A stretch of 64,000 nt of DNA from Eledone cirrhosa. Lineage: Eukaryota. Each line of letters starts with the position of its first letter. Positions within the stretch are counted from its first letter, which is position 1. Location: positions 183,334,001 to 183,398,000 of the forward strand of contig OZ024743.1 of assembly GCA_964016885.1 (NCBI GenBank), written 5' to 3'. Under the pieces are notes generated by a model. The model saw only the letters and a list, made by a program, of their open reading frames with translations, was not told where the DNA came from and made no database searches. Made by a program: the position numbers and the translations under genes. This document shows, one piece after another, positions 1 through 64,000 of this stretch.

Positions 1-567
1 ATATATCCATCCTTCTAACTATAAGGTTATTATAAATACAACGACTTAGGAAATCCAAGGACAGACCCGAAGCAGCAGTCAGCAAGTGATAACGATGTAG
101 GCATCAGTAGACCTACCATTTCTCTGTCCTGGCCCTTACTGGCTTCCACCTTACCGGCCACAGACACGGTCAGGCAGCCAGACATGAAGCAGCATCCTTG
201 AGAAGAAGAATATATTCTAAGAATAGGCACACACACACACACATAGTAAGTTCATATTGTTTGCATTATACGCTCATCCTATTCTTCCTGACATATTGTA
301 TCTGTAAGACTCAACACAACTTTTACATCATCGTCTTCTCTGATACATGCATTCACGCTACCTTGTAGCAGCTAGCCAATTAATGTACAGATAATTCATG
401 TCATAAATATTATTACTCGATGTTCAAAGTGGATATTGTTATTAATAAATAAACGTTGTTAACAATTCAATCATAGCATTATTCTTTTCATCAAACTACC
501 ATACAAAGAATACCATCTATCCACTACACATGATTATTACTTTTATATTAATGTTAAAGACAAAATG

Positions 568-599
<32 letters not shown>

Positions 600-604
<5 letters not shown>

Positions 605-795
605 AACGAGTAGGACTCCGACGGCTGAGCTCAAGCCGTTTCGGCGGCTAATTCTTTTAGTCCAGAATTAGCCGTCGAAACGGCTTGAGCTCAGCCGTCG
701 GGGTCCTACTCGTTCCTATTACCCACTCTACTACCCTAAGTATTGAGTACTTTGGTGCGTTATGGTCCATCTGGTTCCTTACCACATTTCCTTCG

Positions 796-797
<2 letters not shown>
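600..797 (+). mobile_element. Fold-back element with half hammerhead motif in (TA)n (Penelope-like remnant)
   Basis: 56-nt inverted arms at 600-655 and 664-719 plus a unique tail of about 78 nt; flanked by (TA)n on both sides. Confidence 0.75.
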
Positions 798-858
<61 letters not shown>

Positions 859-945
859 GGGGCTCATTCTACTGACATGGCTGTAAAAATGAGGCTTGTT
901 TGCATAATTGCAAACGAATCGAATATTAATATTCGAAAAACTCAG

Positions 946-1066
<121 letters not shown>

Positions 1067-1509
1067 TAATTTTTTATTATTTAATGTTAAAGAATAAAAA
1101 CTAATGACAAAATGAAAATGTTTTAAAAAATGAGGCCGCCGAGGATGTGTGGCCCTACGCTATGGCTTATAGATAAGTTGAGCACTGACTAAGCGCATCC
1201 AACTTTTCTTTATAAAAATCCTTTCAGAATTTCTTTCCTACAGGCACTGACCTACAGATATTCAAACTAAATATTAACTGTATAGATGCGAAAAGTAGGT
1301 ATCTGTATATGCCATGAACACTACCTCTTCTCTATTAATTCATAGTTGTAGGTCATATTTGCTGTTAGTGATTCAGTGAAGATTTAGTACAGGTATAGGC
1401 AATATTTATCGAGCAGTGGGCATCATCAAAGCAATTTTGAAATGATTCGTGCCAACAGAAAGCCAAACAGTCCACAGTTTACTCACGACTGTTTTAGTAA
1501 TTCAGTTTA

Positions 1510-2385
1510 ATCAGCCATTCAATGTGGGAGTCGGACTCTGCCAAAGGTGTGTACTGTCACCTTTCCTGTTCATAATTTTCATGAACAGGATTGACATATG
1601 CAGCCAGGTTGGAAGTAGTATCACGACTACAGTTGTAAAATCAGTCCGCTGGAGTTTGCAGACGACATTGTGCTACATAACTCAACAGAAGGTGATCTCC
1701 GACTTACACATGATAGGTTTGATGCCGAGTGCCGCATGGCTGGGATGAAAATTAGTGCTGTGAAAACTGAGACATTCATCTCCCTATGAAAGCCTGCGCA
1801 GTGTATTCTTCATGTGAATGGAGTTCTACTGAAGCAGGTAGAGAAGTATCTCGAGTGATGGAAGGCAAGAGCCTGAATTAAGTGCTAGAATGTCAGTGCA
1901 GTAATGCGCCAGCTTCAGCATTCACTAATCAGAAGAGGGGAAGTAAGTGTAAAAGCCAAACTCGCTATCTTTAATTCTGTATTCGTGCCAACCCTGACCT
2001 ATGGTCATGACTGAAAAAATATGATCGTGAATACAAGAGGCCAAAATGGGGTTCCTCCGAAATGTCGTTGGAGTAACGTTACTCGATGAAGTGCGTAGCT
2101 CTGAGAATCACACCAGGTAGAGCCGCTACTTCTCCAAATTGAGAGATCACAGCTGCGATACTATTGACATGTGGTTAGAATGTCTCCTGAAAGAATCGCT
2201 GGACAGATTTTAAGGGCAAAACCAACCGGCAGGGGTAAAGCAAGATGGTTGGATAACATCCATGGGCTTCGCTGGTCTCGCTTGGGAATCCGGCCGGATC
2301 ATTTGGAGATGATTGATTCTGACATGACTAGCTGGAAAGAGTGTTTGAGGACTCTGCTCCCATGACCCTCTCAAGTAGAAGAAGA
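1510..2385 (+). mobile_element. Degenerate LINE 3' fragment, second RTE-like family with (GAA)n tail
   Basis: FNVGVGLCQRCVLSPFLFIIFM RT motif; GHVVRM...GR..RWLD C-terminal region; similar copies elsewhere in the window. Confidence 0.85.
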
Positions 2386-2799
2386 AAAAAAGTTTAATTC
2401 GCCATCAAAAATATATATACTAAATTTTTTTCTAATAAGTTAATTGCAATAACTAGGCGTTCCATCGGATGTGGCAGCAAGTACTGTTTCTTTATTGGTG
2501 TCATGCGAAAGAAAAACTCTGACTGAAACAACATACAATTAGATTAACAAATATAAGTTTTGACATTAGTTTAAAAGAAGAAATTCTTCTTAATGCTAAT
2601 GATACTTTTCTTTTTCTTCATCCAAATTCACTCTCAAATAAATTATTCCACTCTTTATAGAGTAAAGACTATTTTATAAAGTTATTTCCCTTTAAAAAAA
2701 CAACGAACGAGAGATCTCGAGATTTGCTTCGAAGAGAGGGGGTGAATAGAGAGAGATTGTAGTTGCGTTACCCTTTCTATCTAATTATAGAAGTGACAA

Positions 2800-3430
2800 A
2801 AAAATAGATAGAAAGAGGGGAAAGAGAGAGAGAGAACTAAATATAGATATAAGGAAGAGAGAGAACTAAATACATATATAGAACGAGGGAAGGAGAGTAA
2901 AATAGATATAGACAGAAGGAAAGGAGAAGAGAGAGAAATAGATATAGATAAAAGCAGAGGAAGAGAGAGAGGTAGATATTGATAGAAGAAGAGGGAAGAG
3001 AGAGGCATGTAGAGATAGAAAGAGAGTGAAGAAAGGAATAGAAATAGATAGGGAGATAGATATATAGAAAGAGAGAAATGAAAGAGGCAAATACAGAAGA
3101 AGTAGATACATAGAAGGAGGAAGAGAGAGGTAAATATAGATAGAGAGTGAAGAGAGAGGTAGATATAGAGTAAAGACAGAGGTAGGTACAAATAGGTAAA
3201 GGGAACAAGGAGAGTGAAGAGAGGTAGATACAGATAGAGGGTGAAGAGAGTGAGGAGAGAGAGGTAGATCTAGATAGAGGGTGAAGAGAGTGAGGAGAGA
3301 GAGAGGTAGATCTAGATAGAGAGTGAAGAGAGAGAGGTAGATTTAGATAGAGAGTGAAGAGAGAGAGGTAGATTTAGATAGAGAGTGAAGAGAGAAAGAG
3401 GTAGATCTAGATAGAGAGTGAAGAGAGAAG
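2800..3430. repeat. Polypurine (GA-rich) tract with degenerate ~31-40 bp units
   Basis: gagagtgaagagagagaggtagat(c/t)tagata repeats immediately upstream of the putative ARPC4 exon 1. Confidence 0.85.
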
Positions 3431-3466
3431 TGAAGGATTGGTGTGTAATTTATAACTGCCCACACC

Positions 3467-3469
3467 ATG
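3467..3469 (+). CDS. ARPC4: ARPC4 putative coding exon 1 (ATG only)
   Basis: CACACC-ATG|GTGAGT gives a good Kozak context directly followed by a consensus donor. Exon 2 starts in phase 0 with AATLRPYL and lacks a Met. An ATG-only first coding exon matches the vertebrate ARPC4 structure as I recall it. The choice of this particular ATG is inferred. Confidence 0.65.
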
Positions 3470-4506
3470 GTGAGTAAACTTGTTCCGTTATCCTAATTAT
3501 TAAAATAATTTAGCGACATCAAACAATATATTTATTATATTTTATAACATTACAATAATGCAGAAAGTAACTACAGAAATAATCACAGAGAACATGTCTC
3601 TCTTCATTGTCATTATATAAATGTCCATTTATTGGAAGTTGATCAAATCAACCACATTTTTGTCACGCGATCTTCAATATTTTATATTTCACATCTAAAC
3701 ATTTCTTTCCCACTTTTTTAAAACAATATTTGTTATTTTATTGTTAAAACCAATCCCGGATCTGTCATGTTAGTGTCTGTCTAAATAATATGAGGAATGA
3801 AGGAATTAATTACTAAATAAACAACATCTAACGAGACTAATTCACTTTAGGAATAATATTTTGGAGGTTTCTTATTAATGACATCAATCTTGTGAAATAT
3901 ATTTAACAATCAGATATTGTACCTTATATTTATATGTGTGTGTATTTATATGTATGTATTAGAGAGAAAGGGATGTGTGTGTATATATATACAGTATGAG
4001 AGAGAGAGAGCGAAAGAGGTGTGTGTATATATATGTGTGTGTGTATGTATGTATATATATATATGTGTGTGTGTTTGTATATGTGTGTGTATTTAAAAAG
4101 TAAACAAATAACAAAGCAAACGACACAGTACATTGAAGAAATATACTAGTTTATATATATATACATGTATATATGTATATATACATGTGTACATATACTA
4201 TATTCATATCATAACATAATATGATGATTGTTTCTCAGTAGAAAAGCTCAATGGAAGTTTGTCTAGAGCATCAATAATTCAAATTAAAAGATAGATATAT
4301 GTATAGAGAAAGAACCATATATCGTTAGAGGAATACAGTATTTTGTACATATATATAAAACACATTATATTTAGGAAAAAGTACATTCTTTGAAGTGGAT
4401 ATATATATATATTGAGAGATGGGTGTATATATAATAGAGGGGGTGTATATATATGTATGTGTATTTATATGTACATGTGTGTGTATATATATATATATAT
4501 ACACGG

Positions 4507-4539
<33 letters not shown>

Positions 4540-4929
4540 CACGGGTGTGTATATATATATATATATATATATGAATATAAAGTCCAATTCAGCTGTTTTA
4601 TATTATTTGATCTCTTCGATAATTGTCTATCGTTTTTATTATTAGTATTATTATTGATATTTGAATTTTGATCCTAACCTATTACTTTTCACTATTAATA
4701 CCCAAAAGAAAACAAAAGGGTATATTTTCCCCTTATATCTACATGAAATATCATTTTTACTATCTCGACTTTGAAACCCTTAAATTGACATAAAACCTTC
4801 GTGTCTGAATAGATTTTAAAATAAATGTGGCTATTTTCTGTAATATATATATATATATATATAACAGATCTATCTATCTACCTCTAAATATATATATATA
4901 TATATATAACAGATCTATCTATCTACCTC

Positions 4930-4966
<37 letters not shown>

Positions 4967-4991
4967 CAGATCTATCTATCTACCTCTAAAT

Positions 4992-5022
<31 letters not shown>

Positions 5023-5689
5023 ACATCTATCTACCTCTAAATATATATATATGTATCTGTCTATATTGTACCACATGAAGCTACTCAGACCACGCCCTCT
5101 TTATTTAATACAAAGAAGTTTTTATATAATCTATTTTTATTAAAGACATGAAATTGTCTGTTTTAAGCATCTTAACACTGTTTTTTCTTCATTGTTATAT
5201 CGTGAGTTAATTTTAAATGATTCTAGAATTATAATTGATTTTAAAATATTGTTTGTTGTTAATTACATTTTACGAAAGGAGTCGATTTATTTAAAATTTA
5301 GAAATCTTACTCCATCATTGAAATAAAAATCCTTAATATTAACAAACTTTTAATGTTATAAAGTGTAGCAGTGTGTCTAGTGGGTGTTGAAGAACAGAAG
5401 GTTTTATTTTGTATAGTTGACTCATCTTAAGACAACTTATATGCGTCAACTTGAAAAATAAAACAACACAAGTTCAAATTACTCCTAACATAGTTATATC
5501 CTAGTTGAAACAAAATTCCGGCATTTATTTGAAGAAGTTTGAATATATTTTCTTATAACTGATTTAGTACTAAAATTTCATAGATGTGAATATAATGAAA
5601 ATCGTGTGTGTGTGTGAGAGAGAGAGGGAAATGGATAAAGATAAGACTGAATTCCTCCCACCTACAACAACCTGTAAATTCTTTCCTCC

Positions 5690-6570
5690 CAAAATACTCA
5701 TGGCCGCTGACAACAAGGTTACTTCCGCTACGGGTGTCCTGCAAGTAGATCCACTCGGCTCCGCTTTGCACTGGCAATTGACGTCGCTGCCCAGGTGCCC
5801 TCCAACGTCTGGTACCTGGATAACGTGACCCAGAGTGGCTCGGCTGAGACGGTAGTTGAGGATCTTTGGCTAATCATCCAAGTCCGAGGTGATAAACATC
5901 GCTCCCAAAGATGACGCCTGCATTCTCAGCTCTCCAATTCCTTTGGAAGCCATACCAGAGTGTCTGGAGACCAAGCACACTGACCTGTCAAGAATAGCGG
6001 AGAGGCTGTGCCTCATTGATGCTCACCTGGCGCTCTTCCTCCTGAGGCACTGCATCACCCTTCCCAAATTCTTGTTCATGCTGCGTAGCATGCTTTGTCA
6101 CCTTCTCGCAGATCACCTCAGTGAACTCAATGCCACCATCCGATGCTGTGCGGAACTCATCTGCAATGTTAGTTTCGACAACACCAGCTGGCAACAGGCG
6201 AAGCTCCCAGTGAGGTTTGCTAGCCTTGACCTCCTATTCGCTTCGGATCTGGCACTGCTAGCCTACTCCTTCTCAATCTACTCCAGTCACACCTTCATTA
6301 GTGAGGTCCTAACAAGATAGCCAAACCTGATGTGGCCCTAGAATTGGAGAAGGCTCTGGCCAACAGGACAGGCGAAGGCCTCTCTGTCCCCCAGTATACA
6401 AATGTCCAATGTAACTGGGACAACATCATGTGCAGGTTTTCCTTCAGGCAGATCAAGTTTGGATTGGACCAATACCACCTTGTCTTTCTTCGATTCACTT
6501 TGCAGCCAAACAGTGACGCATGGTTCAATTCGGAGCTCATTTCATCAACTGGTACTTTTCTTGATGAGTG
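5690..6570 (+). mobile_element. Degenerate CRE-like non-LTR retrotransposon RT fragment
   Basis: SATGVLQVDPLGSAL (degenerate GVQQGDPLGP); DAHLALFLLRHC..LPKFLFMLRS; WQQAKLPVRF. Confidence 0.7.
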
Positions 6571-8022
6571 CACTCACATCAGAGTGGTCCATAACCAAGT
6601 CCACATTGATTTGATTTCAAATGTGTTAGGTTTTGTTTTGTTTTTAATAATGGTTTCTGATTTAGGCACAAGGATTGACCCCAGTGTGTTTCTGGTACTT
6701 TATTTTATCAACTCTGTAAGGATGAAAGGCAAAGCTAACCTTAGCAGGACTTGAATTCAACGTAAAGGGATGTAACTATATGAGGCTAAGCATGTCTGAT
6801 GCTCTACCGATTCTACTGCCAATCCCCCACCCTTCTCTTAATAATAATTTCTAAAATGGGCACAAGGCCACAAATTTGGAAAAGGGAGTTGCTTAAATTA
6901 ACCCCTCTGCCTGACAGCTCTTCTTGCTCGGCGAGGCCTGGGTCATCTTAAGCCAGTGATGCCAGAAGAATCATTGTGTGTAGAGCCGACTTTATTTTAT
7001 CAAGCTGAGAAGAATGAAAGACTACATTGAACTGAGAAAGTAAATAGCTGAAATAAATACAGATCAAATAGAATATCCGGTAAATAGTGTGGGGGGAGGG
7101 GGCGATATAGTTGGATATGTGGTGTCAAAATATCTGACAGGCCTCATGGCATCTCTCTACCAAAAATTAAAGGTGCCTTCATTCAACTCTGTTTTAAGAT
7201 ACACAGACTGCATTGGTTTGGAGATGTGAACTGTAGTGGTGGATGGATACATAGATGTACCAGGATTGTGGCTACTGGTAGACAGGGAAAGGGGTGTCCA
7301 CATAAGACCTGGGAAAAAGTAATCAGAGATGATCTTAAAGTCTGGAACCTGGACCAAAACCTATCTCTGGAGAGATGCTTTGAAAGAGGCTACCAAAACA
7401 TCCAATGGTTGTGACAAGAAAAGATGAGGTTAAACCTGATGCCAATGATGTTGATGATGATGGGAGCAATTATACTTTCCCAAAACATTTGTGATCTTGT
7501 GAAATAAATGTTATTGTGTAAAATGCTACATAATATAGCTAACAATGGAATGGTGATATGCTATAATGGAAAAGATACCAGTACAAATGGTGATATGCCA
7601 TGTGATGATGATGATGCTATTCTGAGTCTAAACTGATAATCAGTGGCTCCAAACTTATTTTGTTTTGAAACCCTTATACAATTTTTCAAAGAATATATCA
7701 CCCATAGCTATATTTTATGGATAATCCCCACCATCCCAGTTTTATTAAGACATTAAATGAAACAAAAATTGTTTTTGAGAGAGAATTTATTTATATAAAA
7801 TAAATATTAATGCATTTTTTGTTATTAAAATATAGTGAATGTCTCAGAAACCCAGAATTGTTTGTAGAGCCCTAGGGTTCTTCAGAACTGACTCAGGAAA
7901 CACTGTTGAATATTAATCAACCCAACCCAGTCTGAAATGGGATGGCTAATTATATATTAACATTCCACTGAGCTTCACATACCAACCATGTTTCTAGGTC
8001 ACTGTTGTTTCAGTACAAGCAA

Positions 8023-8953
8023 CTACTGGTCTAACATTTCCTTTCACATACACCTTTACTACTGGTCTAACATTTCCTTTCACATACACCTCTACTGGCC
8101 TAACATTTCCTTTCACATACACCTCTACTGGTCTAACATTTCCTTTCACATACACCTCTACTGGTCTAACATTTCCTTTCACATACACCTCTACTGGTCT
8201 AACATTTCCTTTCACATACACCTCTACTGGTCTAACATTTCCTTTCACATACACCTCTACTGGTCTAACATTTCCTTTCACATACACCTCTACTGGTCTA
8301 ACATTTCCTTTCACATACACCTCTACTGGTCAAACATTTCCTTTCACATACACCTCTACTGGCCTAACATTTCCTTTCACATACACCTCTACTGGCCTAA
8401 CATTTCCTTTCACATACACCTCTACTGGTCTAACATTTCCTTTCACATACACCTCTACTGGTCTAACATTTCCTTTCACATACACCTCTACTGGTCTAAC
8501 ATTTCCTTTCACATACACCTCTACTGGTCTAACATTTCCTTTCACATACACCTCTACTGGTCTAACATTTCCTTTCACATACACCTCTACTGGTCTAACA
8601 TTTCCTTTCACATACACCTACTGGTCTAACATTTCCTTTCACATACACCTCTACTGGTCTAACATTTCCTTTCACATACACCTCTACTGGTCTAACATTT
8701 CCTTTCACATACACCTCTACTGGTCTAACATTTCCTTTCACATACACCTCTACTGGTCTAACATTTCCTTTCACATACACCTCTACTGGTCTAACATTTC
8801 CTTTCACATACACCTCTACTGGTCTAACATTTCCTTTCACATACACCTCTACTGGTCTAACATTTCCTTTCACATACACCTCTACTGGTCTAACATTTCC
8901 TTTCACATACACCTCTACTGGTCTAACATTTCCTTTCACATACACCTCTACTG
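8023..8953. repeat. 33-bp minisatellite, about 28 near-identical units
   Basis: Unit ctactggtctaacatttcctttcacatacacct. Confidence 0.97.
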
Positions 8954-9523
8954 TCCATTTGGTCAACTTTTGCTATCTCCAGTTCCTGTCACTATAGCTA
9001 CTCTCATGTCCCAAATATTGGTGGTGGTGGGGAAAAAAGTGGCGTATGGTGGTGGAGAAATTAGCGGGGCAGGGTTGGTGTTGGAACAAGCAGGGGAGAG
9101 GTGAAAAATCTGTAATTTTTCTAGGTTGTCTTTGTTGATTTAAAAAAAAAACAGAATTAGACTTAGTTTACATATTGAGACCCCAACCCATCCTATTTTA
9201 TAATGTATAGGATTTCTAGTAATGTATATTTTGTATAATGTTTTTTAATGTATAAAGAAAATTGTTGCAAGAATGTTACAAGTTAAAATAAAATTTCTCC
9301 AGAGATAGATTAGCAAAATTTAATAAGCCGGAATGTTGGAATAAGAGCGGGGGTGGTAGAAAAATCTAAAAAAATTAATAAGCAGTGGAGGATGATTATT
9401 GTGAAACCTGAGAGTACATGAAACAAATACCCTACATTCTGAATAGGTGTTGTAGATAACAAACATGATATAGATGGACATAGAACATGTGTTTGTACAT
9501 ATTGACATATATATATATATATA

Positions 9524-10303
9524 CGAACTAAGGAAAAAATTAGAAATAAGAGGGATCAGATGTTGTTTACTCGAGAGAAGGCTACGTTGGTATGGTCACG
9601 TGATGCGCATGAAAGACGACAGCTGTATAACAAAGTGCAGGGCAATAAAGATAGACGGTAGCCACGGAGTAGGCAGACCCAGAAAAACATGGGACGAGCT
9701 GATAAATTCCGACCTCACACGCTTACACCTCTCCAAGACAATGTCACTGGACCGAGACCTTTGGCGGTACTCAGTAATAGAGAAGACCCGCCTTACCTAA
9801 ATACAAAGTAAAAACCTACTACAGTCAGTAGGCATCTCTATCAAAACACACCCCCGTCCCACCACCTCCACCCCACCCACACCGCCCCTTTCAATGTAAA
9901 GTTATGTTGGTCCCACAACATCCAGGCCGAAACAAATGAGATCGTGTAGGTGTCACGACAAAAAACACACAGTCCACGCTGTAAATGTGGCCGTGTAGGC
10001 AACACGGTAAAAACCTCCCAGTCCCACACTGTAAATGTGGTTGGTGTTAGGAAGGGCATCCAGCTGTAGAAAACCCGCCAGACAGTCCACGCTGTAATGT
10101 GGCCGTGTAGGCAACACGGTAAAAACTTCCCAGCCCCACACTGTAAATGTGGTTGGTGTTAGGAAGGGCATCCAACTGTAGAAAACCCGCCAGACAGTCC
10201 TATGCGAGCAAGACAACCACTCTTGCCTCAAGTGGGAAAACCCCCGTCCAAACCCATGCAAGCGTGGAACACGGACGCTAAACCTGATGATGATGATGAT
10301 GAT
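9524..10303 (+). mobile_element. RTE-type 3' end with long 3' UTR and (GAT)n tail
   Basis: ERRLRWYGHVMRM...GRPRKTW*; internal tandem duplication of about 118 bp at 9972-10200. Confidence 0.85.
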
Positions 10304-10642
10304 ACACACACACCTACCTTGTATCCATTTTCATTCAGAGTTAGGGCTTTCTTAGGTTACTTTTGCTGGGGTCTACAGAGTTCACATCTGTGTTTGTGTG
10401 TGTGTATGCATGTGTCTGTGTGCTTGTGTGTATGCATATATTAGTGTGTGTGAGTGTGTGTGCATGTATGTAGGTGTGTGTGTGTATGCATGTCAGTATG
10501 CATGCATGTGTGCATGTGTATGCATGCATTAGGTGTCCATTTTTATTATGCATGTTTTAAAGGTGGAATTTAAACAAAAGGGGTAATTATTTTTACAAGT
10601 TGATGATCTTTATAGAAACAAGTCAACCATGAAGAGTTAATG

Positions 10643-11948
10643 ACATAGACAGTGTCTTTCATTAGAAATATGGTAAGGAAAGGTTTAAACAACATAGACA
10701 GTCTTTCATTAGAAATATGGTAATGAAAGAGTTAAACAACATAGACAGTCTTTCATTAGAAATATGGTAATGAAAGAGTTAAACAACATAGACAGTCTTT
10801 CATTAGAAATATGGTAAGGAAAGGTTTAAACAACATAGACAGTCTTTCATTAGAAATATGGCAAGGAAAGGTTTAAACAACATAGACAGTCTTTCATTAG
10901 AAATATGGTAATGAAAGAGTTAAACAACATAGACAGTCTTTCATTAGTATTATGGTAATGAAAGAGTTAAACAACATAGACAGTCTTTCATTAGAAATAT
11001 GGTAAGGAAAGGTTTAAACAACATAGACAGTCTTTCATTAGAAATATGGTAAGGAAAGGTTTAAACAACATAGACAGTCTTTCATTAGAAATATGGTAAT
11101 GAAAGAATTAAACAACATAGACAGTCTTTCATTAGAAATATGGTAATGAAAGAGTTAAACAACATAGACAGTGTCTTTCATTAGAAATATGGTAATGAAA
11201 GGGTTAAACAACAGAGACAGTCTTTCATTAGAAATATGGTAATGAAAGAATTAAACAACATAGACAGTCTTTCATTAGAAATATAGTAATGAAAGGGTTA
11301 AACAACATAGACAGTCTTTCATTAGTAATATGGTAAAGAAATGGTTAAACAACATAGACAGTCTTTCATTAGAAATATGGTAATGAAAGAGTTAAACAAC
11401 ATAGACAGTGTCTTTCATTAGAAATATGGTAATGAAAGGGTTAAACAACATAGACAGTCTTTCATTAGAAATATGGTAATGAAAGAATTAAACAACATAG
11501 ACAGTCTTTCATTAGAAATATGGTAATGAAAGAGTTAAACAACATAGACAGTGTCTTTCATTAGAAATATGGTAATGAAAGGGTTAAACAACATAGACAG
11601 TCTTTCATTAGAAATATGGTAATGAAAGAATTAAACAACATAGACAGTCTTTCATTAGAAATATAGTAATGAAAGGGTTAAACAACATAGACAGTCTTTC
11701 ATTAGTAATATGGTAAAGAAATGGTTAAACAACATAGACAGTCTTTCATTAGAAATATGGTAATGAAAGAGTTAAACAACATAGACAGTGTCTTTCATTA
11801 GAAATATGGTAATGAAAGGGTTAAACAACATAGACAGTGTCTTTCATTAGAAATATGGTAATGAAAGGGTTAAACAACATAGACAGTCTTTCATTAGAAA
11901 TATGGTAATGAAAGGGTTAAACAACATAAACAGTCTTTTATTAGAAAT
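10643..11948. repeat. 47/49-bp minisatellite, left block
   Basis: Unit aaacaacatagacagt(gt)ctttcattagaaatatggtaatgaaagggtt. Confidence 0.97.
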
Positions 11949-14280
11949 CATCATCATCATCATTTTACGTCCGCTTTTCCCTGCTTGCAAGGGTGGGACG
12001 GGTTTTATTCAGCACAGCATCTCTCCACTCGTCACGGTCCCTCGTCATCTCCACCTTGAGCTTCAATGATCTGAGGTCTGTTCTCACCACCTCCGCCCAT
12101 GTTTTTTGTGGTCTACCTCTACCACGTCTTCCTTCAACTGGCAATTCCTGGCACTTCTTCACCCATCGGTCATCCTCCATGCGCATCACATGTCCATACC
12201 ACCTCAGTCTCCTCTCCCGTACACTACATTCTATCCCTCTCAGACAGTTTCTCTCTCAACACATTTATGCTGGGTCGTTCACGCACATTTACACTGCACA
12301 TCCAACGGAGCATGCTTGCCTCATTTCTCTCCAGCCGTCGCATATCCTCTGCAGTTGCTGCCCATGTCTCACTACCATGCAGCATCGCGCTCCTCACACA
12401 GGCATCATACAACCGGCCTTTCGTACGCAGGGAGAAACCCTTCTTCGTCAACAGAGGAAGCAGCTCCCTAAACTTCCAACCCGTCCTTATTCTAGATACT
12501 ATGGCCTCGGAACACCCTCCTCCCATGCTAATCTGATCTCCTAGGTACCGGAAGCTATCCACCACTTCTATAGCGCCCTCTTGCATTTGAAAAATGTGTC
12601 TAACAGTGCGACTTCTACTGTCTAATTTCCCTGTACATCTACTGCATACATATTTCTCCCTACCTGTTAGTTTGCCTGCTATCCCGCTACATCTCTTGTG
12701 TACCCAGGATCTGCATTGTGTGCATTTTATAGAATTTATGCCAGTTCCTTTTCTGCATATCGAACATGGCCATTTCCCTGACGGAATCAGGGTTTTGTCC
12801 TCTTTTCTACTCATCAACACTTTTGTCTTAGCTAGATTCACTCTCAGTCCTCTTGCTTCCAACTGCTGTTTCCATAGCCAGAATTTATTCTCTAGCTCCT
12901 CTACTGATTCTGCTATAAGAACCAGATCGTCAGCGTAGAGAAGTTCCCATGGACAGCCAGTCTTAAACTCCTCTGTTATGGCTTGGAGGACTATAATGAA
13001 CAAGAGCGGGCTGAGGACCGAACCCTGATGTACTCCTACTTGTATCTGGAATTCCTCACTAAACTCCATTCCTACCCTGACTTTACTGAGAGTACCTCTG
13101 TAAGAAGTTTGCACTGTCCTCACAAGCCATTCCTCAACACCTAGCTTCCTTAGGGACCACCAGATGACAGATCGGGGTACCCTATCAAAGGCCTTCTCTA
13201 GGTCAACAAAGGCTAAGTATAGTGGCTTATTCTTCTCTAAGAACCTCTCTTGCAATTGTCTCACCAAGAAGAGGGCCTCTGTTGTACTCTTCCCAGGCAC
13301 AAAACCAAACTGCATCTCATCGAGTTTGACCCTTTCTCTAATTAGTTGTGCTAAAATCCTTTCTGCCACTTTCATAACCTGATCCATCAGTTTTATACCC
13401 CTATAATTGCTCCTCTCCAAGGCATCCCCTTTACCTTTGTAGCAATTTATGAGAATACTGCTGCACCAGTCTTTGGGTATGACACCACCATATATAGCCT
13501 GATTGATGATGCGTGCAACCAGTTTAGTGCCTACGTCCCCTGATGCCTTCAGCATCAGGGGACGTAGGCACTATTCAGCAACTATTCCTGATGGTCCGGC
13601 AGCCTTACCATTTTTCATTTCCCTAATCGCCTCTTGGACCCTATATTCGTCAATCTCAATAGCTGGTCCCTCTGTCGGATCCACCAAGGGTAATTTCTCT
13701 CTCTCCCATTCGTTCTCCACATTCATCAGTCTCTCATAATGACATTTCCAGGCCTCTTTTTTCTGATCATTCGTGACACTAAGTACACCGGCATCATCCC
13801 GGACACATTTATCTCCAACAACATCCTGATTTGCATTGACACACTGCCTTGCAATGTGGAACACCGCACGTCTCTGACCTTCCCGTCGCAGAACATTAGC
13901 AAACCTCCTACTCTCTGCCTCCCTGCGTGCTAAGTACACCTGACGTCTAACTTCTCTCTTAGTGGCTGTATATTCATCCCTACTCCCACCCATTTTCCAA
14001 GCCTCCCATGCTAGTCTTTTGTCTCTAATAGCCTTATCTACTGTGCTGTACCACCACCAGGTTACTCTCTGTCTGGTTGGAGCTCTGCTCCAGCCACAGG
14101 TTTCATCAGTAGCCTGCAGCAAGTTGTCACGTAAGAAATTCCAGTTATTATCTGTCATACGTCTCTAAATCGTCTTCTTTTTCGTCATATACATCTTGAA
14201 GGGCTTTCCTAAATTTGTATTTTAGTGAAAGGTCTTTTAGCTTCCAGACCTTTCTTCTCCACACCTTCCTATATGTCTCA
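11949..14280 (-). mobile_element. 5'-truncated RTE-clade LINE inserted in the 47/49-bp satellite
   Basis: RT motifs NYRGIKL, FVDLEKAFDRV, GVHQGSVLSPLLF, LLYADDL; C-terminal RGRGRPQKTW; (GAT)n tail; TAGAAAT target duplication at 11942-11948 and 14281-14287; disabled by a stop and frameshifts. Confidence 0.93.
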
Positions 14281-15409
14281 TAGAAATATGGTAATGAAAA
14301 GGTTAAACAACATAGACAGTGTCTTTCATTAGAAATATGGTAATGAAAGGGTTAAACAACATAGACAGTGTCTTTCATTAGTAATATGGTAATGAAAGGG
14401 TTAAACAACATAGACAGTGTCTTTCATTAGAAATATGGTAATGAAAGGGTTAAACAACATAGACAGTGTCTTTCATTAGTAATATGGTAATGAAAGGGTT
14501 AAACAACATAGACAGTGTCTTTCATTAGAAATATGGTAATGAAAGGGTTAAACAACATAGACAGTGTCTTTCATTAGAAATATGGTAATGAAAGGGTTAA
14601 ACAACATAGACAGTGTCTTTCATTAGAAATATGGTAATGAAAGGGTTAAACAACATAGACAGTGTCTTTCATTAGAAATATGGTAATGAAAGGGTTAAAC
14701 AACATAGACAGTGTCTTTCATTAGAAATATGGTAATGAAAGGGTTAAACAACATAGACAGTCTTTCATTAGAAATATGGTAATGAAAGGGTTAAACAACA
14801 TAGACAGTCTTTCATTAGAAATATGGTAATGAAAGAGTTAAACAACATAGACAGTCTTTCATTAGAAATATGGTAATGAAAGGGTTAAACAACATAGACA
14901 GTGTCTTTCATTAGAAATATGGTAATGAAAGGGTTAAACAACATAGACAGTCTTTCATTAGAAATATGGTAATGAAAGAGTTAAACAACATAGACAGTCT
15001 TTCATTAGAAATATGGTAATGAAAGGGTTAAACAACATAGACAGTCTTTCATTAGAAATATGGTAATGAAAGGGTTAAACAACATAGACAGTCTTTCATT
15101 AGAAATATGGTAATGAAAGAGTTAAACAACATAGACAGTCTTTCATTAGAAATATGGTAATGAAAGGGTTAAACAACATAGACAGTGTCTTTCATTAGAA
15201 ATATGGTAATGAAAGGGTTAAACAACATAGACAGTCTTTCATTAGAAATATGGTAATGAAAGAGTTAAACAACATAGACAGTCTTTCATTAGAAATATGG
15301 TAATGAAAGGGTTAAACAACATAGACAGTCTTTCATTAGAAATATGGTAGTGAAAGGTTTAAACAACATAGACAGTCTTTCATTAGAAATATGGTAATGA
15401 AAGGGTTAA
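14281..15409. repeat. 47/49-bp minisatellite, right block
   Basis: Same unit, resuming in register after the RTE insertion. Confidence 0.97.
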
Positions 15410-15899
15410 GTAAGGAATCAACATTTGACTTAAGTGAGTTAGTATCAATTATTTCTAACAAATTTAGGTGGAAGGTCATCATCATCATTAATATCCACTC
15501 TCAATGTTTGCATGGATTAGATGGGTTAGGAGGTATAGTTAATTAAATCCTCCCCAGCATGGCACTGGTACTCTATCAATCTCTGAACAATGAGAAGCAA
15601 AGTTGAACTCAGAAACTAACGAACCGGAACAAATACTAAAAGGCATTTGTTTGTGTTAATAATAATAATAATGGCTGTTTATTGATTGATATGATCATCC
15701 TATGTGATCACAATATTGCAGCAATATATGTGTGTGTTGTGTGTGTATATATACATATTATTTATGTGTGTAGCTATATATTAATCTAATCAGATATGGG
15801 TGTAAAGCTGCTTACAATATATACAACTAACACCAACAGCATTTAAATAGTGTAGTTTATATTATTGATTGATAATATACATAACACAAGGATGGCTCC

Positions 15900-16630
15900 A
15901 TCTCATCCTGGCGGGGAGAAATGTGAGGCAGCCTCAGTATATCTCTACCTACTAGGACTGCTCTGTCTCATCCTGGTGTAGAGAAATGTGAGGCAGCTTC
16001 AGTATATCTCTTACTGGGACTGCTCTCTCTCATCTTGCTATGGTGAAATGTGAGGCAACCTCAGTATATCTCCTTACTAGGACATTTCCTTCACATCCTG
16101 AGAAATGTGAGGCAGCCCTCAGTATACCTCTATGTACTAGGACAGATTTCTCTTATCTTGGTGTGGAGAAATGAGAGGCAGCCTCAGTATATGTCTATTT
16201 ACTGGGACAGTTCTGTCTTGTCTTGGTGTGGTGAAATATGAGGCAGTCTCAGCATATCTCTACCTACTAGGACAGCTGTCTCATCCTGGTGTGGAGAAAT
16301 GAGAGGCAACCTCAGCATATCTCTACCTACTAGGACAGCTGTCTCATCCTGGTGTGGAGAAATGAGAGGCAACCTCAGCATATCTCTACCTACTAGGACA
16401 GCTGTCTCATCCTGGTGTGGAGAAATGAGAGGCAACCTCAGCATATCTCTACCTACTAGGACAGCTGTCTCATCCTGGTGTGGAGAAATGAGAGGCAACC
16501 TCAGCATATCTCTACCTACTAGGACAGCTGTCTCATCCTGGTGTGGAGAAATGAGAGGCAACCTCAGCATATCTCTACTTACTGGGACAGCTCAGTCTCC
16601 TCTAGGTGTAGAGGAATGGGAGGCAGCCTC
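15900..16630. repeat. 63-bp minisatellite
   Basis: Unit ctcagcatatctctacctactaggacagctgtctcatcctggtgtggagaaatgagaggcaac; homogeneous core with diverged edges. Confidence 0.95.
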
Positions 16631-17075
16631 TACTACAGTTCACTTTTGTTCTGTTACTAGGCAACTGTTAGAGGATCCGTTAGGATCCAAATCAATTCTT
16701 AAAGTTACTGCCGTCTTAAGTAAATCAGAGAACCACACCTCACTATGTTCTCGTTTGGTATGGTTTCTACAGCTCAATGTCTAACACCAGCCACAGTATA
16801 CTTCATATATTTTATCATTGGACCCAACTGGAAAGGTTGTCTTTTCCACTGTAAAGCTAAACAGTCCTCCACTCTATGTAGTTTGTTCAAGGTAAAAGTC
16901 ACCAAGAATGTGATGAGTAAGATAGTAATTGTTTCTACTTTAGGCACAAGGCCAGCAATTACCCAGTGCATTACTGGTACTTTATTTTATCGACCCCGTA
17001 AGGATGAAAGGCAAAGTCAACCTTGGCGGGATTTGATGAGTAAGATAGTAATATCCAATAATTATATATATATAT

Positions 17076-17355
17076 CAGATTGGAAGTGGTAAAAACCAAT
17101 TAAACCATTACTCACCAGAGTACTCGACACTTGGGGTAGTAGAGGGTAATATGAAAAAATTCAGGACCCTGATGGCTGATCTACAGATTCAGGAACTGGA
17201 ACTTAGTAATTAGAGCCGGGATGGAAGTGTGGCATGGGTTGAAAAGTGCTCCACTACGAAAGTAGGAGCTAAAGATCAGATTGGAGGTGGTAAAAACCAA
17301 TTAGACCATAACTCAGCAGAGTACTCGATACTTGGGGCCCTGAATTTTTTCATAT
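17076..17355 (-). mobile_element. Diverged member of the same family with tandem terminal repeat
   Basis: Reverse complement matches the shared tail; direct repeat at about 17077-17136 and 17277-17336; short inverted segment atgaaaaaattcagg / cctgaattttttcat; (TA)n flanks. Confidence 0.65.
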
Positions 17356-17569
17356 AAATACATATATATATATATATATATTTAACATATTTGGTTAGTT
17401 GTCCTCGCTTTTCAATCAAGAATGTCCTATATATATATTATACACACACATACACGTATATACAGGGTTCTCTGATTTATATTTTAATTAATTAATATCA
17501 TTAAGCATGTATTATCATCAGTAAATATCTAGATGTCAGTGTAGTAAAATTACAGATATATGTTAATAT

Positions 17570-18100
17570 GGTGACATGATAAACACCACCCAGTTCACTC
17601 TGTAATGTGGTTATGTTGATGACATGACAGAAAGCACCCAGTCCATTCTGTAATGTGGTCATGTTGATGACAAGACAAAAAGCACCCAGTCCACCCTGTA
17701 ATGTTTTTGTTGGTAACATGACAAAAAGCACCCAGTCCACCCTATAATGTGGTTGTGTTGGTGACATGATTAAAAGCACCCAGTCCACTCTATAATGTGG
17801 TCGTGTTGGTGACATGATTAAAAGCACCCAGTCCACTCTATAATGTGGTCGTGTTGGTGACATGACAAAAAGTACCCCATCTACCCTGTAATGTGGTTGT
17901 GTTGGTGATATGACAAAAAGTACCCTGTCCACACTGTAAATGTGGTTGGCGTTAGGAAGGGCATCCAGTGGTAGAAACCAAGCCAGAAACAGTTCTGTAT
18001 GAGCAAGACACGGCCATCTGATCTGATTTGTCTCCCAATATCAGGACAACTAGTCTAACATACTAGTGTGGGAAAATGGATGTTAAACGATGATGATGAT
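17570..18100 (+). repeat. 48-bp tandem repeat running into a SINE/LINE-type 3' end with (GAT)n
   Basis: aaaagcacccagtccactctataatgtggtcgtgttggtgacatgatt about 8 times, then ggcgttaggaagggcatccag...gttaaacgatgatgat. Confidence 0.85.
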
Positions 18101-18433
18101 GATCTTGAGTATGTTTTATAATCAGTAAAATTCTAGATGTCAGTATCATAAATGAAACTACAAAAATGTATATTATGTTAAGAAAAGAAATATCAAAAGG
18201 TTTTCCTGGGATGGGTTTTTACTAGTTAAGCAATGCTTTAATTACTAGTTAAGGATTTATGGATTTGATTAACTTATGACTGTATTACTGTAACTACTGA
18301 AGGTATTACTGTAACGAATGAATTACTTTGATTTAACTAATGACTGTATTACTTTAATTAATGTATTACTTTAACTAATGCATTACTTTAACTACTAAAT
18401 AATGTATAACTTTGTTGTTGTCTCTCTTTTCAG

Positions 18434-18552
18434 GCTGCTACATTACGTCCCTATTTAAATGCTGTGAAACACACCCTTACAGCTGCAATGTGTTTGCAGA
18501 ACTTTGAATCACAAGTTGTAGAACGACACAATAAACCAGAAGTTGAAGTGAA
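18434..18552 (+). CDS. ARPC4: ARPC4 coding exon 2 (119 nt)
   Basis: tctctcttttcag| acceptor and |gtaagt donor; translates [39 protein letters not shown](K), the ARPC4 N-terminus. Confidence 0.97.
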
Positions 18553-18607
18553 GTAAGTAACTTACTTTACATCTTTGTTATGTGGTGTTATGTGGTCTTC
18601 AAGACGT

Positions 18608-18825
18608 GTGAGACATTACCCTGTCTTATAGCGTGTCTAGAGAGACTACCCTGTCTAGAGACACTACCTTGTTTTATAGGGTGCCTAGAGACACTACCCT
18701 GTCTTATGTTGTGTCTAGAGACACTACCCTGTTTTATAGGGTGTCTATGTCTTATTCAAGATGTGAGACACTACCTTGTCTTATGGGGTGTCTAGAGATA
18801 CTACCCTGTTTTATGTGGTGTCTAT
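18608..18825. repeat. About 30-bp minisatellite just after ARPC4 exon 2
   Basis: gagacactaccctgtyttat..ggtgtcta repeated. Confidence 0.85.
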
Positions 18826-19675
18826 GTCTCCTCTTCTGTTTATTATTTTCATGAACAGGATTGACATGCTCAGCCAGGTTGGAAGTGGTATCATAACTGG
18901 CAGTGTAAAATCAGTTGGCTGGAGTTTGCAGACGTCATGGTACTACTTAACTCAACAGAAGGTGATCTCCAAATTGCACTTGATAGGTTTGACGCCGAGT
19001 GGCTGCATGGCTGGAATGAAAATCTATGCTGCGAAGACTGAGACACTCTTCCTCTCTAGGAAGTCTGCACAGTGTATTCTACATGTGAATGGAGTTCCAC
19101 TGCAGCAGGTAGAGAAGAATCTTGGGGCCGTGTTCATGAGTGATAGAAGGCAGGAGGCTGAATTAAGTGCAAGAATTGCAGGAGCTGGTGCAGTAATGTG
19201 CCAGCTTTAGCATTCAGTAACCAGAAGGGAGGTAGGTGTAAAAGCCAAACTCGCTATCTTCAATTCGGTATTCATGCCAACCCTTACCTATGGTCATGAA
19301 TCTTGGGTAATGACCGAAAGAATATGATCACGAATACAAGTGGCCGAAATAGGGTTCCCCCGAAGGGTCTTTGGAGTAATGTTACTCGATAGAGTGCATA
19401 GCTTGAAGATCAAAGAGTCACTTCAGGTAGAGCTGCTACTTCTCCAAATTGAGAGATCACAGCTCCAATACTGTGGACATGTGGTTAGAATGTCTCGTGG
19501 ATAGATTTTTCAGGCAAAATCAACCGAAAAGAGACTGAGGGGTAGACTCTGAGCAAGATGGTTGGATAACATCTGTGAGCTCGGCTGGTTTCACTTGGGG
19601 ATCCAGCTGGATCAGTTGAAGATGGTTGCTTCTGACAGGACCTGCTGGAAGGAACAACTAGGTGAAGAAGAAGAA
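18825..19675 (+). mobile_element. RTE-like LINE fragment (same family as 1510-2385)
   Basis: SPLLFIIFMNRID; colinear similarity to 1555-2380. Confidence 0.85.
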
Positions 19676-20292
19676 TGTCTTACTAATGCAATCTGGTACA
19701 TTAAGAGTTTGTATCCAAGATATAAAGACAGTACCATTTATTCAAACTACCAATATCTGACCTTGATCACGTTACTTTTGATAAGGGGAACATTTCTATG
19801 ATGCCACAGGATGTTGGGCTTTCCTTAGTTTCATTAGTTCATCAAATATCTCTCACGGTGTTATCTTATGAATGCTAAAATATTAACTTAAGTGTGCATT
19901 TGAAAGGGTAGGAATGTCATTTATTAAAATTGGGTGATTTAAAATAGAAATGTATATCTTGAATTGCAATTCAGTTCTTTGGCATTTGTGAACATTTCTC
20001 CAAATAGATAAATGTGTACAGAATTGTAATTAGAAAGTTTGGAGAAGGAAGATATACTCTTGGTGTGTCGCATGAAATCACATAAGCAATACACAAAAAC
20101 TATTCCATGGATCAATTGTTTTAGTTTCAACACAGTCTACACAATAAATGCACCCAGTAGACTCTGTAAAGTGGTTGGTGGTAGGAAAGGCATCCAGTCA
20201 TAGAAAACGTGCCAAACAAAAAGTTGGAAGGACTCTTCAGCTGTGTAAAAGGCATGACAACTTTGGTTAAGATATTTTTCCTTTTGTTTTAG

Positions 20293-20404
20293 AACCAGCA
20301 AAGAATTGTTGCTAACTCCTGTTGTAATCAGTCGAAATGAAAAAGAAAAAGTATTGATTGAAGGTTCCATAAATTCACTGAGGATAAGTATAGCAGTAAA
20401 ACAG
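20293..20404 (+). CDS. ARPC4: ARPC4 coding exon 3 (112 nt)
   Basis: ttttgttttag| ... |gtgaga; (K)[37 protein letters not shown]; phase compatible with exon 2. Confidence 0.97.
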
Positions 20405-20463
20405 GTGAGAAATTATATTTTAGAACTTTGTGCCAAACAAATGGTTGAGAGTATATATAAGTC

Positions 20464-20820
20464 AAACTGTTGACAAGCTAATATATAATAGGTGTTTATA
20501 TAAACTGTTTACAGGCTAATATATAATAGGTATATATATAAACTGTTGACAGCCTAATATATGATAGATATATATATATATATAAACTGTTGACAGCCTA
20601 ATATATGATAGATATATATATATATATAAACTGTCGACAGTCTAATATATAATAGGTATATATATAAACTGTTGACAGTCTAATATATGATAGGTGTATA
20701 TATATATAAACTGTCGGCAGCCTAATATATGATAGGTGTGTGTGTGTATATATATATATATATACACATAAACTATTGACAACCTAATATATATACACAC
20801 ACACACTGTCGACAGCCCAA
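20464..20820. repeat. About 40-bp minisatellite with variable (TA)n
   Basis: aaactgttgacagcctaatatatgatag(ta)n repeated. Confidence 0.85.
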
Positions 20821-20969
20821 CATAAGTGTATAATATATATTAAAATTTACAATTATTCTCACCTATGGAATTCCAAGAACTAAGAATAAAGATATTATTT
20901 TCTGCAATGAAAGTTTCATATGAAATGTATCAGAAATTGGAAATAATATTTTAAATTTCATTCTCCCAG

Positions 20970-21065
20970 GCTGATGAAATTGAGAAAATCCTATGTCACA
21001 AATTCATGAGGTTTATGATGATGAGAGCTGAAAATTTTATTATTTTACGAAGAAAACCAGTAGAG
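20970..21065 (+). CDS. ARPC4: ARPC4 coding exon 4 (96 nt)
   Basis: ttctcccag| ... |gtaaga; [32 protein letters not shown]. Confidence 0.97.
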
Positions 21066-21239
21066 GTAAGACCTTTATTCTTATATAATAAATATATCTA
21101 AACAACTTTTGATAAATAACTTTGAAGCAAGTTTATTTCATCTGAGAAATATCTTCATTGTTAGTCCAATACATTATTGTCTCATATTTTATATTTAATT
21201 GTACTGTTTAGTAAAGTACTTAATGAACAATTTGAAATA

Positions 21240-21756
21240 AAGGCAAGGTGTAAAAGCCAATCTCACTATCTTCAATGCAGTATTTGTGCCAACCTTTACC
21301 TATTGTCATGAATCTTGGGTAATGACCAAAAGAATACGATCATGAATACAAGTGGCCAAAATAGGGTTCCTCCAAAGGTCGAAATGGGGTTCCTTTGAAG
21401 AGTTTTTGGAGTAATGTTACTTGATAGAGTGCGTAGCTCGGAAATCAAAGAGTCACTCCAGGTAGAGCTGCTACTTCTCTTAATTGAGAGATTACAGCTA
21501 TGGTATTGTGGGCATGTGGTTAGAATGTCTAAGGAAAGAATCGCTGGACAGATTTTACGGTCAAAACCAACTGGCAGGAGACCCAAGTGTAGACACTGAG
21601 CAAGATAGTTAGATAACGTCCATGAGCTTGGCTGGTCTCGCTTCTGGATCCAGCCGGATCAGTTAGAGACAGTTGCTTCTGACAGAATCCGTTGGATGGT
21701 GTGTTTGAGGACTCTGTCCTTACGACCCTCTCAGGAATAAGTGGGTGAAGAAGAAA
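21240..21756 (+). mobile_element. RTE-like LINE 3' fragment (same family)
   Basis: RLQLWYCGHVVRMSKERIAGQIL; GAA tail. Confidence 0.85.
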
Positions 21757-22685
21757 GGTCTATATTTTACATATGGTCTGAGTCTATTACTACATTATTA
21801 AATGTGTCCTTCCTTTTCAAGAGGTAGGAACCCCATGAGGTTGGGTAGTTGTTGCAGTGGGAGTTGCTGGCTATTCTCTATGTATCTAGATTTACATTAT
21901 TAAATATATCCTTCCTTTTCAAGAGATAGGAGCCTTGTGAGGTGTTGTTGCAGGAGTTGCTGGCCATTCTCTGTGTATCTAGAACTACATTATTAAATAT
22001 GTCCTTCGGTAGAGGGTCGGACGCCATGCTTTGAAGCATAGAGTTACGTCCCTTTACGATCTGAGTTCAAATCCTGCCGAGGTTGACTTTGCCTTTCATC
22101 CTTATGGTGTTGATAAAATAAAGTACCAGTAATGCACTCGCCTTGTGCCTAAAGTAGAAACAATTATTTAAGATGGGAGAGAAAATTTATTACAACTTCT
22201 AATATTAGAAACAGCTACAGAAAGTTTCTCTCAGTGACTAGAAAAATTTAACCAACTCAGCATTGCTGCCGCAGTGATATGGGTCTAGATTCTAGACAGT
22301 GTGAGGTGGTGTTCTCTGGTGTGTGGAAGCTCATGTATGGGTCATCCTGTGATCCCAGTGGAGGATAGAATGGAGAAAATGTTGCCCTGGCAAGGGAGAT
22401 ACGTTGGAACAGCCATTCCAACTAGCAGGGCTTGCTCCTGTGGGTAGCCAGCTCTGCCCTGACAGTCGCCAGTAGGGATGTGGTCCTGGGGCAAAGAACA
22501 CTGGTAATCTCCATTGCTACAGGTTCGACCACATCAGCGAGCAACACAATATTTCAATAGTTTACCCTCTTCAGCATGACAAGCAACAAAACCTCGGTAC
22601 TGTTTAAAAGAGTTTGCCCTCGTCAACGTGACAAGAAGTAGCAAAACCTGAGTACTGTCTAAAATATTTCTCATTTTAAATTCAG

Positions 22686-22862
22686 GGTTATGACATCAGC
22701 TTCCTAATCACCAATTTCCATACAGAGCAGATGTATAAACATAAACTGGTTGACTTCATCATTCAGTTTATGGAAGAGATTGATAAAGAAATCAGTGAAA
22801 TGAAACTAGCAGTCAATTCTAGAGCTCGACTCAGCGCTGAAGAATTCTTAAAGAGATTTTAG
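22686..22862 (+). CDS. ARPC4: ARPC4 coding exon 5 with stop codon
   Basis: tttaaattcag|; [58 protein letters not shown]. Exon lengths 3+119+112+96+177=507 nt = 168 aa plus stop. Confidence 0.97.
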
Positions 22863-23341
22863 TCAACTCTATGGTATGTATTTAGTATTGTTAATGTTTT
22901 ACATTGTTTTAACATCTACTTTTCCAAGCTTACATGAGTTGGATGAGACGTCTCCATCCAAAACAACATCTCACCACTTGTCAAATAGGCTTCCATCACT
23001 TCTACCAAGGTCTTCCTCTTCTGTAGTTTCCTTCTACATGGAACGCCTGGCGCTTATTCATTCGACTATCATCAGTCATACAAATTACATGTCGGTACTA
23101 GTGAAGACTTGCACATAACATCCATTTTCTCTTATCGTTTGATGACAGTGTCTTATGTTCAAAGACATTCCAACAATAATGTTTTTTTTTTTTTAAAAGC
23201 ATAACCCCATTTGCAAGAAATTTTGTTTTTATTTCTAGCAGCTTATTTAACTACATGGTGCCCCACATTGGTATGTGTGTGTGTGATATATACATGTAAC
23301 CTTTGCTAGCAAGGAAAATGTATGCTAAATAACAATGATTA

Positions 23342-23822
23342 TCTAAACTATAATAAAGGAAGGTCTGCGGGATTGCGTACGTTTTTTTTTTTTTTATCCT
23401 GTTTGTAAAATAAGTTGGATTACTTTGAATAAATAATGAATGAATATTACATAATTTATCTACTAAATTTTGTGGCTGTTCATTAAATATATTTTGTTTA
23501 TTTAAAGATTCACTTCTTTAAAATTTCTGAAATGTCAACACTTCCGGTGGCGATCGCTTAAATAAACATACTAATTTTCCGTCACTAATTTTCTCCTAAT
23601 GCAGTTTATATATATCTTCTTTTTTAATGTATCATGGATTACGTTACTGATTAAATAAGACAGTGTAACGCAGTCTTCGTTCAATTTCTATGTATTATAT
23701 ATTGTCAATTACGATTTTATTTGATGTATCATATCTACATGTATATATACCTGCGTATAATATCAATATACACACTACACATGCTAGCAGAAAACCACCT
23801 GAAGGGTGGTTTTTCTGCTAGT
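23342..23822 (+). mobile_element. Non-autonomous Helitron-like element
   Basis: a|TCTAAACTATAATAAAG start; 3' hairpin accacc-tgaag-ggtggt followed by CTAG|t. Confidence 0.6.
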
Positions 23823-23856
23823 ATATATAAAAGCGGACGTAAAATGATGATGATGA

Positions 23857-23910
<54 letters not shown>

Positions 23911-24279
23911 ATAATCGTTTAATGTCTATTTTTCATACTTACATAGATTAGATGGGTTTTCACGTTATGAAAAAAGTCGGGTTTGGAGACCACTTCTTGC
24001 TCATACGGACCTGTATTTTGGCTTCGTTTCTATGGCTGGATGCCTTTTCTAACATCAACCACATCGTAGTTTGGACTGTTTATTGTGGAACCAAAATGCC
24101 CATCTTACAGGTTGGATTGGACACTTTTTGTCATGATCACCTTACAGGGTGGACCGAGTGCTTTTTTTTCTCATGCCACCAGCACAACCAATAAACAGGG
24201 TGGACTGGATACTTTTTCTCGCATCACCAGCACGACCTCTATACAACAGGGTGGATAGGAGGTCTCCTGTCATGTCACC

Positions 24280-24530
24280 GTGGATGTTATCCAACCATCT
24301 TGCTTGACATCTACTCTTGGGTCTCCTGCCTGTTAGTTTTGCCTGTAAAATCTGTAGCGATTCTTTCCTGAGGCATTCTAACCACATGTCCATAGTATCG
24401 GAGCTGTGATCTCTCAATTTGGAGAAGTAGCAGCTTTACCTTAAGTGACTCTCTGATCTCTGCACTCTATCAAGTAATGTTATTCCAATGACCCTTCGGA
24501 GGAACCCCATTTTGGCAGCTTGTATTCGTA
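24280..24530 (-). mobile_element. RTE-like LINE fragment (same family, opposite strand)
   Basis: Reverse complement of about 21340-21620. Confidence 0.8.
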
Positions 24531-24584
24531 ATCATATATATATTCATGATCATATATATATATATTCATGACCATATATATATA

Positions 24585-25768
24585 TCATCATCATCATTTT
24601 ATGTCCACTTTTCCCTGCTTGCAAGGGTGGGGCGGGTCCTATTCAGCACAGCATCTCTCCACTTGTCACGGTCCCTCGTCATCTCTAAGCTTCAGCGATC
24701 TGAGGTCTGCTCTCACCACCCCCACCCATGTTTTTCGTGGTCTTCCTCTACTGCTTCTTCCTTCTACTGGAGTTTCTTGGCACTTCTTTATCCAGCGATC
24801 ATCCTCCATGCACATCACATGTCCATACCATCTCAGCCTTCTCTCCTGCACACTACAACTTATCCCTCTTGTACCCAGTTTCTCTCTCAACTCAATCTAT
24901 GCTTGGTCGCTAAGACACATTGACATTGCACATCCCACGGAGAATGCTTGCTTCATTTCTCTCCAGCCGTCACATATTCTCCGCAGTTGCTGCTCATGTC
25001 TCACTACTATGCAGCATTGTGTATCTCATACAGGCATCATATAACCAGCCTTTCGTTCACAGGGAGAAACCTGTCTTTGTCAACAGAGGAAGCAGCTCCA
25101 TAAATTTCTTCCAGCCTGTCCTTATTCTAGATACTATGGTCTCGGAGCACCCCCCTCCCTTGCTATCTGATCACCTAGGTACCGGAAACTATCAACCACT
25201 TCTATAGATCCTACCTGCATTTGAAAAATGTGTCTATCACTGCGACTTCTACTGTCAAATTTCCCTGTATATCTATTGCATATGTAATTTTCCCTACCTT
25301 TTAGTTTGCCTGCTATTCCACTACATTTCTTGTGTACCCAATATCTGCATTGTGTACATTTTATAGAATTTATACCAGCACCTTTTTTACATATCAACAT
25401 GGCCATTTCCCTGATGGAATCAGAGTTTTGTCCTCTTTCCTACTTATCAACACTTTTGTTTTAGCTATGTTCACTCTCAGTTCTCTTGATTCCAACTGCT
25501 GTTTCCATAGCAGAATTTATTCTCTAGCTCCTCTACTGATTCTGCTATAAGTACCAAATCATCAGCATAGAGAAGTTTCCATGGGGATCCAGTCTTAAAC
25601 TCCTCTGCTATGGCTTGGAGGACTTTAATGAACAAAAGCAGGCTGAGGACCGAACCCTGATGTACTCCTACTTGTATCTGGAATTCCTCACTAAACTCCA
25701 TTCCTACTCTCACTTTATTGACAGCACCCTTGTACATAGCTTGCATTGCCCTCACAAGCCATTCCTCT
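24585..25768 (-). mobile_element. Degenerate second copy of the same RTE family
   Basis: GVHQGSVLS, LLYADDL and CTQC..VHKKC fragments in several frames; clear nucleotide similarity to 11949-13140. Confidence 0.9.
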
Positions 25769-25782
25769 ACAGTTAGTTATAA

Positions 25783-26298
25783 TCATCATCATCATCATCA
25801 TCAACGTTTAACGTCCGTGTTCCACGCTTGCATGGGTTTGGACGGGGGTAGTCCCACTTGAGGCAAGAGTGATTGTCTTGCTCGCATAGGACTGTCTGGC
25901 AGGTTTTCTACAGTTGGATGCCCTTCCTAACACCAACCACATTTACAGTGTGGGTCTGGGAGGTTTTTACCGTGTTGCCTACACGGCCACATTACAGCGT
26001 GGACTGTGTGTTTTTTTGTCGTGACACCTACACGATCTCATTTGTTTCGGCCTGGATGGCGCGGCACCAACATAACTTTACATAGAATGGGGTGGTGTGG
26101 ATGGGGTGGGGGTGGTGGCGGGACGGGGTGTATTTTGTTAGAGATGCCTACTGGCAAGGCGGGTCTTCTCTGTTACTGAGTACCGCCAAAGGTCTCGGTC
26201 CAGTGACATTGTCTTGGAGAGGTGTAAGTGTGTGAGGTCGGAGTTTATCAGCTCATCCCAGGTTTTTCTAGGTCTGCCTATTCCGTGGCTACCGTCTA
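25783..26298 (-). mobile_element. Second copy of the 9524-10303 element, inverted
   Basis: Near-identical reverse complement (GRPRKTWDELINSDLT..LSKTMSLDRDLWRYSV). Confidence 0.88.
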
Positions 26299-28984
26299 TA
26301 ATAATTGTTTCTACGTTTGGCACAAGGCCAGCATTTACCCAGTGCATTACTGGTACTTTATTTTATCGACCCCATAAGGATGAAAGGCAAAGTTAACCTC
26401 GGCAGGATTTGAACTCAGAATGACAAAGGCCGTAACACTATGCGTCAAAGTATGGCGTCCGACCCTCTACCGATACTGCCAATCCACCACCTATAATATA
26501 TATAATAATAATAATAACTGTTTCCATTTTCTGTTATTTCTCTACTTCCAGAGCTACAGCTGACTGATATGTATTCTGGCAATACTGCAATATAATATTT
26601 TCTAAAGGAACAAAACAAAACAAAACACTTAAACAGAAAGAAAGGAAAGAAAAAGATATCCAACTTGACATATGTCTTGTAATATATAACAAATTTTATA
26701 ATCCATTTCTCAGAGAATTCAGTTGTATAAATTCTGCATGTTGTTGGAAGGTAACTAGAGTCATTGGAAATAAATTCTTACTAATATAAATTATCATTCA
26801 ATGTCTTCCCTTTATTGTTTTTTTTTATCTTTCACATATTTTATGGGTGCCAAACAATGTAAGATTTCCAGTTTAAAATTTGCTTACTGGTTGGAAATAA
26901 AATGGATGAAATATTATAAGAATTACTTAACTCTCACATTTTGTTGTTTCAACAGTTGTTGTTGTTATTGTCATTATTGAGTGGACCCATTCATTTCAGC
27001 CATGAACAGTTCAATAGCAGAGAGAGGTAGCTGCTGATTGAAGGGTGTTTGACTTCTATTTTTAACAGATATCCTGTCATGATTTAGCAAAAGATATCTT
27101 TACAAATTGGGTTTGTTAATTCAAATGTTTATAGCATCTTTACTAATGAACGTATCATTCTCAAAATGTGCAGTATTATTGTAAAGGCTTTTCTATTAAT
27201 GTGATACAGTCATTGCTGTTTTGTACTTCAAGAATGTCTTGCTAATGTGGTTTTATGTGGTACAGGAGATTAAGAGTAAATGCTGATAACATTGTATAAC
27301 TTGAATGTTCGATCAAATCCACTTAAAAATGTTTTTTCTCTCCCGATTTTTGTATGATTTTAATATAATATACAACATACTATACTGTATGTAACATACT
27401 ATAATATATACAACATACTATACTATATATAACATTCTATACTATATTATATAACATACTATATATACAACACAACAAAGACAAAAACAAATAATATGAG
27501 TTGAACCTTTTATTTATTCTTCATATTTGTTAAATTTCTTAAAATATGTATTCCTTAAAAAATCTGATAAATGTAATTGGTAAAGACAGCCTAAAAATGG
27601 CTTTCAATATTTTGGAGGTGTTTTAGTAAAAATTACAATAGTCTGAGGAATTACTACCACATTCCAGCCTCTGTTCTACAGATGCTTGTCTCCTCCCTCT
27701 AATTTTACTACTACAGTGGCCTCTGCTCATTAAATGTGGCAGATCTCATGCCAGCATTGCTCATTCACTTTTAATACGTTCATAACTCTTCCTTTCAACA
27801 GCTATATTGTGTCTTCTCCACCCTGGCTTTGAACGAACTTCTACACTTGATTCTTCCTCTCCAGAACATCAGTCTTCTGGAAATCACTCCCTGGTCACGT
27901 TTTCCTGCAGCCAACAACTTGTAACTGCACAAAGAAGATGTAAATCTCACATGTTTCAAAGGGATGGTGAAAGCCATCAGCACAAACTGTTAGTCCAGGC
28001 CTAACTATTTTTTAAACATTTTAAAATAGAGAGAAAGCGGGGAAACTATATATCTACAAAGCAGTCTAGAACAGACTTCAAATTTCTATTCACAGATCAA
28101 ATATCGATACTTTATACCACATCTAAATCTTACAAGCTTTATATCTGTAATCCAACACTGGAAATTTATAAAGTTAAATATCAGTTTTAGAAGTCCCATA
28201 TGTAAAGCATATTTAAGCATTAATTTCATGGTGGCTGTTGCCCTGTTTGTTGGATAATACATCAAATACAGTTATTATATTCATATATTCATACTATAGA
28301 AAGTGTGTTCTTATTTGTATGGGTGGGAGAATTGTTTTAAACAAGACTGGTCAGTTGTCCAGTAGAGCTTTGTTGATTTGTCCAGTGAAATATTTTTTAA
28401 TCAGTTTGAAAAGGAAGGGCAGAAATTGATTTCATATTATTATATTTGGTTTTCTCTCTCTCTTATACACACACAAACATATATATATATACATAATAAT
28501 ATATTTGCTTCTCTCTTTCACTCTCCCAAACACACACATATTCATTTGCACTCACACACACATATATAGATAGGTAACTAGGTAGATACATAGATAGACA
28601 TAATTACTATTGCTGGTTTATATATATATAGATAGGTAGGTTGATATACATATCATCATCATCGTTTTTACGTCCGTTTTTCCATGCATAGGTTGGATGG
28701 GTCATTCTCAGCAAGGCATCGCTCCACTCGTGTTCCCTTATCATCACTGTGAGTCTCGGCGATTTGAGGTCTGCTCTCACAACCTCTGTTCCAGGTCTTT
28801 CTTAGTCATCCTCTACTGTGATTTCCTTCCACTCAGATTACCTGGTATTTCTTCACCCACTGGTCATTGTGCATCACATGTCCATACCAACACAGTATTC
28901 TCTCCTGCATACCATCTCAGTAAAAGACAAGACAAAATAATAACTTATAGCAATTAAGCCATAGCACATACACACAGAGTTTTA

Positions 28985-29110
28985 TGTGACGATGAGGAGA
29001 GGGTATTCAGTAGAGTACTCGATACTTCGGAATTTGCTTTTGAAACAGCGAGAGCTCAGCTGTCAGGCCCCTGCTCTCTACTTTATTTGCATTCTACTAT
29101 CCCAAGTGTA
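28985..29110 (+). mobile_element. Fourth, rearranged member of the hammerhead-motif family
   Basis: GAAACAGCGAGAGCTCAGCTGTC then ...ctactatcccaagtg(TA)n; upstream inverted piece agagtactcgatactt. Confidence 0.6.
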
Positions 29111-30686
29111 TATATATACTCTCATTGTTTCATGTACTTTTCTATGCTTGCATGGGTTGGACAGGTCCTCTTCAGCACTGCATCTCTCCTCTCACTGTGT
29201 TCCTTCTTCATCTGTGAGTTTCAGTGATTTGAGGCCATCTCTCATAGCCTCTGTCCAGGTCTTTCTTGGTCTCCCTCTACTGCAGCTTCCTTCCACTGGA
29301 ATCACTTCTTCATCCAACAATCATCATCTGTAACCAGCCCCTGTATACTTTTGTATATTAGGAACTATATTATACAAAGGTAGTGAATTCTTTGAAGGAG
29401 ATTTTACTGCTATTATTAGCAGCTTGAATTCGTTTAAATTTCTGTTGTTCAGTTCCAGGTCACGTCTTATGAGCAAAGTTATTCCAGCGACTATAAGCTA
29501 AAAAATATATAAATCGGAAGAATATATTAAAAGCAACAAAGGAGAAATATTCCAAATGAATATATAAAAAGATGTTGGCTTTGAAAGTTTCTATAATAAT
29601 AATTGTTTCTACTTTTGGCACAAGGCCAGCAATTACTCAGTATATTACTGGTACTTTATTTTATCGACCCCGTAAGGATGAAAGGCAAAGTTAACCTCGG
29701 CGGAATTTGAACTCAGAATGGCAAGGCGTCCGACCCTCTACCGATACTGCCAAATAATAATAGTAATAATGCTTCCTTTATTAACCACAAGGGTTGACAC
29801 AAAGTATAACATTAAGGACAATACAGAGCGGTACAAATGGGTATTTCTGCGTGTAAAAGGGAGTCATATAAGGGAGTTAACATGGCGACAAGGAAGGTCG
29901 CTTGACCACGTCTTGACCGAACAAAATATAATATTTTCACCCAAAACTGCCCTTTAAACACATGTCAGATGGATTACAATATTCATTATCACAATTACTT
30001 TCACTGTTCCCTGACAAATAGTACCAGTTTCAAGATAGAATTATTTTAACGAAGTATATATAATTTGACTTGATTTTCGCCAACAAACCACGTGTGGACA
30101 TGGACGGGGAAAAAAGGAAAAAAAAACAAAACAAATCATTACGTCCCTTAAGGATCGCAGTAAGTACTCCACAAAACATATAAACAACAATATACACACA
30201 GATTTATATACAGATACATACCATATGCATATACACACACGTGAAAAGAAACCACACTATTTCGTGTGAGACACTATACCGGCCAATTTTACCAATTTAC
30301 ATTGGTAAAATATTTCTTAACATTGACTTCGCTTCTAACCCACATACACCTTTTAATTATATATATATATATATACTAGCAGCTGAAAGTTAATAATTTT
30401 GAAAAAAAAATATTATTGAAAGTTTACTATAAAGAAGCAGTATCAGGGGAAAAAAAAACAAAAAAAACCCTTATTTCGCTGTTAATAAACAACTGCCTTC
30501 TACAGTACGTTTCATTTAACTTACGCAGCATATTTATTTGTTTACATGTAATGTAATTCAGACTCTTCTGTACACACACAACATTTAGGAAAACGGAAAC
30601 AAAATACACAAAAAAACAGACATTTTATTTCTATCGTAATCAAGTGCGCTAAACCTATATTGTTTACATTCTGTGTTTTTCTACGG

Positions 30687-32054
30687 ATGGGTAGAAATAA
30701 CAAAATTGCCATGGTGATATCCATCGATGAAATATGCGACAAAACCGGCCGATGTCCCAAGATAGAACATTGCCCAGAAAATCACATCTGCCATATCTGT
30801 GCGGAACCCGAAAACTCGTTCCGTAATCGCTGGGTCGAATGTGGAACCTGTCGCATCTCTGTCTGCCTTCAATGCGCCACAGGCTTCCGGAGGATCCCAG
30901 GCCCAAAAAAGAGACATCATAATGCTATGATGGATGGATTATGGGAGATGGTCCAGCTAAAATCCTGGTCCTTTCAGTGTCTGGCCTGTGTGCCTGCCTC
31001 CACGAATGTTATTAATGTTATTGAAAAACAACAACAACAACAAAAACCAATGACTGTGTCTTCCTCTACCATTGTTACTGAACAACGGCAAAAACCCATG
31101 ACACTGGCTTCTACTGTTATTCCTGTGGGAGAACATCAGAAACAACAACAACCCATGTCTTCCACTCCCAGTACATCTCGACACCAACAACTGGTGACTG
31201 TGTCTTCCCCTACCATTCCCGTGGAGGAACATCATCATCACCAACAACAACAACAGCAACAACCTGCGACTGTGTCCTCCCCTGCCATTCCCGTGGAGGA
31301 ACATCATCATCACCAACAACCTGCGACTGTGTCCTCCCCTGCCATTCCCGTGGAGGAACATCATCATCACCAACAACGACAGCAGCAGCAGCAGCAGCAA
31401 CAACAACAACAACAACAACAACCGACCAGTACAGATTTTGCGGAACTGCAACTAATGATTTCTGCTCTGAGAAGGGAAGTTGCAGGAATAGAGGCAAGCA
31501 TTCGGGTAGGACCCCACAATGAGGGGTCTTATCGGAATGCCTTGCTAAAGAATCTCCCTGTACCTCTTGCTGGAAAGACTGAAAAGACTGCGGAATCTGC
31601 TACCCATGAAGTGATTGCCATTGGGGTACCAGAGGACAAGGCTGATCTTCAGGCATTTGCTGCCAGCTCAGCCAAAGACCTAGGCTGTGTTCCCCCAAAG
31701 GGTGCCCTCCGCCTTGGTCGACCTGGTCCAAAACCCAGACTCATCAGGCTGTCTTTCTCGGACCCCGCAGAGGCAACCTCATATCATCTGGCCTCTGCTA
31801 AAGCTGGGCGTGAAAATCGGATTACCTTCCGAACACGCCCAGGCCTACCACCCCATGTACGTCCAAAACTACGTGCTGCAGCTTCCTTGAATCGGAACTC
31901 AGCACAAGATGAAAGTTTCAGTCTGCGTGATGATGGGCAGATCTGGAGGTTTGTCAAGGCTGGTGAAACGTGGAAGAGAGATACCAGCTGGTCTGAGTGT
32001 GATCTACCCGCAATAACTGGCAATGTAAAAACTGTAACAACTCTGGGAAACTAA
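30687..32054 (+). CDS. LINE ORF1: PHD-like zinc finger, polyQ/H repeats, coiled coil, RRM-like region
   Basis: CHIC...WVECGTCRISVCLQC...FQCLAC; LQLMISALRREVAGIEASI; VIAIGVPED...RLGRPGPKPRLIRLSF. First ATG at 30687, stronger Kozak ATG at 30711 (the track start at 30660 is TTG). Confidence 0.88.
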   Translation: MGRNNKIAMVISIDEICDKTGRCPKIEHCPENHICHICAEPENSFRNRWVECGTCRISVCLQCATGFRRIPGPKKRHHNAMMDGLWEMVQLKSWSFQCLACVPASTNVINVIEKQQQQQKPMTVSSSTIVTEQRQKPMTLASTVIPVGEHQKQQQPMSSTPSTSRHQQLVTVSSPTIPVEEHHHHQQQQQQQPATVSSPAIPVEEHHHHQQPATVSSPAIPVEEHHHHQQRQQQQQQQQQQQQQQPTSTDFAELQLMISALRREVAGIEASIRVGPHNEGSYRNALLKNLPVPLAGKTEKTAESATHEVIAIGVPEDKADLQAFAASSAKDLGCVPPKGALRLGRPGPKPRLIRLSFSDPAEATSYHLASAKAGRENRITFRTRPGLPPHVRPKLRAAASLNRNSAQDESFSLRDDGQIWRFVKAGETWKRDTSWSECDLPAITGNVKTVTTLGN

Positions 32055-32110
32055 ACCAGAACAACCTGCCACCCTCTACACACCATCATAAACTGCGAGC
32101 AGGGTACAAA

Positions 32111-34876
32111 TTGTTGTCATTAAATTCTCGCAGTTTATGCAACAAGATACATCTGTTCGAATCCTACGTCAGAAGCATCGACCCTGACTTCATCACAGTC
32201 ACGGAAACATGGGCACATTCCTTACTCTGTGATGGGGTTTTCACCATTACTGGGTACAACCTTTTCCGCAAGGACCGCATTAACCGCCGTGGTGGTGGTG
32301 TGATGGTCTACGTTCGTTCAAACTTTTCGGTAATTCCTTGCGTTGATTTGAACGAATCACAGGAAGAAGTTTTTTTCTGTGACATACGTATGACCATGTC
32401 AACACTTCTGCTTGGTGTTGTTTATCGACCCCCAAACTACCATCAGGACACACAGCTTTGCGATATCCTCAGAGTTGCTGCCAAGAAAACAGCCACTTAT
32501 GTGTTTATTGCAGGTGACTTCAATCATCCTGAGATCGATTGGGAAACCTTTCGTTGGCCACAGGATGCAAACGATTTCCTTGAACTAGTGCTGGACTCAA
32601 ACTGGTCACAAGTAGTCACCTCTCCAACAAGAGGTGACAACACTTTGGACCTGATCTTCACCACTACTCCTGAAGTGGTTATCAGTTGTACTACTGAGGA
32701 ACCTCTAGGCGACTCTGATCATGCTATGATCATTGCCAATCTGGCACTTGAGGGCAGCAACAAAAACCAGGGCCATCTCCAATCTGCTTGCTTTGATTGG
32801 AAGAGGGCGGATTGGAACTTGTACTGCACTGAGCTACAGCGCCCAAACTGGCATGAGATGTATAACTCTGGAGATGTGAACTCTATACTCCAGAGCATCC
32901 TGGACTCAATATGGATAGCGTGTGCAGCATCAGTGCCACGGAAGCGGAAAAATAACCACCCCAAAAGTGCAATCTGGGAAACTTCAGCGGTCCGACTTGC
33001 CAGGAAAGAACGTCGGAACGCTGAACGGGAATATAAACTGCATAGATCAGATGCCAACAGAAAAAAGCGGAATAAATCTTCTAACCATCTCAAGCAAGTG
33101 ACAAAGAAGGCAGTGCTTGAATTTGAACAGTGCATCGCAACCAATCCTGACAGTAAGGTGTTCTGGAAATATGTTCATTCAAAGCAGAGACCTCACTCTC
33201 CAGTTGGTCCTCTTCGCAATCACCACACAAGCCAGATCACTGACGATCCCAAGGAATGCGCAGAACTCATTGCTGAGTGCTATGCAAATATTTTTACTGT
33301 TGAAAACCAGAATGTACCATCTCCACCATCTCTAACATCAAATTCCATAACAACTATGGAATTTACACCTGCAATGTTGCGACGTCACCTTAAGAATAAG
33401 CGCAACTATGCCTCCCCTGGTCTTGATGGTGTGACATACCTGCTTCTCAAACGTGGCGGGGATTTCCTTTTGCGCCAGCTTTCTTTTTTCTTTCAATACT
33501 GTCTCAGCAATGGTGCTACTCCGGAGCAGTGGAAAACTGCCAGTGTCATTCCCCTGTTCAAAAAGGGCAACCGCATGTCACCTGTCAACTATCGTCCAGT
33601 CAGTCTTACTAGCTGTATGGCCAAACTGATGGAATCCTGTGTCAGAGAAACACTTTGGAACTTCTGGAGCTCTCACAGCCTCATCCGGCCCTCACAGTTT
33701 GGATTTATCCCTAACTCCAGCTGCTGTGATCAGCTTATCGAGTTCCTTGAGGACATCACCCGGATCACTGACAGCGGCTCATGGGTGGATGTTGTTTACC
33801 TTGACTTTGCTAAGGCTTTTAATTCTGTGCCACACAAAAGACTTATGGCAAAACTCTCTGCAATGGGTGTGAGGGATGATCTTTTCGACTGGCTGAAATC
33901 CTTCATTCTCAGCCGAAAGGAAGTAGTCACGGTTCTAGGACAGCATTCTTCACCATATGAGATGTCATCTGGTGTACCACAGGGATCTGTTCTTGGTCCT
34001 CTTTTGTTTGTGGCATATATTAATGACATAGATGCCAACTTACAGAATGCCACGGTACTAAAATATGCAGATGACATCAAGCTGTACCTTGAAATCAAAA
34101 GGACTGATCCTGAAATTTACAACTCTTTCCTACAATCAGACCTGGACACAACGCAGCAATGGATCACAGACTGGCAACTGAAGCTGGCTGTGGACAAGTG
34201 TACCACCATGCATTTTGGAAGGAAAAATCCAGCGTCCACATACTCCCTCCACAACACTGACATCAAAAAGTCCTCTTGTGAACGTGACCTGGGCATTACT
34301 GTCAGCAACGATTTGCGTTGGACAAAGCATGTCTCTAAGGTTGTCAAGAAGGCCGAGGGTGTCTTGGCATCACTCAGCAAGACCTTTGTTAGCCGCTCTC
34401 CAGCCATCTATTTAAAACTGTATACAGCTCAGGTGCGACCACACTTGGAATTCGCATCATCAGTCTGGAACCCCTATCTTGCTCGGAACATTGACCTCCT
34501 GGAAACTGTTCAGAGACGTGCAACCAAGCGCATACCCTCCATCAGACACCTACCATACTCTGAACGCCTTGCTTCCCTGGGCATGGATTCATTGAAGCTC
34601 CGACGTCTGGCAATGGACTTGGTGAATACCCACAAAGTTTTTAACCATCTCGCCAACTGCAACCCTGAGCGCCTCTTTGATCTCCATGTGTCTAACACAC
34701 GTGGACATGCCTACAAGATAAGAAAACAGCACAGCTCCCATGACTTTCGCAGACATTTTTTCACGCTCAGAGTTGCTGAAGCATGGAACAAACTGCCTGC
34801 GTCAATTGTTAGCTGCCGAGACACTGAATCCTTTAAGACACTCATGCTTCCCGAAATACGCCAAAACTACACCTGA
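32111..34876 (+). CDS. LINE ORF2: AP endonuclease plus reverse transcriptase
   Basis: APE motifs LNSRSL, VTETW, YRPP, GDFNHP, TLDL, SDH; RT motifs NYRPVSLTS, YLDFAKAF, GVPQGSVLGPLLF, YADD. The start at 32111 is TTG and the frame is open back to 32003. Confidence 0.96.
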   Translation: MLSLNSRSLCNKIHLFESYVRSIDPDFITVTETWAHSLLCDGVFTITGYNLFRKDRINRRGGGVMVYVRSNFSVIPCVDLNESQEEVFFCDIRMTMSTLLLGVVYRPPNYHQDTQLCDILRVAAKKTATYVFIAGDFNHPEIDWETFRWPQDANDFLELVLDSNWSQVVTSPTRGDNTLDLIFTTTPEVVISCTTEEPLGDSDHAMIIANLALEGSNKNQGHLQSACFDWKRADWNLYCTELQRPNWHEMYNSGDVNSILQSILDSIWIACAASVPRKRKNNHPKSAIWETSAVRLARKERRNAEREYKLHRSDANRKKRNKSSNHLKQVTKKAVLEFEQCIATNPDSKVFWKYVHSKQRPHSPVGPLRNHHTSQITDDPKECAELIAECYANIFTVENQNVPSPPSLTSNSITTMEFTPAMLRRHLKNKRNYASPGLDGVTYLLLKRGGDFLLRQLSFFFQYCLSNGATPEQWKTASVIPLFKKGNRMSPVNYRPVSLTSCMAKLMESCVRETLWNFWSSHSLIRPSQFGFIPNSSCCDQLIEFLEDITRITDSGSWVDVVYLDFAKAFNSVPHKRLMAKLSAMGVRDDLFDWLKSFILSRKEVVTVLGQHSSPYEMSSGVPQGSVLGPLLFVAYINDIDANLQNATVLKYADDIKLYLEIKRTDPEIYNSFLQSDLDTTQQWITDWQLKLAVDKCTTMHFGRKNPASTYSLHNTDIKKSSCERDLGITVSNDLRWTKHVSKVVKKAEGVLASLSKTFVSRSPAIYLKLYTAQVRPHLEFASSVWNPYLARNIDLLETVQRRATKRIPSIRHLPYSERLASLGMDSLKLRRLAMDLVNTHKVFNHLANCNPERLFDLHVSNTRGHAYKIRKQHSSHDFRRHFFTLRVAEAWNKLPASIVSCRDTESFKTLMLPEIRQNYT

Positions 34877-35161
34877 TGTACCCCTTCCATACACATGCAC
34901 ACATGTGTGTATCATGACTCGTGCACTGTTCATTTTACTGATGTTTTTGCATTGCCCTATGTACTGTACATGCACTTTTTTGATGAGTTGTGGTGCACCT
35001 GGGCACTGTGCACAATATTTCGTTATTGTTATTATATCATGACTCATACACTGTTTATTTTCCTGACATTTGTACATTATTCTATGTACTATACATGCAC
35101 CTTTGATGAGTTGTAGTGCACCTGAGCACTGTACACAATAATTTCATTATTATTATTATTT

Positions 35162-35590
35162 AAAAAAACCCCCAAAACAGCGGATGTAACAAAAAAAGAA
35201 ACAATGAAAAATTCCCCAATAGTGGGGAGACTTCCGAGGGCCGCTCGTGGAGAAAGCCCACAAAAAAGCCACGGTTACCCTGACCGCTAAGGCAAGTGTT
35301 CTCTTCCAGTTTTCCTCCTACGATGCTACAGGCACACGCTCAAGGTAGGCCCATTCACTCGGGCCATTCTTGCCTCTCCCACCCACATCTCGGACATGCC
35401 CGGCTGACGGTACTTCCATGCCTGTAGAGTTTATTCCGAACTGGCAAAGCTCCTCGATGGCACTACCAGGCCAAGTATTTCTGGAAGTTGTCCATAGGCC
35501 CCGGCCTGAAAGTTCCCCCGAAGAGATTGGCTAGTTGATTTTCGTCGATGCCTCGAGTCTCCCTAAGGACGTCGTCGCTCTTTCCCTCTA
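35162..35590 (-). mobile_element. Deleted fragment of the same L1/Tx1-like family
   Basis: Similar to 48925-49110 and 49470-49595. Confidence 0.7.
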
Positions 35591-35592
35591 GT

Positions 35593-35925
35593 AATAAAAA
35601 AATTATTGTGTACAGTGTTCAGGTGCACTACAACTCATCGAAGGTGCATGTATAGTACATAGAATAATGTACAAAAGTCAGGAAAGTGAACAGTGTATGA
35701 GTCATGATATACATATATACACACACACGTGTGCGTGTGTATGGAGGAATATCAGGTGTAGTGTTGGAGAATTTTGGGAAGCATGGAAGTTTTGAAGGAT
35801 GAAGTGTCCCAACAGCTAACAACCAATGCAGGTAGTTTGTACCATGCTTCAGCAACTCCGAGCGTGAAAAAATGTTTCCGAAACTCGTGGGAGCTGTACT
35901 GCTTTCTGATTTTGTAAGCATGTCC
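35593..35925 (-). mobile_element. 5'-truncated copy of the same CR1-like family
   Basis: Reverse complement matches the end of ORF2 and the 3' UTR (about 34705-35145). Confidence 0.9.
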
Positions 35926-36109
35926 TTAATTTCATATTTAATCTAAGGGGAAAACAAAAAATACTCCATTTGGGTCATTTTCTGTGTTGACTGCTCCCAG
36001 TTCCAGGCGGTTTCCTGTATTTTATATATTTCTACGTTATTTACTTTTGTTTTCTAGTGGGGAAGGTTAGACAAGGGACATAACTATTCCATACTGTTAC
36101 ATAAATTCT

Positions 36110-36235
36110 TATCTTCACTGACGGCTCGCCTAACCCAGGTAACTGGTGATACTCGTGAGGGTGCTTGGCTGTTCCAGCGCATTAGCCTCGCCATCACCCG
36201 AGGTAATGCTACCAACGTGCTGACTTGCCTCAAAA
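36110..36235 (+). mobile_element. CRE-like element C-terminal fragment
   Basis: Translates RLTQVTGDTREGAWLFQRISLAITRGNA, the typical FQRISxAIQRGNA end. Confidence 0.7.
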
Positions 36236-37148
36236 AATATTAGAGAGGTTACCCAGTGCTCCTCGTGATATTGTTATCTTTTGTTCTGGCAGCGGCTCGT
36301 TTGTCCACCCCTTTCGCCTGCCTTTTATTGCATGTGGTCCTAGATGTATGTATTGCCTGCTGGTGTTTTTTCTTTCTTTTTTTCAATTATTTGTATTATT
36401 ATTTATATACAAAATTATATTCTTTCCGTAAATTCGAAGTTCTTTTAAAATAAAGTTTGCCAAGACTGTTACATAAGTTATCTCCCCTGAATTTTACTTT
36501 TTGAAGCATCCACACGCACACATATACTCATATACAGACATATATATACACATAGTGAATGTGTATATGAGTATGTGTGTCTGTCACTTTCACAAACTTC
36601 AAGACCCTGTCGAAATATGATTAAGAACAATTTATATTCAAGCAACGTTACCATAAGATGAAAACTCAGGTTTAAAGGTTCTCAAACTTGTTATTATTTG
36701 ATCGGTAAATGTATTTATTTATGTAAATAGGGAGTTGACAGAGCCATTTGAATGTCGGCTAGAATATTTTGCGGTATTCGTTTCGGTTCTCTCCGCTCTG
36801 TGAGTTCAACTTCGTCTTTTATCCTTTCGAGGTCTAGAACTTCTCTGGGAGAAATCTGGTGTGTTTAAAAATCTAAGAAACACTCGTATGTCTCTACAGT
36901 CTACAGTGCCCCTGTGACTCCACCAACAATTGAAAGTCCATATATATACAGTATGTAGTGACCAACGGTATAAATATATTTTTTACAACTAGTACAACTG
37001 CTCTAAAATTGACTTCGTTAATCATTGATCTACATGTAGTACTGCTACTGTTATGTTATAAGATGCTATATATCTCTCTCTCTCTCTATATATATAAATA
37101 TATATATACTATATAGCTATGTTCCTCTCTTATATATACACTATATAG

Positions 37149-37187
<39 letters not shown>

Positions 37188-37550
37188 TATATATATACAC
37201 TATACAGTTATGTCTCTCTCCCCCTCTCTCTCTATATATATACTACTAGCAGAGGTACCCGGCGCAGTCATGTATAACATTCACGTCAATACTTCAGTGC
37301 TGCTTCGAAAACTATACTTGTACAAAATCATCGGCTTTTTCCCAAAATGGGTTCCTGCCTTCAGGGGTCCCCAACTCAATATGTGCCAATTCTGAGTGTT
37401 CAAATTCATCTGTAGAACACACGTAGCCCATGTGCCAAGTTTGGTGAAAATCGGTTGCAAACTCCAGAAGTTATATGCTCAGATCAAGAGTGTGTTGTTA
37501 GTCCTCTAAGGAACTGAAAGCATATGATTTAGAATATATATATATATATA

Positions 37551-39622
37551 TATAGCAAAATACTAGTGTGTATAAATGTAACAAGGAGAAGTGGTTTGTG
37601 TGTATAATATTTAATCAACAATTTGTGGATATATATAGAACAGTATAGTTGACATGTCAATGAATAGATGAAAGAATGAAGCAAAGTTATTAGTTACCGT
37701 TTTGGTTGCCTGGCAGAAGACGCCTGGTCTTCACCAGGCGCCGGAAGGGCAAATGAGAGAGAGAGAACTTAAAGTTGTTAGTTTTATAGGGTTCTGACCG
37801 GAAGTTACAGAAATGGTTCTACTTCCTGTCTAAAGAGCGTTAATCTATTGGGGTTGTGAGTGTCACAATAAGGGAGGCAACTCCTGCTACATTACTTCCC
37901 GCCAGATTTTTAGAATATAAAAATCGAATGAAATATGTATGTAGCAAGTTGGCGAGAATGTTGTAACAGGCATGAAAATGACAAAAAAAAAATAATGTTT
38001 GCAAAAATCAATGATAGATATCAAGGTAGCCAACCGCTCTTGGCCAGAGAACGACTGGACATCTATCTATCCATCACCCAAAGATACAATGTAATAAAGT
38101 AAGAGAAGAGCTCAAAGTTCAAATGTACAACATATGGTTCACAGGTGTGCAATCACATGACAGCAGGAAAGAAAGTGTGTTCCAGAGAATGAATGCAGGT
38201 GGCTTCTGTTCTGTGCTATATCGTGAAATTTCTAACCTCCGAATGGATTTTCTCACAGGAAGAGTGCTGCAAAAATAAATTCTCTAGCTTGTTCTGCTGG
38301 TTTTGGTTGTTGATGAAGCTGTGTTGATGTTGTTGTCTCGCGGAGTGAGCGTATTCGATGTTTAAATTCACAGTAAAGAAAATATTTTTCAGAAAAAATG
38401 AGTTTCGCAAAGTGCTAGAAATAACAGCCGAAGTTGATGGTCGATGTTGAGAATGCGTTGACCTGGAAGGGTCAAGAGGCCAGCGACCAAAGAAATAAGC
38501 ATTCTGAATAAATGCGCAGTTTTCAACGGCAAATTTACGTGGTAAATTTTTAAACCGGCAAATAGGAGAATATAGCTTGAGGCTGGAGAATCCTTGGCGA
38601 GAAACGTTATCCCTGGCGTGCGGCTATCTCTGTGAGTCGAGATATCTCCGTGAATCGAGAATCCTACACGTGCCAAAACAAGGCTAAGTTGAAAAAATAA
38701 TATTTCTAACGCGCGAGAAAATGGCGCGAAAATGAAAATGCAACAGGTCGTTGGCAGCCATTTTGAAAAAATGTGTGTGTGAAAGTGACAATGATGAAAA
38801 AGAAAGAAAGGCTTCACTTAGCATAACAAATATGGCGAGTTCAATTTGTTTTTTTTTCATTTTTGGTGTGAACTTTGAAAAAAACTTGATCGATGAAGAA
38901 AACGATGAAAAAAAAGGCAATGGTTGAGGTTCATCGAAAATAAATGTTCCTGTTGAAATGTAATAAAAAAATAAAATTTCTTTTTTTTTGTTGTTGTTTT
39001 TAAAGTGTTCGTTGTAAGAAACGAGAAACATATATATATATATCGTGAAATGCGACAGTTAGTTGATGCGTGAGAGAAAAAGTCTGTCTGACGCGAATTT
39101 CACCTGTGCGTGGTGTGTTCGTTTCTTGGTTGCGTATTTTCATAGTTTGTCAATAAAATTTTGCTGTGTATTCGTAATGTTACTCACACAGCACCAGATT
39201 CTGCTATTTTTTTCTTTTTTCGGGGTCACCACTTATAACAATGAACGGCTGCGTGTTCGTATCACGTCGGGGGTCACCAATTATAACAAAATACTGGTGT
39301 GTATGAATGTAACAAAGACGATTTGTTTGTGTGTATAATATTTAATCAACAATTTGTGGATATATATAGAACAGTATAGTTGACATGTCAATGAATAGAT
39401 GAAAGAATGAAGCAAAGTTATTAGTTACCGTTTTGGTTGCCTGGCAGAAGACGCCTGGTCTTCGCCAGGCGTCGGAAGGGCAAATGAGAGAGAGAGAACT
39501 TAAAGTTGTTAGTTTTATAGGGTTCTGACCGGAAGTTACAGAAAGGGTTCTACTTCCTGTCTAAAGAGCGTTAATCTATTGGGGTTGTGAGTGTCACAAC
39601 AAGGGAGGCAACTCCTGCTACA
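37551..39622 (-). mobile_element. Non-autonomous LTR retrotransposon (Gypsy-like cis signals)
   Basis: About 341-bp near-identical direct repeats at 37551-37891 and 39282-39622; termini TGTAGCA...TG(C/T)TATA on the - strand; PBS TGGTGACCCCCGACGTGAT at 39261-39279; purine-rich CTGGCGGGAAGTAA before the 3' LTR; flanked by (TA)n; no gag/pol recognised. Confidence 0.9.
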
Positions 39623-39709
39623 TATATATCAAAGTTATATATTGAGTTAGAAACTCAAAGTAGTCTCTTACAATAAAATAGCTCTAGGAAAGAGAATTTT
39701 TCCGAGCCG

Positions 39710-39868
39710 TATATTATAATTGAATATAAAAGAAAAACGAACACAGACATATACATATATGTGTTCATATCGCAAGGGATTCACCTTAGCGAATCTGGTC
39801 CCTTGCGATTTGAACACATATATGTATATGTCTGTGTTCGTTTTTCTTTTATATTCAATTATAATATA
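39710..39868. repeat. Long palindrome (70-nt arms)
   Basis: 39710-39779 is the reverse complement of 39799-39868 with one mismatch. Confidence 0.92.
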
Positions 39869-40950
39869 TATAAGAACAGATTAAAGTTTAAGCAAAGAAT
39901 CGCTGCTGTCACCCTTAACAGGATCTTCTGAAACTAAAAAAAAAAAAACAATCTGTGGACGCAGAAGTAAATATTTCGAAAAACGTTTCAACCGAAGGAA
40001 AACAGGAAGACGATACTTTGGTTCATGAAGACGTTCCCAAGCAAATGGAAAAAAGGCGAGGATAATTACGGCCTTATGTGGAGCGATGAGAACGATTTTT
40101 TGCAAAGACAAAAACACGTTCATGGTATAAACGGAGTCGTTAGACTAATATTCTATTTAGAATAACCGAATGATTCTCTGCTCCGGATTTTAAGAATAAG
40201 AATAATGTAAATAAAGTTGTTAAACGGACATGACAGAGGTTATTAAAATAGTACGTATATACATATACACATGCATACGCACACCATACATACATATATA
40301 TATATAGAAGCGTGTGCGGACATTGTAACTTCCCCGAACACACACACATAGTCACAGTACGTCTTGTGTGAAAGAGAGAGACGTACTTTGTAAAGAATAA
40401 ATAAATTAAAGTTAAAGTTATTGAACGCTGTTATCATTTTCTCCCCTCCCCAATACCCCTCTCTCTTTCTTTCTTTCTCAACCCCCTCTCTCTTTCTCTA
40501 CAGAATGGAGAACAATCAAGAACACGCATATCTCTCTCTCTGTCTTTACATATATATATGTGTGTGTGTAAACCAGCGTTTGGCGCCACTCTCTCTCTCT
40601 ATCTGAATATCTTGTACCTCTCTCTGTAAAATGGCCTATCTCACTCTCTTTAGATGTATATGTGTGTGTGTGTGTGTAGTTTTCGTGCAACCAACCAATA
40701 TTTATCTAGGGGCTGCATTAGACAAAAAACTTGAACATTTTATGAGTCCAAAACATTCTTTTGAACATAACGTATGTTTGTTCCAAATTTGAAGAAAATC
40801 AGTTGCAAACTGTAGAAGTTATGTGGGTACGGAATACACACACACATCCTCAGTTTTATATAGATATAGCTGTCTCTCTCTCTAAATATATATACACTAT
40901 ATAACCATGTCTCTATATTTATATATCTAAATAAAGAAACATATTTATAT

Positions 40951-41206
40951 ATCTAAAACAGAGAATGTCTGTCTGTCTGACTCCCTAAAACTCGAGAACC
41001 ACCCAACCGATTGTTTTCAAACTTTACACGTGTAATACTTATGGTCCTGTGAGTGTTTTCAGCAAAGAATATTTCAAATTTTCAATGCCCCAGGGACCGC
41101 ATTAGGCGATCTCTTTCTATAATCCTTAGTCTTTCTTTTTAGATAGATACATAGATATAACGTTGCGCCCTTATATCTGTCTGCATTACGACATTATGAT
41201 GCTATA

Positions 41207-41240
<34 letters not shown>

Positions 41241-41504
41241 GTGTGTAACGTTTTTTGAAATATTTACTTCTGCGTTCACAGATTGATTTTTTTAGTTTCA
41301 GAAGATCCTGTTATGGGTGAAAGCAGCGATTCTTTGCTTAAACTTTTATCTGTTATTTTAATATATATATATATAATTATATATTCGTGTACAGATATTT
41401 TTGCATACACAATAACAAAATATAAACAAACATATTTATTTTACAAGATTCAATAAGGATAAATATATAAGAACCCTAGAGCAAATCCCGAGCCATTCTG
41501 CTAG
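40951..41504 (+). mobile_element. Non-autonomous Helitron-like element
   Basis: atCTAAAAC...(ctgt)n...caaccgattgttttcaaacttt start; ends ctgCTAG|t; internal segment 41247-41358 is the inverted counterpart of 39875-39988. Confidence 0.55.
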
Positions 41505-44500
41505 TATACACAATCTCTCTCTATATATATATATACACTATATAGCTATGTTTCTCTATATAGCCATGTCTCTCTCTATATATATACACTATATAGCCAT
41601 GTCTCTCTCTCTATATATATACACTATATAGCTATATCTCTCTCTATATATTAACTATACCTTCTTTCTATATGATGTTCATGGACTATTGGTGTTCATG
41701 TCCCCTTTCATCCCCTTAGCAGGGAAGGAGTCAATATATTATTAAGTTAACTCTGTTCCTCCTCTTCTGACATTTTATATAAAATAATATTTTTAAAGAC
41801 ATAATTGAGGAATGTCTGTGTTGTTCTTGAGATTCTGTATTGACTGACATTTCTAGGGTCTCTATTGAAACCTCCGGGTTTCTTGGTCCCTGTAAAGAGG
41901 AAAATAGTTAATTATCAGAGCCTGACCGACGTCTTCCTCTTTGTAGCATCTCTATTGAGACCTCTGCATTTCTGATTTCCTCTGAAAATCAGGACAGGTG
42001 GCCCTCTTGAGGAGGTAGCCCTGTAAGGTGGGATGGTTGTTACAGTAGGTGTCTCTGGTCATTTTCTGCAGTAATGCTGTTGTCATTTTGTCCATGGGAC
42101 GTTGCTAAGGCACTGCTTAGACTGGGATGTTGCTGCCCCCCCCCCCCCCCCCCCTTCACTGCTTGATTCTTTTTTCTTCCTTATTTCAGTGTAGAATCTC
42201 AGGTAAAGTGAAAGCAAAAGTTGAGATGACCCGAGGACAAGATTATCTCTTCTATTCCACTTACTAATTAGTATTTTGTAAAAGATGGAAGCTGGTTTCT
42301 CACAAGAAATTAAGTAGACAATTATCTCACCTTCTACTTAAATGTCTTAAGCTCACCTGAACAAAGAAGGATTAATTAAAATAAACCTAATCTTCCAGAT
42401 GTAAATCCAAATAAGAAATCTTAGGTAGAAACTAGTAAAGTTTTCATTTACTTATTTTTAGAAAAGTTTCTTTTTATATCAAAATGATAATAATATATTT
42501 GTAAATTGTCTCTGTTGTTTTCAGCACACAGGTTGGCTGAATTGTTAAGAAGTTCACCTAGCAATCATTGGGTCCTGGGTTCAAGCCCCAAGGTGAGCTA
42601 TGCCTTGTGATTGAAATTTGGTAGATGGAGACTGTTTGGAAGCCTGTTTGGTAGATGGAGACTGTTTGGAAGCCTGTATCTGTAATTCAAAGGACCACTC
42701 TTGCCACACACTGTGTTATGCTGAATCTCCCTGAGAATAATGTTAACAGTACACATGTCTGGAATACTCAGCCACTTCTACTATAATACAAGATAGACTG
42801 TACCTGTAATTCAATGTACCAGCCATGTCACACAGTGTCATGCTGAATCATCATCATTTTACGTCCATTGTTCCACGTTAGCATGGGTTAGACGGGTTGT
42901 CCTTTTGTGGGCAATACCAGGTCAGGTGACCATGTCATGCTCCTACATAACTGATGTTGGCTTGATTTCTACAGCTGGATGCCCTTCCTAACACCAACCT
43001 CATTTACAATGAGTAAGTACTGGGTGCTTTTTACCGTTGCATATACACAACCACTTTACAGTGGACTGGGTGCTTTTTGTCCTGACACCTACACAACCAC
43101 TTAACAGTGGGAGGGGTGGATGGGGGCATACTGTCTATATGCTTCAGCTTGTACCCGTGGGAGAGAATTATTTTAAGGGCACACATATCTGTGGAATACT
43201 CAGCTACCAACATGTTAATAGCATGAGTAGGCTGTTCCATTTATTGAACAACTGGAATAGTCACCGTAGAAAGTAAGAGAGGTCCATTCCACTTTCCTTG
43301 TTCCCAACATCAAGATACAAACAACCAATTCTTCTCTTCTTATATAAACACAGTTTAAGAAAAATCTGCTAAAAACATGTGTGCATGCACTCAACATGAC
43401 CAATTTGTTTATATTAAATAATATACTTCCTTGTTAATAATACACTTCCCATTTCATACAAAACTTAAATATATATTGAAAATATATTTATAAAAAAACG
43501 TACATACTGGGTAGTTTTAAGTTGAACCAGTGTTATACTGTATTCTACAGTGTAGTGTAGGATATAATGTATTGGGCATTGTTTAACACAACCACCTGGC
43601 CCTTGGGTACCTTTAACAGAGTGTCTGGGTGGTAGACTTAGTTTGTTGTGCAGTTTAACACCAATCTAATTATTAACTACAACAATAATAATAATATTGA
43701 TATTTGAATTGGTTTGAGGTATTTTTTTAAAAACGTCATAAAATTAAAAAAATTATTTAAAAGCCAAACAATGTGTATGATAAAAGATGTAAAACATAGG
43801 TTTTATTCAAAATTTTCAGTTTTAATCGACCCGAGTCATAAAACGGGAACTTCCAATAAATCAGCGAAAAATGCCAGAAATTAGTTTTGTTCTTGATTTA
43901 AGTTATCACAAGGCTACAAATTTATACAAGAAGCAGAGTATTTATTTCAATCTTTTCCCCAGTATATTACTGTTAATTATAAGCATTGGATTTACAACAG
44001 GTAGATAATATCGGCAATGAAAAGACCAATGGAAACATTGTTTCTTTGGTCTGATTTGACCAGTTCCACCTAACTCGCTAAGAGAATGAGGTCGGATCTT
44101 GTCATAATCTGGAAAGACCAATGGAAACATTGTTTCCTTGATTTGATTTGACCAGTTCCACCCCATTCAGTAAGAGGTCTGGGATCATGTCGATCGTTAA
44201 TAAATAAATAAGCATTGAAGAAATGAATGGCACAAAATTTGACAGGATTTAAACTATGACAAAATGTAACGATGGAGAGTTTTGGTGATGGACTGACTGA
44301 CAATCAAACTACGGCCAGGTGGTTAAAGAGTTCATTTCATAACCTTGTAGTTTAGTGTCACTGTAGCACCTTAGGCAAGTATTTCTACTCTAGCCTCAGG
44401 TTAACCAATATAGTTGTGTGTGAGTTTTAATAAACAGAAATTACAGGCAGAAACCTGTTGTATACACACACCACACACACAAATATGTGTGTGTTTGTAC

Positions 44501-45332
44501 ATACATTCCCACACTACAGTGTCCATATTATCGTGACACGAGCAATAGGAAGTTTCTCATGACTTTAATACAGCTGAAGATCCTCCTATCACCAACCAGG
44601 TTGTTGGTCATTAAATAATCATGATGGCTAAGATATTAAGGTGCCAAGCTACTGTGAAAAGTGGCAACAGTGAATATCTTGTCACTGGTGTGCTGTACCA
44701 ATCAACCCAAAAGTACTTAACATTTAACCCTTTCATTACCATATTTCTAATGAAAGACACTGTCTATGTCGTTAACCCTTTTGTTACGATATTTCTAATG
44801 AAAGACATTGTCTTTAACCCTTTCATTTCCATATTTCTAATGAAAGATACTGCTTATGATTTTCAAATAATTTTGAAAAAGATCAAGAATTTGGAGGGAT
44901 TTATTAAGGTGGTTTTTGGAACAAAGGTTTTTAGATAAATATAACCATGTGTATCCTGTTTAGAATAAGTAATACACCACATCCCTGTGTGTCATAACAA
45001 GTAACTAAAAAGGTTGGTGTCAGAAAGAGGACAGTAAAGTATTGCCACAAAAAATCCCTTCCAACTGATACAAGCATGGAAAAGCTGACATTTGACATGA
45101 TGATGATGATAAATAGTTTTGTATCATAGAAGCAGGGTTTAGCTATGGGTGGCTTGGTCATGAAAAGGTTGAGAAACTGGTCCCATTTAGTTGTAAAAAT
45201 ATATCACAAGGAAGAGGCACAACATTACGATCAACAACAGGTGTGGGGTAGGCTCAGCAGTTTGTGATTATGAAGTAATGAGTTCAAATCCATGATACTA
45301 GAGAAAAACAGGTAAGGAATAGGTAGAAATGG

Positions 45333-45785
45333 CTGTAATTATGTAGTAATTAGTGACAGGTTGGTAGATGTATAAAGACACCTGTAATTAGTGACAAGCA
45401 GGTAGATGTATAAAGACACACCTGTAATTAGTGACAGGTTGGTAGATATATAAGGACACATCTATAATTAGTGACAAGCTGGTAGATATATATAAGGACA
45501 CACCTGTAATTAATGATAAGCTGGTAGATATATAAAGACACCTGTAATTTGTGACAGGTTGGTAGATATATAAGGACACCTGTAATTTGTGACAGGTTGG
45601 TAGATATATAAGGACACACCTGTAATTTGTGACAGGTTGGTAGATATATAAGGACACACCTGTAATTTGTGACAGGTTGGTAGATATATAAGGACACACC
45701 GGTAATTAGTGACAAGCAGGTAGATATATAAAGACACACCTGTAATTAGTGACAAGCAGGTAGATATATAAAGACACACCTGTAA
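45333..45785. repeat. About 40-bp minisatellite
   Basis: cacctgtaatt(a/t)gtgacaggttggtagatatataaggaca repeated. Confidence 0.92.
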
Positions 45786-46239
45786 ACTGGAATACCTTGT
45801 AACATTGTCATTGTAAATTATTAATTAAGTAAAAGTAAATATAATGTTATTTCTCAGAGAGATTCAGCATGACACAGATTGTGACAAGGTTAGTATTGTG
45901 AATTACAGGTACAACTCATTCATACCAGCCAAGTAAACAAGAGCAATGTGAAATAAAGTGTCTTGCTCAAGGACACAATGTACCACTAAGAATAGAAATC
46001 ATGACCATATGATTCTGATTCAAATACCCAAACCACTAAGCAACACTTCTTCACATATATCATCATCATCATCATCTATACACACACCTTACAGGGTGAA
46101 CTGAGTACTTTTTATTGACACCAGCTCTACCACCTTACAGGGTGGACTGGGTGTATTTTATTGTGGCACCAGTACTAGCATCTTACAAGGTGGACTAGGT
46201 ACTTTTTATTGTGACACCAGCACAACCTTATTACATTAA

Positions 46240-46740
46240 TCAATACAATGTAAAATGTGGGTGCACAAGAGATGCACTGGGATTACAGCAAGCTGACAAA
46301 GGAAGATTTTGTAGGGAGCAGATGCACAGGAGTAGGAAGTAGTAAGATCACCCATCAAATATATTTCCTGAAATGTTCAGAAGGTTCCCTCGAAGTAGTT
46401 GATAACTTCTGTTACCAAGGTAATCTAATCAACAGTGCAGGAGGGTACTTTGAAAGCTGTGGCGAGAGTAAGAATGAAGTGAAAAGAGTTAAAGGAACTA
46501 TTACTTCTCTGTTGGCAATAAAGGAAATCTCTCTCTGAGTAAAGGGCGGAGTGAATGATGCTTGTATTGAAAGTGCCATGTAGCAAAACATGGGCCTTGA
46601 ATGTAGTGGACATGTCTAAGCTAGAAAAAAATGAAGTGAACATGCTCCACTGAATGTATAATTTTAGTTTGTATGAGCAGCTTAACAGAAGTGAACTGAG
46701 AGAAAGAGTGGGTATAAAATGAACCAGAGGTAACACTCAT
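46240..46740 (+). mobile_element. Highly degenerate RTE fragment
   Basis: WVHKRC and EGSLEVVDNFCYQG resemble the RTE at 11949-14280. Confidence 0.7.
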
Positions 46741-47112
46741 AAGAGAAAGACTGGGTTTCAGGTGAAACAGAGGTAACATTCATGAGAGAAATACTGGGTA
46801 TAAGATGAACTAGGGGTAAGACTCATAAGAGAAGGTGTGGCTTGTGTTGGGAGAGACATGGGTCATAGTAGAAGCTGCTACCACTGCCACCACTTCTACT
46901 ACAAGACCAATTTCACATCTAAAGTAGGAATCATCATTGTAAGGGACCCCAAGTCAACCTTCATATTTATGATAGGAAGGAAATGACAAAACAAGCAGTG
47001 ACTGTGTTGGAGAGAAGATATCAAACAAGCAAGAAAAGTGGATGTAAAATAATAATAATCACAATAAGATAAAAATAAAAAAGTGATAAAAAAATTTGAA
47101 AGTTGAAGAATG

Positions 47113-47576
47113 AAACACAGCTCTGAGATACTTGAACTTCTTCACCTGCTTCAGTGGAACTCCATTTACATGTAGAGGGTACTGTGCAGGCTTCCTTGAG
47201 AGGACAAATGTCTCAGTCTTCGTAGCACTGATTTTCATCCTAGCCATGCAGCACTTGGCATCAAACCTATCAAGTGCAAGTCAAAGAGCAGAGATTTGCC
47301 CCTTCTCCAAATTGAGAGATCACAGCACTGATACTACAGACTTGTGGTTAGAATGTCTCAGGAAAAAAATCACTAGACAGATTTTACAGGCAAAACCAAC
47401 TGACAGGAGACCCAGAGCAAGATGATTGGATAACATCTATGAACTTGATTGGTCAAGCTTGGGGATCCAGCCAGATCAGTTGGAGACAGTTGCTTCTGAC
47501 AGGACCCACTGGAAGGAGTGTTTGAGGACTCTGCCCCCATGATCCTCTCAAGAATAAGTGGGAGAAGAAGAAGAAG

Positions 47577-47607
<31 letters not shown>

Positions 47608-47647
47608 GGAAGAAGAAGAAGAAGAAGAAGAAGAAGAAGAAGAAGAA
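47113..47647. mobile_element. RTE-like LINE with 5' inversion and expanded (GAA)n tail
   Basis: 47113-47290 is the upstream part on the - strand; about 47297-47560 is the 3' end on the + strand; (GAA)n at 47563-47647. Confidence 0.8.
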
Positions 47648-47957
47648 TGAAACATTTGAAACAAAGAGGAAAGTTGTGAAAAAATAGATAATTATGAAGC
47701 CAAAAAAAAAACCAAACAAATATGTTTTTTAATGAAAAATATTTGGTGTTTCGAATCATGTACAATGATGGAAATGAAGACTGTGTTTAACGATGGTAAG
47801 CTTCTGTTGGACGAAGTCTATAAGAAATCTGATTTACATTACAGTTGTAACAATTTTGTTTTACTCAAACTTCACTCCCTGCGAATTCTGGCCGTTGTCA
47901 GTAGTTTGGGGAGAGAGTTGGTCTCTGTTGTGCTGACATTACTCCAACTTGACATAC

Positions 47958-48006
<49 letters not shown>

Positions 48007-48156
48007 AAGAGATAGTCCTCAGTGGCATAAGGGAGAGATGGGGGTCTCTGTTGTACCGACATTAACACAACTTCACACCTTTATACATAGAGACAGTCTT
48101 CAGTGGCATAAGAGAGAGATGGTCCCTGTTGTGTTGACATTACTCCAACTTGATAC

Positions 48157-48190
<34 letters not shown>

Positions 48191-48623
48191 GGAGAGAGAG
48201 AGAGATATAGAGAGAAAAAGATGGGGGTCTGTTCTGCTGACATTAACACAACTTCACACACCTTTATACATATAGACAGTCTTCAGTAACACACCAATAA
48301 CAACCATGAAATATTTTCATTTTATATCCAAGGCAATTTTTCTCTTTAGACTGATTCAGGTAAAATACAAATACTAATAATTGAATGGCAATAATTTGGC
48401 CGCCACTGCTGACCCACCAGTGAGAGGGTATCACGACTGAAGGTCGAAACACCCAATGAGCGTTAGACACTGATGACATGAATGCCTCCTGGCCAAGGCT
48501 ATGTTCACCAAAATGAAAAGATAAAATGAAATAATGGTAATTTAAGATGAAGTAACTAAACAGAAAATAGAGTCAGGAACAATTTCTCTGCCTGGAAACT
48601 CTGGTGAGTTGAGAATGTAAATA

Positions 48624-48716
48624 TTAAAATTCTGGTGTGTTTCCCTCATTTTCAATATGATAGATAATATCAGCCAAAGAATACTCCACCATAGCTTCAC
48701 TAGCTGCCTTTGACAT
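48624..48716 (-). CDS. ASH2L: ASH2L last coding exon (SDI / DPY30-binding helix) with stop codon
   Basis: cttctgtttcag|; MSKAASEAMVEYSLADIIYHIENEGNTPEF* (compare VEHTLADVLYHVE). Confidence 0.93.
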   Translation of the reverse strand: MSKAASEAMVEYSLADIIYHIENEGNTPEF

Positions 48717-48744
48717 CTGAAACAGAAGAGGAGACAATATTCAT

Positions 48745-49595
48745 GATAATAATAATGATTTCTTTATTGGCCACAAGAGCTGACATCAAGAAAAACATTA
48801 CAGACGGCACAGGACGGTACGATGTGGGTTTTGTGCGTGTAAAGATTTTTATTATTTATATAAGAAACGAAAAAGAAAAAAAAAGACATAGAAACAAATA
48901 TATATATAAACAATAAAAATGAAAATTGAAACAATGAAAAATTCCCCAATAGGGGGAAACCTCCAAGGGTTACTCGTGGCGAAAACCACACAAAAGACCA
49001 CGGCCACCCTGACCACCTGGGCAAGCGCCCTCTCTCAATTTTTCCATCTCTCAAACTACAGACGTATATTCAGAGCGGTCCTGATCACTCAGACCATTCT
49101 CGCTACCCATCGTTCAACAAACTTGCTAGAAGACAGCACTTGCCTCTCCACCCTGATTTTCCTCTTCAAGTGAAACTTGAAAAAGTTAATCAGGGATTCG
49201 CCGAAGAGGAAAGTGTCTGTCTTTAACCCTTTCAACCTTGTCCACCACACAATCTCTTTCGCCATGGCCACCAGGCAGATGAAAACCGCCTGCCCTTCCT
49301 CCTCGAAGGAAGACGGCGAGACCATCTGCACTATGTACTGTCGATAACCCGATCGGTACTACACGCGACAGCAACTGTTCGACATAGCTCCACAAGTTAG
49401 CAATGCCTGGGCACTGAACGAGTGCGTGCACGACGGTTTCGTCGCTTTGCGCGCATCTTGGACAGGCTTGGCTGACGGCACTTCCGTGCCTGTAGAGCTT
49501 ATCTCAAATCGGCAACGCTCCCCGGTAGCACTGCCAGGCCAGGGATTTCTGGAAGTTATCCATAGGCCCTGGGCTGAAAGTTCTCCGGAAGAGAG
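48745..49595 (-). mobile_element. L1/Tx1-like LINE 3' fragment in the last ASH2L intron
   Basis: C..C.QSDETVVHALVQC zinc knuckle, AKEIVWWTR, 3' UTR with AATAAA and (ATT)n. Confidence 0.75.
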
Positions 49596-50075
49596 AATAA
49601 TAATAATACTAATCTTTTCTTTATTGGCCACAAGGGTCAACATCATAATCATCATGATCATGATCATTGTCTTCATTTAACGTCTATTTTCCACACTAGC
49701 ATGGGTTATATACAATATAAAACGTGTTATCCAAAAAGGGGTTACAAAACATGTTGGGACACCCAATCCAATCCAATCCAGGACCATCACCGTTTTCTGT
49801 TTGGTTTTGGTATTGTCAGGTGTCAGGGATGTAACTATACTCACTACACTTGGTCAATTGTGGGTTGATGAGGCTATTTAACCCATTGTTAGGGTGGATG
49901 ATTGTAGACTCTGAGGACTTCATCGGCTTTTTTAACACCTTTTGTAGTTTGTGCTACTGGTGTTCCACCTACCCTCAAGATCAGACCAGGATCTTGTGGG
50001 GAGCTGGTTTAGTTGCCGACCAATCAACCATGAAATAAATAAACCCTAAATAGTGTAAACTTTGAAACTACTTAC

Positions 50076-50138
50076 CGGTGTGTAGGAACCACAATCTTTT
50101 GGTGGGTATTTGAAATTAGGTCCAAAATTTACAGATAC
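50076..50138 (-). CDS. ASH2L: ASH2L coding exon (end of SPRY domain)
   Basis: atatcgtag| ... |gtaagt; VSVNFGPNFKYPPKDCGSYTP (compare VSINFGPCFKYPPKD); 63 nt. Confidence 0.93.
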
Positions 50139-50983
50139 CTACGATATATATAAATACAGAGTTATATATATATATATACGAAAAAGAAGTTGAAAATACA
50201 ATAACTTTACAGTGTATACTGGGTGCATTTATTGTGTAAATCACCAACACTAGAGAGGTTGTCAAGTGAGGGTCCTCTTTACTCTTCGTTTGGCAAGATT
50301 TCTACAGCTGGGTACCCTTCATAACACCAACCATTTTACAGTGTGTACTGGGTGCGTGTATCGTGTAGATCACCAACACTAGGGAGGTTGTCAAGTCCTT
50401 GATACAAGTGAGGGTCCTCCTAACCCTTTGTCATTTATTTATAATTCTAAAAGGAGGATTTATTTGATAAGCATTTTTACTTTTAAAAAATCATTCAAAT
50501 TTCAAAGTATGTTTTAATACAACAGCCTGCTTGTGAAATTAACGTGCAAGTGGCTGAGCATTCCACAGACATATGTACCCACCATGTAATCCTCAGGGAG
50601 TGTTTCAGTTGTAAGAACAACAGAGCAGCTTGCTTGTGAAATTTATGTGAATGTGGCTGAGTATTCCATAGATACAGGTATCCTTCATGTAATTCTCAGG
50701 GAGATTCAGCATGACACAGTGTGTGGCAAGGTGGGTTCTTTGAATTACAGCTACAACTCATTTTTTTCCAGCTGAATGGAGTATAGCAATGTGAAATAAA
50801 GTGTCTTGTCCAAGGACTCAATGTGTTGCCTGGCTTGGGAATCCCACAACTTCACAATCCTGAACTCAAAACGATAACCACTAAGCCACGTACCTTAACA
50901 ATTAACTCACATCCATACACACATCCACGTGCAGAAATATTAAAGACAAAAGAAAACAAAGAAGATATTAAAATAGTACTTAC

Positions 50984-51082
50984 AGTGGCATTCTTGTAGA
51001 GTGATATGGAAGGGTGATAGACTCCTTCAAATATGTCGATAAACATAACACCTTGGTTTTCTCCATTTTTATAAGTAATTAA
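50984..51082 (-). CDS. ASH2L: ASH2L coding exon (SPRY domain)
   Basis: cacctccttcag| ... |gtaagt; [33 protein letters not shown] (compare ASH2L [27 protein letters not shown]); 99 nt. Confidence 0.95.
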
Positions 51083-52313
51083 CTGAAGGAGGTGAAAATA
51101 GAGTTAGAGTTAGAACAGTTAGTTACATGATGTAATAATTGTTTCTACATTTAGGCACAAGGTCAGCAATTTGAAGGAGAGGAGAAACTTGATGAAATCG
51201 CCCCCAGTGTGTTACTGGTACTTTATTTTATCAAGCCTATAAGGATGAAAGACAAAGCTAACCTCAGTGAGATTTGAACTCAGATTGCAAAGGGCTGTAA
51301 CTAAATGCTGCAAAGCATGTTATCTGAAGCTCTACTGATTCTACTGCCAATTCACTGCCCTTATACGATGTAGTAATAATATCTAGGAGCTGTTTAGCAG
51401 ATTAGACAAAGGAATCTGGTCCTTCTATTGTTGATACACTATCTGCTGCTGGTAAATACAGGAAGAAGGAAACAAAATTTGAACTCAAAAGTCACAGAAC
51501 TGGATAAGATACTGCAAAGCAACCCGTCTAACTCTTTAATAATTTGACCAATCCACTGCCTTTCAATGAAAGGATGGACAGCAAAGTTGACCATGACGGG
51601 ATTTGAATTCAGAGCAGAAAAAAACCATCAGCAAGTATTGAGGAATTTTACCTAATGCTCCACTATCATGAGTATATCTTGCTTACAAACATTCCTGCCT
51701 TCTCTCTCTCTAGAGTGTCCTGAGTGTATTACTGTGGCACCAGCCCTTGGGAGGAGATTGTTATGTCTCTGATACAAATAAAGAGTTCTTTTGACCCTTT
51801 CTATGGTTACATGCCATTCCTATCACCAAGCACTTTACAGAGTGTACTGGGTGCATTTTACTGTCACCAACACAAGAGGTTGTCATACCCTTAATGAAGC
51901 TGAAGAATCCACTTGACATACAACTGAAGCTCTGCGAGCCAGATGTTAAATGATAACAATGTCCAACAACTCATTTATCTTTTGTAAAGTGGTAGTGATG
52001 GTGCCACGATAGACTATACTCAGTACACTCTGTAAAGTGGTAGTTTTAGTGTTATGATAAAACACACATAGTCCACTCTGTAAATTGGTAGTGCTGGTGC
52101 CATGATAAAAAGCACCCAATACACTCTGTAAAGTGGTAGTGTTGGTGCCACACTAAAATACACCCAGTACAGTTTGTAAAGTGGTAGTGTTGGTGCCACA
52201 CTAAAATACACCCAGTACAGTCTGTAAAGTGGTAGTGCTGGACCATCAAAGAGAACAAAAGACCAAACATTACTAGATTATTGGAATATATTAGAAATGG
52301 TTAAAACCGTTAC

Positions 52314-52406
52314 CTTGCTCCCAGAGCTAATTTGTAAGTTTTTCTCAGCTTCAGAAACATAATCTTTTTCTTCATAATATAAATGACTCTTGAACTTCAC
52401 TAATGG
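52314..52406 (-). CDS. ASH2L: ASH2L coding exon (SPRY insertion region)
   Basis: Minus strand ctgtttcttcag| ... |gtaacg; PLVKFKSHLYYEEKDYVSEAEKNLQISSGSK, matching the ASH2L motif LIKFKSYLYFEEKD; 93 nt, phase 0-0. Confidence 0.93.
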
Positions 52407-52584
52407 CTGAAGAAACAGAAGAAAGAGAGAAAGAAATAAGACATAAAAGAAAATATCATCATCATCACTACCACCACCACCATCATGTAATTGATGAAAG
52501 GCAAACTATGTTGCAATGCATGTCTGAAGCTCTACCGATTCTGCTAATCTAACACCCTTACAACAACAACAACATTAATAATAA

Positions 52585-53142
52585 TAATTGTTTCTACTTT
52601 AGGCACTTGGCCAGCAATTTGAATGGGAAGAGAAAGTTGATTAAATCAACCCCAGTGTGTTACTGGTACTTTATTTTAAGGATGAAAGGCAAAGCTAACC
52701 TCGGCGGGAGTTGAACTCAGACTGTAAAGGACCATAACTCTATGTTGCACAACATGGTGTCCGACACTCTACCGATTCTGCCAATCCACCGCCCTTAATA
52801 ATAATAATTGTTTCTACTTTTTGGCACAAGGCCAGCAATTATCCCAATGCATTACTGGTACTTTATTTTATTGACCCCGTAAGGATGAAAGGCAAAGTTG
52901 ACCTCGGCGGGATTTGAACTCAGAATGGAAAGGGCCGTAACTCTATGCGTCAAAGCAAGGCGTCCGACCCTCTACCGATACTGTCAATCTGCCGCATAAT
53001 GGTTTCTTATATTGGCACAAGGCCTGCAATTTTGGGGGAGAGGAAAGTCGATTAAATCGACACCAGTGCGTGACTGGTACTTTATTTTATCGACCGCGTA
53101 AGGATGAAAGGCAAAGTTAACCTCGGCAGGATTTGAACTCAG
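52585..53142 (-). mobile_element. Cluster of three tandem tRNA-derived SINEs
   Basis: Reverse complement gives B-box GAGTTCAAATCC plus gcctttcatcctt..ggggtcgataaaataaagtaccagt core (resembles the MetaSINE-type central domain) and (ATT)n tails. Other copies at about 6650-6830, 16925-17035, 22005-22165, 26300-26490, 29600-29750, 51140-51360, 58460-58660. Confidence 0.85.
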
Positions 53143-53819
53143 ACCATATAATAATATGAATAATGTCATCCTCCTCCTCCCCACCATTTCCATTACTGTT
53201 GTTGGAATATCTATTTCTGGCTCTGACATTGGATGTTAAAACTGGGGAGGTACTTATGGTAGGGACTATATTTGGTTGCGACCCAGATATAAAGAAACAA
53301 ATATAATTAGTGTAGTATTAGTAGTTTTTTGTTTAATTAATCAGAGCACAAACTATGTAGACTGCTGCTGTAGAAATATTCAACCAACCATGGAGAATAT
53401 CTATTCAACCAGACAGAATGTTGAAACTTGATATAACCAGTGTTAATGTGTACATATGCACAAATAACTATATACACATCTATGTGTACATTATATAAGT
53501 ATATGTATGTGTGTATGTGTATATATATATATATATCACCATTTAACATCCATTTTTCCACAGTAGCATGGGTTAGACAAGTTGTCCAGATGTTAGCCAA
53601 GCCAGCTCAGATGACCTTGTCTGGCTCACACTGGACTGATCTTGGCTTGCTTTCTACAGCTAGATGCCCTTCCTAATGCCAACCATCTTAGAGGTAGGTA
53701 GTTCTGCTTAAGTACTGATTTGGTTTGTGATGACTCGTCAAACACTTCTTAGCATCCTAGCAGAAAGAACAGCTGTTAAATGGTGATGATAATGATTATA
53801 TATATATATATATATATAT

Positions 53820-54022
53820 ATAGGAAAAGAGTCAGGACCCCGGTGGCTGAGCTCCGGCCGTTTCGACAGCTAGATCCAAACTCGTTCGGATCTAGCTGTC
53901 GAAATGGCCGGAACTCAACCGTAGGGGTCCTGACTCTTTTCCTATTACCCACTCTACTACCCTAAGTATTGAGTACTCTGGTGTGTTATGGTCCACCTGG
54001 TTCCTTACCACACTTTCTTTGT
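53820..54022 (+). mobile_element. Second fold-back element of the same family in (TA)n
   Basis: Inverted arms at about 53820-53877 and 53888-53945; tail attacccactctactaccctaagtattgagtact...ttccttaccaca shared with 719-790. Confidence 0.75.
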
Positions 54023-54614
54023 TATATATATATTTATATATATATATACATATACATATACATATATCCATGACCTATGTCTGCACCTGGTAAGTTCCTC
54101 TCTAAAGAACAAGTCTAGGCAAGGTTTTTTTTTGTAGAAGTCCAACAGTCTATGCATGGAAGTCTCTTCTTTCTAAACCACCGATGTTGTCCAAGGGAAA
54201 GACAAAGGCTGATTAAAACTTGATACCAGTGACATTGACAGACAACCCATTGAAGTACTGGGTCTGTGACAATCCATCTAATCCTTGCTAGCAGGGAAAA
54301 ATGGACATTAAATGATGATAATGTTGTTCTAGATACACTATATCTAAAACGCAATACTAGATGTAATGGTCATGGTTGACCTGGAACTCAACAATAACAA
54401 CATACAAGACACACCAATAGATATAAGATGTCCACTGATTAAACTTTACCATTTCACCAATCCAGTTATGATAATCCCTATAGTTAGAGTCTTAGTTATG
54501 ACCACCTATATTGGAGTCCAAGTTTGTTGACCTCGTCACTGTGGGCCCTGGAAACTGGTCACTGATCTCTGGTCTTGACCAAGCAAACAACAACAACCTG
54601 AGACAGTAACAGTT

Positions 54615-55250
54615 TACACAAGAAGTGCCAGTTAGACCAGGTGAACGACAACAACAGTCTTATTTATAAGAAGTACCAGCTAGACCAGGTGAACAACATC
54701 AGCAGTGTTATACACAAGTACCAGCTAGACCAGGTGAACAACATCAGCAGTGTTATACACAAGTACCAGCTAGACCAGGTGAACAACATCAGCAGTGTTA
54801 TACACAAGTACCAGCTAGACCAGGTGAACAACATCAGCAGTGTTATACACAAGTACCAGCTAGACCAGGTGAACAACATCAGCAGTGTTATACACAAGTA
54901 TCAGCTAGACCAGGTGAACAACATCAACTCCTTGTGTATAAAACAGTGTTATACACAAGGAGTGCCAGCTAGACCAGGTGAACAGCAGCAAGTGTTATAC
55001 ACAAGAAGTGCCAGCTAGACCAGGTGAACAACAGCAAGTCTTATACACAAGAAGTGCCAGCTAGACCAAGTGAACAACAGCAAGTCTTAAACACAAGAAA
55101 TGTCAGCTAGACCACGTGAACAACGGCAAGTCTTATACACAAGAAGTATCAGCTGGACCAGGTGATCAACAGCCAGTCTTATACACAAGTGCCAGCTAGA
55201 CCAGGTGAACAACATCAACAGTCTTATATACAAGTGTCATCTAGACAAGG
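54615..55250. repeat. 45-bp minisatellite
   Basis: ccagctagaccaggtgaacaacatcagcagtgttatacacaagta repeated. Confidence 0.93.
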
Positions 55251-56516
55251 TGTATGATAACATTAGTGTATGTGGAATGTGTGTAATGGAGCAAGGAAGT
55301 AGTGTGTTCTGGTGACCCCACTTTACAGGTAAAGTCCCCAAATTGCCAGTAACTCCACCATAACAATTGTGTGTGAGAAAGAAAGAGAGAGCGAGACCAA
55401 CACAACAAATATACCACTTCCATTTTCACCACCACTGCTACCACAGTAGCAGCAGCAGCTCCCCCACCCCACCCCCACCGACTTTACCTTGGCATTATAA
55501 AGTGTTGGAATTCACAACAGCAGCAATGTGTAACTTCCTGGTTTCCTTCTGACCTCATACCCCCAATTTGCATCCTCTTCCACACACACACACACATACA
55601 CACTCTCATTTCATTTCCTTCTCTCAGATATTCTCCACCATATAACACCTCTATTGTACCTCAACCCCCTCTCCACCCCACCCCTTCTCTGCACCACTTC
55701 ACCCCCTCCTCTCTCATACCTCTTCTTTTTCCTTTTCTCACTGGCTCCATTCTCTCTCACCTCCATTTCTCATCACACACACAGACACAGATAGATCCTG
55801 ATACATACACACACACACACACACACACAGATAGATCCTGATACATACACACACACAGATAGATACTGAGACACATACATACTGATACACACACACACAT
55901 ATATACTGAGATATACACACACATACATACTGAGATACACACACACATACATAGTGATACACATACACACACATATAGTTAACCACTGATACACACATAC
56001 ACAGACAGACAGACAGACAGTGGTGGTGGTTGTAAAGTGGTAGTATTTGACAAAGTTGTTCTTAGCTAACTGATGATAGATTTACTGGTAACTATTACAG
56101 TGATGAAGATGATGATGGTTGTAGGGACTGTTTGTGGCATGATGGTGATGATGGTGATGATGATGGTGATGGTGAAAGAAATAGTTGTTATGGTAGTGAG
56201 TGGCAGGGCTGGCTACCTTTAAGATGATGTCCCATATAAGGAAGTAAGAACAGTCTCCCCTGTCTGTTGGTTTGTGGGGTGGAGGAGGAGTAGTAGTAGA
56301 TAGGTGTATCTTAGTAGATGTTGTTACTGTTGTTGTTAGCTTAGTGGTGGGGTGATGGTGCCAATAGATTTGGCACCATCAGAGAGAGAGAGAGAGTGAG
56401 AGAGGCGCGGCAGTGGTTGAAATAAAATATCATTCTAATCATCAGTTGTTTCACAGGAAACAGTGTAAGAGTGAGCAGGGTGGCTTCATGAAGATTGTTT
56501 GGTGTTTGAAGAACTT

Positions 56517-56583
<67 letters not shown>

Positions 56584-56742
56584 AAATAATAATAATAAGA
56601 AAAAAACAAAGAAAGACAGTAATTAGAAGAGGAAGAAGTCAAACAAGCTTAAAGTTGATAGTTATCTTGAAGTGTGTGTATATATGTGTGTGTGTGTATG
56701 TGTGTGAGTATGTATGTGTATAATAGATAAATAAAAAAAAAA

Positions 56743-56804
<62 letters not shown>

Positions 56805-58336
56805 ACAGCTACAATAGGATAGTAAATGAAAGAAATGGTAAAAGTGCAGGGGAGAGAGAGAGAGAGAGAGAGAGAAGAGTTTGTGTTAAAGATTGAGAGA
56901 AAGAGAAAATGATATACAGTACTGGATGTTGGAGTAGCAATAGATAGAGAGGATGAGGTTGGAGGGGATGATGAAAGAGATGAGAGGGGTACAAAATGAA
57001 ATAGGAGAGAGAGATAGAGACGAGAGAGAAGAGTGTAAAGCAGTAGTATTAATTAGTTACCAAACTTACTATTCCAACAAGCAACATCAACAACAGAAGC
57101 TACCCCACCCCAACTCCTCCAGAATAACAGGACAATATTTATTGGGATTGTACAATTAAGTCTTGGATAATTCTAACATTTCCGATGGTAAGTTCTGTTT
57201 AATAATTCTGTAGCTCATAAAAAGCAAAGAACTTAATATATCTATCTATCTCTCTCTATATAGATATATATATATATGTGTGTGTGAGAGTGCATATATA
57301 TATATATATAAATAAATGTAAACCAAAGCAGTGCCCCAGCATGATCACAGTCTAATGACAGAAACCAGTAAAATAATAAAACAAAAATTATAAACAAATA
57401 TAAAATCAATTGAGAAATTCCCTCCTCTTCTCTGTATGTGTGTATACACACACACACACGCATACATACAGAGGCTGGTTTTAGAACTGATAGATACCCC
57501 ACTATACAGGGGTAGCCAAAACTGGACCCCAAAAACTAAGATTGCACATACATGTTAGGTGTAAGAACTTTAATATAAACTACATATATATAGATATATA
57601 AATGTATACTGTATATAGAGAGAGATACACAGACACACACACACACATATATATATATAGAGAGAGAAACTCACACATTTATATATAGTAGAGTATGTAG
57701 TATGAAGGAATGCAATGAGAAGAAAACTGTTATGGCACAAAACAACAACAAAACACTGTTCTTGTGAATGAATTCTTGCTACAACAGTTAAGTCTCTACA
57801 CTTCTCTATGGTAGAATCTACTTGCCACTCTGGTCAATCAAACAAGGGAGGCTTCTAAGTGGTAGCTCAGTCAGCTAGAAAAGGCAGCCAAGCCTCCCTC
57901 AAATCCTAATAACCTACTATCTTTAAAAAAAAGAGGTCATAGTGGACACTTTCATTTAGTCCTTAATATATAAAAATAGGGAGTTGAATTGGTAGAGTTG
58001 TTAGAACATCTGATAGAATGTTTTGTGGTATTTGTTTTGGCTCTTTCATTCATTTGGAGTCGATAAAAAAAGTAGCAGTATAACACTGGGGTCGATTATT
58101 CTTCTATTCTCTTACTCTTTATCCTTCTCTGGAAGAAATCTGCTACATTCAGCCATGGAGAGGAGATGGGATATGCCAGGGTTAAAATGTCCAAGAAACA
58201 CAGAATGCCAATATGGTCACCCTACAGTTATGGAACCATACATACATGCATAAAAAATAGATGGAATGGTCACAGGTAGAATTCCTTTGACCATAGGCCT
58301 GCCCAATCAAGCTTGACTTGAAACAACATTATCTCT

Positions 58337-58758
58337 TCAACCTTTTCCTTACTATATTTCCAATGAAAGACAATGAATGTGGTTCTCAAATAATTTTGAA
58401 AATACTCAAGAATTTGGAAGGATTTAATAAAATATATAATAGTTCATTATTAATTTGGTAGATTGGCCGAATCAGTAGAGCATTGGACAAATACTTAGTA
58501 TTTGTTCTGACTCTTTACATGCTGAGTTCAAATCTCGCCAGGGTCAACTTTGCATTTCATTCTTCCACAGTTGATAAAACAAAGTACCAGTCACATACTG
58601 GGGTTGATATAATTTGACTTTGCTTTTCCTTCAATTGCTGGCTTTGTGTCAAAATTGGGAAGCATTATGGAGAGCTTTTTGATAAATATAAATACTTTAA
58701 AACCAATAGTTTTGAATCATAGAACCAGTTTCAGGCAGTTTGGTATCGAATGGGTTAA
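58337..58758. mobile_element. piggyBac-like MITE with a nested SINE
   Basis: Left aaccttttccttactatatttc, right ggtatcgaatgggTTAA; related pieces at 44724-44940 and 62350-62592. Confidence 0.5.
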
Positions 58759-58839
58759 TCTGAGCTTGGTGATGTTTACTATTATCATTATTCCTTTTAT
58801 CTCAGGCTTTGTTGGAACTCCTAGATTATCAGGTCTGTT

Positions 58840-59700
58840 ACCTTCCCCTATGGTACCTTGCTATTTATTCTCTTCAACTATCTACTACTTTCCAGATAAT
58901 TCCAGCTGTGTCAAGGAGGCAAACTTAACAATAGCTTTACTGGACACTCTATTCTAATTTTTTTTATGTTCCTCCCAATATCTTTTGATGCTGTCCCTAA
59001 CTCCAGAATCAGTATTATTTTAACCTTTTTTCATCTTCCACAGTCAGGAGGACTGTACATGTCTAGTTTCTCACCTTCCTTTTTAACTATCTGTGAATCA
59101 AATGGTCATGCAACATTGATTACAACACACTCATGATTTACTTTGTCCATCACCACTAGGTTCGGTTTATTGTGCTCAAGCACAATAAACTTTGAATTGT
59201 GAAATTCCAAAGGATTTTGCAAGTCTCTGACTCAGTTACTCTCTGTGGTTTGTGGTTGTACCATGTTTTACCTCTCTCCAATCCCCACTTTTCACACAGT
59301 TTCCACTGCAGAACCTTTGCCATCTTATCTCACCATGTTTTGGGCAAATCTAGGACATTCTGTTACTATATAGGCAATAGTTTCATCAAACTTTACATAA
59401 TCAGCACAATGAAGACACTTGCTCATTTCTAAGTTTGACCTTCAAATTTCTAGCTAAAGCTTGATCTTAGGCTGCAAGTATAGAGCCCTCAATCCCCTTT
59501 TTAAGTGCCCCTTTCTTCAACAAGTCCTTCTTCTGTTCTCTGCAACTTCAGTTGTGACTATGTGAAATTGTTTATGTAACCACTTGTTGAGTAGTGTTTC
59601 TTCAAGGCCTTCTGGTTTTGTTTTCTCCTTCTCTTATTAATACTAGAAAGGTTTCCTCCCTCCCTTTCAGTTAGACATCTCAGCAAGCTCTTGTGTTCAA
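58840..59700 (-). mobile_element. Degenerate R4/Dong-like LINE (CCHC plus restriction-like endonuclease)
   Basis: Minus-strand pieces ETIAYIVTEC, MAKVLQWKLCEKWG, KILWNFTIQ, EHNKPNLVVMDK...CVVINVA*PFD...KEGEK. Confidence 0.75.
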
Positions 59701-62700
59701 TATGCATGCAGTTTTCCGCAGTTATGTATATGCATATGCTATTAGTATTATTCTGAAATGGATATACTCATTTTCATATAATTAGAGCTTGAGTTGGTAA
59801 TTAATTAAGATATTTATTAAATACATGTTTCCTTGTGGTTGTTCAGATATTTTTTTTTAACCAATTGACAAGATCCCAGATCCCATTCGCTTATTGAGTG
59901 GGGTGGAACTCGTCAAATCGGACCAAGAAAACAATGTTTCCATTGGTTTTTGACCCACTGGTCACAGTTCCTGGCAGAAAGAGCAATGTGGAAAAAAGTG
60001 CCTTGCTCAAGAACATAACACATCACTCGATCAAGAAATCAAATTCACAACCTTACTATTATGAATCCAATTCTCTAACCACAAAGCTAACACCTTCACA
60101 TATATATGTATGTAGATCAACTCTTTCAAATTCTCTTATTCGAGCATCAACATGCTTGCATGTACAATGAATAAAGGGAATCCAATGAGATATTTTGGTT
60201 TTCTCAAAGTCAATGACACTAAGTGATTACTTCAACAGAATTGTGTATTTCTACCAAAAATGTGTCAGAGTAATTATGTCTTAGCTGTCAAAAAGAATTG
60301 AATTTCCACAGATCCAGCTACTAATTTCATTCTTAGCTACAAAGACCCATGATGTTGAAAACATGACAATAAATGGGATACAAAACAAGATGTGTGCGTG
60401 TGTAGAAGTGGGGACTTAACAGTATATAAGCTGAGAAATATGCGACCTCCCCCACAAAAAAATGATGGTAAAAAGGTGAGGTGGGGTGTGGATTATATTC
60501 GAGGTCAGTATTTTGCTGATTTTCAACAACATCAAAGTTCTACTTAAATGAAGTGCTAAAATATTTCACTTTGGAGGTGAATATTACACCAGTTTCACTT
60601 TAAGGGGGAATATTATACCAGTTTCACTTTAAGGGGAAAGGAATATTACACTGCTTTCACTTTTGAAGTGAAATTCGTTTTTCCTATTGTTTTTGTTTTG
60701 TTTTGAATGGAGATGGCCTTCAAAATGGTTGGAAATTGGTAAAAAATCATTACATAATGGAGTTGTGAAACAAAATGACACTGAACATTTTAAATACCAA
60801 AATATTAAAACTATATAAATATATTCTCCACTTATGAGAATTTAAAAACTACACCACCTAAACATAGTGTGTTAACTACCTGCCGTGGCTTATAATCCAG
60901 TATATACCATTCAACCCTTGCTAGCAGGGAAAAGCAGATGTTAAATGATGATGATATTTAGTCAAGGTGGAGAAAGCAGAGCCTCTGACCATTTTTTAGG
61001 ATATTTGAGATTGATGGGAAAGAGGGAGTGAGAGAAAGGAGGATGAAGGGATCCACAAACTGGAGCCTTGGTTTGAAAGTTAGCAAATTGTCTGTGAAGC
61101 CCAGGTTGGGTGGTGCTGTTAAACCGGCTGATGGATTATGTCTTACTGTCCAAGTAGAATTTTAACTCAAAAGAGGTGGGTGGGTGGAACAAATACCACA
61201 AGGTGTCCAATCCAATCCTCTAACATCTCTAGATGAAAGACAAAGGAGTGCAAAGAGGTGGAACAAATACCACAAGGTATCCTGTCCAATCCTCTAACAA
61301 CTCTGTCTTCCATCTAGAGAAGTGAATTGGCAAAGTTGACCGAGGTGGGATTTGAACTTGGAGAACAAAGAATTGGAAGAAATAGTACAAAGTATTTTCT
61401 TCTATACTCTAATAACTCTGTCAATTTGTTGTCCATAATATATTTATTTATGACTTACCTACTGCTGTAAAAGACTAGCATTCTATCCAGGAGTAGATTT
61501 ATCTTTTATTTACTGCCTCAGAAAATAGTCAACCACTGGTCTTACTGATTCTTATCTCTTATGAAAGGATTATTATATTTTTGTATATTTTTTATTTTTA
61601 CAGTTAGAGGGGTTATATGAAGAACATGTGATTATAAGGAAATACTGAACAGAAAATAAGTTAATGGAGATATTTAAAACCTTTTAGAAAATATTTACTC
61701 AAGGTTAACACATTTTCTCTTGAATAGGCACTAGAAGATGAGCAAAGAGTGATTGACAACAAATATGTTTAGTAACTCTTTCATAATATCACTACGAAAA
61801 TAAACTTACCAAAACCACTTGAAATTCTCTACAGAATCAGCAATCTTAATCAACACTGACTATATTTGCTTTTCTGAAAAATGTTTCCCTCTTTTAGAGG
61901 AAAGGCTGTTTATATTTATTTACACCAAATAGTTTATTTAAAAAAGTATGACTGTAAGCAGACTATAATTCAAAGTATGGTTGTTAAAAATAGAGTATCT
62001 TGAATAAGGCAGTTTTTTTTTTATCAAGTTAAGAAGAGTGATAAAGTAGAGTGCCAGTAATGAATACTGATATTTAAACTGATGTGTATCTTAAAAAGAC
62101 CATCTAGAGATGTAAAGAGTTGAGCTTATGGTTGCTGCCCACTCTAATACCAGTAACTTCAACAGAGAGAGGGCAATATTTCAACTTACCACATCTTGAC
62201 GCATCAGCAATATCTCAGATGACTGTAAAAACCATTTAAAACCTACCAATAATTACCCCAATTGATTCAATCTCCAAACCCCAGCCCACCAATATTCCTT
62301 TACACATTACTCCTTTTATTAATGTCATGTCAAAATGTTATTAATCTGTATTTCTAATGAAATACAAGCTAACATTGTTGTGTTTTAATTTATATTGAAA
62401 AAAACAAACAAATATTTTGAGGGATTTGATAAAAATAACTCACTTTTCCAACAGCAAAATGATGTTTAGAACCTTACTTAAGAAAACTTTCTTAAATAAT
62501 AATTGAGGAAAAGTTTTAATATCAAGTACAAACATTTTAAAATGATTAGTTTTGTACCATAAAACTAGGGTGATTTTGTATTAAAAGGTTAAATCACACA
62601 GTAACCCGCACCCCCCAAGTAGTGAAATATCTAAGCTGCTATCTGATGTTCATTGAACACAATAAAAAAACAACACAAATTTTATTCAACATATTTCGCT

Positions 62701-63032
62701 TAACTTTTCAAATTATTTACCACAGCTAATACAAATGAATGTGGTAATTTGTATGTGGCTAGTCGACCTCCTAGAAACAGCAGCCAAATCTATCTTAAAA
62801 AGAGGTGAAGGCATAGAGCATTTCAATCATGGCTGACCTGAGGTTAAACGACATCAGAATTAACAAAGAGGTATAACTTTCAAAAATGAAATTTTCATTA
62901 GCTTACCTGATGAACTCTGTCTTTTAGACAATCACCTCAAGACTTAACAAAGGAACTTCTATATAGCCATTAATTTCAACTCTTGTTGAAATTAGCCACT
63001 GAAGGGAATTAGCCACTGAAGCCCATGCATGT

Positions 63033-63405
63033 GGATTGGCAATATCGGTAGAGGGTCGGACGCCATGCTTTGACGTATAGAGTTACGGCCCTTGCCATTC
63101 TGAGTTCAAATCCCGCCGAGGTTAACTTTGCCTTTCATCCTTATGGGGTTGATAAAATAAAGTACCAGTAATACACTGGGTATTGCTGGCCTTGTGCCAA
63201 AAGTAGAAACAATTAATTTCAACTCTTACTCGTACCACATAAAAAGATGGTGAATTGGCAGAATCATTAGTAAGGCAGATTGAATGCTTTGTGGTATTCG
63301 TTCCAGCTCTTTCTGATCTCTGAGTTCAAATCCTGCTGAGGTCAACTTTACCTTTTGTCCATTTGAGGTCGATAAAAAAAGTATCAGTCAAATACTGGGG
63401 TTGAT
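63033..63405 (+). mobile_element. Two tRNA-derived SINEs
   Basis: A-box-like tggcaatatcggtagag, B-box gagttcaaatcc, same core. Confidence 0.85.
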
Positions 63406-64000
63406 TCATTTTCTATATCTTTTTCTCACTTCCATTCTCTCACTCTCTATCCTTCTCTGGAAGAAATCTGCTGTATTCAGACTTGAAGAGGAGATGCGCT
63501 CCTCCAGGTTTTAAAAAATGCCCTAGATACTCTGTATGTCAATATGGTGCCCCTATGACTCCCTTGGGAGTTATAGGTCCATACATACAACATAAAAGTT
63601 CATTAGCAAGACATTCTTAAAACATATTAAATATCACTATAACTATATCACATTAAAAACTGAAGTATTTATATTCTAATGCTACACATTTTCACAATGA
63701 TCTGTCCACTTGTAAAGATACTTTAAACATTTGAATTAACAAACCTGGTTTTTTGTTTTTAGATATTTTCTACAAAATTGTTTCAGGATGTTAAGAGTAA
63801 AATGTAGCACACAAAATCTTGCTCTACTAACATGCTACTGTCTTTAAAATCTAGACCACTTGTTTTAAGTGTTAAAAGTAAGATGTCTTTATACACCCAC
63901 CCACCTTACTCTCTCTCACACACACACACACACACTCATTTTCTCTCTCTTACCAACACACATATGTTGATTGGAAGTCTTGGTCAAACCCTAAGAACAT

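Follow-up and report, generated by a model that had tools for sequence, protein, structure and literature searches.

The second open reading frame (ORF2) of a CR1-like LINE from Eledone cirrhosa is probably translated by programmed -1 frameshifting at a G_GGA_AAC heptamer, which would yield an ORF1-ORF2 fusion of about 1,396 amino acids. The element lies in a 64,000-nt stretch of DNA (GCA_964016885.1, contig OZ024743.1, forward-strand positions 183,334,001-183,398,000), hereafter the window, and its features are collected in Table 1. A slip back by one base is likely because the heptamer adjoins the ORF1 stop, with ORF2 in the -1 frame and lacking an AUG before its first endonuclease motifs. 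This layout is conserved, and related elements show an excess of in-phase heptamers at the 5' end of their -1 overlaps.

Table 1. Features of the element, in coordinates of the window.
Feature	Position	Strand	Basis
Full-length CR1-like LINE copy, about 5.3 kb	29879..35160	+	ends from alignments of genomic copies
ORF1, 455 aa, C-terminal L-G-N-stop	30687..32054	+	translation; start Met agrees with homologues P0121 and P0122
PHD-like cysteine-rich region of ORF1	30789..30989	+	Cys pattern read by eye
ORF1 helix-RRM-CTD region, predicted L1 ORF1p-like fold	31443..32000	+	AlphaFold2, Foldseek
ORF2 open frame (-1), 957 codons; predicted entry 32051	32003..34876	+	translation
Slippery heptamer G_GGA_AAC, predicted -1 shift site	32045..32051	+	sequence, conservation
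ORF1 stop TAA, directly 3' of heptamer	32052..32054	+	sequence
Weak candidate helix 32058-32065/32113-32120, 6-nt spacer	32058..32120	+	85.7% of cells paired, 7 rows
In-frame CTG, candidate non-AUG start; second CTG at 32093-32095	32066..32068	+	sequence
Hairpin, 13-15 bp, starting 35 nt after heptamer	32087..32139	+	folding vs shuffles
APE endonuclease domain	32123..32722	+	PF03372, E 1.3e-14
First ATG in ORF2 frame, within APE domain	32303..32305	+	sequence
Reverse transcriptase domain	33566..34252	+	PF00078, E 6.8e-36
3' UTR with 125-nt tandem duplication and (ATT)n tail	34877..35160	+	sequence

The element is a young, high-copy CR1-like LINE. Alignments of genomic copies place the commonest 5' starts at 29879 and 29882 and the 3' ends near 35160. 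The copies are dispersed and 5'-truncated, with a short 3' UTR and a simple-repeat tail, as in APE-type non-LTR retrotransposons of the CR1 group. The order of the ORF2 domains, APE followed by RT, fits the same group, and the Pfam search detected neither an RNase H nor an extra C-terminal domain in ORF2. Assignment to CR1 rather than L2, Crack, Daphne, or Kiri is tentative, the APE tree having no labelled references for the latter four and weak deep branches. The named best matches of ORF2 include bird proteins annotated as RT-domain proteins, which we take to be CR1-derived. For ORF1, the PHD-like region has no Pfam match, and a profile search against solved structures with the ORF1 alignment as query returned nothing significant. 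The AlphaFold2 model of the downstream region has a mean pLDDT of 83.7, and its top Foldseek matches are human LINE-1 ORF1p (E 4.8e-06, with a low TM of about 0.38). ORF1 thus resembles type IIC in its predicted L1 ORF1p-like RRM-CTD fold.

The original prediction placed G_GGA_AAC in phase immediately before the ORF1 stop and ORF2 in the -1 frame, open from 32003 across the heptamer; both statements are borne out by the sequence, in which the ORF1 frame is open over 30552-32054 and the heptamer is in X_XXY_YYZ phase with the codons CTG GGA AAC TAA. The first ORF2 ATG had been said to follow the APE motifs LNSRS and TETW. This ATG, in the peptide GGGVMVY, does lie after two APE motifs including TETW, but LNSRS is private to the window copy, and the other copies scored read LNARS (29/29). 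No AUG overlaps or adjoins the ORF1 stop in the ORF2 frame, as a SART1-type junction would have, and none lies well ahead of the endonuclease domain in any subfamily examined. Strict in-phase heptamers occupy 2 of 453 codon positions in ORF1 and 6 of 955 in ORF2, so that, without recourse to relatives, the odds of meeting one at the last ORF1 position are about 1 in 200 for each element.

In the mechanism we propose, the majority of ribosomes would halt at the TAA and give ORF1p. A minority would shift by -1 at the heptamer, with the tRNA-Gly and tRNA-Asn slipping in tandem from GGA AAC to GGG AAA, and would continue through the transframe sequence ...TLGN-LNQNN... to give a Gag-Pol-like fusion. 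The frameshift would thereby set a high ratio of ORF1p to ORF2p. Candidate stimulators are pausing at the adjacent stop, the weak helix 6 nt downstream, and queues of ribosomes held up by the hairpin that starts 35 nt past the heptamer. A protease domain that might cut the fusion was not found.

Conservation of the junction was examined among copies and relatives. A 30-nt junction sequence has 725 exact matches in the genome (control, 0). Of the 105 distinct junction sequences, taken from 155 partly overlapping genomic loci, 101 have an unaltered heptamer, and each of the four altered versions is a single copy. Subfamily B, the sister of the window's subfamily A, is 81-82% identical at the junction, and in it the -1 frame is closed by a stop codon 9 nt upstream of the heptamer; ORF2 must therefore be entered between the heptamer region and LNARS, an interval devoid of ATG. 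Genome searches with the APE domain, P0001, P0121, and P0122 recovered subfamilies A and B alone, a degenerate-pattern search recovered two older copies, and a search with one further motif gave no match. The codon before GGA AAC is CTG in the window, GTG in the two older copies, and CAG both in contigs of sequencing runs X1 and X2 and in the relative L156; it varies yet ends in G in all cases seen. L156, with 59% APE identity, reads CAG GGA AAC TAG and retains the -1 phase, while its junction flanks align at just 25/58 and 28/56 columns. The alignment of related junctions that had been called for at the outset thus shows heptamer and phase kept across copies, contigs, and L156. The 33-nt stretch around the heptamer in which A and B differ by one mismatch was set aside as stand-alone evidence; it is not significant by itself because the element contains 19 such stretches. 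Among the matches listed, the sequencing-run contigs show no joint across the junction other than one 300-nt skip in one X18 contig, and run X10 provided no coverage; these are assembled contigs, and the result does not bear on expression or splicing.

The tail of ORF1 carries the same signature at the protein level. Of 57 ORF1 homologues, 7 without the terminal motif were left out and the 50 complete ones were scored. Gly-Asn, the dipeptide encoded by G_GGA_AAC, occurs in the variable tail of 40/50, as compared to a mean of 6.6 and a maximum of 17 in 2000 sets of shuffled tails. In all 40, the residue before GN is one that a G-ending codon can encode; residues lacking such a codon make up 17% of the background (P 0.0005). 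The remaining 10 have KN or EN instead, counts that carry no shuffle control. DNA-level comparison covers the window's genome, the sequencing-run contigs, and L156.

Wider CR1-like junctions were surveyed at 82 loci, the best 80 of 503 matches plus L001 and L092. Removal of 6 loci with no parsable motif, 17 with no upstream ORF of at least 150 aa, and 1 duplicate left 58 scored junctions: 46 with -1 overlaps, 7 with +1 overlaps, and 5 without overlap. L156 falls among the last five because its ORF1 is broken upstream; its junction was read by hand. Within this set, drawn from the best 80 of 503 matches, strict slippery heptamers are in phase in 26 of the 46 -1 overlaps and off phase in 2 and 4. 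Inclusion of G_GAA_AAC, which joined the heptamer set after the data had been seen, raises the in-phase count to 42/46 and leaves 4 without a heptamer, and none of the 7 +1 overlaps has one in phase. In 14/46 of the -1 overlaps an in-frame ATG precedes the catalytic Asn by 6 codons or more, and 31 of the 32 AUG-less ones have a heptamer. Among the same best 80 of 503, the dipeptides EN, KN, GN, and LN are written as slippery heptamers in 41/62 cases inside the overlap, 7/193 upstream, and 9/429 in ORF2, making this encoding about 18 times commoner inside overlaps than upstream. In 35/37 cases the most 5' heptamer falls within the opening third of the overlap, and in long overlaps heptamers are found at the overlap edge, hundreds of nucleotides 5' of the ORF1 stop. 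Across the APE tree, elements switch from one slippery class of heptamer to another. The surveyed elements form 4 ORF1 clusters and 11 (at 50%) or 29 (at 60%) APE clusters, and the P values are inflated because the elements are related. Heptamer and phase are conserved beyond coding need, with shared ancestry as a caveat. The earlier suggestion of a Gag-Pol-like fusion gains support, as the pattern holds across distant CR1-like elements. With less assurance, we lean toward the broader view that programmed -1 frameshifting is a general and ancient route to ORF2p in two-ORF CR1-group LINEs, operating across unrelated ORF1 types by swapping G_GGA_AAC, G_GAA_AAC, A_AAA_AAC, and U_UUA_AAC, for the most part with no classical pseudoknot, and that the true enzyme may be an overlooked ORF1-APE-RT fusion.

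Other routes to ORF2 translation must be weighed against frameshifting. Ribosomes could terminate at the TAA and reinitiate, aided by the hairpin, at one of the nearby -1-frame CTGs (32066 or 32093), so that ORF2p would be a protein of its own, as has been suggested for L1 and SART1. The two CTGs, both in frame, are retained in subfamilies A and B and the two older copies, and the hairpin starts 18 nt after the first of them. Initiation of L1 ORF2 is considered AUG-independent (PMC5009743), and SART1 is described as a stop-start system with downstream structure (PMC3708506). However, L156 lacks the CTGs and instead has only AGG, AAG, and an ATG that lies two codons upstream of the catalytic Asn. 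Reinitiation also predicts neither the fixed -1 phase, nor the G-ending codon before GN, nor the choice of slippery codons, and it does not predict heptamers far 5' of the ORF1 stop at the edges of long overlaps. We consider it unlikely. A separate RNA or entry point, arising through splicing, an internally started transcript, or IRES-like activity at the junction, is less likely still. AG dinucleotides are present at 32058-32059 and 32101-32102, and IRES-like entry is raised as a possibility for non-LTR ORF2 in the available part of PMC3894237; however, no U-rich tract precedes either AG, the context of the second differs in subfamily B, and selection for slippery codons would be left unexplained.

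The heptamer could instead be a by-product of a Gly-Asn peptide motif required at the end of ORF1p, with the -1 overlap an inherited accident. The protein-level nature of the homologue test and the common descent of the surveyed elements leave room for such a reading. Yet the motif sits in a low-confidence tail of the ORF1 model (pLDDT <50 at residues 197-203), floats 3-33 residues past the last conserved Trp, and is replaced by KN or EN alone. The excess of slippery codons inside overlaps largely excludes a peptide requirement, which would also give ORF2 no translation route, and we regard it as highly improbable. Little more can be said for correction of the frame in RNA or DNA, by polymerase slippage on the G3A3 run or through rare fused genomic copies that supply ORF2p. 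Two subfamily B copies, L091 and L150, are indeed fused into 1,381 codons through indels in an A run just upstream, but their indels differ, each is single among the 105 junction sequences, and hundreds of young copies retain the two-frame layout. Runs of three bases are also short for polymerase slippage, and frame correction thus seems a very remote prospect.

Programmed frameshifting has parallels among known systems. The accessible text of PMC5009743 names G_GGA_AAC among the most shift-prone heptamers, and the viral and LTR-retroelement sites it describes share with our element the heptamer, its phase, the predicted minority fusion, and the order of a structural or RNA-binding ORF followed by a polymerase ORF in -1. 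Unlike those sites, the present one, known from sequence, belongs to a non-LTR element with APE and RT, has no detected protease domain, and shows neither a stem-loop nor a pseudoknot with support at a spacer of 5-9 nt. Among APE-type non-LTR elements, Dictyostelium TRE5-A and TRE3-A require a -1 frameshift for ORF2 according to a review legend (PMC5911963); they differ from our element in host and lineage, and TRE5-A is the precedent for such frameshifting. Human L1 and silkworm SART1 likewise tie ORF2 output to ORF1 translation on one bicistronic RNA, but the portions available of PMC2881922, PMC3708506, and PMC5009743 describe reinitiation or UAAUG stop-start yielding a separate ORF2p, whereas our element has no AUG near the stop, a -1 overlap, and a predicted fusion. 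CR1-group LINEs with type IIC ORF1, comprising a PHD and an L1-like RRM-CTD, share two ORFs and APE plus RT with our element, as well as a putative PHD-like region before an L1 ORF1p-like fold, here predicted; the words "frameshift" and "overlap" were not found in the available main text of that source (PMC4120745). Our literature search, whose reach did not extend to the primary TRE5-A, SART1, and first full-length CR1 papers, found no report of such frameshifting in CR1. How non-LTR retrotransposons translate ORF2 was still regarded as unsettled by a 2013 review (PMC3894237), and CR1-group elements are described as among the most abundant animal repeats (PMC13343379, in part). Should ORF2p prove to be a frameshift fusion, its annotated sequence and N-terminus would change, as would RNP stoichiometry and the way retrotransposition assays are designed, and LINEs would share the Gag-Pol logic of LTR elements. 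The question can be addressed with one reporter construct, since the site is seven bases long in a young family of hundreds of copies.

RNA structure downstream of the heptamer was evaluated last. In pseudoknot-free folding, the 70 nt that follow the heptamer are no more stable than their shuffles in the window (z -0.76), and 43 surveyed sites give a median z of -0.04, with values below -2 in 6/43 as compared to 0-4 in flanking windows. The pairing of cctgc/accct with gcagggt offered in the original prediction is lost in subfamily B and was rejected as not conserved; the accompanying doubt about a stimulatory structure stands, as no significant fold is present at a 5-9 nt spacer, the usual range in the available text of PMC5009743. 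The weak candidate helix shows no covariation in its 7 rows; speculatively, it would form a pseudoknot with the base of the hairpin. The hairpin itself, which had escaped earlier notice, has z-scores of -3.7 in the window, -4.6 in copy L002 of subfamily A, and -0.8 in subfamily B, and is not the predicted fold in the two older copies. It contains one compensatory pair, with covariation not above shuffles (148/500 and 173/500), and its 35-nt spacer led us to reject it as a classical stimulator. With no classical stimulator in evidence, slippage may be promoted in some different way.

Comparison of related sequences suggests that programmed -1 slippage on G_GGA_AAC very probably yields an ORF1-ORF2 fusion from this CR1-like LINE. 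As the original prediction held, the heptamer sits in the correct phase at the end of ORF1, the -1 frame of ORF2 is open across it, and no ORF2-frame ATG appears until after the essential APE motifs. One of these motifs, described as LNSRS, is present in that form in the window copy, whereas the family reads LNARS (private T32126). Further changes private to the window copy lie at 32035-32036. Upon reaching the junction, most ribosomes would terminate at TAA to release the 455-aa ORF1p, and a minority would slip -1 and read on, giving a product of about 1,396 residues with predicted PHD-like, RRM-CTD, APE, and RT domains. Strict heptamers are rare in phase in the window copy (2/453 codon positions in ORF1 and 6/955 in ORF2), so a chance terminal position is unlikely; the position alone is not decisive.

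Features of the LINE copy and its ORF1/ORF2 junction
Feature	Position	Length	Description
Full-length LINE	about 29879-35160		
ORF1	30687-32054	455 aa	terminal codons CTG GGA AAC TAA
G_GGA_AAC heptamer	32045-32051		ORF1 phase fits tandem -1 slippage
ORF2 open frame	32003-34876		-1 frame; encodes APE endonuclease and reverse transcriptase
First ORF2-frame ATG	32303		downstream of N-x-R-S and TETW motifs

The 155 partly overlapping loci yield 105 different junction sequences; the heptamer is intact in 101 of them, and the four altered versions are single copies each. Its retention with the -1 phase, proposed as a check in relatives, was observed both in subfamily B, a sister group in the same genome, and in the distant relative L156. 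Subfamily B, which is 81-82% identical at the junction to the window copy's subfamily A, also keeps the stop. It carries a -1-frame stop 9 nt 5' of the heptamer; the open stretch from 32003 itself is therefore not conserved, and ORF2 entry is limited to about 29 codons lacking an ATG. Two older copies end ORF1 with GTG GGA AAC TAA. In contigs of related organisms, several changes and short indels fall immediately 5' of the heptamer, together with CTG to CAG, but none is listed at 32045-32054 in the four contigs spanning the site. Conservation between subfamilies A and B extends over 33 nt at the junction, but with 19 such stretches along the element this carries no significance by itself. Two subfamily B copies, L091 (G000:C4:367252500-367258500) and L150 (G000:C3:19219501-19223511), have ORF1 and ORF2 joined in a single frame of 1,381 codons; the indels responsible, in an A run 5' of the heptamer, differ between the two.

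The main rival, non-AUG reinitiation of ORF2 at CTG 32066 or 32093, appears improbable. L1 and SART1 ORF2 are described as using reinitiation or stop-start in the parts consulted of PMC2881922 and PMC3708506, in contrast to the -1 frameshift predicted here. However, the L156 junction, from a metagenome contig with 59% APE identity, has no CTG, and its sole ATG lies two codons ahead of the catalytic Asn. ORF1 of L156 ends CAG GGA AAC TAG, with the -1 frame closed 6 nt before the heptamer and little else of the junction in common with the window. Expression of ORF2 from spliced RNA or by IRES-driven entry is a minor alternative, as is polymerase slippage or the existence of fused master copies. 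A peptide-level role for Gly-Asn (GN) is likewise minor.

A search based on the C-terminal part of ORF1 returned 57 homologues, 50 of which extend to the terminal W-x-R-x-x-x-W motif. GN occurs in the tails of 40 of these 50 (shuffles, mean 6.6 and maximum 17), Lys-Asn or Glu-Asn in the other 10, and GN is the exact C-terminus in 8/57. In none of the 40 is GN preceded by a residue without a G-ending codon. This pattern is the protein trace to be expected of a putative nucleotide signal read in frame.

The ORF1/ORF2 junction was surveyed more widely using the best 80 of 503 CR1-like matches, the window, and subfamily B. The 58 scorable junctions comprise 46 -1 overlaps, seven +1 overlaps, and five without overlap. 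Strict in-phase heptamers occur in 26/46 -1 overlaps, against 2 and 4 in the two off-phase readings. With G_GAA_AAC added, a choice made after the data were seen, the count is 42/46 versus 0/7 for +1 overlaps, and 31/32 for AUG-less -1 overlaps. EN, KN, GN, and LN are spelled as slippery heptamers at 41/62 sites in overlaps, 7/193 in upstream ORF1, and 9/429 in ORF2; a two-open-frame constraint would skew codons slightly, though not 18-fold. The first heptamer falls within the first third of 35/37 long overlaps, and two junctions (L167 and L184) read TTTAAAC and then stop. Heptamer type switches repeatedly across a tree of 38 loci and 8 proteins, in which four +1 elements form a separate branch. 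The elements are kin (4 ORF1 clusters and 29 APE clusters at 60%), so the counts overstate independence. Comparative support for the predicted frameshift is strong. Three -1 overlaps (L169, L203, and L204) have no canonical heptamer; their in-frame TCG GGG GAA/GAC, ~70 nt before the ORF1 stop, is a possible G-run shift site.

Subfamily B does not retain the weak downstream pairing originally noted at the junction. A 13-15 bp hairpin at 32087-32139, shortened by T32126 in the window copy relative to the family, is strong in subfamily A (z -3.7 and -4.6) and weak in B (z -0.8), which carries one A-U to G-C change; it is not the predicted fold in either of the two older copies. The 35 nt that separate it from the heptamer exceed the spacers given for -1 sites in the portion of PMC5009743 consulted (5-9 nt usual, 12-15 nt rare). 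A weak candidate helix 6 nt 3' of the heptamer, in which no covariation was seen, could pair into a pseudoknot with this hairpin. Across 43 sites, the 70 nt downstream of the heptamer fold no better than shuffles. Because 35 nt approximates the usual spacer plus one ribosome footprint, a hairpin-paused ribosome could hold the next one in the queue on the heptamer; that queuing promotes slippage is speculation. Slow termination at the adjoining stop is another candidate stimulator.

G_GGA_AAC is an established, efficient -1 frameshift site (PMC5009743). The passage on non-LTR elements there covers HeT-A, TART, and mammalian LINEs, and CR1 is unmentioned in the first 300,000 of its 449,034 characters. 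A figure legend in PMC5911963 states that TRE5-A and TRE3-A require a -1 frameshift. Term look-ups in passages of PMC4120745, PMC2734521, PMC13343379, PMC3894237, PMC12503042, PMC1965478, and PMC5006619 returned no slippery CR1 junction. Nor was one described in the parts consulted of the literature searched, a scope outside which most subscription papers and Repbase notes fall. The junction feature is real; the mechanism predicted for it is known and, in this element class, seemingly undescribed. Overlapping ORFs were reportedly noted in 1990s descriptions of full-length CR1 elements.

The element is young and abundant: 40/40 scored DNA matches are 99-100% identical to it, and a 30-nt junction pattern has 725 genomic matches (control pattern, 0). 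The predicted fold of the ORF1 C-terminal half resembles human L1 ORF1p and is preceded by a Cys-rich PHD-like region, a pattern read by eye; this modeled architecture fits ORF1 type IIC as described in the part of PMC4120745 consulted. The best named ORF1 match is an Octopus vulgaris protein (61%), which points to a probable cephalopod host. A Gln/His-rich ORF1 region (31030-31425), with 63-nt-type repeats and CAA/CAG runs, differs in length between copies, whose ORF1 frames span 442-521 codons. The 3' UTR contains a 125-nt tandem duplication (34910-35159; units 83% identical, each with an ATT-rich end).

About 30 copies (L040-L060, L032) lie 30-140 kb apart on the minus strand of G000:C28:124.7-126.35 Mb, which suggests a large tandem segmental array carrying the LINE. 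In the window, an inverted 3' fragment of a related subfamily (35589-35925, minus; 77% aa identity) lies ~430 nt past the element, and more distant RT element fragments occur at 12881-14035 and 25513-25713 (minus; 24% and 34% identity to ORF2). Immediately 5' of the element, at 29596-29726, lies a short SINE-like repeat that is dispersed over about 15 other places in the window, e.g., 63090-63215, 52798-52933, and 26298-26426.
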